In this document: one piece after another, positions 1 to 64,000 of the stretch
Layout of the letters: the number at the start of each line of letters is the position of its first letter
How positions within the stretch are numbered: the first letter of the stretch is position 1
Origin: Adineta vaga
Taxonomy: Eukaryota; Animalia; Rotifera
Direction of reading: 5' to 3'
DNA: 64,000 nt
Assembly: GCA_021613535.1 (NCBI GenBank)
Contig: CP075493.1
Coordinates: forward strand, 7,564,001-7,628,000
Made by a program: the position numbers and the translations under genes
The notes under the pieces: model-generated
Database searches by the model: none
The model's input: the letters and a program-made list of their open reading frames with translations, nothing else
Told to the model about the DNA's origin: nothing

Positions 1-161
1 AAAACAATGTGGTACAGCTAGTAACCTTTTCGAATACAGGACAATCTATTAAAAGTTCGAAAACAAATCACCAGGTGTTGATACGGACACTCAGATATCT
101 GATTTATATAAGCATTACCTTCTCCTTAAAGAAATTATCTTCTCATCCATATTTTTAGAAT

Positions 162-1545
162 ATGTCTATAGTTATAATAGAATGGAATGTTTCATGCATT
201 TGGAATGGTACTTTAGCTGGTATTTTAATGAAAAGTAGTGAATCGAAACGCAATAAATCCAGTCTAACAACAAAAATTATTGGTATTCATGGATGGCTCG
301 ATAATCTTAACTCACTCCTACCTCTAGCCAAACAGCTTCTCCATCGACATCCAAGTCCGATCAACATTATTTCGAAATCAAATTATATATATGTTCTTTC
401 TCATCAATAGACTATGAAATCTACTTGTATGATCGAGCTGGTCATGGATTTTCCAGTCATCTACCGAAAGGCTTTGATTATTCTGCTATCCAGAATGCAC
501 AAGATCTTCGTACTGTAGTTCAAAGTAAGTTTATTTGTGTACTCGACAATAAAGAGTTGATAGTATAATAAATTGTAGGTCTTGGTTGGAATAAAGAAAA
601 GTTTTCAATCATTGGTCATAGCTACGGCGCTATACTTGGTATAATCGTAAGTAGCATGAACATCTGAATTGTGTTTGAGTTGACCGTTGTCTATTGTACA
701 CAGTATGCGGCAAGTTATCCAGAAGAAGTATCGTACGTTGTCGCAATTGACGCTTTATTGCGTGCATCAGTACCAGTCAACTCATATTGGAAGACAATGG
801 CTTCGAATATTGATAAAGATTTGAAATTTTTTGTTGATTTAACAAAGTCATATCCGGAAGAATTAACATTTGACAACGCAGTTGAATCGTTAGTACACAG
901 AGAAAAATATAGTAATGACCATTGCTTCCATTTATTTTAGGATACAAAGCAGTAGACCTGGAATTACAAATGAAGCTGCTCGATTATTAACAGAACGATC
1001 TGTTCGTCGTAATGCTAGTGAGGATTTTATTCTTCTTCTTTCCCCAGAGAAGTATTTTCATTTTTGCAGATAATCAATTCTGTTTTACGCGTGATGAAGC
1101 ATTAAAAAGGGTTAGTTGTTCATAAACCATCAATAATAATATTTGTGATGTATTTAAAGTTGCCAACGTTTCCTTACACCGAGGATATCTTTCAAAATGC
1201 GATGGAATCTATGAAAGCATTTATTCTTTTTATTGGGTATGCGTTTTGATAACAAAAATGTATTAAAAATATTCGATTCCATCTTTGCAGTGCTATTAAA
1301 CCACAATGGCATAATGCATCATCAGCAGTTCCTTTATACAAACAATATTATCCACATGTATGTACTGCATACTGATCCGATTTTGAATTTTCAATCTGAT
1401 TGTTTAGTTCGAAATCACATACATAGATGGTCCACATCATTTTCATATGACACAAGTAAATGAAGTTGTTGAACGAATTGAACAATATTTCAATAAATAT
1501 CTTCATCATTCATCGATATCAACTATAGAAAATAGTAAATTATGA
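162..1545 (+). CDS. Serine hydrolase-like (SERHL/kraken-type) alpha/beta hydrolase, paralog 1, multi-exon; ends ENSKL*
   Basis: Spliced translation gives HGWLDN, DRAGHGFSSH, the GHSYG nucleophile elbow and IDGPHHFHM. Short GT-AG introns (e.g. 355-410, 525-578). Stop TGA 1543-1545. Confidence 0.9.
266..663 (+). repeat. ~398 bp near-identical duplicated tract; second copy at 3341-3738
   Basis: By direct comparison the copies are identical, including two complete introns, except A634 vs G3709. Confidence 0.9.
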
Positions 1546-1682
1546 TTGTTTTCTGATTGAATGAATTGTTTTGACCAAATTTTTTTCCTGTTCTATTGAT
1601 TGAGTTTTTGACGGCATAATCTAGAAATATCTCGATCGTTGCTCAACATCTTTTTACATAATATTTCTAGATAAAATTGTTG

Positions 1683-3057
1683 ATGATAACAAAGATTAGT
1701 ATTCCATGTGTTTGGGGTGGTCATTTAGCTGGAATTTTGTTAAAAAGCCATACAGCCACAACATTCTCACAAAGTACGACAAAGATTGTTGGTATACATG
1801 GATGGCTTGATAATATCAACTCGTTACTTCCATTAGCAAAAAAGTTATTACATCATCAACCAAGTGAAACTTTCCAGCTAGATATGACAGTAAACATCAG
1901 TTGAACGATTTGATTCTAGATTATGAAATTTGTTTATATGATCGAGTTGGTCATGGATTTTCCGATCATCTACCAAGAGGAACTGATTATTCCTTTGCTT
2001 CTAATCTCTTAGATCTTCGTACTGTTATAAAAAGTTTGTTTTATTTCAATTGATTAATTCTTATACAAATCTTCCGTTTGTTACAGCTCTTGGTTGGAAT
2101 AATGACAAATACTCTTTTATTGGTCATAGCTATGGAGGAACTATGGCTTTAATTGTAAAGTTCAATTCTTTTAAAACTTCTTATTAGTCAATATTCTTTG
2201 TACTATAGTATGCAGCAGCCTATCCAAAAGAAGTATCATGCCTGGCAATTCTTGATCCATTTGCAGGAGTTGATTATTCATTGAAAACTACATGGGCAAC
2301 TGTTGCTAATCGTATCGAGGGTAATCTTAAGTATTTTAATCAATCATCTAAGGCATACAAATATGATTTAACGTACGAAAAAGCAACTGAATCGTTAGTA
2401 ATATAAATAGAATAGAAATATTTCATCTGCGAGTTTGTTTGTTTATTTATAGTATGAAAAGTTCTAGAAATGGTATTGATGATGACGCAGCCAAGATGCT
2501 AGTTGAACGATCAGTACGACGAAATATAGGTTAACAACAATATAAACATTGAATATGTGACTTAATCGAAAAGTAAACTATATATTTCAGATCAAAAACT
2601 TCATTTCACACGTGATGCCGGATTAAAGAATGTTAGTTAGGATAATTGATCATTGGAAAAATTCAACTTTCCTTTCTTTTCATTGTTAAGTTACAAATAA
2701 TGTCTATTAGTCAAGATATAGTGCTCAAAGCAATTGAACACATTCAAGCATCAATTCTCTTCGTTGGGTATATTGAACTGACTTGTTTCAATTTATACAT
2801 GTTTTTCTTCTACTTGTTTCTCTAGAGCAACGAAACCTCAATGGTCTACAACTAACAGTCTAATACCTTTGCTCCGCCAGCATAATTTAAATGTGAATAC
2901 ACAATATCTTTTGATTATTATTTATCATTAAAATTGTCGCCTTTTTGTTATAGTTTGAAATGACTCTGATCGATGGATCTCATCATTTTCATATGACACA
3001 AGTTAATGATGTATCAAAACGGATTGAACAATATTTTCATAAACATTTGAAAGAATA
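1683..3057 (+). CDS. SERHL-like alpha/beta hydrolase, paralog 2; ends HKHLKE*
   Basis: Same exon structure and motifs (HGWLDN, DRVGHGFS, GHSYG, IDGSHHFHM). Stop TAA 3055-3057. Confidence 0.88.
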
Positions 3058-3242
3058 ACTGTTTTTTAGTTTTATATTTCTAAAGAAATACTATGTGTTA
3101 GAAATGCGAAGAGCGAAAGCTTACGTAAAACTATAGTAAACGATTTGACTGCATAACAAACACTGATAGAATAGTTCTGTTTTTATTCTGTACTCAGCAA
3201 TTGAATGCAATGAATAAAGTTTTATATTTTTAGAAAATAATA

Positions 3243-4704
3243 ATGAATATAACGAAATGTGATGTTCAATGTATATGGGGTGGGACTTTGACTGGTGTAA
3301 TACTCAAAAGTAATACCGTAGAGAATGATAAATCAGGCCCAACAACAAAAATTATTGGTATTCATGGATGGCTCGATAATCTTAACTCACTCCTACCTCT
3401 AGCCAAACAGCTTCTCCATCGACATCCAAGTCCGATCAACATTATTTCGAAATCAAATTATATATATGTTCTTTCTCATCAATAGACTATGAAATCTACT
3501 TGTATGATCGAGCTGGTCATGGATTTTCCAGTCATCTACCGAAAGGCTTTGATTATTCTGCTATCCAGAATGCACAAGATCTTCGTACTGTAGTTCAAAG
3601 TAAGTTTATTTGTGTACTCGACAATAAAGAGTTGATAGTATAATAAATTGTAGGTCTTGGTTGGAATAAAGAAAAGTTTTCAATCATTGGTCATAGCTAC
3701 GGCGCTATGCTTGGTATAATCGTAAGTAGCATGAACATTTGCATCGAGCTTGCATTGACTTGTGTCTATTGTATACAGTATGCGGCCAGTTATTCAGAAG
3801 AAGTATCGTGTCTTGTTGCGATCGATGCATTGCCTCGATCAGAAACATCATCAGAAAATCTTTTTGAAATTTATGGCGCTCGAATTGACAAAAGTTTGGA
3901 ATTTCACAAAAGACCAATAAGAATCTTCAATACAGATTTAACTCTTGAAAAAGCACTTGAACTGTGAGTAAAGATGAATCGAAAAGATGACAATATTATC
4001 ATTCGCTAATTTAGAACAAAAGCAACTAGAGACGGTATCACAGATGAAGCTGCTCGATTATTAGTAGAACGATCTGTTCGTTCAGACGCAAGTGAGTATT
4101 TTTCCTTTCTTTCTTTCGATTGTCAAAGTATCGATTTTGTAGATAGCAAACTACATTTTACTCGAGATGAAGCATTGAAACTAGTGAGTATATTTCATTT
4201 CATTTTAAATCAAGAATAAAGCAACAATAGAAGAATGTTTTGTCTTTATGGCATACGAACTTCATTTAAAAAGATCTCTTGTGTTAAGTTAAAATATAAG
4301 TTCTTTGATTTTGTGTAGTTCTCACTGCAAGCATCTGCTGACGACTTAATCAAGAACATGATTCAAAATGTGAAAGCACCTCTTCTATTTATTGGGTATG
4401 TAATTTATCAAAAAAAGTACAATAAAAATATTCGAACCTATTCTAAAAGTGCTAGCAAACCTCAGTGGCCACGTCCGCAGAAATCAATTGATTTATTTAA
4501 ACAATACCATACACGAGTAAATATTACCTCGGTACATGTCTTCTAATAGAAGATGTTATCATTTAGTTTGATGTAACATTTATTGATGGACCACATCATT
4601 TACATATGACACATGTTCAAGAAGTTGTTGATTGTATCGAACAACATTTTAACAAATATCTTCATCATTTATCGACATTAACTATAGAAAATAGTAAATT
4701 ATAA
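3243..4704 (+). CDS. SERHL-like alpha/beta hydrolase, paralog 3; ends ENSKL*
   Basis: HGWLDN, GHSYG and IDGPHHLHM motifs. Stop TAA 4702-4704. Confidence 0.9.
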
Positions 4705-4871
4705 TTTCCTTTTTTGCGTTTAATTCTATTTTTCTTTTCTTTGTATTTGATTTGTTTTAAGACGAAATTTCTATTATATATAGTTTTACTTTGCAGATAT
4801 TTGATTTTATAGTATACTTTATCTTCATCGCTCTAATCAGAACTAAAGTTTTATTATTATATAAGAAATTG

Positions 4872-6271
4872 ATGGCTATAACAAAACTTGATATTTCATG
4901 TATATGGGGTGGTACTCTGGCTGGTATTTTACTTAGAAATGAAAGTGCTTTGACACGAAAAATTGGAGATACAATGACGAAAATTATTGGTATTCACGGA
5001 TGGCTTGATAATTTGAATTCATTGTTACCATTAGCAAAACAACTTGTCGATCGAAATCCAAGTGAGAAGAAATCTTTCATTAACGACAACAGCAATAATA
5101 ATCTGTATTCTTTTTAATTAGATTATGAAATCTATTTGTACGATCGAGCTGGTCATGGATTTTCTAGTCATATACCCAAAGGTTTTGATTATTCCCAGGC
5201 ACATAATTTACAAGATATTCGTACAATAATTCAAAGTAAGTTCATTGCTTTACTGATCGAAATCACTTCAGTTTCTTCTTATTTTGGTGTAGGTCTTGGT
5301 TGGCATAAAGAAAAATTTTCAATCATTAGTCATAGTTATGGAGCAATTTTAGGAATGACTGTAAAAATATTCTTCAATTTTAACTAAAACATTTTTCATC
5401 ATTTACATATTACTTTGCTAGTATGCTGCAAGTTATCCAGACGAAATATCATGTCTTGTAACGCTCGACGCAGTACCTCATATAGAGAACACAAGCCAAA
5501 ATTTCTTCGAAGTACAAGGTAGTCGAATCGATAAAAGTCTGGAATTTCATAAGAAACCAGCGAGAAATTTTGAACTGAATTTAACATTTGAAAAAGCAGT
5601 TGAATTGTAAGTTGATTTGAATCAAAAATGATAATATAGTATCATCATTCATTGATTTAGAACACGAGTAACAAGAGAAGGTATTACAGATGAAGCTGCT
5701 CGATTATTAACAGAACGATCTATTCGTCTAGATACAAGTACGTATCTTTCTTATCTTTCTTTCAATTATTAAAATACCTATATTCTGTAGAAAACAAAAT
5801 ACAATTCACTCGAGATGAAGCATTAAAAATAGTTAGTAAAAAATACATATATCTATTCTGTAAAAGAATACTAATTTTGTGTATAGCCGTCATTAATTCC
5901 GTTCACAGCTGAGATGAGTAAAAATGCAATTGAGCATATGAAAGCATCTATTCTTTTTATTGGGTATGTTCTTTTCGAGATGTATTGATTGAAGAATTTC
6001 CATCTATTTCAAGTGCTACAAATCCACAATGGCCAAGAGCTGGACAAACTCTTGATTATTTAAAAGAAAAAAATCCAAATGTAAGTAAATATCTCATCTG
6101 TAACGTAATTCTTCTTGTATTATTATTTTCTTATTATAGTTTGAAACGATGTTCATTGATGGGCCACATCATTTTCATATGACGCACGTTCAAGAAGTTA
6201 CAGAACGGATTGAACAATATTTTAACAAATATATACCACGATCTTCCACATCTATTCCAACTGACAGTTGA
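4872..6271 (+). CDS. SERHL-like alpha/beta hydrolase, paralog 4; ends SIPTDS*
   Basis: HGWLDN, SHSYG and IDGPHHFHM motifs. Stop TGA 6269-6271. Confidence 0.88.
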
Positions 6272-6696
6272 ATCTGACTATTTTCTCTCACATTTAACTT
6301 TTTATTCCGAAAAAAAAACTCATTATTCTTTTAAAATATAAGTGTGACATCTACAATAAAGTTCATTTGTTCTGTTCGAATAGAAAAATCTTATTTCCCA
6401 TATGTCCGCTTTCTCTCTCTCTCCTTCTCTCTCTCTTTCTCGATCAATCTATTGAACTTTTCTTTTCTTCTCACCTATAATCCATTGAATACCAATTGGA
6501 TATCTACCTGTATTTCGAATGCATATTCTTTCCCTATTACGTTACGAAGAGTCCTTCCTACTATCCATCTGTCATTCATCCTTGGAAATTTCTTGTTATC
6601 AATCATTGTCATCAGAAAGAAATACGTCCTTTTTTTAGTATCAACGTTATAATAATCATTTCATTTTATCTTTTTTTCTCACATAACGTTTCATCT

Positions 6697-9600
6697 ATGA
6701 CATCGTCGGATGATGAAGATCCTCATATTCAACTAGCAAAACTACGTTCCGCTAATAAACAAGCTGCTGAATATGGTTTAGCTTTACTCAATGAAAAAAG
6801 TCTCCTTGAAGTTCAACATGAAGAATTAGAAAATGAACATATTCAATTGAAAATTGACTTTGAACAAGTTAAAACACAATTGAAAACTTTTCAAGCAAAT
6901 CAACGTGAAGAAACATTGAAAGGTGAAACGAATGAAGAAAGTTTATTAAACGAAAAACAAACACGTGAAGATTATTTATTGAAAGAAATTACACGCTATG
7001 AACATGAATTACGTTTATTAAAACAAGATAATGAACGATTATGTATTGAAAATGAAAAAACACTTTCAAAATCTCAAGAATTAACAGAACAAATTCAAAT
7101 CTTAGATGATATGAAAGTGAAATTAAAGTACGATTTAAAAGAAAGTAAAGGACAAGAACAACGATTACTTGATGCCAATGTAGATTTAGAAGAAGATAAT
7201 GTTGCATTACAACAGCAAGTTCAACGATTACGTGATAATTTAATTGATTATGATGGATTAAAAGTTGAAAATAAACAATTACAAGAAAATGTAAATTTGA
7301 TTTCTTTCGAAAAATGAAGTTTTTTGTTTTAATCATTTGTGTTCTCTAGATTGATGATTTACATCGTATGATGAAAGAACTTGAATCTTTAAAATCTATT
7401 GCTGAATCTCAATTAATTGAAATACATAATAATCTACGAGATGAACGTGAACAAAAACATATTTATAAACAACAATTAGATTTTCGAATTCAACAAGTAT
7501 AAAACCTGATTTTGTTCTTCTTCTTATTCTTTTTTTTTCATTTAGGAATCTCTTCGTAATTTAGATTCACTTCGTTTAACATTAAATGGTACACATACTG
7601 ATAATGATTATTTAACAAATTGTATCGATGATGATATTGAAGATGATCATCTTCCATCAACAACTGATATCATGAGTAACGAACAACAAGAACAACAACC
7701 AGTTGGAAATCTATTTAGGTAAATCACATTCGAAGAAAATATTTCTATGTTAAAATTTCTTTCTAGTGAAATTCATGGCAATGAAATTCGTAAATTAGAA
7801 CTTGAATGTTTACAATTATCACAAATAAAATCTTCATTAGATAATGAATTATTAACAATCAATGAAAAAACAAATATACTTTCACATAAAGTTCAACATA
7901 TTATTGAACTGATCTATCCAAATAAGACTCTATCGAATTCACCTAATTCAGATAATACAACTAATCTTCTAGATAATTCATTAGATTCTATTGAACAAAT
8001 CGATGTGATTATAAATAAAAATTTTCATTTATTTAATGGTGATCAAGATTTATTGAAAAAGAAATTGGATGAACAAGATAATACAATCTTTAAATTAAAA
8101 CAAGATCTCAATGTTATGATGAAACAATGTAATGATACTCAAACTATGTTTGTTAAAACTAATGATAATTTAGTAAGATAAATTTTAGAGAAGTATCTTT
8201 CAAGAGAAATTGTTTGTTTATTTTTTCTTTTTAGATAAATTTAAGTGAAGAATTAGAAAATATTCATTCGTATATGTATACTTCAGTGGGTTTATTGGTT
8301 CCATCATTGGATAAACAAATGAAAAAAGGTCAAGTAACGCATTCAAATAATAAAATAATTGATCCAACAATGAATGAATCAGTTTTAAATACTCTTCAAG
8401 AACAAGTCAAACAAATGAAACAATCATTTGAGAAAATTTTAGATTCAATCAAACAAAAAGAACAATCAACAACTAATGAAATTATTATTAATAATGCTGA
8501 TCTTTCAACAGATACAAAAGATTTACAAGAACAAGTAAGTTTTAATATGTTAGAGTAATGAAATACCGACAGTATACTCGAAGAGTCATAACATGGGGAA
8601 TCAATGACATTGATATTCAAGGTAGAGATATAAATCGATTGGAAGATTTTGTAAATAGAAATAGAGAAAATTACCCTATGAAAGGTACCTAATATAACTG
8701 TAGCAGCCAAAATATCATCAATTCATATACATTCATAAAATTCTTTTTTGTCTTTCTCTCTCTCTCTCAAACTTTAGATTATCAAATTACGTTCATTATT
8801 AACAACAAAACGTGAACAAATCGGCACATTACGTACTGTTTTAAAGAATAATAAACAAACAGCGGAAGTTGCATTAGCTAATTTAAAATCGAAATATGAA
8901 AATGAAAAATTAATTGTTACTGAAACAATGACAAAATTACGTAATGAATTAAAATCATTGAAAGAAGATGCAGCTACATTTGCTTCATTACGTGCAATGT
9001 TTGCTGCACGTTGTGATGAGTATGTCACACAAATTGATGAATTACAGCGACAAGTATATGCTGCTGAGGAAGAAAAGAAAACACTAAATTCATTACTACG
9101 TATGGCGATCGAACAAAAGCTTGCATTAACACAAAAACTTGAGGATATGGAAATGGATAATGAACGATCAACGACACCAAAACGAACTACGAATACAAAT
9201 GCATTATCATTGACATCAACACTTCCACTTGGTTTATTAACAATGGCATCGAATAATAGTCAATTTGATAATCATAATATTATCAATAATAACCTATTAC
9301 CAGAGATACGACGCGGAAGATTTATACCACCACGTGTAAGTCTAATCTTGCATTTAATCGGCAAATGAAAAAAGTTAATGGAGAAATAGATTGACAAGCA
9401 TGCAATAAATCGATAGTGTTAAAAGATTTCTTATTCGAAATATCTGACATGTTGATATAAGAGTATAATTCGATTTGTCATTATTATGAATTTATTTAGA
9501 TGATGCAAGCGTTTGCAGCAAGTAAAAATCAGCAAATACAGAACAAACGATAGGGAGTTAGTCAGTATGAAATTCGTTCTGCTCATTCTTAATCGTGTTT

Positions 9601-9729
9601 GTCTAATTCTCTATTCTTCTCATTGCTGCATGAGCTATCTTTTCTGCTTTGAAAGAAAAAAAACAATCTATTTTTCTAACTAAACATCTTTCATTTCAGG
9701 TTCGTCAGGAAAAAAAAACATTCAAATAA
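6697..9729 (+). CDS. BicD: Bicaudal-D dynein adaptor (coiled coil), multi-exon, two candidate terminal exons
   Basis: N-terminal [10 protein letters not shown] motif. C-terminal [62 protein letters not shown] is the BicD cargo-binding signature. Confidence 0.95.
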
Positions 9730-11096
9730 GATCTGATCCATCAATAAATGCTTATTCTCATGTGTATATACAATTTAATTGATTCTTCTCCGTTTTTACA
9801 TTCCACTTTTATTTAAAGATCTGTTTTTGCTCCATATGTACATAAAACGTTTTTTTTTCTCAATTTGTTGCTACATTTTTTTTGTGTTTATATAAGCATT
9901 TTTGCATATATACATAAATATATTTTATTATCGATAAATTAATGTAATCATTTTCCATTCTTAATAATTAAGAGAATGAGATTAGATCGTGACACCTGTC
10001 GTCACACTTGAGAAAAAGATAACAAGAACGAAATGAAGTGGTCAACTTCTGAGCATCTTAATATAATCTAGGAAATGAAAAGTATAATACGAGAAAAAAA
10101 AATAAGAAGATTATTCGATGTGAATCGATGAAAATATCTGATCATTATTTGCACTTGTTCAGATAGAGCTCAGTCATCATATGAATTTACATTTCATAAG
10201 TTATGAACAGATGTAAACGATATTTTGCCAATTTTACGATTCAGTTCATTATGATCATTTCCTCTTTCTTCCGGTTGATCATTATTGTCGTTCGTTCTTT
10301 CCTTCGTCTATTGTGTCGATTGCCTCATAAGTGAATGAAGCCTTTTGGATACATACACTTCATCATCGATGTGTATTTCCTTTTCTCTTGAGCTTTATTC
10401 TATTAAATTATTTCAGGTAACATTCTATTGAATATGATTGCTTATGTAATTAATCGCATATTCAAATCGTCATAATCTTTCCTCTTCTCAGCAGGCTATT
10501 AAAGATAAAGATCAGCACACAATATGTATGGAAAATCACTCAAGCAAAATTGTAAAGCAAATGGTGCCCACTGAGTGAACAACTGTTATCAAGTTTAGAA
10601 AAGAAAATAGTTGGATAAATTCACTATCGGATATTCTTTGTTTTCATGACAGATGGCCACGTGTATGTACTTACTTTCATGTCGTTCTCACCTATTCTTT
10701 ACTGTTCATTTAACATAAAAAGATTGAAATCAACTTCCTCTTCTTTAGTTCACAAGGCGCTTTGTCGCGTGTCGCCATTCATTAATTGAACGAAAACAAG
10801 CGATTGATGAGAGAAAATCAGCCAGCTGTTGTTACTCGATCTCTCTCATTTTAATTGCTTTTTATAAACTAACGATCAATTGGAAAAGACATACCGGAAT
10901 ATCGCCTGAGGAGTCATCTCGCACTCTCTTTACTATGATCACTTTCATGGTAAGAAAAAAAAAGTAAAACATATGGCATCTTTTTTTTCGGCAGATGTTA
11001 GACAAAGAGAAGTCATATCGTGCTGAGCATTCATTAATATCATTTGTCAACTCACTTCTTTTTTTTCCTCCTCTACGCTTCTGTTCAGTGTGCGAA

Positions 11097-11125
<29 letters not shown>
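11097..11125. repeat. (AG)n microsatellite / GAGA tract upstream of the SPRY-SOCS gene
   Basis: Seen directly. Confidence 0.8.
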
Positions 11126-11128
<3 letters not shown>

Positions 11129-11188
11129 TCTACTGTATGCAGTCATATATATAGAGAGACACAAATATACAATTCCGAGTGGATAGAC

Positions 11189-12071
11189 ATGTGCAAAAAA
11201 GAAGAAAAAAACTGTCCAACGATAGTATTGGTTAGAAAAAAACGAAGAAAAAGAAAAAATTATAATCGTACTATAAATAGCAGAATCATCCAACGATCAG
11301 CACCATTATCTTGGTCGTCGACAAGTTTACAATGTCATTTCAATAGTCGACATATTACCAATCGAACTTGCCTTGAAAGTTCATGGGAATGGTCAACAAC
11401 ACCAACTTCGAAGACAATTTTATTGAATCATAATAAACAAATTTTATTTCATCCAAGAGTAAGTTCATCAACGGAAGTTATTCTTGTTGATCGTCCATTA
11501 CCATCTCATGGCAAACACTATTGGGAAATCTATATGCCAGCTGTGTATGGAACATCGATTATGTTTGGTATTGCAAGTAAATTAATCAAGAAATCAAGAG
11601 AATTCATATGAATTAACAAATATTTTTCTTTTATTTTTAGCAAAGCAACAAAAATTAATATCATCAGATTTTATTGATTTAATTGGAAGTGATCAATACG
11701 GTTGGGGTCTGTCACATCATGGATTCTTATGGCATAATGGAATATCTCGTTCATATCTAACAAAACCATTTGAACCACTTCAACCAGTTTTAGTTGGATT
11801 AGAATTCGATGCCGATGTTCGAACACTTTCCTATACTATCAACAATCAATTTATGGGTATTGCTTTTCATTCGATACCAAAAAATATGTCACTCTATCCA
11901 GCTGTGTCTTCAACAAGTGCACAAAGCACAATGATTCTTCAACATTGTTGTCAACTCTGTTCATCATTACGTGAAATTTGTTTGAAAATAGTTAAATCAA
12001 AAAGATTAATTGATATTCACAATTCTCACCTACTTCCTCGACATATCAATTCTTTTCTTTTCTGCTCATAA
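11189..12071 (+). CDS. SPRY domain and SOCS box protein (SPSB3-like), 2 exons (intron 11577-11640)
   Basis: SPRY motifs GKHYWEIYMPAVYGTSIMFG, LIGSDQYGWGLSHHGFLWHNG and LYPAVSSTSA. SOCS box SSLREIC...LLPRHINSFL. Confidence 0.88.
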
Positions 12072-12933
12072 CAGTGAGATTTTGTTTTCTCTTTTCTTTT
12101 TCTTCTGAAGGCCAAATTTCGAGAATGAATTATGTACAAAAAAATTCCATACTATTTATTCGTAGTTTACATTCCATGTTAATTTATTGTCTCTTTTTTT
12201 TGTTCTTCAAATACGAGTGCCATCTAGTCATATGAGATGTTCATGCACAACGTTCATTTCTGTACAAATTGTTATATTTTCGAAAGATAATAAATATTTG
12301 ATCACATTCAATAACAATATGAATAGATATTAATGAAAGGATTATATTCACTGACATTGTTGTAAAATTTGAATGAAAGAATCTAGATTAATTTATATAG
12401 CCAATAGGCAAAATAAGCAGAAATTCATGCTGATTTGATGAATCTACCACCATCCATAAGATCTGACAATGTTGTCATCCGATGAATTTTTATCCGCCCT
12501 TTTTCCCTCCGTTTAGAACAATGCATTTCGAAATGACACAAAAGTTTTTTCTTCTGAAAAACAAAATAAATCATTAGCAGAGTAGAGCAAAATAAATTTT
12601 AGGATTAAATTTCTTCTATATACCATTAAATAATTTCGCAAAAGATGCTAATACAGGTTTGTATTGAAAAAGTGCGTCGATAGAGAATAGCGAAAGTGAA
12701 AAATGATGTTTTCAAGTAGTTTGGGTGGATTGTTTAGTTTAGAGAGAAAAAATTCGGTTTGTTTTGCTTTGCATTCGTATTTAAATATCGCAAGAGCAAA
12801 AGGAAATTGTTTACTTGAAAATTCTCTCTAGTGAATCCGTTCGTAGGCGATTAAAAGAGAGAGCTTTTCTATTTTCTTATTATCGTACATCAACAAAGAT
12901 ACAACTACATTTCATTTTCAATCAATCTTCGTG

Positions 12934-15710
12934 ATGCGCGGTCCGAAACAACGCAAAGTTGTGACACCTATCAAAGATAAGGTTTGTACATGAATTTCTT
13001 CTTGGAATCACATATTTTCATATCTGTTTTTTTATTCTTTTTTCATCAATAGAATCCAAATACAGTCATTCAAGAACATGTCGTCAAAAATACCGATGCA
13101 GCAAATGTCTTAGTTGCTGAATATGATGTTATTCATAGAGAAAGACCTAAATCGTGTTGGAAACGTGATTTAATTATACCACGATGGCTTTTATTAACAT
13201 TGGTTTCATTGGGAATTATTGGCATGGCAGCATTTTTAGTTTTTGCAACAATTGTAACATTAAAAAAAGAATCTAATGGTGGTCCATGCAAATCAAACAG
13301 TGATTGTCGACAAGATTTAGGTCTCATGTGTAATAATTATCGTTGTGGATGTGCTTATTCACATTTTTGGAGTGATACGTACAAAACTTGTGAACGACGA
13401 CGAATGATCAATCGAACATGCATCAATGATTCAGAATGTGATATTTTGGCAAATCTACAGTGTTTTAATGTTACACTTACGTAAGGAGAAAAGAATCATC
13501 AGTTTCCTTGTCTGATAAATAAAATCTGCTTTTTCTTTTTTTTGATTAATTTTCAGTAGTGGAGATATTCAACTTCAATGTCAGTGTAAAGCATCATTAA
13601 ATTGGAATGGTATTGCAGTAAGTAGATAAAAATTGAAAATAGAGTATTCAATTTGTTATAATTTGATTCTAGTGCGATTTTCAAGGATTATACAATGCAT
13701 CCTGTATCAATGATGCTAATTGTGATACGACACGATATTTATATTGTGATACTGTAACAGGAACGAGATGTAATTGCAATTCATCGATGTTCTGGAATGG
13801 AAATTTAGTTTCGGGTACATGCGAATATAAACGAACAGTTAATCAATATTGCTATCCATACGATGATAATTGGTGTGATGATACGGGTCCAATGGGTCAA
13901 GGTCTTACATGTGCTCGATATTCGAATCCATATGGAAGTGAATATGGTAAATGGAGTGGTGAAGTTTTGTAAATATAACGGTTATCTTTCCTTCTATTTT
14001 TAGGTGTTTGTCAATGTGGTTCACTTGAATTTTACAATGGCACGGCTTCATTAGGTAATGGCTATTGTGAACCACTTCGTGATTATAGCAAGATATGTGC
14101 AGCATCATCAAATTGCGATTATCGAAAGAACTTAGTGTGCACAAGTAATATTTGTACATGTCCATCAGGTACCAATTATGATTCAACAATTGTTGTCAGT
14201 GCTAGTGTTACGGGCTATTGCACGCCAGCCGCAACTTATTATGAAAATTGTACAACAGCTATTAAATGTAGTACATCCCAAAATCTCTATTGTGATTATA
14301 CTACATTTATGTTGCCTACAGTCGGTCGATGCTTATGTAACACAAGCTGGACATTTTGGGATGGTGTTACCTGTGCAAGTAAATTATCAATTGGTGGTAT
14401 ATGTACAACAACTACAGAATGTAATTCTGCGGATGGTTTATTTTGCAGTAATTATACGCAATCAGTTGGCACTTGTGATTGTGATAAAAATCATTTTTGG
14501 AATTATACTTGTATAACAAAACAATTATTCAATACAAGTTGTACGTCATCATATGTATGTGATGATAATCGTGGTTTATTTTGTCAAGGTTTAGGTGGTT
14601 CTCTTTTTCAAAAATGTGATTGTTTCAATATCAGTTTCACTTGGGATTCATTATATGTTACAAATCGTTCAAAGACTTGTGTACAGAAAATGACCTATGG
14701 TCAATCGACATGTTTTGGTGATCTTGAATGTCAAGATTATAATTATCTTTATTGCTATAATGGTACATGTAAATGTAGTTATACGGATTATTGGGATGGC
14801 AGTATATGTCAAGCGAAACATAATTATTCAGTTTCATGTCTCAATACAACATATTGTCGAGATTTTTCACCGGTAAATTTGGTATGTGAATTTACTACTC
14901 TATCAAGTCCGCCGTCATATTTATGTATCTGTAATTCCACTGCATATTGGGAAGTATGTACACAAACATGTCTTACTGCGAAAAAAGTAGGAAATCAACA
15001 TAAATTTATCTGATAATTTGATTTCATTTATATATCGTTTCTGTTTAGCGTCATCAAGCGTGTACATTAGTATCAAATTGTACAACTAATGAATGTGATA
15101 GAAATGCGAATTTACAATGTTTAAATGATACAGTTTCAAATCAATCAGTATCTGGTTGGTGGTATGTATTAAAGATTTGTTTGATGAAAGAAATTATTAT
15201 GAAAATATCTATTTGTTTCTTAGTAACTGTACTAGTATTCAATGGTGGAATGGAACATACTGTCGTGATAAAGGTTTACCATCATGGGGTGTTAATGCAA
15301 GTGCTGCATGTAATGCAACATATCAATGTGCTGATTACAATTTAGTTTCATGTCCATTCGGTTCAAGTTCGGTAACATCAGTTGCTACATGTGAATGTGC
15401 TACAACAAAATATTGGGTATGTCAATCAATTATATGATGAAATTCAAATGATTTTCTTTTTTTTTTGAATATTTTCTAGAATGGCATTACTTGCATAGAT
15501 CGAGTACTACTGGGCCAGCCTTGTATAGATTGGGCGATTAATCCTGTGAATACGTCAACATGTCTATCTGCGGCCGGAGCAGGGTTGCTATGTAGTCATG
15601 CGGTTAATTATACGAATGGGACATATTCTGGGACGTGTTATTGTCCGAGTGGCACGAACTGGAATGCAACATTTTCTATATGTGCCGCTCCACCTGTTAC
15701 ACCAGGCTAA
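12934..15710 (+). CDS. Type II membrane protein with tandem Cys-rich EB/EGF-like repeats
   Basis: MRGPKQRK start and signal-anchor WLLLTLVSLGIIGMAAFLVFATIV. Repeats of C..C...L.C...C.C....(F/Y)W....C. Ends CAAPPVTPG* at 15708-15710. Confidence 0.8.
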
Positions 15711-16260
15711 CAAAATTGTAAAAAAAGTTTTCGTAATCATTTTGGCGTTTTTTATTCAAATGAACTTAATGAAACTTTACATGAATATATGCGCTTTTAA
15801 ATATGATATGCGTGTGACATTTTTCTAATTGAGAATTTTTTTTGTATTGCATTGAAGAATCTGAGAGACTTTTTCAAATAAAATCTCGTTTAAAATGTTC
15901 TTAAATTCATGAAGAATTGATTTTGTTTTTATTAATAAAGACGAACAAACATCGTTTTAATTCTCTTCTGTAAAAACCCGTTAGTTAAATAGTAGAATAT
16001 ATTCAGTAACATTCACTGCCCTCTACTCTTCTCTCTTTTGATTAGTTTAAATAACTAGACATTTTCATTCTAATGGACAAAAGTGTGAGATATCCATTCC
16101 ATTCCCTGACAAACGAGAGGAAAAAAGCAGTTGGACGACGTTTGAAAATAAATGTAAAATAAAGTATATTTTCGTCGCATGTAATAGATAGCGAATGAGT
16201 ACGTTGATTTCGTATGAATGATTGATTTATTTCAAAAGGAATATTTTACATTCTAGAATT

Positions 16261-19200
16261 ATGACAAGTCACGTACATCAAATGTTACTTTGGTTAAAAG
16301 CATTTAAAACGGTCTGGTTACTAGAAAATATTCAGGAAGATATTCATCTACGTGAATTAATTATAGCAAAACTTAGTGAACTTGAAAATTTAATCAATGG
16401 TAATTCACGAATATCTGTTGGAGAGCGAATAGAAAATTCAATTCATTCTCTGTTTTTTTTTACATAGTCAATATTGAAGATGAAGAAGAATATTATCGTG
16501 CTAAATTACTCTACGATCATAGTTCAAGTAATAGTGATACGGAACAAATAACGTCTGATTTAATACCAGCTGTTGAAAATGTCAGACTTACATCTACAGA
16601 CAATCGAAATGATGAAGAACAAGCAAGACAAGCTTTGTTAGAAGACAGTGATAATAGTGATATTGAACAAGAAGTTGAAAGTATCATTCGACCAGCGATT
16701 TGTTTGAAACGTATTTCTCAACAGGATGCTGAACTTTATATGCCATTAGCATGGAGAAATGGTAAATTATAAGTTAAAATATTATGTTTATGTATATATA
16801 AATTCATCTCTTTAGAAGATTTCAAAACATCTACTGAAAAAGGCTCTCGAACGAAGCAATCGAGCACACCAACAAACAGTAATGATGGTAAATATAATGC
16901 TTTTTATTCATTCAGTTCGAATGTCATTTTCAATTCTAGCTGCTGGTAATTCGAATACATTTGAAAATATAACTAATAATGAAAAATCATGTAAACGAAG
17001 GTCACACACATCTGATAATGATCAAATTGATAAATCATCAAAAGCACGTAAAAACAATGAGACGTCAACAACGAGTTCAACATCTGATGATGATGATGAT
17101 TATACTATTAAATATCGAACAAGAAGACAATCAATCTCGAATAAAGTCGATAAAACACCAAGTAAATCACATCGATCGAGAAGAAATTCACATCGAAAAA
17201 AAGAGGTTATTATTAATTATAATTCATCACCTGAAGAAAACCAAGTGCTCTCGGATCATTCTGTTAATGCTGATGGCGATCAAAATCTAATGGATAATAA
17301 TAATGAATCAGAAAATCATGATCAAGAATCTGAAATGCCCTTACGTGCAACATTGTCCGAGAAACTGACGAAAAAAACTAATAATGAAACAAATAATGTT
17401 GTAGAAAACATATCAAATGATGAAATGAATCCACCATCAGCATCCGAATCCGATCATGATCGGTAAATATTTACAATTATAAATGTAAAAAGATTCTTTG
17501 AAACAATATGTTTAGATCAATCGTGAATGTTACATCCTATAGTCATTTACTTAATCAATCTAAATCATTATCAGAATCTGAAGATGATGAAAATCCAAAG
17601 ACGAAAAAGTCATCGAAAACTTCCAAACGTGTATTACCATCATCACCAAATTCAGATGTATCAACTGTAAAGTACAAAAAGGCAAAAACTGTGATCAAAC
17701 ATCGTGCTGATTTATCATTGTCTACTGATAATAGCGACAATGACTCAGTATGTATAATTATTTCATTTTCTAAGGAAAAAAATTCATCAGAAATGTTGTT
17801 ACGCAATAAATTCTAGAGGTAAGCATTATAAATACATCATTTTCTCTACTGTAGACTTCAACAGTTGAGGAAGCTACAACTTCATCTTCACGTCGAATTC
17901 GAATTCAACGTTCATCTTCCGAAGAATCCAATGTTAGCAATGAAATACTTTCTAAAAAGTCCAACGATCGACGTAAAAAAGCAACTGTTTCCAAGAAAAA
18001 AAAGAAAAAGTCCTCATCATCATCAACAACAACGAGTGATGACAATGGAACTAATCGGTCAAAATCTAAAAAATCCAAATCGAAATTATCTGATGATGAT
18101 AGTGATGAAAGTTCTGATGACGAAAATAAATCTCCATCAAAACGAAAACATGGTCGAAAAAATATACGTAAAATTCTTGATGATAAAGAATTAGATATTC
18201 AAACAAAAGATGCGATTGAAGCTGAACAAGAACGTCGTAAACGTATTGCTGAAAAACAAAAAGAATACAATGAAACATTACTTGAACAATCTTCATTTCA
18301 TTCAAATAATGAAGCTGATCAAACAAATCATCGACTTATTCTTGAATTAGATAAAATAACAAATGAACCGTTAATTGAAGTTTCACCTGCTCTAGTCGAA
18401 CAACTTAAACCGCATCAATGTGAAGGCGTACGATTCTTATGGAATAATGTTTTCGAATCGATCGAAGCAATTCAAAAGAGAAAACATAATGGAAATGGTT
18501 GTATTCTTGCACATTGTATGGGTTTAGGAAAAACATTACAAATTATTAGTTTTATTCACACAATTTTTAACTATGATCAAGTAACAAATGTTAAAACATG
18601 TCTTGTTCTATGTCCAATTAATGCAGGTAAGAATAACTTTGATTGTGAATTAGAAAAAAATGAAAAGATTCGTTGAATTAATCTAGCACTTAACTGGTCA
18701 AATGAATTTGATCATTGGTTAAAAAATATTGAACCACCTGTTGATCATTATCAACTAACAACAATCAAAACAAATTTACGTGCTAGCCATTTGAATTATT
18801 GGTATGAAAATGGTGGAGTTATGATTATGGGCTATGAAATGTATCGACGATTGGCAAATGGTTTTGGAATTAAAAGTAAAAACGCAAAAGCAAATGCATA
18901 TAGATGTCTCGTTGATCCTGGACCGGATATTGTTGGTAAATAGTTAATAAATGGGTTTTAAAAATGATCATTTCGAAAACTTTTATTTGTAGTTGCTGAT
19001 GAAGGACATATTTTGAAGAATGCTCAAACTGCTTTAGCAAAATGTTTATCGAAAATTAAAACACTCCGTCGAATTGTTTTAACTGGTACACCATTACAAA
19101 ATAATTTAATTGAATAGTAATGAACTGTTTTTTTTTCCGTCGTTTCATTTCATATTTTGATTTATTGATTTAGTTTTTGCATGGTCTCATTTATAAAACC

Positions 19201-22200
19201 AAAACTTCTTGGTACACAATCCGAGTATATCAATCGTTTTGTTAATCCAATTCAAAATGGTCAACATCGAGATTCGAATGAAGATGATGTACGTTTAATG
19301 AAACGACGTGCTTGTGTTTTACATGGATTATTAACTGGTTTTGTTGATCGAAAAGATTATTCATTATTACAAGAATATCTTCCACCGAAATTTGAATATA
19401 TTATTAATATTCGATTAAGTGATTTACAATCTGAATTATATGAAATTTATTTGAAAAAACATGTCAATCAAGAACAACGTTCATTGGTATCGAAAAAGGA
19501 TTTTAAATCTGCACAATTATTTGCTGATTATCAATTTTTACAAAAGATTTGGACGTAAGAATAATAGAACAAAATATATTCATGAAAATTTAGTACTTAA
19601 TTAAAAATATTTTATTTCTAGTCATCCATTTTTACTGTATCCACATTTTATTGATCGATGGAAAAAACAATTGAATGTTGATGATGATGATGAAAGTGTG
19701 ATTGATGATAATGAATTAGAAATCATATATACAGATGATGAAGATGATATGGAAGGAAATAAAAAAACAAAAAAGAATAAATCAGAAACAACAATAAAGC
19801 AGGTAAAGTTCAATACTCTTACAATCAAAATCGATTTTCTATACTTTTTAGAAAATTTTTATAAGGTTAAATACATATATTTTCTAGAAGCAATAACATA
19901 GACATTTAAATATTATGGTTAAGTTGACTGATACGACGTAGTACTAGGATAAAGGGATTTATATTGTGAGAATGAATTAACAAATTTGTTTGAATAGACT
20001 TGAGGGTGTGGGTGTATACTATGTTGACAATTTCGTAATATTCTGTGTCGATTGGAGCGGTAGAATTCAATCTTGAATAACATCTATACTGACATTCTAT
20101 TCATCATTGTTCAATTGTGACGTTCCATTTTGTATACAATGAGTACATTCTAAAATGATGCCTTATTCTTTTTTGAATAAAATTCATCAACATAGATTGA
20201 TCTTTTTGTTTTGTTTTCAGCCAGAAGTACATACGAGTTATAGTGGATTTTTAATTGATAATATTGACGATGAAATTCGGCCAACTACATCAAACTTCGA
20301 TCAACCTCCTCTGTCGAATGCCTCGACAACATCAACCATTGATTCTACTTCTGTAGACAGTATTGATGATAATCCATCGAAGGAAACAAAAACTAATTCA
20401 AAATCTGACAATAGTGATGATGATATTGAAATTATTCGAACATATCCCACTCGTAGTCGAGCAACAACAACAACTACTGATAAACAAAATGCTCAGTCTT
20501 CAAAAGCAACTGATTCGAATATATTTCATACAGAAAACGAGCAAATTCCAGCAGAAGAATCCGTTTTAAATACTACCGATCCATGGTTAGATGCAATGCG
20601 TGAACAATTTTGGTTTCCACTATTAGATGCTATACCTGAAGAAAATCGATTTGATCTTGAATTAAGTGGAAAATTTCTTATTCTAAAATTTATTCTTGAT
20701 AAATGTTTTGAAATTGGTGATAAAGTTCTTCTCTTCTCACGAAGTCTATATACATTAAATCGTATTGAAAAATTTCTCCAACATATACAAATTCAAAATG
20801 AAAAAGAATATCTCAAACAATGTGAATCTCGACGACAACTACGTGAACTTCTTGCATCGGATGATAATAGTGAACCTATGCCAAATGAAACTATTCCACA
20901 ACCAATTGAATGGAAACGTGATTATGATTATTTTCGTATGGATGGTCAAACAGAAGTAACAGCAAGAAAACGTTATGCTAAAACATTTAATGATGCATCG
21001 AATTCACGTGCTCGATTATTTCTTATTTCAACATTAGCCGGTGGAATCGGAATTAATTTAACTGGTAGTAATCGTGTGATTGTATTTGATGCCAGTTGGA
21101 ATCCTAGGTAAAGAATCTTTTCGATTCAAACAACAAGTTGATCATAATCAAAACTCATATTTCTCATGAATTTCTTTAGTCATGATACTCAAGCTATTTT
21201 TCGTTCATATCGTTTTGGTCAAAAGAAACCGGTGTATATCTATCGATTTCTAGCACATGGTACAATGGAAGAAAAGATCTATCAACGACAAGTAGTTAAA
21301 CAATCCATTTCTCAACGGTATAGATTATTATTTGTAAAAGAAAGATCATATTATATCATATCATATCGTATCATCTATTCTAGTGTTGTCGATGATCATC
21401 AACTAGATCGTCATTTCACACAAAATGATATTAAAGAATTATATAATTTTAAACGAGAAAAATTACCTGAAGCTCGATCAGCATCAACACTTTTAACAGA
21501 ATTAGGCACTGAATTTAACTATGCCGTACCAAAAGATCACCTTTTACTTGATTTATTATATGAACATAATCGATGGATACATTCCTATCATTCACATGAT
21601 TCATTATTAGAAAATAAAATTGATGAAGGTCTAACCGAAGAAGAACGGCGTAAAGGTAAATTAAGTTTTTTATTCAATTCATTTGTACCGTAGTAATCTT
21701 TTTTTCGTTTGTTTAATATAGCTCTTGAAGAATATGAAAATCTCAAACGTTTACCTGATCAACGTCAACTAGCACTTGAACGTTATCAAAATCAACAACG
21801 ATTAAATGCAATGATTGCTCAACAACAAACAGCAGCAGCAGCACAAGCCCAAGCAAGAATGCAAGATGCAAATTTGATGCAATTAATTAATGAATATCGT
21901 CAATCCATTCATCTACCAAATGGAGTACCATTAGACTACAGTCAATTATTACAATTTGCACATAATAGAGCACCAAATAGAGGACCTGCCATTAATGATC
22001 GAACTAACAATGTAGTTAGAACAGCAACTAAACGTGTACAAAAATCTACAAGTAACTACATAAATTCTTTTGAATAATAAACAATCATTTTATATAATTT
22101 ATTGTAGCAAATACAACTCCAATTTTGCCTCGACCAACAACGTCAAATACAACAGTTTCTAATCCGAATCTTGTTGTACTTGTTGGAAGTGATAGTGAAA

Positions 22201-22229
22201 CCGACAATAACAGTACAAATCCAACATGA
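16261..22229 (+). CDS. ATRX: ATRX-type SNF2 chromatin remodeller, multi-exon, no ADD domain
   Basis: [57 protein letters not shown]...[23 protein letters not shown], and the ATRX/ARIP4-type [20 protein letters not shown]. Confidence 0.88.
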
Positions 22230-22961
22230 AAATTGATTGTACTTTTCTTTTCGTACTTCGTTTTATTACTATGATTATTAAAATTGATCAAAAAGGACAA
22301 GAAAATATATGTCAGATGCTGCACATATTTTATGTCTATTTTTTCCAAATAATAAAACTTTCTTTGTTATGATTGTTTTCTCTCTGTTCATGTTGTTATA
22401 TATTTTTTTCTGTCTTTTTGTTCTTGTTCAGTGTGTAAAAAGAATGCATAGCGAAATTCATAAAGGGTGATATGAGTAAAAATAACATAGATTTTATTGA
22501 TGTCTGAAAAAGTATTTGAAACTATACAATCTATTAGTTCGTGAGAATGATAGATGGCGTAAGTTTTAATATGAGTTGGTTGCACATTAATGATTTGCCA
22601 TGGTATGTCTGACTCCAATGACGATAGATGATACATTTGATAGAACTGAAAAAAGTGTAAATAATAATAACAACCTGTTTTAATTCTTCTATTTGTTTTT
22701 ACTTTTTTGCATAATAGTCTTCTTTTCTTTCTTTTCATGGTGTAAATGATGATACTACAAGATCAATGTTATATGTAATGATATTCAATTGTAATATTTA
22801 TTCGATAGTTATAAAATGATATCTGATATCACTTATCATCATTCTATTTGATCGTTAATTATACTCCTATTGATTTCAATCTTTAAAACTGATAGTAATT
22901 TTATACATACTAAACTAGATAATAGTCTCTGAACAACTTTCATTTGATAATCATTGTTCGA

Positions 22962-24299
22962 ATGAAACAAAAACTATCGATCTCAATTTTTTATTTATGT
23001 AAATTTTTCGCAAAACAATTTGGCATATGTTTAAAATACACTCGTACTACTCTTTGTATTATTCTTCTGATAATCATTTTATTTCTTCTGGATGGTAAAT
23101 CAATACATTCAGTTAGGTTTTATCTCGGTCTTCTAATATCAGCTAATGTACAACATATTCAACCATTACAATGTATATCAGATACGAATCAACTAAATTG
23201 GCCACGTTATGCAAAAGTTGAAAATAAATCAGATTACAATTTAACTGTTGTAATTGTTACAGCACGACCAGAATTTAAACGTTTACCAGCAACTATCGCT
23301 GCTTTATTATGTCATTTGGATTCTCGACGTATCACTGAAGTTATGTTTCTTGTTCCACCTAAAGATGTATCACTTCTCCAACCATATCTTTCTAATGAAC
23401 AAGCAAAATATTGGCCATGGTCTGTCTCATTGCTTTCTGATGATATTCTTTTAAAACATAGCCATACTGTTTCTTATCGTTTACAAATGATGTTTAAATT
23501 ATTTATTGCACAAATTATTCGAACAGAATATTATCTCATTCTTGATTCCGATTGTTTAGCATTGTGGCCGATACATGTTGAAGAATTATTGTATAAAGAC
23601 ACAAAATCTTCCTCATTCAAAGCTATTGTTCAAATGGAAGATAATCTAGGTCATTCTACATGGTGGTCTGAAAGTGAGGAATTACTTCAAATTAAATTAC
23701 AATCATGTGTTACAACAAATACATCATCTATTCCAACGATGGGTGTCACACCAAGTATTCTATCACGAACGATTGCATTACGAACATTATGTCGTCTACA
23801 AAAACTTTATGGTGAAAAAACATTTTTAACGACAATGGCAAAATGGTCCTATTGGCGACTTTTATTTGGTCGAATGTGGACGGAATATACTCTATATTTT
23901 CTAACAGCACGTTGTACAGAACTATTTGATTTATATCATTTTCAACATAGTTCAATAGCATCGTCAAATTCTTTTCCAACATTGAATTTGTATGGTCTGA
24001 GTATATGGGGATTGAGTGATTGGACAACAGATAATCAGAATCGATTGATTGAAGCAATAGAAAAAGGATTAAAATGGCGTCGCAAAGAGTTTAACGAAGC
24101 GAACGGTCAACATATTATTGATAAATCAGCTGCTGTTCATAGTTTATTTACTGTTCTTCAAGGACGACATCGTGTCGATCCAAAATTTTATCATCAATTA
24201 TTCTATCCCTTGTATGTAAAACATTTAGAAGAACAAAATCAAACAGTAAATTTAATGAATATTCTAAATACTATGACAAAAAACTTAATGATTGAATGA
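22962..24299 (+). CDS. Intronless type II membrane protein, DUF6492-like putative nucleotide-diphospho-sugar (GT-A) transferase
   Basis: 445-aa single-exon ORF with an N-terminal TM segment, YRLQMMFKL..YYLILDSD (DxD) and WTEYTLY motifs. Family assignment is from recalled motif similarity. Confidence 0.6.
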   Translation: MKQKLSISIFYLCKFFAKQFGICLKYTRTTLCIILLIIILFLLDGKSIHSVRFYLGLLISANVQHIQPLQCISDTNQLNWPRYAKVENKSDYNLTVVIVTARPEFKRLPATIAALLCHLDSRRITEVMFLVPPKDVSLLQPYLSNEQAKYWPWSVSLLSDDILLKHSHTVSYRLQMMFKLFIAQIIRTEYYLILDSDCLALWPIHVEELLYKDTKSSSFKAIVQMEDNLGHSTWWSESEELLQIKLQSCVTTNTSSIPTMGVTPSILSRTIALRTLCRLQKLYGEKTFLTTMAKWSYWRLLFGRMWTEYTLYFLTARCTELFDLYHFQHSSIASSNSFPTLNLYGLSIWGLSDWTTDNQNRLIEAIEKGLKWRRKEFNEANGQHIIDKSAAVHSLFTVLQGRHRVDPKFYHQLFYPLYVKHLEEQNQTVNLMNILNTMTKNLMIE

Positions 24300-24355
24300 T
24301 AAGATAAAAAATATTTTTACTTTCAAAAATAGATTGATAAATTTCAAGTTTTGTT

Positions 24356-25383
24356 TTAAATAAATAATAAAAAATCGATAGATTGTAGCACAATTATAAG
24401 CATAGACAATGACATGACGTTTTTATACGATAAGTTCTTCATATAAATAGTCGCATTTCTAACACAGCATGAATAGTCCGGTATCGATGATGAAATTTCC
24501 TCTGGAAAACTTCTATATACGATTCGATCATATAATGGTTGTGGACCACGATAATCTTCAAAATAGATATTCTTTCGAAAACTGTCGAATTCACTTTCAG
24601 TGAAGGCAATTGCTACTTTAAACATTGTCCATATAATACCTTCAGTACATGGTGGTGTTGTGAATGATCCTTCATAACGCCAGAAATCATTCAGATGATT
24701 TCCGAACAATAATCCTAGGTTTAAATCAAACAGCAGAGTGCTGTTTACTGCTTGTAAATGTTGGCCAGCGTCGAAATATCTTATCCATTCTTCTATTGTG
24801 GAATTTGACGTTTGAGAAATTGTTGTAATCGTTTCGTTCATAGTCATATTTCGAACACTTTCCATAAATATACCTAGTACAGCTATACTTTGTGTTTCTG
24901 GATTCAAATGAACAAAATGAATTTCGCCTGCATATTTTTTTCCATTACTAAAAGTAAATCAAAGAAATTAATAGGTGCTTTTATCGATGAAAATCTCGTT
25001 TACACTTGATGTTCACTACCGGATTTATAATTTTCTCCCCAATGAAGATGAAAATTAACAAAATGATATGTTCCATTTAAGCCACCTCCTGTTAAAAGCA
25101 ATGGTGTTGAACCATTACCAGCATATCTACCTATAACCGTATGTCCAGTATTTTGAAGTGTAAAATTGTGCGTGAAATTATAAGCTGATGCAAATTGAAA
25201 AGGAGTAAAAGATTGATATGTAGTACATCCTGTTCGAATATTGATTGGTGATTGTGAATGTTTAGCACATGATGGATATGTATCACTCCAAACATCAGGC
25301 CCTAAATCATGATAATTCCACAATTCACAAGAAACATATTGGATGATAGACAGTAATAAAGTTATGAAAATAAACAATTGCAT
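24356..25383 (-). CDS. Alpha carbonic anhydrase, secreted or GPI-anchored type, 2 exons
   Basis: Signal peptide, QSPINI, NTGHT, FHLHW, GSEH, EIHFVH, YEGSFTTPPCTEG and a hydrophobic C-terminus. Confidence 0.93.
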
Positions 25384-25798
25384 GATTATTTCATTCTTGT
25401 CAAAATCAAGAATGACCTAGTAGACTTAATAGTTGAAATATACAGAAAGGAAAAGAAAAGAAATCTTTTACATCACATATATAGAATTCAACATTCATTG
25501 AGTATATATCGACATGTACTAATTGTACAATTTTACTTTTTTTCTATAGAAAGAAAATTATAGTTACTCCCAAAGACCTTTTTGTTATTCTATGTATTGA
25601 AATATACAAAACATGTGGATTGAATAGGTGTATTTTCGCTGTATATGAAAAACTTATTAATAATACAACAAAAAAATAATATGACAGCAACGATGGGTGC
25701 TGATCTAATCAAATAAAATATACTTTTTCAACTAATGCTTACATTTTGCGATGTGAAATTAAGAGTTTTTTACGTTCTATTTTTCTGTATATTCGCTT

Positions 25799-26848
25799 TT
25801 ATTTATTATTTAAGAAAATAATAAAAAAAGATATAGTAGAAATTACTAAGAAGACGTTCAATGTTATCTTATATGTATCACTTGAACAACGATGAAAATC
25901 TGGTATTGTAGAAATAGTTTCTTTTGGAAAACTTCGATACACTACTCGATTATAGAGCGGTTGTGGACTACGATAACCATGAAAAGTAATCATTTGTCGT
26001 AAAATATTAACATTTTGTTCACTAAATGCAACAGGTATTTTAAATACTGTCCAAATAATACCTTCAGTACAAGGAGGCGTCGTTAGTGAACCTTCATAAC
26101 GCCAAAAATCATTCAATTGATTGCCTATTAATGACATTAAATTCAAACGAAGAACAGTAGAATTCTTCGTTTGTTCTAGACTTTCAGCAGCAAGAAAATA
26201 CCTTTTCCACTCATTCAATGTTTTATTCGGAGTTTGAATGAGATCATTATTTAGTGAAGATAAAATTATTTTTTCATCGGTTTTTAGATCATAACTACTT
26301 TGTATAAAGAATCCAAGAACAGCTGATTGAGATGTTTCAGGATTTCTATGAATAAGATGAATCTCGCCTGTATATTTTTTGCCATCTCTAATAAAAGATA
26401 AGAATAGAAGCTCTTTGTTTAAATCGATTAATCAATAAGAATTTCCTTACACTTGATGTTCACTACCGGATTTATAATTTTCACCCCAATGAAGATGAAA
26501 ACCAACAAATTCAAAGATTCCATTTAGATTACCTCCTGATAATTTCAATAATGATGAATTTCCGCTAGCAAAAGTGCCAACAATCGTATGGCCATTATTC
26601 GAAAGTATGAAATCATGTGCTCGATCATATGCGGATGTGAAATTAAATGGTGTAAAAGATCGATAACTAGTGCAGGCTGTTTGTATGAGAATTGGTGATT
26701 GAAAATGTCCATTACATGACGGATATGTATCACTCCAAACATCAGGTCCTTTGCTCTCATAATTCCAATCGGAACCAGAAGTTAACTGAATAATACTTGT
26801 CGATAATAAGGTAATAATAAACATCTGTAATTTGCAATGCAATTTCAT
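25799..26848 (-). CDS. Alpha carbonic anhydrase, tandem paralog, 2 exons
   Basis: Signal peptide, QSPI, NNGHT, FHLHW, GSEH, EIHLIH, YEGSLTTPPCTEG and a hydrophobic tail. Confidence 0.93.
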
Positions 26849-27597
26849 GTTGACTTCGAATTTAAGAAGAACGTTAAATTAATCTCAGCGAAAGAAATAG
26901 TTCTCGAATTAATAAGTGGCTAGTGTTTTATACTAGTTAAAAATAGATTTACACTTTACTTACATTTTATTTTTTCCTAATCTTATGGGACAACAATTAA
27001 GGACACTGCGCAATCAATTTATATCAATAAATGGAAACTGAAGTATTTTTATATCTCAAAACACTCTATCTTCAATGTTTGACTTTGATTTCTTCAGGAA
27101 TAACATATTTCTAGATATCATTTCCAAAAGATATTTAATCAATAATTTATCAGAGGATTATACGACAATAATCTTTATATCACAAATAAATAAATCATTT
27201 TTCATTTTATCTTTTGAAGTTCGTATTTTCATATCGAATTCAGATGCAAATAAATACTGCATAATAATTTAACATGTGTTTTTCTCATTGTTTTCTTTAT
27301 CAGTTATCTCATTATTTCATCTTACTTGGATCTTAGAAATGAAGCTTCGATGCATGACAAATAGACTCGAAGATATAAAGAAGTTCATATATATGATCTT
27401 TTTGAAATCCTCTTTTCCGCTAGAGATCGCTCTTTTCTTAATACATTGATTACTCATCACATTTCTCTGCAGATGATGAATTGAATAAGATTGGATTGGT
27501 AGACTTGATGCATATATAGCTTTGCAAACTGTGATGAAATTCGTATTCTATTTTCTTTTCATTGTACTATATTTCATTCACTAACTCACAGTTAAAC

Positions 27598-28700
27598 ATG
27601 AGCTTTCAATCTCCGGATAAACAACGTATTGCTGATGCACTCGGTGATATTTCCAATGTTAGTTTAATCGTAAAAAGTTATCTTATTTTGTTTGGAATAT
27701 ATTCCTAATGTTTATAGTTACCGAATGACATGCGAATGGCTGTAACTAATCGACTTGATGAAAGTTTTCAACCTGTACCAAAACCTAATGAGGGCGATTG
27801 GTTGGGGCAACATCAAGAACGTGGCCAAACAATGAAATCATTCGAAAAAAAGACATCAAAAGCTGTTCCTCATGGAACGTGAGTAATACTCAATTTGAAA
27901 AAGATCTCTTTCATAGATGTACACCTTTATATCATCTAGTTATAAAACAATATTTATCCAACCAATCGGTAGTTTTGATCATCCAAGGTAAAAAAAAAGA
28001 ACTTCGTTCAGTTTCATAGCTTGGATGACTTTGAACTTTTAGAGCAGCAAAATTAGATTTAATTCTTGAATTTGCTCGAATTTTCTTTACTGGATGTGAA
28101 GTAGAACTATTACCAGGTATTGATTTTAATTCAAATATGACAAATCGTGATAATGGTGGCACTCGTCAATATCTAACTGGTGACATACATACATATCTTT
28201 CTCAAACACGTCATAAACGTAATGCAACACATGAACTTCTATGTGTAGCTGTCACAATGGCTGATATTTATCCTGACGAGAGTTGGAATTTTGTTTATGG
28301 ACAAGCTCGACCACTTGAGGGTGTGGGTGTATATTCATTTGCACGTCTTGATCCTTTATTTTATCATTCAACTTCTGCAGAGCTTCTTACAACTCCATTA
28401 ACTGAAGAACACCGTGTTATTATGCTTCGACGTTGTATAAAAATTCTTCTACATGAAGTTGGTCATCTATTTGGTTTGAACCATTGCATCTATTACGTAT
28501 GTTTAATGAATGGTGCAAATAACGAAAAAGAAATGGATCGACAAACTTTATTCCTATGTCCTGTATGTTTACATAAACTTTATTCATCGCTTCTTTTTGA
28601 TGTTCGACATCTGTATGAAGCGTTTGCAAATCTATGTGGAAAACATGGACTTAAAATAGAACAGACATGGTATCAACACCGATTAGAATGTTTAAATTGA
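27598..28700 (+). CDS. Archaemetzincin (AMZ-type zinc metalloprotease), multi-exon
   Basis: HEVGHLFGLNHC..CLMNG..LCPVC metzincin and Cys4 motif. DIYPDESWNFVYGQA. N-terminal GDWL motif in an upstream exon. Confidence 0.92.
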
Positions 28701-30063
28701 ATATAAATATGAACTTTTCAAAAAAGAAATTAAGATGAAGTTTTATATAATAAATTATTCAAGACAATGAGTGTTACATAAGCTAATGAAAATGATTTTG
28801 AGTATCTTGATGTCGGATACGATCGTTTGATGTTTTAAAACAACAATGAACTGCATATCTTCAAGATATGATTTCACCATGAAACGTTCGGTCAACAGAC
28901 TCGATCGTATAATGATTATGATTTATGATCAACTTGTAAACGAAGATAATTGACTGTTTAAATACTTGTTCAAAGAAAATCTTCGATATATGAAGGTGAT
29001 GTTACTGCACTTTCATATTCTATCATGAAAGCATAGGCGGCGGAACGATTGTAATTCAGAGTAGGATCATACATTCTTAGAGAGTAATAGTAAGTGAAGT
29101 TTTCAAAGAAAATATCATGCAAAATCTCAATCATTCATAGTTTTACGATCGATCTCGAAATTTTAATGAGCCGTAAATGTCTAGCTGTTTGCTCGCATTT
29201 CCCATAAGTCAAAAGTGATTATGACTATTGGAGCAACCATGGTTTTATATTACTTAGTTTTATACGAGTAGAAGGAATTTTTCTATGGCTGAATCGTAGA
29301 GCAGAATGTTTTAAACCATAAAAATCAAATAAAGAATGAAAGATTCATGGTGAAAATGGATTCTATGAAGGGCTATATATAATACTCATAAAGTTAGCAA
29401 GAGTTAAAAAAAGTAGTCAACGAAAAATGAAGATTTATTATTTGCCGTCTTGATTTTCACCATGTTCCTTAGAGATTATTTGAAAACATTATTTCACAGA
29501 TAAACAATTTACTACTCGATGTTTTGTGAGAAGCAAGAAATGAAACATGATTTTCTCCAATTTATATCTAACGTAGTTTTTATGTATTGTACTAAAAATT
29601 TTCAGGAAACAGAACTATGTCGGATTCGTTCCTGTAGATAATCAATTAAGTGCCTTCGAAGAAACGCCCAAAGCACGTGAAAGTCATTCAAATCCATATT
29701 CTAAAGTATCATTCTCTAAATCCACGTTTAGTCGTTCGTCGGCCTCCCTCTAGTCGACCAGTCACGGCTAGGCGTTAACATGAACGCCTTCATTGTTTCG
29801 TTTACTTTCGATTCATTCCCAAAAACGAATAACTGAATTTCCTTTGGTCTTCTCTTCAAAAGGCACTCACTTTATATTACTACAAAGGTTTTCAGTTCCT
29901 CGATCTCGATTACCCTTTTGTCGAACTCTATATGATATATTAGAATTCATCATTTGTTAATTAGCTAATTAACTAATAAATAATCAAAGTAAAACGAATG
30001 TCAGATTCGAGTTTTCCTTCCACGAAAACCCTTCGGTCAAACCCTATAGAGAAATTTATTTTT

Positions 30064-30835
30064 GACTTATATTTAAATGAGCAATAAAAATACTGGAATG
30101 AGCAATATGTATAATGAATGATCAATAAATATCATGAATGCGCAGTGTATATAATGAATGGGCGATAATTATACTGAATGAGGGATAATTAGACGGAATG
30201 AACAATAATTAATTTGAATAAAACAATATGTATATAAAAAGAGCAATAATAACCCTTTCATTCAATACAAAATGGCTCAATCGAAACGTGTACCAGACTA
30301 TATGTCTGATTCTGAAAATGACATGGAAATGCAACCTTCAAGTAATAATGAGGATGATGGTGTAGTGTGGGTGTGAGGGTGAGGGTGGGTCTGAATATAA
30401 CAAAGACACCCACATCCACACCTTGCACCTGTCCATCATTCATGAAAAACTATATTTGCAAGCACACCATTGGTATGTCCATTGGATTGAAATATTGCAA
30501 ACCTCCACCTGAGGCAAAAAATGTAGAAATTGGTACAAAAAGAAAAAGAGGCAGACCATCGAAAGCAAAAAAAGCTTTATTGATTCAATGATTAGTTATA
30601 TATATTCCATTTTTCTTTTTTTTTCTTTCCAATTGTAAAGAAAAATAATTTAGTTTTTTTCTTTTTTGTTGCTCAAGTATGAAATTAATATTGTTTATGT
30701 AGTAAACTATTTATTGTTCATTTAATATTATAAAATTGCTCATGTAATGTTTTCTTATTGCTCGAAAGTTACTGCTAAATCATGTTTTAATTATTGCTCA
30801 TTCCAATATTTTTATTGCTCAAATGAATACAACCC
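30064..30835. mobile_element. Non-autonomous fold-back MULE/Mutator-like DNA transposon remnant
   Basis: TGAGCAATAAAAATACTGGAATGAGCAATA (30078-30107) matches the reverse complement of 30792-30821 with 1 mismatch. Both arms are arrays of ~20-bp GAATGAGCAATA-like units. Internal SWIM-finger fragment. T-rich flanks. Confidence 0.75.
30424..30591 (+). pseudogene. C-terminal fragment of a MULE-type transposase (SWIM zinc finger plus basic KRKRGRP tail)
   Basis: CTCPSFMKNYICKH (CxC-x8-CxH), followed by KRKRGRPSKAKKALL*. The upstream transposase body is missing. Confidence 0.75.
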
Positions 30836-31165
30836 TTTTTTTTGTGCAAAAATGGTCCTTTGTTTAAAACAAACAAACTTTAAGCATTTTAACGACCCTA
30901 TTTAAGGAGCCTATGATCCTTTCTTTCAGAACCGGGAATGAAGCAGGTAGTAGCGACATCGATATTGATTACAAAAATTGTTGAATGCAAGCAAAAAAGG
31001 GGAGTGGGAGAACGAGAGAGAGATATGGCGACAATAATTATGTATCGTATATATAAACGTTATATTTTTCGTATAGTATTTCACAATAAACTTTGTTTAT
31101 TTCGTTACGAAACAATATTTCATCGTCATTTACATTAAATCTTTACTAATCTATCTAAAACAGAT

Positions 31166-31538
31166 ATGGTTAAAGTACATGTTGTCTATTGTGGTGCGTG
31201 AGGTTACGGGAGCAAGTTTCGAAAGTTCAGCGATGAATTGAAGAAAGCTTGCTCCACTAAAGATCTTGAAGTAGTAAGTTACGACGAGAGTTTTTTCGTA
31301 TTGTTATATTAACTTTAAAACAACGATATATTTAGTCTGGCGAACCAACTCCTGGCAGAACTGGATCTTTCGAGGTTACCGTCGATGAGAAATTAGTCCA
31401 TTCTAAAAAAGTAATATCAATGTTTTATACCTAAACTTAATTTGAATTTGAATTCGATAGGATGGTGATGGTTTCCCTGATACGGACGAGAAGATGAACA
31501 AGATCGTGAAAGCGATTGATGGCCCCGAAGCCGAATAA
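31166..31538 (+). CDS. SELENOW: Selenoprotein W (Rdx family), 86 aa; exons 31166-31273, 31336-31410, 31461-31538; Sec TGA at 31199-31201
   Basis: MVKVHVVYCGAUGYGSKFRKFSDELKKACSTKDLEV|SGEPTPGRTGSFEVTVDEKLVHSKK|DGDGFPDTDEKMNKIVKAIDGPEAE*. Has the CxxU, TGxFEV and HSKK.GDG signatures. Confidence 0.95.
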
Positions 31539-31663
31539 TCGATTGATTCCAGTTCAATATATAGCTTAAAAAATGAGCAGTTTTGGTAAGTAAAACACGA
31601 AAATAAATAATATCATCTTTGATTTATTGCCTAGAATATCATCTTGAGATTATTGATTACAAC

Positions 31664-31730
31664 TGTCGGCTACCAAAATGATGTATTGTGTGATCAAATA
31701 AATTAAGTCCTCAATACTGAACCAGCCAAT
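31664..31730 (+). promoter_or_regulatory. SECIS element of SelW
   Basis: Helix I GGCT/AGCC. Core ATGAT (31678) opposite TGAA (31718). Helix II GTATTG.G.GAT/GTC.C.CAATAC. Unpaired apical AAA. Confidence 0.88.
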
Positions 31731-33827
31731 AATTATGATAGTTACATTTCAATCATCTGTACAACATGATATTCATACTTGAGACTCTATCCTTTTCTTC
31801 CCTTCTATCAGCATTTTTCTTTTTCTTGATTCGATATAGACTCATAAAAATAAATGTAACGACAACTAATACAGCCCACTACTAGGAAAAATTCAACACC
31901 CTTATATTTTGTTGATAAGATCTGATAAGATATGTTCTGTTTGAATCAAGAACACTTTTTTTCACATAAAGAAGTTTCAAAACTATAATGAATATTGTAT
32001 TTCGTTTTTGATTCATCGAAATTTTTTTCTATGTGATTGCAAAATTCATTTGGTCGTTGTTAAATTTCCTATTAAAATCACAAGTCATAATGCCGTGCAA
32101 TTTTATATCGTCAATCCAAAACAAATCGAACAATATCTTTGCAGCTTTGAGATTCTAAAATAGCAAGTTGTTTATGCAAATGATTTTAGTTATTATTTGA
32201 GCTTATTATTTCTTTAATTTTATCGAATACTGCTTCATATAACATAGTGTAGATATTGTTTTCAATAATGATATTCTGTTTCATCGATATCGTATTATCA
32301 CTGGTGCCTATACCGATGCCTGATATTGTTTCAAATAATGGATACATTTTCCTGACGATATTGATCTGATCACATGCTCCGATACCATTGTCCTAAATAA
32401 ATACTAGATAACACAGGAAAAATCAAAGATTATTATCTGGATCACATTGAACAGAGTCTATACGATACTTTTTAGCCTAAATAATGGTTTCATGTTATTA
32501 CTTTGTTGGATCTGTACTTTCTTGCGACTGAAAAACAAAGAGCGTTCTCTTTATTTAAATTACAATGCAATATAAATATGATATATACTCTCTTTTGTTG
32601 ACGAAACTTACTAACTTACAAAGAATGATATGTAATTGATTTCTACGCTTTTCGCTTAAATGTATGCTACTATGCAAGAATATTCTCTCGTCCAAGTTCG
32701 AATATATATTGCAATATCAAAAAGTAAAAGAAAAGAATTAGTCGATTTATATAAAGAATAGGAGATAAATACTATCGAAAGCTTGAACATATCAGAGGAT
32801 AAGGTTGACGTCAAACGTGAGTAAAATCAGAACAGAGCAGATGGCGATTAATACAAATGATGAAATGAGAACTCTTGACAATATTTATTTTTAACTGACT
32901 AAATGGTTGTTTTTTTCTTTAAGGTCTTCTCATACATCTGACACTGATGTACTAAGAGAGACTTTGACGTAGCTTGAACCTTCCAACACCCAGACTCATG
33001 GTTCATGCGTATCTCGATTCCTATTTCGGACTACATTCTCAATCATAATGAGTCAACTTAGGTTGGCAATAGTAAAAGCATACGAAACATTTGAGCAAAT
33101 CTTTTCAATGGTTTGTTTTAGTTGCGACTAGTGCAAAAAGAGGTGATTTCAGTGAATGGAAAAGGAAAGATATGAAAGAGATCCATATCAAAAGTGAAAA
33201 CGTAAATATTTGACATTTAACATATAATTAGATTGAACGTTTTGATCTTGTAGCATGTGAAACTACGAGAGAAATAGTTATTAGATATCTCAATTAATTA
33301 GACGGTTATGAATGTATTTAACCATTATGGAACGTTCAAAGCGAGAAAGGTAGACAATATCTCATTTGAAAATTATTTTTCAATCTTTGAACCATCAATA
33401 TGACTGTAAGAATAATTGTTATTTCTTTATCATTAAAAAGTAAAATATGAGAGAAAACAATGCTTACAAGTGTTCTTATTTCATGACACAATTAGACAAG
33501 CTTAATGATGATAATATTTGTTGAGTACATAAAAAGAATTACATATGATATCACGGCTATTCAGAAATGAAAATAAAACCACCTTCAATTAACATTCTAT
33601 CAGAATCAATGGAATTCAAGTACAAAATATTTTGATGATCTTCAACATGAATGATTAGTAAATATCTTTACTGACGTATTCAAATGCAAATCCGATAGTA
33701 TTAATGTTACAAAACAAGAATATATCTATTTAGACTAAAATAGTTTAGTTTTATTGATAAGATAAAATCACGTCATAAACTAATTCTTTTTCTCTTTTTT
33801 TTGCGAAATTAATGTTCATTATAAAGT

Positions 33828-36180
33828 TTAAAGAAGTTTTTCAACAGCATTGACAATATGTTCAGCATCAATACCATATTTGCTCAATAATTCAGCTGAT
33901 TTACCACTACGAGCAACTTCAGGAACAGCCAAATGAACAATCTTAATGCCGGTTTGATCAGCTAAAGCAGCCATAACAGCTTCACCAAGACCACCTTCAG
34001 GATAATGATCTTCAACAACAAGAAGTCGATTATTTGTTGCATTAACAGATTTAAGAATTGTTTCTCGATCAATAGGTTTAAGTGTAAAAGCATCAATAAT
34101 ACGAATAGCTTTGCCTTGAGCTTTAAGTTTTTCAGATGCCTTAACAGCTTCATGTAATGTAACACCACCGGCAACAATTGTACAAACATCATTTGATGAT
34201 TCAACAATAATCTTTAATAATATAGTAAAGTGAAAAACAAAATTATAGATTCTGTTAGGATCATATGAATTTTTTCTTACTTTAGCTTTTCCAATTTGAA
34301 AAACTTCATCATTTTTATATAAAATTGGAAAATTTGGTCGACTTGTACGTATATAAACAGCTCCATCATAATTAGCTGCTAATTCAACAGCACGTTCAGC
34401 TGAAACAGCATCCGATGGATAAAAACAAACAATATGTGGAATAGTACGAAAGAAAGCAAAATCTTCAAGTGCCATCTGTGAGGGACCATCTTCACCAATT
34501 GATACACCAGCATGTGAACCAATATATTTAACTCGTGTGAATGAGATTGCACCCATACGAATTTGATCAGCAGCACGTAAAAGAAATGCAGCGAATGTAT
34601 GAACAAATGAAATATAACGTTGACGAGTAGCAATACCAATTGCAACTTGTACCATATTTTGTTCAGCAATATAACATTCGACAAAACGTTTTGGATATGC
34701 ATCCTAGAAAAAGAAAGGAAATACAATTAAATGAAAATACTATTTCAATTCTTAGATAGATTTTCTTACATGAAATTTGATTGAATAAGTTGAATTTTTT
34801 GTATCACCATCTAGGGCAATAACATATTCGCAGCTCTTGCCTAATTTTTCCAAAGCAGTACCATGTGCAAGACGTGTAGCAATCTAAAATTGATCATTAA
34901 AATCGTTTTTATGATTTTCTACGATACGATCTTCTTCTTTTTCATACCTCTTTCTTGCCATCATAATTTGGTGGTGAAGATAATTTAATTTCTTTATCCT
35001 TTTTAATTTCTGGAACTTTAGCAACAATCTTATTGATTTCTGGTCGAACCAATGTTTCTTCATTGACTAATTTTCTTAAATCTGCGACAATTCCATCTGC
35101 TTTATCGCCCAATGGTTTACCATGCCAATCTAATTCATTTTCAATACCTTTTAATCCACTACCTTTAAATGTTTTAGCCAAAATACATGTTGGTTTATCC
35201 TTTATTTGTGATGCTTCTTTAAATGCAGCAAGTAATTGAGAAACATCTTGTCCATTAACAATAATTGGATGCCATCTATATGATTAAAAAAATTCTCTAT
35301 GAAATCTTCTTCAAGAAACAATTGAATTGTTTACCCAAAAGCATCAACACGTTTTCGATATGTTTCTAAATCATGTTGTAATTGTGTTGGATCACTTTGT
35401 CCAAGTCGATTAATATCGATAACAGCGCAAAGATTATCCAATTTATAAAATGATGCAAATGCAAATGATTCCCAAACACTACCTTCCGCACATTCACCTA
35501 TGAAAATAAACGTATCATCCTATTTTTCTACATTAGAAATTCTTAAACTAACCATCACCGAGTACACAATATACTCGATAATCAGATTTATCAAAATATT
35601 TGCCAGCATATGCCATACCACTTGCAAAACCTAAACCTTGACCCAATGAACCGGTAGCAACATCGATGAAGTTTAATCGCTAGAAGAAAAAAAACGTTGA
35701 TTATAACTAAACGGTTTTTGAACGACAATACATACAGGTGTTGGATGACCTTCTAAATCAGAATCGATTTTTCGTAAATTTTTAAGGTCTGATACTGGAA
35801 AAGCACCAGCTACAGCCCAAGCAGCATACAATATTGGAGCACAATGTCCCTAAATATTTCATAAGACTACATTATCAGAAAACAAAGAAATCCAATGAAG
35901 AATCATTTTACTTTCGAAAGAACGAATCGATCACCAGCTGGATTGCGGGGATCCTTTGGATCATAATGCATAACATTGAAAAACAAAACACTAGTTATTT
36001 CGGCCATGGATGAACAACTCGTTGGATGGCTATTGAATATAAAAGTATTCATAAAGAAATGAACAATAGTTTGTTTTTTAAGACTAACCCAGAATTTGAT
36101 GCTTGTGTTGCTTCAATGCTATGAATACGAAGCAAATTAGCAAGACGTTCCAACGTTGTAACGGTATCGGCACTCGTCAT
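33828..36180 (-). CDS. TKT: Transketolase (animal type), multi-exon
   Basis: [50 protein letters not shown] and [19 protein letters not shown]. Confidence 0.97.
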
Positions 36181-36659
36181 TTTCGTGTATCTGAAACAAA
36201 TACGCAATGGTTTTTAAATAGATTTGCATGTATTATAAGTGCAAAAGTGGCTAAGTACAACAAATATTTTGTATCCAATACCTTGCTATATATTTAAAGT
36301 ACTTAGAAAAGGAATGAATCCATGGTTTTTATTGGATTAGAGATAACGTAACGTAGACAAATAAATAACTGACAGACAGAGAGAAAACCATGATATATCA
36401 AGGGATTCTTTCGATTCATATTTATTCTCGCAATATAAAAGGTTAAAAATGAAGATAGGATTCATGGATGAGGCAACAGACGTTGAAGATTCGATTGGTT
36501 TTTCGGATAAAAACGTAATATATAGATGGCGTCAGTTTTCGCATAAAAATTCATATTTATATTTAACAGAAGTTTAACACTTATTTTCAGTATCTAAAGT
36601 TTGAGTGTTCAAAATTATATCGTTGAGAAAAGGAAATGTATTTTATCGATGTATTGATA

Positions 36660-37193
36660 TTATTCAAAGATCGGTCGTCGACAAACAGGACATTGTAAAG
36701 ATGTATCTTCATCAGCATCGATCCAATTATGAATACATACCATATGAAATATATGTTTACATGGTAAAATTGAACATTTCTTTTCCTCATCCATTGATGA
36801 CAAACATATTGTACAATCTTCTGATTTATGTTTATAATCTTTTTCTAATGCACGAATTTCAATACGTATAGGTTTTTGATTTAAATCATATGTTTGATAA
36901 TTATCATAAACACTATTCCATTTATCTGTATTCAGTATTCTCCATTGACAACGATTTAAACCAAATTTTAAAGCACGTACAGTATTTCCACATTCAGGAC
37001 ATTGAAACGTATGTGACGATGTTAGAATAAATCGACCCATAGAAAAACTACCAATAACCATTTGTCTGTAAGCTTTACATGAACGATTCTGATTTAAACA
37101 TTGTCCTTCGACACATAGACCAGCATCGATAATTCTCCATGAAATAGGTTGACTCTTTGAGAACGATATTGTTGCTAATAGTCGATTACTCAT
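36660..37193 (-). CDS. Intronless RING-H2 E3 ligase with an N-terminal Cys-containing domain
   Basis: CTICL...PCKHIFHMVCIHNW...CPVCR. N-terminal WR..GLCVEGQC.N..C...CPEC...C.W domain. Confidence 0.85.
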   Translation of the reverse strand: MSNRLLATISFSKSQPISWRIIDAGLCVEGQCLNQNRSCKAYRQMVIGSFSMGRFILTSSHTFQCPECGNTVRALKFGLNRCQWRILNTDKWNSVYDNYQTYDLNQKPIRIEIRALEKDYKHKSEDCTICLSSMDEEKKCSILPCKHIFHMVCIHNWIDADEDTSLQCPVCRRPIFE

Positions 37194-37585
37194 TTCAAAT
37201 AAATAAATATATGTTTACATTAGTAGGAAATATATAGTAGGGGAAATAATATCATGATTCATAATGCATCTATTGAGATTGTTAAGTAGATAAGAATGCA
37301 AAAACTATCTTTTTTTCTGTAATTTTTGCGAAATTACTGAGGAAAAAAAAGAAATCCATTTGATGACAATCCTTTGATTTCGTTCTATTTCTTCATAATC
37401 AAATATTGATTATCAAATATGTACAATGATGACAATGATAGCTTTAAAGAATAGTCGAAACAAATAAGAACTCATCTATCAGTAGTGAACTTTAAAGTGA
37501 TAATTGTAATCGATGTCAATGGCATTTTCGATATAAAACAAAAACGAAATCAATTCATCACATTTTGTTTCTATCATTTCAAACA

Positions 37586-38536
37586 ATGCATTTTCTTCGA
37601 TTTAATCTTCTTCTTTTTCTTCTTCTTCTTCTCAATATTTCGTATATCTATGCAAATATAGGCGGAGGTGGTGGTCATAGTCTAATCATTCCAGCATCAC
37701 CGCTTCCAACGAATGATCTTGGTTTAACATTTGGTCATCAAGTAAATAAACGTGATCATCATATTACTCTTTACTTTGATGTTGCGAATTCAACTTTAAA
37801 AGAATATCGTTATTATTTTTTTGATTTTCGTCCATTTGGCTCTCATGATCGTAGTGAATATCTACCACGACAACGTCTTCTCGATTTACATAATTCACTT
37901 CGTATCGTAGGTCTACACGAAGGAGATTATGTTGCATGTGTTACATTTATCGATGAATATGAAACAATATTTAAACCACGTTATGCTTGTTATGAATTTA
38001 CTCTCGGTGAAAAAACAGTGGGATCACATCATGGAGGAAAATCAGGTTATTTAGCACCATTATTACTTGCCTTTGCTTTTGTTTTACATGTTTTTATTGC
38101 TATTGTTCATCATATTAAAGCAAAAAATTATGCACACAAATTATTACATCGTTTCATTGATGTCTCACGAAAAGGACATCTCAGAAGAATTGATATACAT
38201 GATTCATTAAGAGAACTTGATCATCCACATCTTTCAGCATCTATTCAACGTCGTTTATCACGTGTTACTATCGATGCTAGTGAAGGAAATGAATTAGATC
38301 CTGAACGAAACTATCACATGAATGATACAAATGATGAACTACCATTATATACAATATCTCATCATAATGGAAGATTAAATTCCAATGGAATGAATGTTAT
38401 ACCAGAAAATGAACACTCGAATACATTAGATAGTGTTACATCAATGAGACATTTAATCGATGCAGCACCATGGATGAAACGAACAAATCGATCAACAACA
38501 TCATCGTTTCGACGAATAAATCCATTGTATGCATAA
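37586..38536 (+). CDS. Intronless single-pass type I membrane protein, possibly with an FN3-like ectodomain; function unknown
   Basis: Signal peptide, beta-rich ectodomain (LRIVGLHEGDYVACV) and TM segment YLAPLLLAFAFVLHVFIAIV. Confidence 0.7.
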   Translation: MHFLRFNLLLFLLLLLNISYIYANIGGGGGHSLIIPASPLPTNDLGLTFGHQVNKRDHHITLYFDVANSTLKEYRYYFFDFRPFGSHDRSEYLPRQRLLDLHNSLRIVGLHEGDYVACVTFIDEYETIFKPRYACYEFTLGEKTVGSHHGGKSGYLAPLLLAFAFVLHVFIAIVHHIKAKNYAHKLLHRFIDVSRKGHLRRIDIHDSLRELDHPHLSASIQRRLSRVTIDASEGNELDPERNYHMNDTNDELPLYTISHHNGRLNSNGMNVIPENEHSNTLDSVTSMRHLIDAAPWMKRTNRSTTSSFRRINPLYA

Positions 38537-39125
38537 GAACAACTAATGATGATAACTCTTAGATAGAAAAACAAAATAGATATTAGAGAATAAATAGATT
38601 CACAATGGGATAAATCTATGAATTTGCTTTTAGTATATAGTGTATTGAAATTGAAAAACCAATTAAGCTAAATTTTTAGTAATCATTCGAATGGAAAACA
38701 AATGAAATTATTGTGAATATGATGTTTAACGATTATTTTCATCACCTGTTAGATAAAATAGTTTGTTTACTCTACAAAAAAGAAGATATAATCAATGTTG
38801 AATACTCATATATACATTTTTTCTCTTTTATTGTAATTCAAAAATAACTAATTTGTTAATCAATAGACAAGATCGAAGCAATACTTTATTTTTTCTACAT
38901 TTATACTATCAAATGCATCGAAGCGAAACAGTTATATTACCTATGTCTATATATTCTTTCTTTGACGACATCATGGTCATAACATCAATTGATTCTCTGC
39001 TATCACTAAAGTGATTGCTGTAAACGACAAGGTTAGTTGATAGGAAAAAAACGGGAATAAGGTGTTCAAGGTATTTGTCGTCTCTCTTTCTTCTTTTGTA
39101 TATTGAATATTTTTTTGGAAAAAAT

Positions 39126-40554
39126 ATGAATCCAAATAATTATAACAATGAAATTATTCCAGCCGGAGACAATCAGCGTTTTCGTCAAATACGTACGAAT
39201 TGGTTTCATAATACGCGACAACCAGCTATACCAGATCTATATGAACAATCAGTAACAACGACAACAACAACAACAATCAATAAAGAAGCCAATGTTAAAA
39301 CTGATGAAATGACAACAACATGTTTAGAAAAAGGTCCATTGAGACGTGTAAATCTTGTTAATGGACCACAATCAGCATATGCACGACTTTTTCCTGATCA
39401 ATATCGACAAGAACAAGAAGATCTAGTTCGAAAACATCGTTCAAAATCTACAGATGATCGGCGTTATAATTTCGATCGAAGTTTACATGAACGAATAATG
39501 AGTGACGAGGATTGCCATGATCAGACACGTAAATCTCGACATATTTCATTCTATGAACAACAGGATGATGCATCGATGCCTTGTCAACAAAATGAATTAA
39601 ATATTCGAACACAATCATTTCCATGTCTCACTGATAAACAATTGGAATTACCATTTAATTATGATCCGAATCCTGAAATTGTCTATGAAGAAAATCCAGA
39701 CGAAGTTGTTTATGTCCAAAAAGTTGGTGTTCGATATTTAGAACCACCTACTCCACCACCACCTGAACCAATTATTATTCGAGAAATACAATCATCGCCA
39801 GCACAAGAACTGCCACCTCTTATTCTTTCCACGACACCGTAAGTTTATTCGATTTGATTAAATTTCGTATTCTTTGTATTTTACATCATTTAGACCCGCC
39901 ACACCACGAACTCCATCTCCCTTAATTGTTCGGGAACAACCACCGACTCCACCACATATTCATCCACCACAAATTATCACAAAAACTTTACCACCTCAAC
40001 CAGCACCACCCCGTCGTGTGATTATTAGACGTCTTCCACCATTACCAGCTAAACCTCGTCCTTTAATTATCGAAAAATGGTTACCATATAAACAACCACC
40101 GGAACGTCCTGTTATTTATGAGCGTGCAGAACAAACTGAACAAATCCAAGCACCACAACGAAATGTTATTCTTCAATATGAACCAGCACGTGTACGTATT
40201 GAACAAGAAATTCAAAATGTCGGTTGCTTTCGTGTTGATCCAGAAATGTATCGTGCTCAATTCGGTTCAACATTACGACGTACACATAGTATAAGAAGAG
40301 TTCTTGAAGATATTGGTTGTAATCCTGATATTGTCGCAACAAAAACTTATCAACCATGTGAACCAATTACTCAAACAAATAATATTGTCATGAATGACAA
40401 TACATTACAACAATCACGAACATGTTTGACTGATCAACAATTATCCGAATTAATGGATTCACCATCATCAAATACATATCGACAGTATGAGATGCCATCA
40501 ACATCAACATCAACAAATAACAATCTACAACAGTTTTATGAAATAGTTAGTTAA
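39126..40554 (+). CDS. Proline-rich uncharacterised protein (DPNPEI..YxQxVxVRYLxPPTPPPP..IIEKWLPY type), 2 exons
   Basis: Two adjacent ORFs joined by a short intron near 39839-39893. Repetitive PPxP-(I/V)(I/V)RE units. Confidence 0.75.
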
Positions 40555-40823
40555 AGAAAAGTTTTCTTGTGGCACTCGCATAAACACACTTTAGTTTTTG
40601 ATCGTTTTTTTTTTGAAAGAAAATAAATAGATCGATTTCTTGTTCGTGCTTTTGATTTATCCATCTATAGATGTCTCGAATGATCAGTATGTATTCACTT
40701 AAAACGATGTTGATAGGTTAGAAGAATTAGCAAGCTAGTTACGGTTGTCAAGAGTAGTGCATACAATAAAATAGACATTCATAGTTTATTCGTCATTCGA
40801 GAAATTTCTTACGTCAATTAACG

Positions 40824-42044
40824 ATGGTAAAATTACATGTAAAACATGGTGATGAAAGTCAATTTTTATACGAAACAACAACGAATACACCAATTGATAA
40901 TTTAATTAATCAAATATGTTTAATATACAATGGTCGATTAAAAGTTCATCGAATTTGCAATGGTAAACGAAAAGAAAAATTGAACATATCATAATATATC
41001 GTCTTTGTTATCTTCTAGAAATGTCTATGTTAGCTAAACATGGGATAACATTACCTGTTAATATGCAAGGTTTAACAGATGATCAAATTACAGATTTAAA
41101 ATTAAAAGATGAATATGAAGATACATGTATACCTATGGATGGATATGTTGAAGAAGTAGATGTCATCGGAAGACGCAATGGTCGAGGTAAACAATTTTCG
41201 TTTAAGAAAATAGTGAACAATATAAATTTGTTTTTTCTATTAGCTCCAACAGAAAAAATGCGTTCGATTATAGAACGAACTATTCAAGAAGCAAAAGAGA
41301 AGATCTCAAAAGTATGAAAAAATGACAAAAGTAAACAACAATATGATTGTATATTTATCTTATAGAAATTAGTTCAAGCTGATCAATGTGTAACATGTGA
41401 TCAAATTAATGAAGCATTACAACAATTAAAAGGTGCAGTGATGATTGTCTATCCAATGGGTTTACCACCGTACGATCCAATCGAACTTGAATTTAAAAAT
41501 CAAGAAGAACTTGAAGGAACACAAGTATGCCATATAACTTCATTCATTTAGAGGAAAGAAATATTCTTTAAACATCTGGATTTTTAGGATAGTCTTGATG
41601 TTATTCCTGAATTAGATATGACACTTTGGTTTAGTGGAAAAGAAATGCAACGTGGTAAACTTCTATGTGATTTTGTTGGTAAAAATGAAAAAACGAAAGT
41701 CATTGTTAAAGTTCAAAAGGTTTGAAACAAGATGAAAAAAACGCATGAATTTATTTCCTATTGAAAACATATTTTACTATAGAAAGGTAATGCTGCACCA
41801 GCTCGTGAACGTGTCGTATCCGAAGACGAACAAAAACAAATGATGGCCTATTATTACAGAAAACAACAAGAAGCTAAAGTAGGCAAAGAAAAGAAAAGAT
41901 TTGATCTCTTTTAATACAGATTTTTTGTTGTAGAAACTTGAAGAAAGTGAAGATAATTCATATATGGATTCGAAATGGGCCGATCCAAATTCGTTAAAAC
42001 GTTCTTTTCAAGGTTTAAATGATATCAAATGGAAACCACGATAA
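40824..42044 (+). CDS. CFAP298: Cilia- and flagella-associated protein 298 (C21orf59/Kurly)
   Basis: MVKLHVKHGDESQFLYET, GAVMIVYPMGLPPYDPI, WFSGKEM..GKNEKTKVIVK, APARE and KQMMAYYYRKQ. Confidence 0.95.
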
Positions 42045-42123
42045 TTCAAATTTGTTATTTATGTTCTTTGTCTAACCATGTTAATAAAAATGGTCACCGG
42101 AGATTGACTAAACTATTCTTTAT

Positions 42124-42452
42124 TTACACGTCATATAATTCACGATGAGTTCTTCCATTATAACGATAAACAGGTAAATGAGAGATTTTTTGAACATATT
42201 CATCATCATGTTCTGGAGAAGTATCAACATCATAATCCAATTCACAATACTTTTCAATACAAAAGATAATTATAATCGATAATAGAATAATACTAATACC
42301 AGCTAAACAACCACATACACAATACAAGATAATTCTCTCAGAATTGACTAAATTCAAAACAAAAATCAGATTACATCATGTATGAAAAAGATGCTCTTTA
42401 GTAACTTACCACGAACAAATTCACATGTCTGAAGCCAATCAATAACAACCAT
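42124..42452 (-). CDS. Small (~88 aa) single-TM protein, EVA1/FAM176-like
   Basis: Spliced MVVIDWLQTCEFVR|VNSERIILYCVCGCLAGISIILLSIII resembles the EVA-1 juxtamembrane and TM motif (F/I-R-x-N-x-E-x-x-x-L-Y). Confidence 0.55.
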
Positions 42453-42973
42453 TGAGAACTATTTTGTTCATAATTCTACAATGAAAAATCCATATAGTTA
42501 ATATTATATACAAAACAAGATCTTTGTATGATATTTCTACATGTTAAATTGATTAACAGATTAAATACTTTAACAGATGATTACCTTAATGATCAAAATT
42601 CTTTTTTTCTAATACTTAATATCTTTCCTGGAAACATATGTATGTATATCATGTCATTTTCGTTAGATCTAAAAGAAATCAATGTCTATTATTTGCAACA
42701 GTCTACTGGTACACTTTCGACATTGTTAGTTATTCTCGCTCTATCTATCCATCTCTTACTGATAGATCTTTCATGTACTAATAACAACAACAACAGCATC
42801 ATCATCATCAAATTTTATCTTTCTTCTGAATGTTTTGCTAAGAGAATTGCTTTGATGTTCGTCGACTTTCTTTCTAACTGTTCTTGTTATTCTACAATGT
42901 AGACACATATGGAGATGAGAGAGAGAGAGATATTAAAAAAAAGACACAGAAAGAGAAGCATAAAAGCAAATAA

Positions 42974-43537
42974 TTATTGTCTTCGTCCACTTCTATCAAA
43001 TGGTTCCGTATCATTATAACAGCGAAGAAAAACATCATTGATTATCCGATCAAGTTCTCTTCTTGGAAGATCATTACAAATTTCCATAGATTCTTGTGTT
43101 CGATTTTTGACACAAGTTGTATGTTGATTTTTAATAAAAAATGGCCGTGATGATGTCGAAAAATGATTAAACAAAGAACATTGATCTGTTAATGAAGCCG
43201 CTCGAATTTCTGTACATGCAAGATGATATGGATTAGTAAAATCAATCTTAGCACGACAATAATCAAATGCATGAATAAGTTCATGTTCGAAAATCGTACA
43301 TAATTCATCTGTCGAATGAAGATTCTCAGGATATAGAACAATTTGACAGACGGATTGATCAAAACCACCACGAATATGTTGATCCGTTGTTTCACATGAT
43401 AGATGACGATTAAAATCAAATGGACAACCATGAAATGCAAGAGCTTCTAATAGACGACGAATCGATTGATTAGATGTGATACAATGATGTGCTTGTTGAA
43501 AACAGTTCTGAATTTTTGATGATTTTGTATCTGACAT
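42974..43537 (-). CDS. ATP23: Mitochondrial inner membrane protease ATP23
   Basis: GGFD, HELIHAFDYCR, HLACTEIRAA and CYNDTEPF. Confidence 0.95.
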   Translation of the reverse strand: MSDTKSSKIQNCFQQAHHCITSNQSIRRLLEALAFHGCPFDFNRHLSCETTDQHIRGGFDQSVCQIVLYPENLHSTDELCTIFEHELIHAFDYCRAKIDFTNPYHLACTEIRAASLTDQCSLFNHFSTSSRPFFIKNQHTTCVKNRTQESMEICNDLPRRELDRIINDVFLRCYNDTEPFDRSGRRQ

Positions 43538-44103
43538 GAAGAACTGATCTGAAATATTTCTATTGATCATCTTTAGAATATGAAAAGTATTACTTAGATA
43601 TGCTTATGCAATTAGAATAGAATTACTAGTATTAGGATAAGTTATAAAATTGAACAAACAATCTTTGATTATCTCATGAGGAATTGTTTTCATTTGTAAA
43701 TGAAGACAGTATTGTATGTAATAATGAACACAAATGATGTAACACTCTTCAGGTGTTCTTATTAGTCTGTTTGAGATTAAAGATCAATGAACAATAGCTT
43801 TGAATCGCTGCAATCATTCCTGTGTAGTCCACTTCAATTTATATGATATGTCAGTTATAGAAAACAATAGATTGTTTCTAATTCAATCAAAACCTATGCA
43901 ATTCATTCAGTTCTCGTGAAACATATTAGTTTAGTTTCGAAAAAGATTTGAAATTCTGATTGGAGAAAAGATTTTTAACTGTCTGTTAGTAATAAAGGTA
44001 AGTAATATATTCCTGATTGATGGATATAATAACCTATCGTAAGGAAGCAGAAGGAAAAACAGTTTTGCATTTCATTTTACTTATCTATTTAATATTTGAT
44101 AAA

Positions 44104-44640
44104 ATGGGCACAACATCGTCACAAATCGATGGAGAATATCAGCCAAGTTTTGGCACATTTTATGATTTGAAAGCGATTGATATCGATGGAAAAGAACGAG
44201 CAATGTCTGAATTTCAAGGCAAAGTTCTTTTAGTTGTTAATGTTGCATCATCGTGTGGTAAAACAGATGGTGAATATTCGCGTTTAGTTGATTTATATTC
44301 TCGTTATCATAATCAAGGCTTTGAAATCCTTGCATTTCCATGCAATCAGTTTCTTTTTCAAGAACATGGCTCATGTTCAACAATAAAATCTTTTATTAAA
44401 AAATATAATGTAGACTTTGAAATGTTTGACAAAATCAATGTTAATGGAAATGATACACATCCGATTTATACGTGGTTAAAACAAAGTTATCCGGGACGCG
44501 TAACATGGAATTTTTCGGGAAAATTTTTTATTGACCATCATGGTATTCCACGTGCACGAGCTAATGATAATTATGAAGAAATCGAACAAATTATTCAACG
44601 TTTATTGAAAGAAAAAAATGATGAACATACTAAACATTGA
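44104..44640 (+). CDS. Cys-type glutathione peroxidase, intronless CDS, N-terminal MGxxxS
   Basis: GKVLLVVNVASSCG, LAFPCNQF and WNF motifs. The catalytic residue is TGT (Cys). Confidence 0.93.
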   Translation: MGTTSSQIDGEYQPSFGTFYDLKAIDIDGKERAMSEFQGKVLLVVNVASSCGKTDGEYSRLVDLYSRYHNQGFEILAFPCNQFLFQEHGSCSTIKSFIKKYNVDFEMFDKINVNGNDTHPIYTWLKQSYPGRVTWNFSGKFFIDHHGIPRARANDNYEEIEQIIQRLLKEKNDEHTKH

Positions 44641-44987
44641 GTTTTTTAATTTTTTTTCTTTTGTATAAAAAAAACTAACTTCGCATTTGGACGATGAACA
44701 AAAGACACGCCTATACCTATGAAGATAATGATATACTCAATTAAATTTCTGCTTCTCCCTCAAGCTATTCAATCTGTCCATAGTGTAACAGGAAGAAGAA
44801 TCATCTTCTTGAACGTGTGTGTATGATATATTGAAAGATAGGATATGTGAGAAGGTAATTTAAGTGATAAAATGCCAGAGGGTTAATGAAAAAGAGAGAA
44901 AAAAAAGTGAAGTGTTACATGCCGTATGTTTTCTAGTTATAGTAGAAAAGCGTTGAAATAGTATGCATTTGAAGCATTTGTATTCCA

Positions 44988-47423
44988 ATGATGACGAATA
45001 AAAGATCATTCGACGATGAGTAAGTTTGTTTGTTTGTTTATCTTCAATGAGTTTCTTTTAATAAACGGGAAGAGATTCTTCTAAGTTTACATATCTAAAC
45101 ATAGACAGTCTTTTGTTCCATCGTGAGAAATTTATCAGCGTCATATTCGTATAGATCGTGACAAATGGAAATATCCAATTCAACTCGTAGAAAGATATCA
45201 TTTCCATAAAATGACTGCACTAAAACTGAACTATCTTACAATCATTTTATAATGCAAAAGCCCCCCTAATGAGATAAATCTTATTCAACAAGTCACTATC
45301 GAATAGTGACTAAATTTTCAATCATGTATCGACTTAATTGAATCCAATGCATCTCACACTTATGACTATCTTTCTTTTTCTCATTACTTCATCGATGATG
45401 AACGTCAAACATGATCAGAAATTATCATGAGAATATCATCATAAATTTCGACCAAAACGAATGAGATCATCAAGGAGAAAAGATCATTTGTCTATTTTCA
45501 TTTGCTCATCTTTGATCCTCTCTTCTCGAACATACATATATATATATATATATATATACAAACAATCGAAGAAAGTGACATTATTCTTCTATTTTAGAAT
45601 TGACATGTTTTCTTCAGGCAGCGACTTGCGAAAAGAATTTCTTGCTTATCTTCATCAATCGGATTCATGTGAATTATTCTATAATTATATGAAATCTGAA
45701 CAATTGGATCATATCTTAGAATTTTATCTCGCTTGTGATGAATTAAAAAATTTGACTGATGAAAAAAAAACTCAACGAACAATTATTGAACTTATTTATA
45801 AACATTATTTATCAAATGGAAAATCTTTATCATCCAAACAATTCTCTCTTCCATATGATTTATTCTATTCAATTAAACAACGATTAAACAAACGAGAATT
45901 TCATTCAAAATTCTATGAACATGCACAAGAATATGTTCTCAAATATATGTTACAAATGTGTTATCCAAAATTTCTTATTGAACAACAAAATGTACCGAAC
46001 AAAAAACGACAAGCATTAGATTCAGCAACATTTACTCCTATGCATCGTCGTTGTGTGACAATGAAAAAGAAAGATGTCTTTGATAAATTCAAACAACAAA
46101 CCCAAAAGTAAAATCATATCAATCTAATTGAATAGTTTCTCATCTTAGTTTTTGTTTTTGTTTCTAGTACTACTACTACAACATCTATTAAAATATCATC
46201 TCAGCTTCAGTAAGTGATATAAATAGAATTTAACGCGTAATTTTAAATTGTATGAAGAAAAAGTTTCTATACTCATCAGTATCAAATAAGTGTATATATC
46301 GTCACACTTTCGCTTCACTACCTGATTGTCAAAGAAAAGAAAAGAAAAGAAAAGAAAGGAACAATCTGTAGATTATCTCTGATGGATGATTAAGTGTCGG
46401 TAGTAGTTTTGCATCAAAGTCTGCGCATTGCTTTTCATCTTTGTAACTTCTAACATAGCCGCTTTCTTTGATCTTGTCAACATGAATCAGATTCAATTAG
46501 ATTACACTATTATGCCGCCTGAGAAAGAAAAAGAAACAGAGACATATACATATCTTCAATCCGAAGAATAAGTATACATTTGTAGAAAGAATGACATTAC
46601 TACTTATACGAAACTCTGCTCATTTGTAAGTTATAGGAAATTACTAAACACTTCATTAATCTGTATTTTAGTTCGTTCGAAGGATCATCATTGATTCAAG
46701 ATAATTCAAAACAATTGGTAAGTTTTTATTTCGTTAATTGAAATTGATAGTATTGATTTCATTTATGAAGGATTTAACAAAGAATAAATCATGTGATCTT
46801 GCTCAACGAAATCCAATGGCTTTTTTCGAAGAAATCAAACGTCGTTTAGTACTCTATCAAATTGGAACAATTGAAGATGATGATTCATTAGCCATTCTTG
46901 ATTTACAAATAGCTCAAACAATTGATGATGCTGATAACTATCTCTATGAAAATACGATTACAAATCGAAATCAATCCACACGATGTGATTCAGGTTTTGG
47001 AACAGATATATCCGAAAGGTAAATTGAAGAAATATTTTAGAAAAATGTACCTACAATAAAGATTTTTTTTATAGAAATTATGAATTGACTTATTCAAGAA
47101 AACAACGTTCATCTATTGATGTTGTATGGTATTCATCTCTTGATAGTAAACATGTTCTTCTATCGACTATTCCTTATCTTCATAAACAATTAACATTTAA
47201 AGAATTTCGACAATTATTTAAAAAACAGATAACATACAGGTAAGAGCATGTATAGAATAAGATAATTGAATTATTGATTTTGTTTTATAGATATTTCTTT
47301 AAGACAATCTGTACACCAGATATCAATAAAGAGCAGTATGTCTATCGAGAATTAACAATGGATGATGAATTAGTACCATTTTATGATGGAAAAATTTTTG
47401 TACAATTAGATCAAATATGTTAA
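44988..47423 (+). CDS. Axin: Compact Axin (RGS, GSK3-binding, beta-catenin-binding-like and DIX regions), 7 exons, 391 aa
   Basis: RGS (LEFYLACDELK), NPMAFFEEIKRRL, DSLAILDLQI, and DIX (LTFKEFRQLFKKQITYRYFFKT..VYRELTMDDELVPFYDGKI). All exon phases are consistent. Confidence 0.85.
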
Positions 47424-47653
47424 AAATTTCGATGTTTTTCATTTCTAATTATATTCATGTTGTTAAGTGACAAAATAAAATTTATCTAAACTTTACAATT
47501 CATGCGTGCATTGAATTTTGATGAAATATTAATATTTGAAGAAAAAGATCATAGATGAGATTTGAATTCATTCATACGTAATGAAGAAAATATGTTTTAC
47601 TTATGAGGATTATTCTTTTCATTCGTTGGACTGAAATTTTCAATATACATCAT

Positions 47654-47852
47654 TGACGTCATATGAGTTAAATTGCGGATAATAAAATATTAAGTATAAT
47701 AATAATATGAATCTAATTAGAATCATTGGTGAGCTTGTTTGCATTTGACTGACGTCAGATCAGATATGAAATAATCGTCAGCATAAAAATGTGATGATGC
47801 TCATATGAATTATGTGTAAGAGAGATGAATAATCAATGAGCTACATATGAAT
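47654..47852. promoter_or_regulatory. Putative enhancer-like motif cluster (2x TGACGTCA, repeated CATATG/ATATGAA)
   Basis: TGACGTCA at 47654 and 47750, with several CATATGA/ATATGAA motifs in ~200 bp of non-coding DNA. Confidence 0.35.
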
Positions 47853-48285
47853 AACTAACTATCATGCCTAGAATTCAAGATTATTTCTGCATTGTTACTC
47901 ATGTGTTAAACGTAATCATAAACTAGATCAATACTTATACTTATCGTACAAAAATTCTTTATCTCTATTGATAAGACCAGTATATTGATTTTCTAAAATT
48001 ATTTATATGTATATTCTATATCAACAATAGAAAAGAAAAAGAATCAAATATATGCATATGTATATAAGCACAAACAAAAGCAGCAAGTTAATAATCGTCA
48101 ATACGCTCAATTTTACTAGAAAAAAAACATGGAGATAACTCGAATGAATATGTATATAATCTATTTACGAACAATAATAAAAAGACAAATTGAATGTCAT
48201 TTGAAAAAAAACAGAGATCCAAACGCATGCTTACAATACATTGATTTGAAGCAGAAAGAAAAAATGAATATGTAAGAAATTGTTT

Positions 48286-49921
48286 TTATCGAGCATTCAT
48301 TCGTGGTGACGGTAAATCACCAAAGAGCTCTGTACCATCAGTACACATTAATGATTGACTTAATTCACGAAATGATTTTCCGATTCGTTCAAGATCATTA
48401 TTGTCATCATGAACATTCGCATTCTTAAAATGAATGAAATATTTTTATTTTAAAATTACTTATCAAAAAGATAAAATTACGTGTTGAGAAATAGAACAAG
48501 GATGAAATATAATATCTTTCGGTATTGATGTAGCAAAACTGGATTGAATATCATTATTAGGAAACCAAGCTGAATGAAAAAACAAAAATTTACGAAAACG
48601 AACAAATTCGTCTTTGAATATACCTGTATTATCAGCGAATGAATCATCATCAAGATTACTCGTACGTTCTGAAAATGTCTATGAAAAAAATTTGAAGAAT
48701 CAATCATATAGAAATCGAAGATTCTTCTATACTCGTTCAAGTGTTGATGATTGTCGACTTAAATCAATTCCATTTGCATCGAATATTTCCGAACCAAAAC
48801 CTGATTCCATACTATTATAGACACAAATATTTTTCATTGATAAACAAATGAATTTTCAATTAACCTGTTTTCATTGAGATAGGAACTTGATGTTTGTAAT
48901 ATTGGTGATGTTTTGTTGCTTGATGTATATCGAGGTATTGAACGCATGAAACTAAAAATAAATTAACGGTAAATTTTTAATTTACAATTCAGAAATGAAT
49001 ACAAACTATGCAAAATCCATTGAAGCTTTTCAATTATTAATAATATAGTACTTTTAAAAATGAGAGATTAACATAAATTTTCTACGCGTACTCAAGTCGT
49101 CTATACCCGAAAACTTGGTTCGTTCGTTTATTTACCTTAGAAAACTTTCTGATTCTTTATTTATTTCTCCAATTTTAGTTTTTAAAATTTCTTCTTGTTC
49201 ATATTGATACATCCTATGAAGAAAGACATAAGTGATATAACCATGTAATAAAAATATATTTTATAATGTTCATTATACTGAATTTTTTCTTCGGTTTGAC
49301 GATCCGCATCTTCTATTGATTGACGGTAGAGTTGTTGAACTAATTCATATTCACGTTGAAAATTTTCATCTAAATATAATGTATTTTTTTTTCTTTCTTT
49401 CGTAACTTCATTTGAAAGTTTATATACTTTGTGAAGCAGAAAGACGTGCTAACGACGAACTATTCATCGTACTTGGTAAGACAATTTTTGTTATTTTTGA
49501 ATAATTTGGATCGAAATAAGTATCTTTAACTGTGATTTCATTCTAGAAAAGAAACCAAAATAGCATTTTTTTTCCAATTTCTTCAAAAACATACACGAAG
49601 ATCTTTGTTAATTAGAATTCGATTTGATTCAAAATTTGTGACGTGCGTATATTGATTACAAGCTAAACACCGGTTTAATTTCATATCACGCAACGAAATC
49701 GATTGAAAAAGACTTTGCCAAACGATTCTTATCGCTTGATCAGATAACAAATTATATTCATTCCATTCTTCAGTTAAATCAACGGGTAAGAAATCTAAAT
49801 AACAAACAAATTCTTCAAAAGACAAATTCAAAGTAAATAACATACGTGTTAATGTTTCTTGTTCATTATCGATTTCTAATACATCAATAGTTACATTTAA
49901 GCATTGACAATAGAAACGCAT
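48286..49921 (-). CDS. AKT1S1: PRAS40/AKT1S1 (Lobe-like) mTORC1 regulator, multi-exon
   Basis: MRFYCQCLNV start. FATSIP corresponds to YAKSLP. The C-terminus DLERIGKSFRELSQS..DGTELFGDLPSPRMNAR* matches the PRAS40 C-terminal domain. Confidence 0.82.
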
Positions 49922-50552
49922 GACTAGAAATAAACAAATTAATCTACACAATAAGTTGTTCTAAAATAGAATCAATAAATATGATAAACATAGAAAAAGA
50001 TTGAGTCAGATTGTCTTCTATATGAAAACGCAATTTTATTTGAGTAGCTTGTATTGAAGAGAACTAGAAAAGAGCGAATTCTATAGAAAAATAAAAATAA
50101 AAAAAAAGAAGCATTTTAGATTAGTTCTCTCGCTTTTCTTTTTTTCTATTTTTACATCGTTCGTTCTTGTTTGAAGTGTCGCTGTTATGATATGAATGGA
50201 ATATGATCGGTTCTTTTCAGACATCCAATCATCTTTTTTTTTTCTTTTCCGTACTCTTTTACACCACCACACTAATAACACCAGTGGCGGTCTTATGTAG
50301 ATCATCGAACACTGATGAATTCATCGTTGATGAAATCTATTTCATATACTTCTATGGTTTGTTTCCATACAAGAGTAAATCGAGGGATCATCTTCTCTTC
50401 TGTCATTTATATCGATGAATTATTAAAAGTAACCCTTAAATTTTCCAATACATTTCAAAGTACATCCTCACTCATGTCAATCGATCTTTCTGCGAGTATC
50501 GAACAGCTGTGACCTAAATTATCTCTATTTTATTTTTAGACTAAAAAACAAA

Positions 50553-50867
50553 ATGTCAATAAAAGTTTACATGACTAATATCACCAGTAATCAACTCGCG
50601 ATTGGTAATCAACGAAAATTAAAACATATTCTTGATACAAATAAAATTCCTTACATTGATATTGATATAAGTGATCCGAAAAATACGGAGGAAAAAGAAT
50701 TTCTCCAACGTATATTAGCAACAAGAAATCAAAAATTAACACTACCATACGTATTTAATGATGATCAATATTGTTGTGATTTTGATGGTTTAATATCAGC
50801 TGTAGAATCCAATACACTTCAACAAATGTTGAAAGTTGAACATGAATATACAAACAATGGACATTGA
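50553..50867 (+). CDS. SH3BGR-like thioredoxin-fold protein
   Basis: MSIKVY..ITSN..Q..IL..NKIPY..IDIS..EKEF..LPYVFNDDQYC.DFD....AVE.N.L pattern. Divergent from PRAS40. Confidence 0.85.
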   Translation: MSIKVYMTNITSNQLAIGNQRKLKHILDTNKIPYIDIDISDPKNTEEKEFLQRILATRNQKLTLPYVFNDDQYCCDFDGLISAVESNTLQQMLKVEHEYTNNGH

Positions 50868-52291
50868 TACGGAATCCAAAATCATATAGTACATTTCATT
50901 TTCTTTTATGTGATATCGATACTTTTCTTTTTTTAAATTTAATCTATACATCTAAGTAAACATTCGTACTGAAAATAAACCTTGAATATATACACTGTAC
51001 TTGAGGTTATTTTGTATGAATCAATTGAATCATTTTTCATTATAATAAATATCTCATGAGATTTCTAAAAAGATTTCTCTTGAGATTACTTAAATAAGAT
51101 CGAAACAGTACCGTTATATTCATTGTTTTTATTCATCCTCATTAATTCTATTTATTTTTATCAAAATATGTACCTAAGATAAGAACTATTCGACTAGAAC
51201 TAAATCGATTAGGTTAGAAGTTGAAAAAAACATCGAACAAACTTTAATTATCGTCTGAATGACAGAACAGAAGAACCTTGACGTTGTACCATTGAAATAA
51301 TGAGTCTCAATGTAAAAATTTTTAAAAAACTCATAAATTAGTTTTCTTCTACCATTGAATGTATATATAAAGCCTTGAAAATGCATTTTAATTGAAGCTA
51401 AAACATTACAGAGATGAAGTGTTTTTACAAATGATTGGAAAGAAAAACTAATTTAGGGAATTGAAAATAGATTGTTAATAAGTATAGTCATTCCAGAAAA
51501 TAGAAAGGATTGCGTGTCTCATGCAAATATATTCATTCAGCTATGTTACTGTTATTGATATTTATGTTAAAGTTGAAGGAATCTCTCTAGATGTGAAAAA
51601 GTCTATTGAATATACTATTTCCTTTTCCTATACAACGATAAACTTATCTGTGAAGTTTGATCTGTTATAAGATCTAAGGAAATTCGAAGAGTTATTTGAA
51701 CTATTCAATTGAATTTATGATTTTCATCATATCTTTCTCTTCAAAAATGTTCTATTATAGAAGATTCAACTACAACAATAAACTATCTGAATAATGATAG
51801 ATCTGTTTCTATTCGTTTGCATAAATTATTATGTAGATATTTTGGTTTCATATGATTACTAAATACGAGATGAAAAATTCTTTCCTGGAATAATTTATTT
51901 CTATTTTTATTATTAAAATAACGATGGTGACAAAAAAAGAAAATATGCTCGTTTGTTAGTTATTTTTTTCAACTCTAAAACATCAATCACATGAACAGGA
52001 AATGGATTTGAAAATTTTTCTCATTTTATATCTATAATGACAAGCAAAAAATAGAAGAAACAACATCGAAGAACAAACAGAAAATCAATCAACAAAAGAA
52101 ACAAAGAAGACAATGTAATCTTTATACATACACATACGCACACATGTTTTCTGTTTTAAATGTTTACAAAACTAGACTAATATAAAATAGATAGATACAC
52201 AGTATTTAATGTTCAAATATTTGTTTCAATTAATCCAAGGTAGTTGTTATAACCTGAGAGAGAAGAGAAAGAACGACTCATATTCATATGA

Positions 52292-54470
52292 TTAAAGTTT
52301 TGATGCTTGATGAGAATCTTCACGACTATGTAAACGTCGTCCAGCATTTAAGTCAGATACTGTACCAGCTATTATTGGTTGATTTCTATCTTCTTCTTCT
52401 TCTTCATGTTTCATTGGACCTAATTCACCACGAACAAGATGATCAACAACACCAGCTCCAATACCATCACCTAATATGTTAACTGATGTTCGAATTCGAT
52501 CTCTATAAGAAAAAAGAATAAGAAGAAGAAAAAAGAATCAGTAATAATAACTAAAATATTCATTTCCTTACAAAGCCCAATCAATAGCAAAGATAATTGT
52601 AATTTCTTTTGCAGGAATATTCACAGCTGACATAACTAAAAGCATTGTTACCAAACCAGCTGATGGAATTGATGCAGCTCCAATTGAAGCTACAGTTGCT
52701 GTTAAACTAAATTTATAAATTTATTTTATAATCTTTTCCTTCTTCTAGAGAATATCATACCTAACAATAATCAATTGACCAATACCTAATTGTCTACCCA
52801 TCAATTGGGCAAGAAAAACTGGAGCAACTGCTTCATATAAAGCTGTTCCATCTAAATCAAAAGAAAAGGACAAATTCTTCATTCCCATGTATTTTGACTA
52901 ATTCATCTTTTTTTTTTACCCATATTAACAGTTGCTCCAATTGGTAACACAAAACGCGTTACACGTCGATCTAATTTTAAATTTTCTTCCAAACATCGAA
53001 ATGTAACAGGTAATGATGCAGCACTAGAAATCATTTCCAATTCAATAATGCATTCAAATCATTTCAATTTTTTTACCTTGAACCTGTTCCAATACCTGTT
53101 AACCAAGCTTGTAGCATTCCACGATAAAATGCAAATGGATTTCGTCGTGTAACAGCATAGAAGATAATTGGTAATGTAAACAATGAATGTATAGCTAAAC
53201 CAGTTAATACGGTCAAAGCATACATTCCTAAACTTTGAGCTAATTTAATTAAATCATCTATCTCTAAGATTTTGCCTGCAACTAAAAACATTATACCAAC
53301 TGGTGAATACCTAGAGCATAGTTTCCCTATAAAATGACATTTTCTTCAATGATATGAACATACCACATGACTAGTTTAATTAATTTCATGACAATTTCAT
53401 TTAATATAAGAAAAAATTGTAACATTGGTTCTCCTCGTTTACCCATTCTTCCAATTGCAATACCAAATGCACAACAAAATGTAATCAAACCTATGTTTAT
53501 TTGTTTGTTTGTTCGATAAAAGGTCTATTTAGTAAATATGAAATTCGTTTCTTACCTAAGAAATTGGTACCAGAAACGTAACGTGTCGAAAATTTAACTT
53601 TCGTCACATTTGAATCATTCAAACGCACTGTAGAATAATCTATTTGATATGAATGATACATATACATAGAAAAATCGATCTCTTAGACATTGAATTACCT
53701 CGTGTTGTTTTAACTTGTTCAAGTGCTGCTTGAATAATATTTTCTGCGAACATGTTTCTAAATAGAAAAGAAAATCAATGGAATACTTAGTTGTAGAGCG
53801 AATCGATAGGTTTACCGGAATAAATCAAAGATGGCATCAAGTGTTGTGACATGATCAGCTTTGGGATCCTCTCCTAATAATTCTGTCCGAACTTGAGCTT
53901 TATTACCTCGTTCACCTGGTCGAATAGCTTGAACAAGTAGAATACCAAGTACAGCAGCTAATATCGTCGTACACAAGTAATATGTTAAAGCATAAAAACC
54001 TAATTTGCCACTTGATTTTGGATCGAGTACAGCTAAACCTATGGATAGAAAAAAACCAAACGAAATTATATGAAATGATTCGAAATTCATGAGTTTGTAT
54101 ATATACCAGTGATAAGACTGGATGTAATCAAAGGTAAAATAAGCATTTTAAGCATACGCATCAAAATGTCACCGGGAAACGAAAGAATCATAATCGTTTC
54201 GGCGGACGGTTTCGTCATACGACATAAAAATCCTAGTAATAAGCCGAAAAAAACACCGGCAATGGTCAATGTAAGAAGTAAATTGTCACGAAATGCACCA
54301 CAACAGCCTGTACGACCCTATTAGAAAAAGAAAATTGATCATCAAAATACAGATATGAAGAGGAAAACATCTACAGTTGAAAAATCTGCTTTATTATCAT
54401 TAATTTTTGTTCGTGGTGGATGATTTTCATCGTTGAGCATTGCTACTGTTTGTTCATGTTTTTCCATCAT
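52292..54470 (-). CDS. SLC1/EAAT excitatory amino acid transporter, multi-exon; ends ASKL*
   Basis: [61 protein letters not shown] and [12 protein letters not shown]. Confidence 0.96.
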
Positions 54471-57400
54471 ATTTAAACTAAAAAAGAATACATAGAAAAC
54501 TTTCATATTTCAACATACTTCATTGATAATTTTACCGAAGTGTGTTCATTTTTTGTGAGAACAAATAGAATAGATTGATTTCTCGAACTTTTGCAAAGAA
54601 AAACAAGTTTTATCTAGTAGACATTCAACTAACTATCGTATTTAATCATTGGATAGAAATACAATTAAGTAAATGCAGTGCAAACGAAAGAAAGAAGACG
54701 ATATTTAGGATAAGTAGAAGAAAGACTTTCTCTGTTTCTTTTTTTACTACTATTATTTCTACTTTCTTATCTAACTTAGGATCGTTCAGATTGCTTTCTA
54801 TTACTTCTTGTTTTTCTTGACATCTTATTCAAAATAAATGCACGTCTATGGTTCTATCTATACACATCTCGACATACAATATAGAATATGATGATCAAAT
54901 AAATAAATAATGAAATCTATTATTCATCTGATTTTTCCTATTCGAAAAGAAAAAATACACTTGATTAATTTCACCTACGTACACGTACACACTAACAACA
55001 ATCTAATTTGAACAGAATTCTTCTCTCTCTCACTGTTTTTCCGATGAAAATAACAATCAATGATCTTGTTTGTTCAATAGTCGTCTGCATATAGTTTAAC
55101 ATGTCGTCGATTCTACTGTGATTTTGATAATCATCTTGGATTTGATTATAAAATGAATGATCGGAAAAAGAAGAGAAAAAAGAAGTTTGACATTCTTGAA
55201 TCGTTCATTTTTAAGTATGTAAGTGATTTAATCAAATATAACAATGTAAAAGTGAATTGACTTGGAGAAATATAAGGTGAATAATATTGTTAGAGATAAT
55301 ATTCGTCTGAAGTTTAATCAAGGAATTATTAACATGATTTAATCAATAAAAAACTTCCTTTCTGGTCGTCTTTTTATCGGTATACGGTCTTCCTTCTCAC
55401 GGGCAAAAGATCATCTTTTACTTGGATAGTCAAGACTTTCATCATACTTCAGTGTAATATCGCTCCTTCTTCTTATTAAAGAAACAAAAAAAGAAAAAGA
55501 GTCTTGTTTTCAAGAATCCTTTCGTTTATTGTACGTAATTTGATATTTATTGACATCTGTGACATATTCAGAAAACTTTATCGATCTTACCTCATTTGTT
55601 GATTGTGACTTTTGTTCATTTTGTTTTTCGATTTGTCACACACTGTTGAATTAGTTATTGATAACCTAGAAAACATGTAGATTAAACAATAATAATAAAA
55701 AGTTATAATTCTCTTCGAACATTAATATTCATAAGAAGAACTCGATCGGATATTTCTCTCCTAGTTTTCTTCGATATCATAACTCACACAACGATCGTTG
55801 ACGCTAAGTGAAGATGATGACGATGATGATGATAATGTTAGTCACATCGAGTAGACATATCTTACAATCTTTGCTTAACTTTTATGAAGAATGTCTTTTT
55901 TTCTGCCACTTCTTCTCTCTCTCTCTCCCTCTCTTTTCTCTCTACGACCATAATAAAAAAAACTAATATTCTGCTAATAAAAAGAGTATATCTACTAACC
56001 ATTACCGTTTATAGGAATCTATGAAATGCTCGCCTGTGATAAAATAAGAGAGGGTAAGACGAAGGAGAGAGAGAGAGAGGCAGGAAAAATGTAGGAGAAA
56101 ATCATAATTAAACAACTGCTTGTCAAATCATGTTCTATTAGTTATCGTTCACGATATGAATTGATTTTAATAGAAAATTCTCTTCTTCTTTTTTTTTCAT
56201 TTCAAACCTATGATTGGTTTTCCAATAAAAAAAATCTTGATGCATGTCAAAAAAGAAACTGATGCATGTAGACTTTATGTTCATCACATATGAAAATATT
56301 AGAGGTATATCAAAAGAAAAATTGTAGACTCGAGGAAAAATATATGAATGTCAGAATAGCCGACGAAATAAAGATGTATTTGTTCTATTCGACATGCAAT
56401 TTCTAATAACTTACCTGATAAAAAAACTAATTCGAAAGAGTTTTTAGTTTGTCATCATATATTTCATGGAATCATTTAAACGACAGTAGTGGAGTACTTG
56501 ACTTCCAATATTACTTCCTCATTCTAATTAATTTTATGTTTCAGAGAAGAAAGAAAAGATCTGAATTTTACATGAGGGCATAAACTTAGAGTAAGATGAG
56601 ACTTGTCTATAGAGTTGATGTGTTAGATTCTTACTCTCACTCTCTTCTTTGATACAACATGACATGATAAAGAAAATGCATGTTAATAAATGCCAAAATC
56701 GATCAATGATTTTGACAATCCCTACACTATATTATGAAACATTTTGTTCAAGTCAAGTTAGATATATATCGAGGCATTTGATTGAACTTTCTATTGATTA
56801 GAAAGAATGAGAAACATTGTTTTCTACGTTGTCCAATTGACAAATTCGAAATCTGATCAAGACCTTGGAGAATAATGCATAAGATGTCAGAGTCCAAAAT
56901 CGGCTACTGATAATACCGGATAATTATTTCATATTAATCAACGAAAACGAGAAATGTGTGATTAGAAATGATTATCTTAGTCAAGGCCATTGAACGATTT
57001 TCTAGATGTAATAATATATAGAGAGAGAGAGAGAAAGAAAGGAAAGAACGGAATTAATAATGACAATCTATACTAAAGATATCTATAATAAACCTATATT
57101 ATCTTCTCTAATCATCTTTTACTTCCGTTATTCATATATATATATATATTGGATAAACTCATTGGAATTCGAAATATTTTTTCTACATGAACATCGATTA
57201 AAAACTGCTTCATATAATTTTTTTTAATTATAAGAAATAAACCATAATTTAATAGAAACATGCGCATATATATCTTATTTGTCATAGCTTCAAAATTTTT
57301 ATACAAAAACTTTCTAAATATCATTTTGTTGAAAAGAAAACTAATTGTGAACATCTGATGTTGAACACTATTTCCATCGAGGGAATTCGATGTTGAATTG

Positions 57401-57755
57401 TTCACACTTATCTTTTGTAAAAGACAAAAAGTGACACATATATCAAGTCATTTCTAATTTATAATCGATCAATCAAATAAATATCAAAATTAGTTCGTTG
57501 AATTTGAATATATTCTTTGAAGGAAATCTTTTTCTTAGACAAAGACAAACAAATCAATAAAGACAATCTTGTACAATATTATTTTTATTAATATCCAAAA
57601 AAAAACAGTACTCTATACAATAACACACGAATAATTCTGTTCAACGATAATTCGAAGAACAATAAAATAACGTTTTTGTTTTGTCTTCAATTGTTTCAAT
57701 ATACATATAATTTCGTTTGATGAATGATGATTAACGACGGTGAAGAGCCAGATAA

Positions 57756-57816
57756 AGGAAGAGTGTATACCCGGTGACTGCATAAATATCAAAGTAACCG
57801 ACTATGCAATCTTCCT
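57756..57816 (-). ncRNA. mir-36: pre-miRNA, miR-36 family; predicted 3p UCACCGGGUAUACACUCUUCCU (57777->57756)
   Basis: Hairpin arms GGAAGAUUGCAUAGUCGGUUACU / AGUCACCGGGUAUACACUCUUCC. Seed CACCGGG. Confidence 0.88.
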
Positions 57817-57875
57817 ACCAAATAATTGAAATACTTCCGGCTCGGATAAAATCGAAGACAATTGAACATATCAGA

Positions 57876-57942
57876 GGAAGAGTGTTATACCCGGTGATTT
57901 ATCTACTATTCTAAATCAAGATAACCGACTATACAATCTTCC
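57876..57942 (-). ncRNA. mir-36: pre-miRNA, miR-36 family; predicted 3p UCACCGGGUAUAACACUCUUCC (57897->57876)
   Basis: Paralog of the previous hairpin with conserved arms and a different loop. Confidence 0.88.
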
Positions 57943-58000
57943 AACGAAAGAACAAGCGATGGAATTCATGGAATATAATTATCTAATTCATTATATACTC

Positions 58001-58075
58001 GCTCAAGCTAAGTGTAGAACCCGGTGAGGAATTTGAACATAACCAACCTCTACCAAGATTTCACCTAGCCTAAGC
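58001..58075 (-). ncRNA. mir-36: pre-miRNA, miR-36 family; predicted 3p UCACCGGGUUCUACACUUAGCU (58027->58006)
   Basis: The 14-bp basal stem GCUUAGGCUAGGUG/CACUUAGCUUGAGC pairs fully, via G-U pairs, only on the minus strand. Confidence 0.85.
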
Positions 58076-58121
58076 AAAATACGGATTTGAAAAACGAATG
58101 ATAAGAAATAGTGAAAGTGCT

Positions 58122-58200
58122 CTCAATTAGGATGAGTGTGAGATCTAGTCATGAACTCGCAAAATCCACATAGACTAAATAACACAATCATGCAAATCAA
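58122..58200 (-). ncRNA. mir-279: pre-miRNA miR-279; predicted 3p UGACUAGAUCUCACACUCAUCC (58151->58130)
   Basis: Near-identical to canonical protostome miR-279 (UGACUAGAUCCACACUCAUCC, plus 1 nt). The 5p arm AUGAUUGUGUUAUUUAGUC pairs with it. Confidence 0.9.
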
Positions 58201-58389
58201 AGAGCTCTTCTCAAGAAACACAGCAATAACAACAACAATGACGTGCGTCATACAGCATGCAAATATATGAAATTGACAAAAAGAACATTGAGAATGAGCT
58301 CACCATGCAAGTCTTTTTTATAGAAATATATGGATTTTACTAGATTTACACTGATGTGATACTGAAAAGATGTAGACAAAGAAGGACGA

Positions 58390-58600
58390 ATTTGGGCGGC
58401 AGTAGACAACAATAACCGTTAAGAACAACGATGCGAATGAACGAACGGACGGACTGAACCGATGCTTGACCCTTTGTGCATTGTTTTGTATGTATACTCT
58501 GCGCGCGCGAGCGCACGCACGTCGTCGTTGTCGAAAAAAAAAAGAGAAAAAAAACGTAGATTTGTGCGCGCGCGTCCGACCGTTGTTAGCTGCTGTCTAA
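58390..58600. promoter_or_regulatory. CpG-rich patch (GCGCGCGCG, TGCGCGCGCG), candidate promoter or 5' region of the miRNA cluster
   Basis: Strong local GC/CpG excess immediately 5' (minus strand) of the hairpins. Confidence 0.4.
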
Positions 58601-59536
58601 TATGAACGACATCGTGTTTAGATATGTACATTTCTCTTTTCTCCCGTTTTTTTTGACCGAACATTGACCTGTTTCTCTTTCTTTTTCTATGTGCGCTATT
58701 TTGGCTTAGCACTCGAAGGCTATATACTTATTCGAATACTCATATGCATACACTCGTGAGCCTCTTCGATTTGTTCAGAACATCGTTCCGTTCAATCAAC
58801 ATCGATACGTTTCTCTCTCTCGTTCTGTTCTTAGCCAGACATATTGACCTTAGAGAGGAGAAGAAGAAGAGCGGGCAAATGAAGACGAAGAATTAAAATA
58901 AAAGAAAGAAGAAAAAATTGGTTGTCTCGGACACGGTATGTATCAAACGTCCGAATAACATACTTATTTTGGCTTGCAGCCAAATATATATGTAGGATGG
59001 TGAGTGGACTCACCATTATCAACACAGAAGCCATTTGAGGTGAAATGAAAGCAAAACAAACGTCTATCGGGCGTCTGTTATGTTCGAGAGTGAAGCAATT
59101 GGCCCAATCTAACGATAAGAAATAACATACCCGAAGACTGACCGACGATAATAATAGGCTTCATGTATCTTTTCATTCTTTCTCATTTGAATGATGTCCA
59201 AACGAATTTACTCCTCCGGCAAACTCCTCATAAACGAACAATGACAAACGAAAAAACTATAATGAAAGATTAGTCGTATTCGACGACAAATTCTTTTCGT
59301 TTTTTTTTCATTTCGTTTTCTTTTCGTACCATTGAACAAGACTGATGAGATCACTTGGTACTAATCAATCACTTGTTATCTTTACATTTGATGTCAACAC
59401 ATTTTTTGAATCATTTACGGTGATGATTTGTTACATCAGAAGAAAATAAATATCAAAAGCGTAGAAGAATTTTATAATTGAAGATAAATGATAAGAGTGA
59501 AAAAGAAAAGTTCATTTGAATAAGAAAAAAATAATA

Positions 59537-61098
59537 TTATTCTTCTGATTTCATAGTAATATGTTCAATCGCTGAAGCGAGCACATTTAAAACGATATCG
59601 GTTGCTTTTTGTTGCAGTTGTTCGACTAAAATTGGATCATGATCATCATAATCATCCTCAGCATCATCACGTTCGTCAACATCATTGATCACTTCAGGTG
59701 AGACGTGATATTGTTGCTCCTGTTGTTGCGAATGGTGATGATGGGATTGAGGAGGAGGAAGAGGAGGATGGTGATGATAGTGTCGATCAGAATCCTGAGT
59801 AGTTATTAATTCATATTCATCATCATTTTGTTTATGTGATGGGGTTATATTTGATGGATTGTTTTCATTGACCAACGAAAACGATATTTTATTAGCAACA
59901 TAGGACACACTACTTTGTTGAGCTGGTGACTGTTGTTGTTGTTGCTGCTGCTGTTGTTGATGTTGAGACTGACGACGATGTCGATTGCTACGATGAGTTG
60001 ATGATGATGACATAGCTCGATCAAGAGAACGTCGACCTTTAGGAAACGAAGAAAAAGATTTATTTCAAATAGAATCATATCGTAGACAAACTTCGTTTTT
60101 TCTCTGGCATTTGAATTCCCACATCAACATATCGAGCAGGATCTAACAAAACGAATAAAATCGGAATTGAAATTTTCTTCCACAATAATATTACCTTTAA
60201 TTTTCGGTAATTTATGTCGTCTTCCATACATCACTGGATTCATATTTGTTTGCCGGCTTGATCTTCCCTCGTATCTATTTGTAAGTGCATCTAAATCTTC
60301 TTGTTTTCCATCCTCATTCGAATCATAACCTGTATCTTTTCGTACGACTTCACCAGTAGTACTTGAACGTCTTTGAACTTGAAGAATTTCACGAAATTTT
60401 TTAAAATGTGATGGTTTGATATCGACTTGTTCAGGATTATTTCGATTCACAAATGTTCCATATTTATGTAAAATTTTTGAATCAACTGTATCAAAACGAT
60501 TATAACGAGCACCAGTCAAAAAATAATGACTATTATAGCCATCAGATGTTTGAAAATCGAACTTTTTTACTGTGCGATGTAATTTTTGTTGTTGTTGTTC
60601 AAGACAACGTTTGTAACGTTGTTTTTCAATCGTAGTTAAATTTGGTTCATATACACGATTTAAATGTTCAAAATTTGGATTCATTTTAATGTAACGATTG
60701 AGTATACTACATAAACAAGAAACAAAAAAAGCAAAATGTTTGGTATAGAAATGTTATAAATAACTATCAAATTTGAACACTGTTGAACTATTCCTTTTGC
60801 TGATAACAAAAATACATACTCAGTACGTCGTGGTAATCGAGAAAGTTCACTTTCGTAAAGATTATCATTACGATGTTTTAATTCAGTATCAGATAAGTAT
60901 TGAAGGAGAGCATTCGTATGAACTGGTTGCTTTTCTTGATGCTTATAGTATGTTTCATAATTATAATGCGGTGTAGGTGTTGTAGTATGACGTTCATCTT
61001 TAGTATTATATGCCTGTGTAGAACGACCCTAGAAAGACATGTTGAACTTGAAAACTTTTTTCGATGTCTCAACTTTTTACCTGATGTATAGCTGCCAT
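59537..61098 (-). CDS. Low-complexity protein with a C-terminal amphipathic helix (candidate AKAP)
   Basis: Exons join as MAAIHQ|GRSTQAY...|..MNPNFEH..LPKIK|GRRSLDRAMSSSS...KATDIVLNVLASAIEHITMKSEE*. One internal junction is uncertain. Confidence 0.6.
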
Positions 61099-61479
61099 AT
61101 TTTTAGATTCTTTCTGAAAATTTTCTTTTTTTTCTTCTTCTTCTTTGTTTTTCTAAGTTAAATAATATAAAACTATATTTGTCTATAGAATTCTTCCATC
61201 TCTATTGTTAGTAGTCTCGGTAACAGCCTCCTTGTGATTTTTATTCAATTCTGACATTTTCTGATCATTTCTTCATCGTTCTGTATTTAATACCCAATCT
61301 GTTATAAAACAAACGCACACACTTTTTAAACAAAAGAAAAAAAATAAGATAAATGAATCAATTAAAAGAAAAATAATAGACATATATTTTTTTCTCGAAT
61401 GAATCTATTTTGAATTCTTCCCAAGTAATAACATTGACGTCGAAAGTAATAGTGTTTTTTTTGTTGTTATTTTCTTGAT

Positions 61480-62919
61480 TTACAAATGTCGACGTCGTTT
61501 ACCACCATCAAGTAAATCACATCCATTCATTTCCTTGAAAAGAAATCGAAAAGTAAATAGCAAAATCAGAATTTCATTCGATTAAAACTATTTACAAAAC
61601 ATCGCGATTTGATATTATTCGTATTATTATTATTGGATATTGAATAAAATGTTGTTTCATCATCACTATCACTATCATCATCATCATCATCATCATCATC
61701 ATCTTCGTTGTCGTCGTTCTCATCATGATTGTCTGATAGTCGCGTTCGAAAGAATAAATCAGGTTCACTGTCCGATTCATCTGATGAAGTCTATATATAT
61801 GTGCAACAGAATGAGAGATATATGAATGTAGAATGTGAAATTCATACTTCACTTCGTTGACGCTTAAATGAACCGAGAAAAGGAAATCGATTAAATGAAC
61901 TAGAGACTATTTGAGATCTTTGATCAGATGATTCATTAAGATTATTTGTTGTTACATGATTTAAATTATTATCAATCTCTAAATGATATAAATATACGGA
62001 AAATGATTTATTTAATAGAATGCAAAGAAGAAGATATTACCTGCACTTTCAGTGATTGGTTGTAGTGGTGGTGATGATGACGATGATGATGCGTTTACAC
62101 GACGTTGTTGTTGAGCTTCTTGTAAAACTCGGAGAATATTTCTTTCATCAGCATCATCATCTTCTTCCTCATCTTCCTCATCATCATCCTCATCATTATT
62201 ATTATCATCATCGTCATCATCGGACTCTGATGATGATGATGATGATGATGTTGTTGAAGATTCGCTACTATTTTCACTACTGCTATCACTACTATTACTA
62301 CTGCTGCTATTGCCATTGTTGCTACTGAGGGGTAAAAATAAAGGAGAAGATTCTCTCGGTATATTCAATGGTTGAATTGTTGGTATTGATGATGAACTTG
62401 CAGCCGTAAGTGAAGTAGCTGAGTTGGAATTTTCACTCCATATATTGGATGATGACGATATAGATGATGCTGATAAAAATGATGGACGTTGTTTATGTTT
62501 AATTAAATATTGTGCTAAACGCCAATCATTTTCCGCTATAATGAAAATGTCTTAAATTTGATAAAAAAACGTCAATATCTGAATGGTATTTACATGATAA
62601 CATTGCTCCGAACAGTTCATTAACTGTCGCCGGTAGAGTATTTTCAGGTGGTAGAAGACTTTTTAATAATTGTAATGCATGTTTAACTGTTCGTGGCTTC
62701 ATATTAGCACGTAAAACAACATCAGCTATTTCACGTACGGCTTGTTTTCGTGTAATTTTTGATTCAGCATACAAGAGAACATCAGTAATATTCTATATGA
62801 ATTTAAAACAATCAGTTCGGAATAGTTTATTTTAATGATATACATACATGATTACTATCATTAGTTGAACTATCGCTATTACTGTCTATTTGTGATGATG
62901 GAATCATATCCAAAGACAT
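61480..62919 (-). CDS. Acidic Ser/Asp-rich protein containing a CACTA/EnSpm-transposase-like N-terminal module, multi-exon
   Basis: MSLDMIP..|NITDVLLYAESKIT..LQLLKSLLPPENTLPATVNELF|..poly-S/D/E..|..|EMNGCDLLDGGKRRRHL*. Exon phases are consistent. Confidence 0.6.
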
Positions 62920-63304
62920 ATTGTCAATGACTGCAGAATGGTTTGTTTTTCGATATCAAATATCTACAATATTCTATAAAAAGAAAACAATTGTTTTTGT
63001 CCATGTTATTTTAGAGTTTAAAGTTCTCGGATGTTTTTCTTATAAATATTATCCTATGATCGTCCAATTCAAAATGGCACGATGATACTAAATTATACAA
63101 CTAGAAATAAAAAGAAGACTAAGAATTAAAGCATAAACATATCGAGAATTTCCTCTCATTTCTTTTCTTTTCTTTAATGTCAAAGACAACTGACAGCACA
63201 AACATATAGGAACAAAACAATAAACGTCATGAGAAGAATGGTGTTCATAAAAAAAAGAGAAATAAAGAAAATGATACAGTAGCAAGTTACAGAAAAAGAA
63301 AGAC

Positions 63305-64000
63305 TCATTTTTCGATTTCATCGTCGTTACTATTCATGTTTATATTTGCAGAAGTTTTATCGGTTAAGAATGGATTTTCATAAGCAGTACTTTTCGCTGG
63401 TGGTGGTGCTAATGTAATATCATCAGAAGCATTCCTAGAATTAGTAATAAACATATTAATCGAATGAAATATTCTACGAAAAATTTCTCTTACCATTTGT
63501 TGTTGACCCATTTATAATTACGAGCAGATGGATACGGAACACGAGGATGTGAATACATACAATTTGGTCGCATACATTGTACACCGAATTTACAGATCTA
63601 GTAGAAATGAAATATGTGTATCAAGATTAACTTAGGGAGAACTCTAATGGAAATTCAATTGACTTTATCTGTCTAATATGAAACTATGTTGTTCTTACAA
63701 ACAAACATATATACACGCAAAGTTAATCACGTTTGTTTCTTATCTATTAAAACCGCAAGTAGTCATTTGCAGACAGTTTCACATAAATATTTGATACTTA
63801 CCGTTGAACTTTCTGGTCGATTTGTATTTGATGATCGACCAGTTGCTGTTGCACCATTATTATTATTATTATTATTTGTTGATGATGGTGATGATGCTGG
63901 AGTTGATGATGCATGTAAATAGGGACAATCCGGTCTTGCACAGACATTACCAAACCGACATGGCGGATGTATATATAAACATTCAGCACCATAAACACAA
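63305..64000 (-). CDS. ZC3H14: 3' part of a ZC3H14/Nab2-like CCCH zinc-finger poly(A)-binding protein (starts outside the window)
   Basis: CRFGNVCARPDCPYLH and CKFGVQCMRPNCMYSHP (C-x5-C-x4-C-x3-H), followed by YKW. Confidence 0.7.

Follow-up and report, generated by a model that had tools for sequence, protein, structure and literature searches.

The locus and its features

The window analyzed here is a 64,000-nt stretch of the bdelloid rotifer Adineta vaga (C1:7564001-7628000), taken from an assembly of 100.8 Mb in six contigs with 30% GC. Within it, four hairpins lie in a row on the minus strand at a spacing of 120-130 nt: one of the miR-279 family followed by three of the miR-36 family (Table 1). 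On the contig, they occupy C1:7621756-7622191. A preliminary description, made by reading the letters, had pointed them out, and they are located where it had placed them, down to the 5′-ends of the predicted 3p arms. The 9-mer that begins the miR-36 arm occurs three times within 250 nt, against an expectation of 0.06 per 64 kb. The downstream neighbor is a gene of the SLC1/EAAT glutamate transporter family, and a conserved non-coding region lies upstream. Two stretches, 59060-59139 and 59174-59253, were considered as a fifth microRNA and set aside: they are hairpin-like, but their structure is not common across species.

Table 1. Positions, within the window, of the hairpins and of the features around them.
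Feature	Position	Strand	Details
Hairpin 1, pre-miR-279	58130..58191	-	predicted mature 3p 58151-58130; star from 58191; extended stem about 58113-58213
Hairpin 2, pre-miR-36 with divergent 3′ half	58006..58068	-	predicted mature 58027-58006
Hairpin 3, pre-miR-36	57876..57940	-	predicted mature 57897-57876; basal UG at -14/-13
Hairpin 4, pre-miR-36	57756..57814	-	predicted mature 57777-57756; extra basal helix, 57843-57836 with 57752-57745
SLC1/EAAT glutamate-transporter-family gene	52291..54479 (approximate)	-	Pfam PF00375 on two exons, exon by exon; downstream neighbor
miR-36 8-mer site CCCGGTGA, candidate target	54169..54176 (to about 54179)	-	EAAT coding sequence, FPGD codons; invariant in 11/11 copies (among L032-L046)
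Putative 5′ splice site GCATG/GTGAGCT	58297..58308	-	GT at 58303-58302; 12 bases invariant in 6/6 loci, surroundings diverged
Conserved non-coding upstream region	58374..59109	-	blocks 66-75% identical to C4
DR5-like nuclear-receptor element AGGTCA-n5-CGGTCA (putative function)	58654..58670	-	identical in 5/6 loci; the sixth has a one-base variant, GGGTCA

Folding, strand and processing signals

When each hairpin is folded as RNA, all four form on the minus strand. Folded singly on that strand, hairpin 1 has a free energy of -30.1 kcal/mol (z -4.9) and hairpin 2 of -37.3 kcal/mol (z -6.9). Hairpins 3 and 4 are of moderate stability only (-22.5 kcal/mol, z -2.3, and -20.7 kcal/mol, z -2.1, the latter in a short window). 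Including the conserved basal helix of hairpin 4, which is kept in six copies, brings its energy to -32.8 kcal/mol. MirGeneDB expects the precursor of a microRNA to be a hairpin some 60 nt long, the arms of which pair at 16 or more bases. All four predicted precursors are of this kind: hairpins 1 to 4 are 62, 63, 65, and 59 nt long, with 17-19 mature bases paired.

Folding alone leaves the strand of hairpin 4 ambiguous (-23.2 on the plus vs. -20.7 kcal/mol on the minus strand in the short window). The minus strand had been favored from the beginning on account of G-U pairs, and this call is borne out by the comparison of species, where G-U/A-U and U-G/C-G swaps preserve the pairs on the minus strand only. 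In its lower stem, hairpin 2 also has three double-sided (compensatory) changes that support the minus strand.

The reading of the miR-36 copies needs some adjustment. Two of them had been described as having near-identical arms and unrelated loops; the loops do differ, but the first five loop bases are the same in hairpins 3 and 4. Likewise, hairpin 2 keeps the seed and has a diverged 3′ half, as had been noted, but a five-base core is common to all four mature arms. Of the Microprocessor motifs (basal UG, apical UGU, and CNNC), which are supportive rather than required, hairpin 3 has the basal UG, hairpin 1 has UGU at its apical end, and CNNC follows hairpins 3 and 4 in certain copies only.

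Conservation across homoeologues and species

The whole cluster has exactly one further copy in the genome, at C4:5842094-5842611, which is 73% identical and has the hairpins in the same order. The C4 copy is embedded in collinear flanking genes with a mean identity of about 71%, and is compatible with being a homoeologue that stems from the genome duplication of bdelloids (PMC12256650). Elsewhere along the two homoeologues, there is an inversion of about 10-14 kb (C1 37772-47426 vs. C4:5800407-5814330), and tandem-duplicated genes at 24473-26770 have several C4 counterparts.

Syntenic loci in other bdelloids were fetched using the neighboring single-exon SH3BGR gene, whose closest relatives are in Adineta and Rotaria, as the anchor. 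Exact-match look-ups of two A. vaga proteins had no result. All four hairpins recur, in unchanged order, in A. steineri, in Rotaria socialis, and in two metagenomic (ENA) contigs. In R. sordida, the three miR-36 hairpins are present and the position of miR-279 falls beyond the end of the locus. In all, six to seven bdelloid loci have the hairpins in this order. Loci L032 and L035-L040 stop short of the cluster position and are uninformative; they do not represent losses.

The preliminary description had staked its proposal in part on conservation of the arms in related species. Across six full copies, 87 of the 88 mature positions are invariant. The mature arms of hairpins 1, 2, and 3 are unchanged (22/22 each), and that of hairpin 4 has a single change, in C4 (21/22). 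The star region of hairpin 1 is also fully invariant (25/25), while in those of miR-36, 15-18 of 22-27 positions are unchanged. The loops are far more variable (5/19 invariant in hairpin 2 and 3/15 in hairpin 4), and in the five spacers only 6 of 207 positions are invariant. Across the same copies, stem substitutions mostly keep the pairs on the minus strand. A conservation gradient of mature over star over loop over flanks, together with structure-keeping changes, is the pattern that functional microRNA genes typically show.

As the cluster is intact on C4 and in both genera, the triplication of miR-36 predates the genome duplication and the split of Adineta and Rotaria. The local miR-36 expansion proposed earlier thus stands as a tandem expansion, but it is not a recent one, being common to the two genera.

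Family identity and previous annotation

The family assignments made at the outset hold. Hairpin 1 carries the 3p seed GACUAGA and a family-like 3′ half (cf. bgl-miR-279-3p; PMC7328434). The three others carry CACCGGG, the seed of the MIR-36 family (PMC3653858), on their 3p arms, and this seed is invariant in all loci (cf. bgl-miR-36a-3p; PMC7328434).

Profile searches were less forthcoming. Scanning the window with Rfam at the gathering threshold gave no matches. The mir-279 model (RF00754) aligns over its full length to hairpin 1 with 35.3 bits (E 1.2e-4), under the gathering score of 56, and in the genome it has only two matches, of 35.3 and 33.7 bits, both below 56. The mir-36 model (RF00685) gave no match at E ≤ 1 in the genome, with 49 candidates scored. 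This zero reflects the reach of the model, because just 49 candidates were scored and because genome-based MirMachine also gave zero in all rotifers. With mir-279 below the cut-off and mir-36 absent, profile searches therefore under-call the locus. Other matches to a miR-36 12-mer in the genome (on C2, at C4:5140919, and on C6) form no pre-miRNA hairpin, and neither 154 kb of C1 nor 120 kb of C4 contained any further MIR-279 or MIR-36 hairpins. A genome search with the mir-996 model found nothing; against hairpin 2 that model gives a weak match (E 0.064). It should also be noted that on the minus strand the mature arms of miR-279 (58130-58151) and miR-36 (57876-57897) are alike at 15 of 22 positions.

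A. vaga is represented in MirGeneDB 3.0 with 129 microRNAs (PMC11701709; PMC12256650), and the cluster is very probably annotated there already. The supplement of Herlyn 2025 (PMC12256650) contains an expression sheet based on MirGeneDB, in which eight Mir-279 and seven Mir-36 genes are expressed in A. vaga: Mir-279-P21 to P24, a and b, and Mir-36-P26a/b, P27, P28a/b, and P29a/b. All of them have reads in two A. vaga libraries, and the libraries named are SRR3185495 and SRR3187155; Mir-36-P26 reaches 17,000-19,000 RPM (PMC12256650). Most likely, the hairpins and their C4 copies are three Mir-36 a/b pairs and one Mir-279 a/b pair of MirGeneDB 3.0. The species and the families are the same, the three Mir-36 a/b pairs agree with three hairpins on two homoeologues, and the near-equal counts within P21a/b or P23a/b agree with a miR-279 that has the same mature and star in its two copies. 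The set in MirGeneDB exceeds the cluster, however, and six more Mir-279 genes and one more Mir-36 gene must lie elsewhere in the genome. That the eight Mir-279 of the Herlyn table are the four hairpins of the cluster on each of the two homoeologues (2 x 4) was judged unlikely, as the expression sheet names eight Mir-279 and seven Mir-36 genes separately.

The family table of the same paper gives Mir-36 as zero in all 25 syndermatans, among ten zero columns for A. vaga, and MIR-36 is counted among ten bdelloid losses (PMC12256650). Supplementary File 1 is thus inconsistent, with zero in the Mir-36 table and seven A. vaga genes in the expression sheet. In that sheet, Mir-36 values are non-zero for Brachionus and Seison as well. 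A loss of MIR-36 in all rotifers is directly contradicted by its presence, at three copies for each homoeologue, in no fewer than four bdelloid species. The family being present in bdelloids, the count of bdelloid losses would therefore be nine, not ten. With two protostome microRNA families that are ancient, and a species already curated in MirGeneDB 3.0, the cluster has little discovery value. What it still offers is the correction of the MIR-36 loss, and the donor, the DR5-like element, and the EAAT site as testable leads to regulation and targets.

The upstream region

Upstream of the hairpins, a putative splice donor is invariant in all loci compared, which suggests that the cluster is intronic. 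The ATG before this donor was considered as a conserved EAAT start and rejected, as it is in frame in C4 and out of frame in C1. A second donor-like motif, ATG/GTGAGT at 59014-59008 (-), is kept in five of six loci and lost on C4; it may mark a further leader exon.

The conserved region beyond the donor persists on C4 although the protein gene upstream of it has no match there. It is probably not coding, because it contains frame-breaking indels, on account of which the ORF at 58419-58712 was rejected. The region probably serves the primary transcript as promoter and 5′ leader. Within it lies the DR5-like element. RGGTCA half-sites are enriched, 920 bp containing three where shuffles have 0.43 (4/500). 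Two more half-sites, at 58845-58850 and 58467-58472 (-), are conserved across Adineta and Rotaria, and the one at 58850 (-), which is preceded by a pyrimidine tract, also looks like a splice acceptor. A CCAAT-box-like motif at about 59095-59112 (-), in the upstream block, is conserved in all six loci. Farther upstream there is a gene of two exons and without a Pfam match at 59537-61100 (-). It found no match in the C4 region that was fetched, where collinearity stops at about 59109. A. steineri as well as R. socialis has a gene call at that distance upstream, which may be homologous. An Rfam scan of the A. steineri upstream region (locus L033) gave low-complexity matches far below cut-off only.

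Biogenesis, role and possible host

In sum, we are highly confident that the locus is a canonical polycistronic bdelloid microRNA cluster of one MIR-279 and three MIR-36 genes. The close spacing and the co-conservation of the four hairpins argue for a common primary transcript. As in general microRNA biology, RNA polymerase II would start in the conserved upstream region. Drosha/Pasha would cut all four hairpins out of what is probably an intron that begins at the conserved donor. After cutting by Dicer, with predicted 2-nt overhangs, the 3p arms, which start with U and are the predicted choice, would be loaded into Argonaute. Repression would fall on mRNAs carrying sites for the seed CACCGGG, supplied by three genes, or for GACUAGA, supplied by a single gene. 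The three CACCGGG genes may serve to boost the dose, with two different 3′ halves. The miR-36 copies themselves arose by tandem duplication before the bdelloid genome was duplicated.

By analogy with the family elsewhere, the role is most likely developmental repression in embryos or proliferating cells. A narrower proposal, raised in the preliminary description, is a maternal or egg module that would be loaded in oocytes or clear maternal mRNA, as with C. elegans mir-35-42. The cluster's miR-36 shares its seed with that family, miR-36-3p is among the most abundant egg miRNAs of S. japonicum, and Ascaris miR-36 is embryonic (PMC3653858). Early-embryo clusters of insects join mir-279 to the mir-309/3/3791 families (PMC4691753), and mir-3/309 has been grouped with mir-36 (PMC4238352). 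Mir-36 is also abundant in the A. vaga libraries, at up to about 19,000 RPM (PMC12256650). Expression elsewhere speaks for a broader use. In Capitella, values in the Mir-36 row, which across species may not be strict orthologues, peak in the larva at 5494 RPM, with 47 in 2-4-cell embryos and <1 in the female body (PMC12256650). Schistosome miR-36 is high in cercariae and schistosomula too (PMC3653858), and planarian miR-36b is enriched in neoblasts (PMC3854530). We consider the maternal module a tentative and rather unlikely reading; a wider role in embryos or proliferating cells is the likelier one.

The cluster might also reside in the first intron of the EAAT transcript and feed back on it through the conserved site in its coding sequence. 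The gene is on the same strand, 2.4-5.9 kb away, and syntenic in all bdelloid loci, and the invariant donor lies upstream of the hairpins. An acceptor-like AG (54479-54478) a few bases before the EAAT start (ATG at 54470) in most copies would allow EAAT to be the host. Bdelloids use spliced leaders, however, and the acceptor could be a trans-splice site or part of a leader specific to EAAT. The 8-mer, unchanged in 11 of 11 copies, falls in the sole run of four invariant codons of the exons examined, against a background of just 9 unchanged four-fold sites out of 104, and it uses the Pro codon CCC, otherwise rare. Against its being a target, it sits in a protein motif, FPGD, that is itself invariant, overlaps a small conserved local hairpin (about 54170-54207), and is partly matched in an unlinked SLC1 paralogue (L049), which also has TTT CCC GG. 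Moreover, it is one site, found post hoc, and microRNA sites in coding sequences are generally weak. On balance, we regard this reading, with the cluster in an EAAT intron and feedback through the coding site, as unlikely. Less probable still, and in our view quite doubtful, is the fuller scheme of a nuclear-receptor-driven intronic unit of the EAAT transcript whose three miR-36 repress their own host via the coding site. If true, it would be a pan-bdelloid feedback loop and provide the first concrete target for spiralian miR-36.

Finally, that the hairpins are not microRNAs, but chance hairpins, a repeat, or cis-regulatory DNA conserved for a neighboring gene, could appeal to the sub-threshold Rfam scores and to the two z-scores near -2, and yet has next to no probability: it is effectively refuted by the gradient from arm to star to loop to spacer and by the pair-keeping substitutions, and the match to known families and the occurrence at just two loci in the genome speak against it as well.

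Comparison with known systems

Close parallels to the four microRNA genes are found in other spiralians. Biomphalaria miR-36 and miR-279 (bgl-miR-36a-3p and bgl-miR-279-3p; PMC7328434) have the same seeds, the 3p arm, the 5′ U, and similar 3′ halves. Outside the seed, the rotifer arms depart from spiralian miR-36 and miR-279 at a few bases, and miR-36 is present here three times in tandem. Linkage of the two families in other spiralians, mentioned in the preliminary description, is not stated in the literature searched. To judge from sequence likeness, it is possible that MIR-279 and MIR-36 are of remote common origin, that is, ancient paralogues.

C. elegans mir-35-42 has both the seed CACCGGG and a tandem multi-copy layout, as has the rotifer cluster. 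The two expansions are presumably independent. To our knowledge, an essential maternal/embryonic function of the mir-35-42 type is established only in nematodes. Nor is it unusual for this seed family to expand in tandem; mir-3791 is present in 34 copies in a spider (PMC4987109). Among insects, the clusters mir-309~6, mir-279e~2944c, and mir-9d~3791 combine mir-279 members with mir-3/309/3791, regarded as mir-36-related (PMC4691753; PMC4238352). These early-embryo clusters are unlike the rotifer one in that the seed of mir-3/309 is CACUGG, extra families are included, and they evolve fast, whereas the rotifer cluster has been static across bdelloids.
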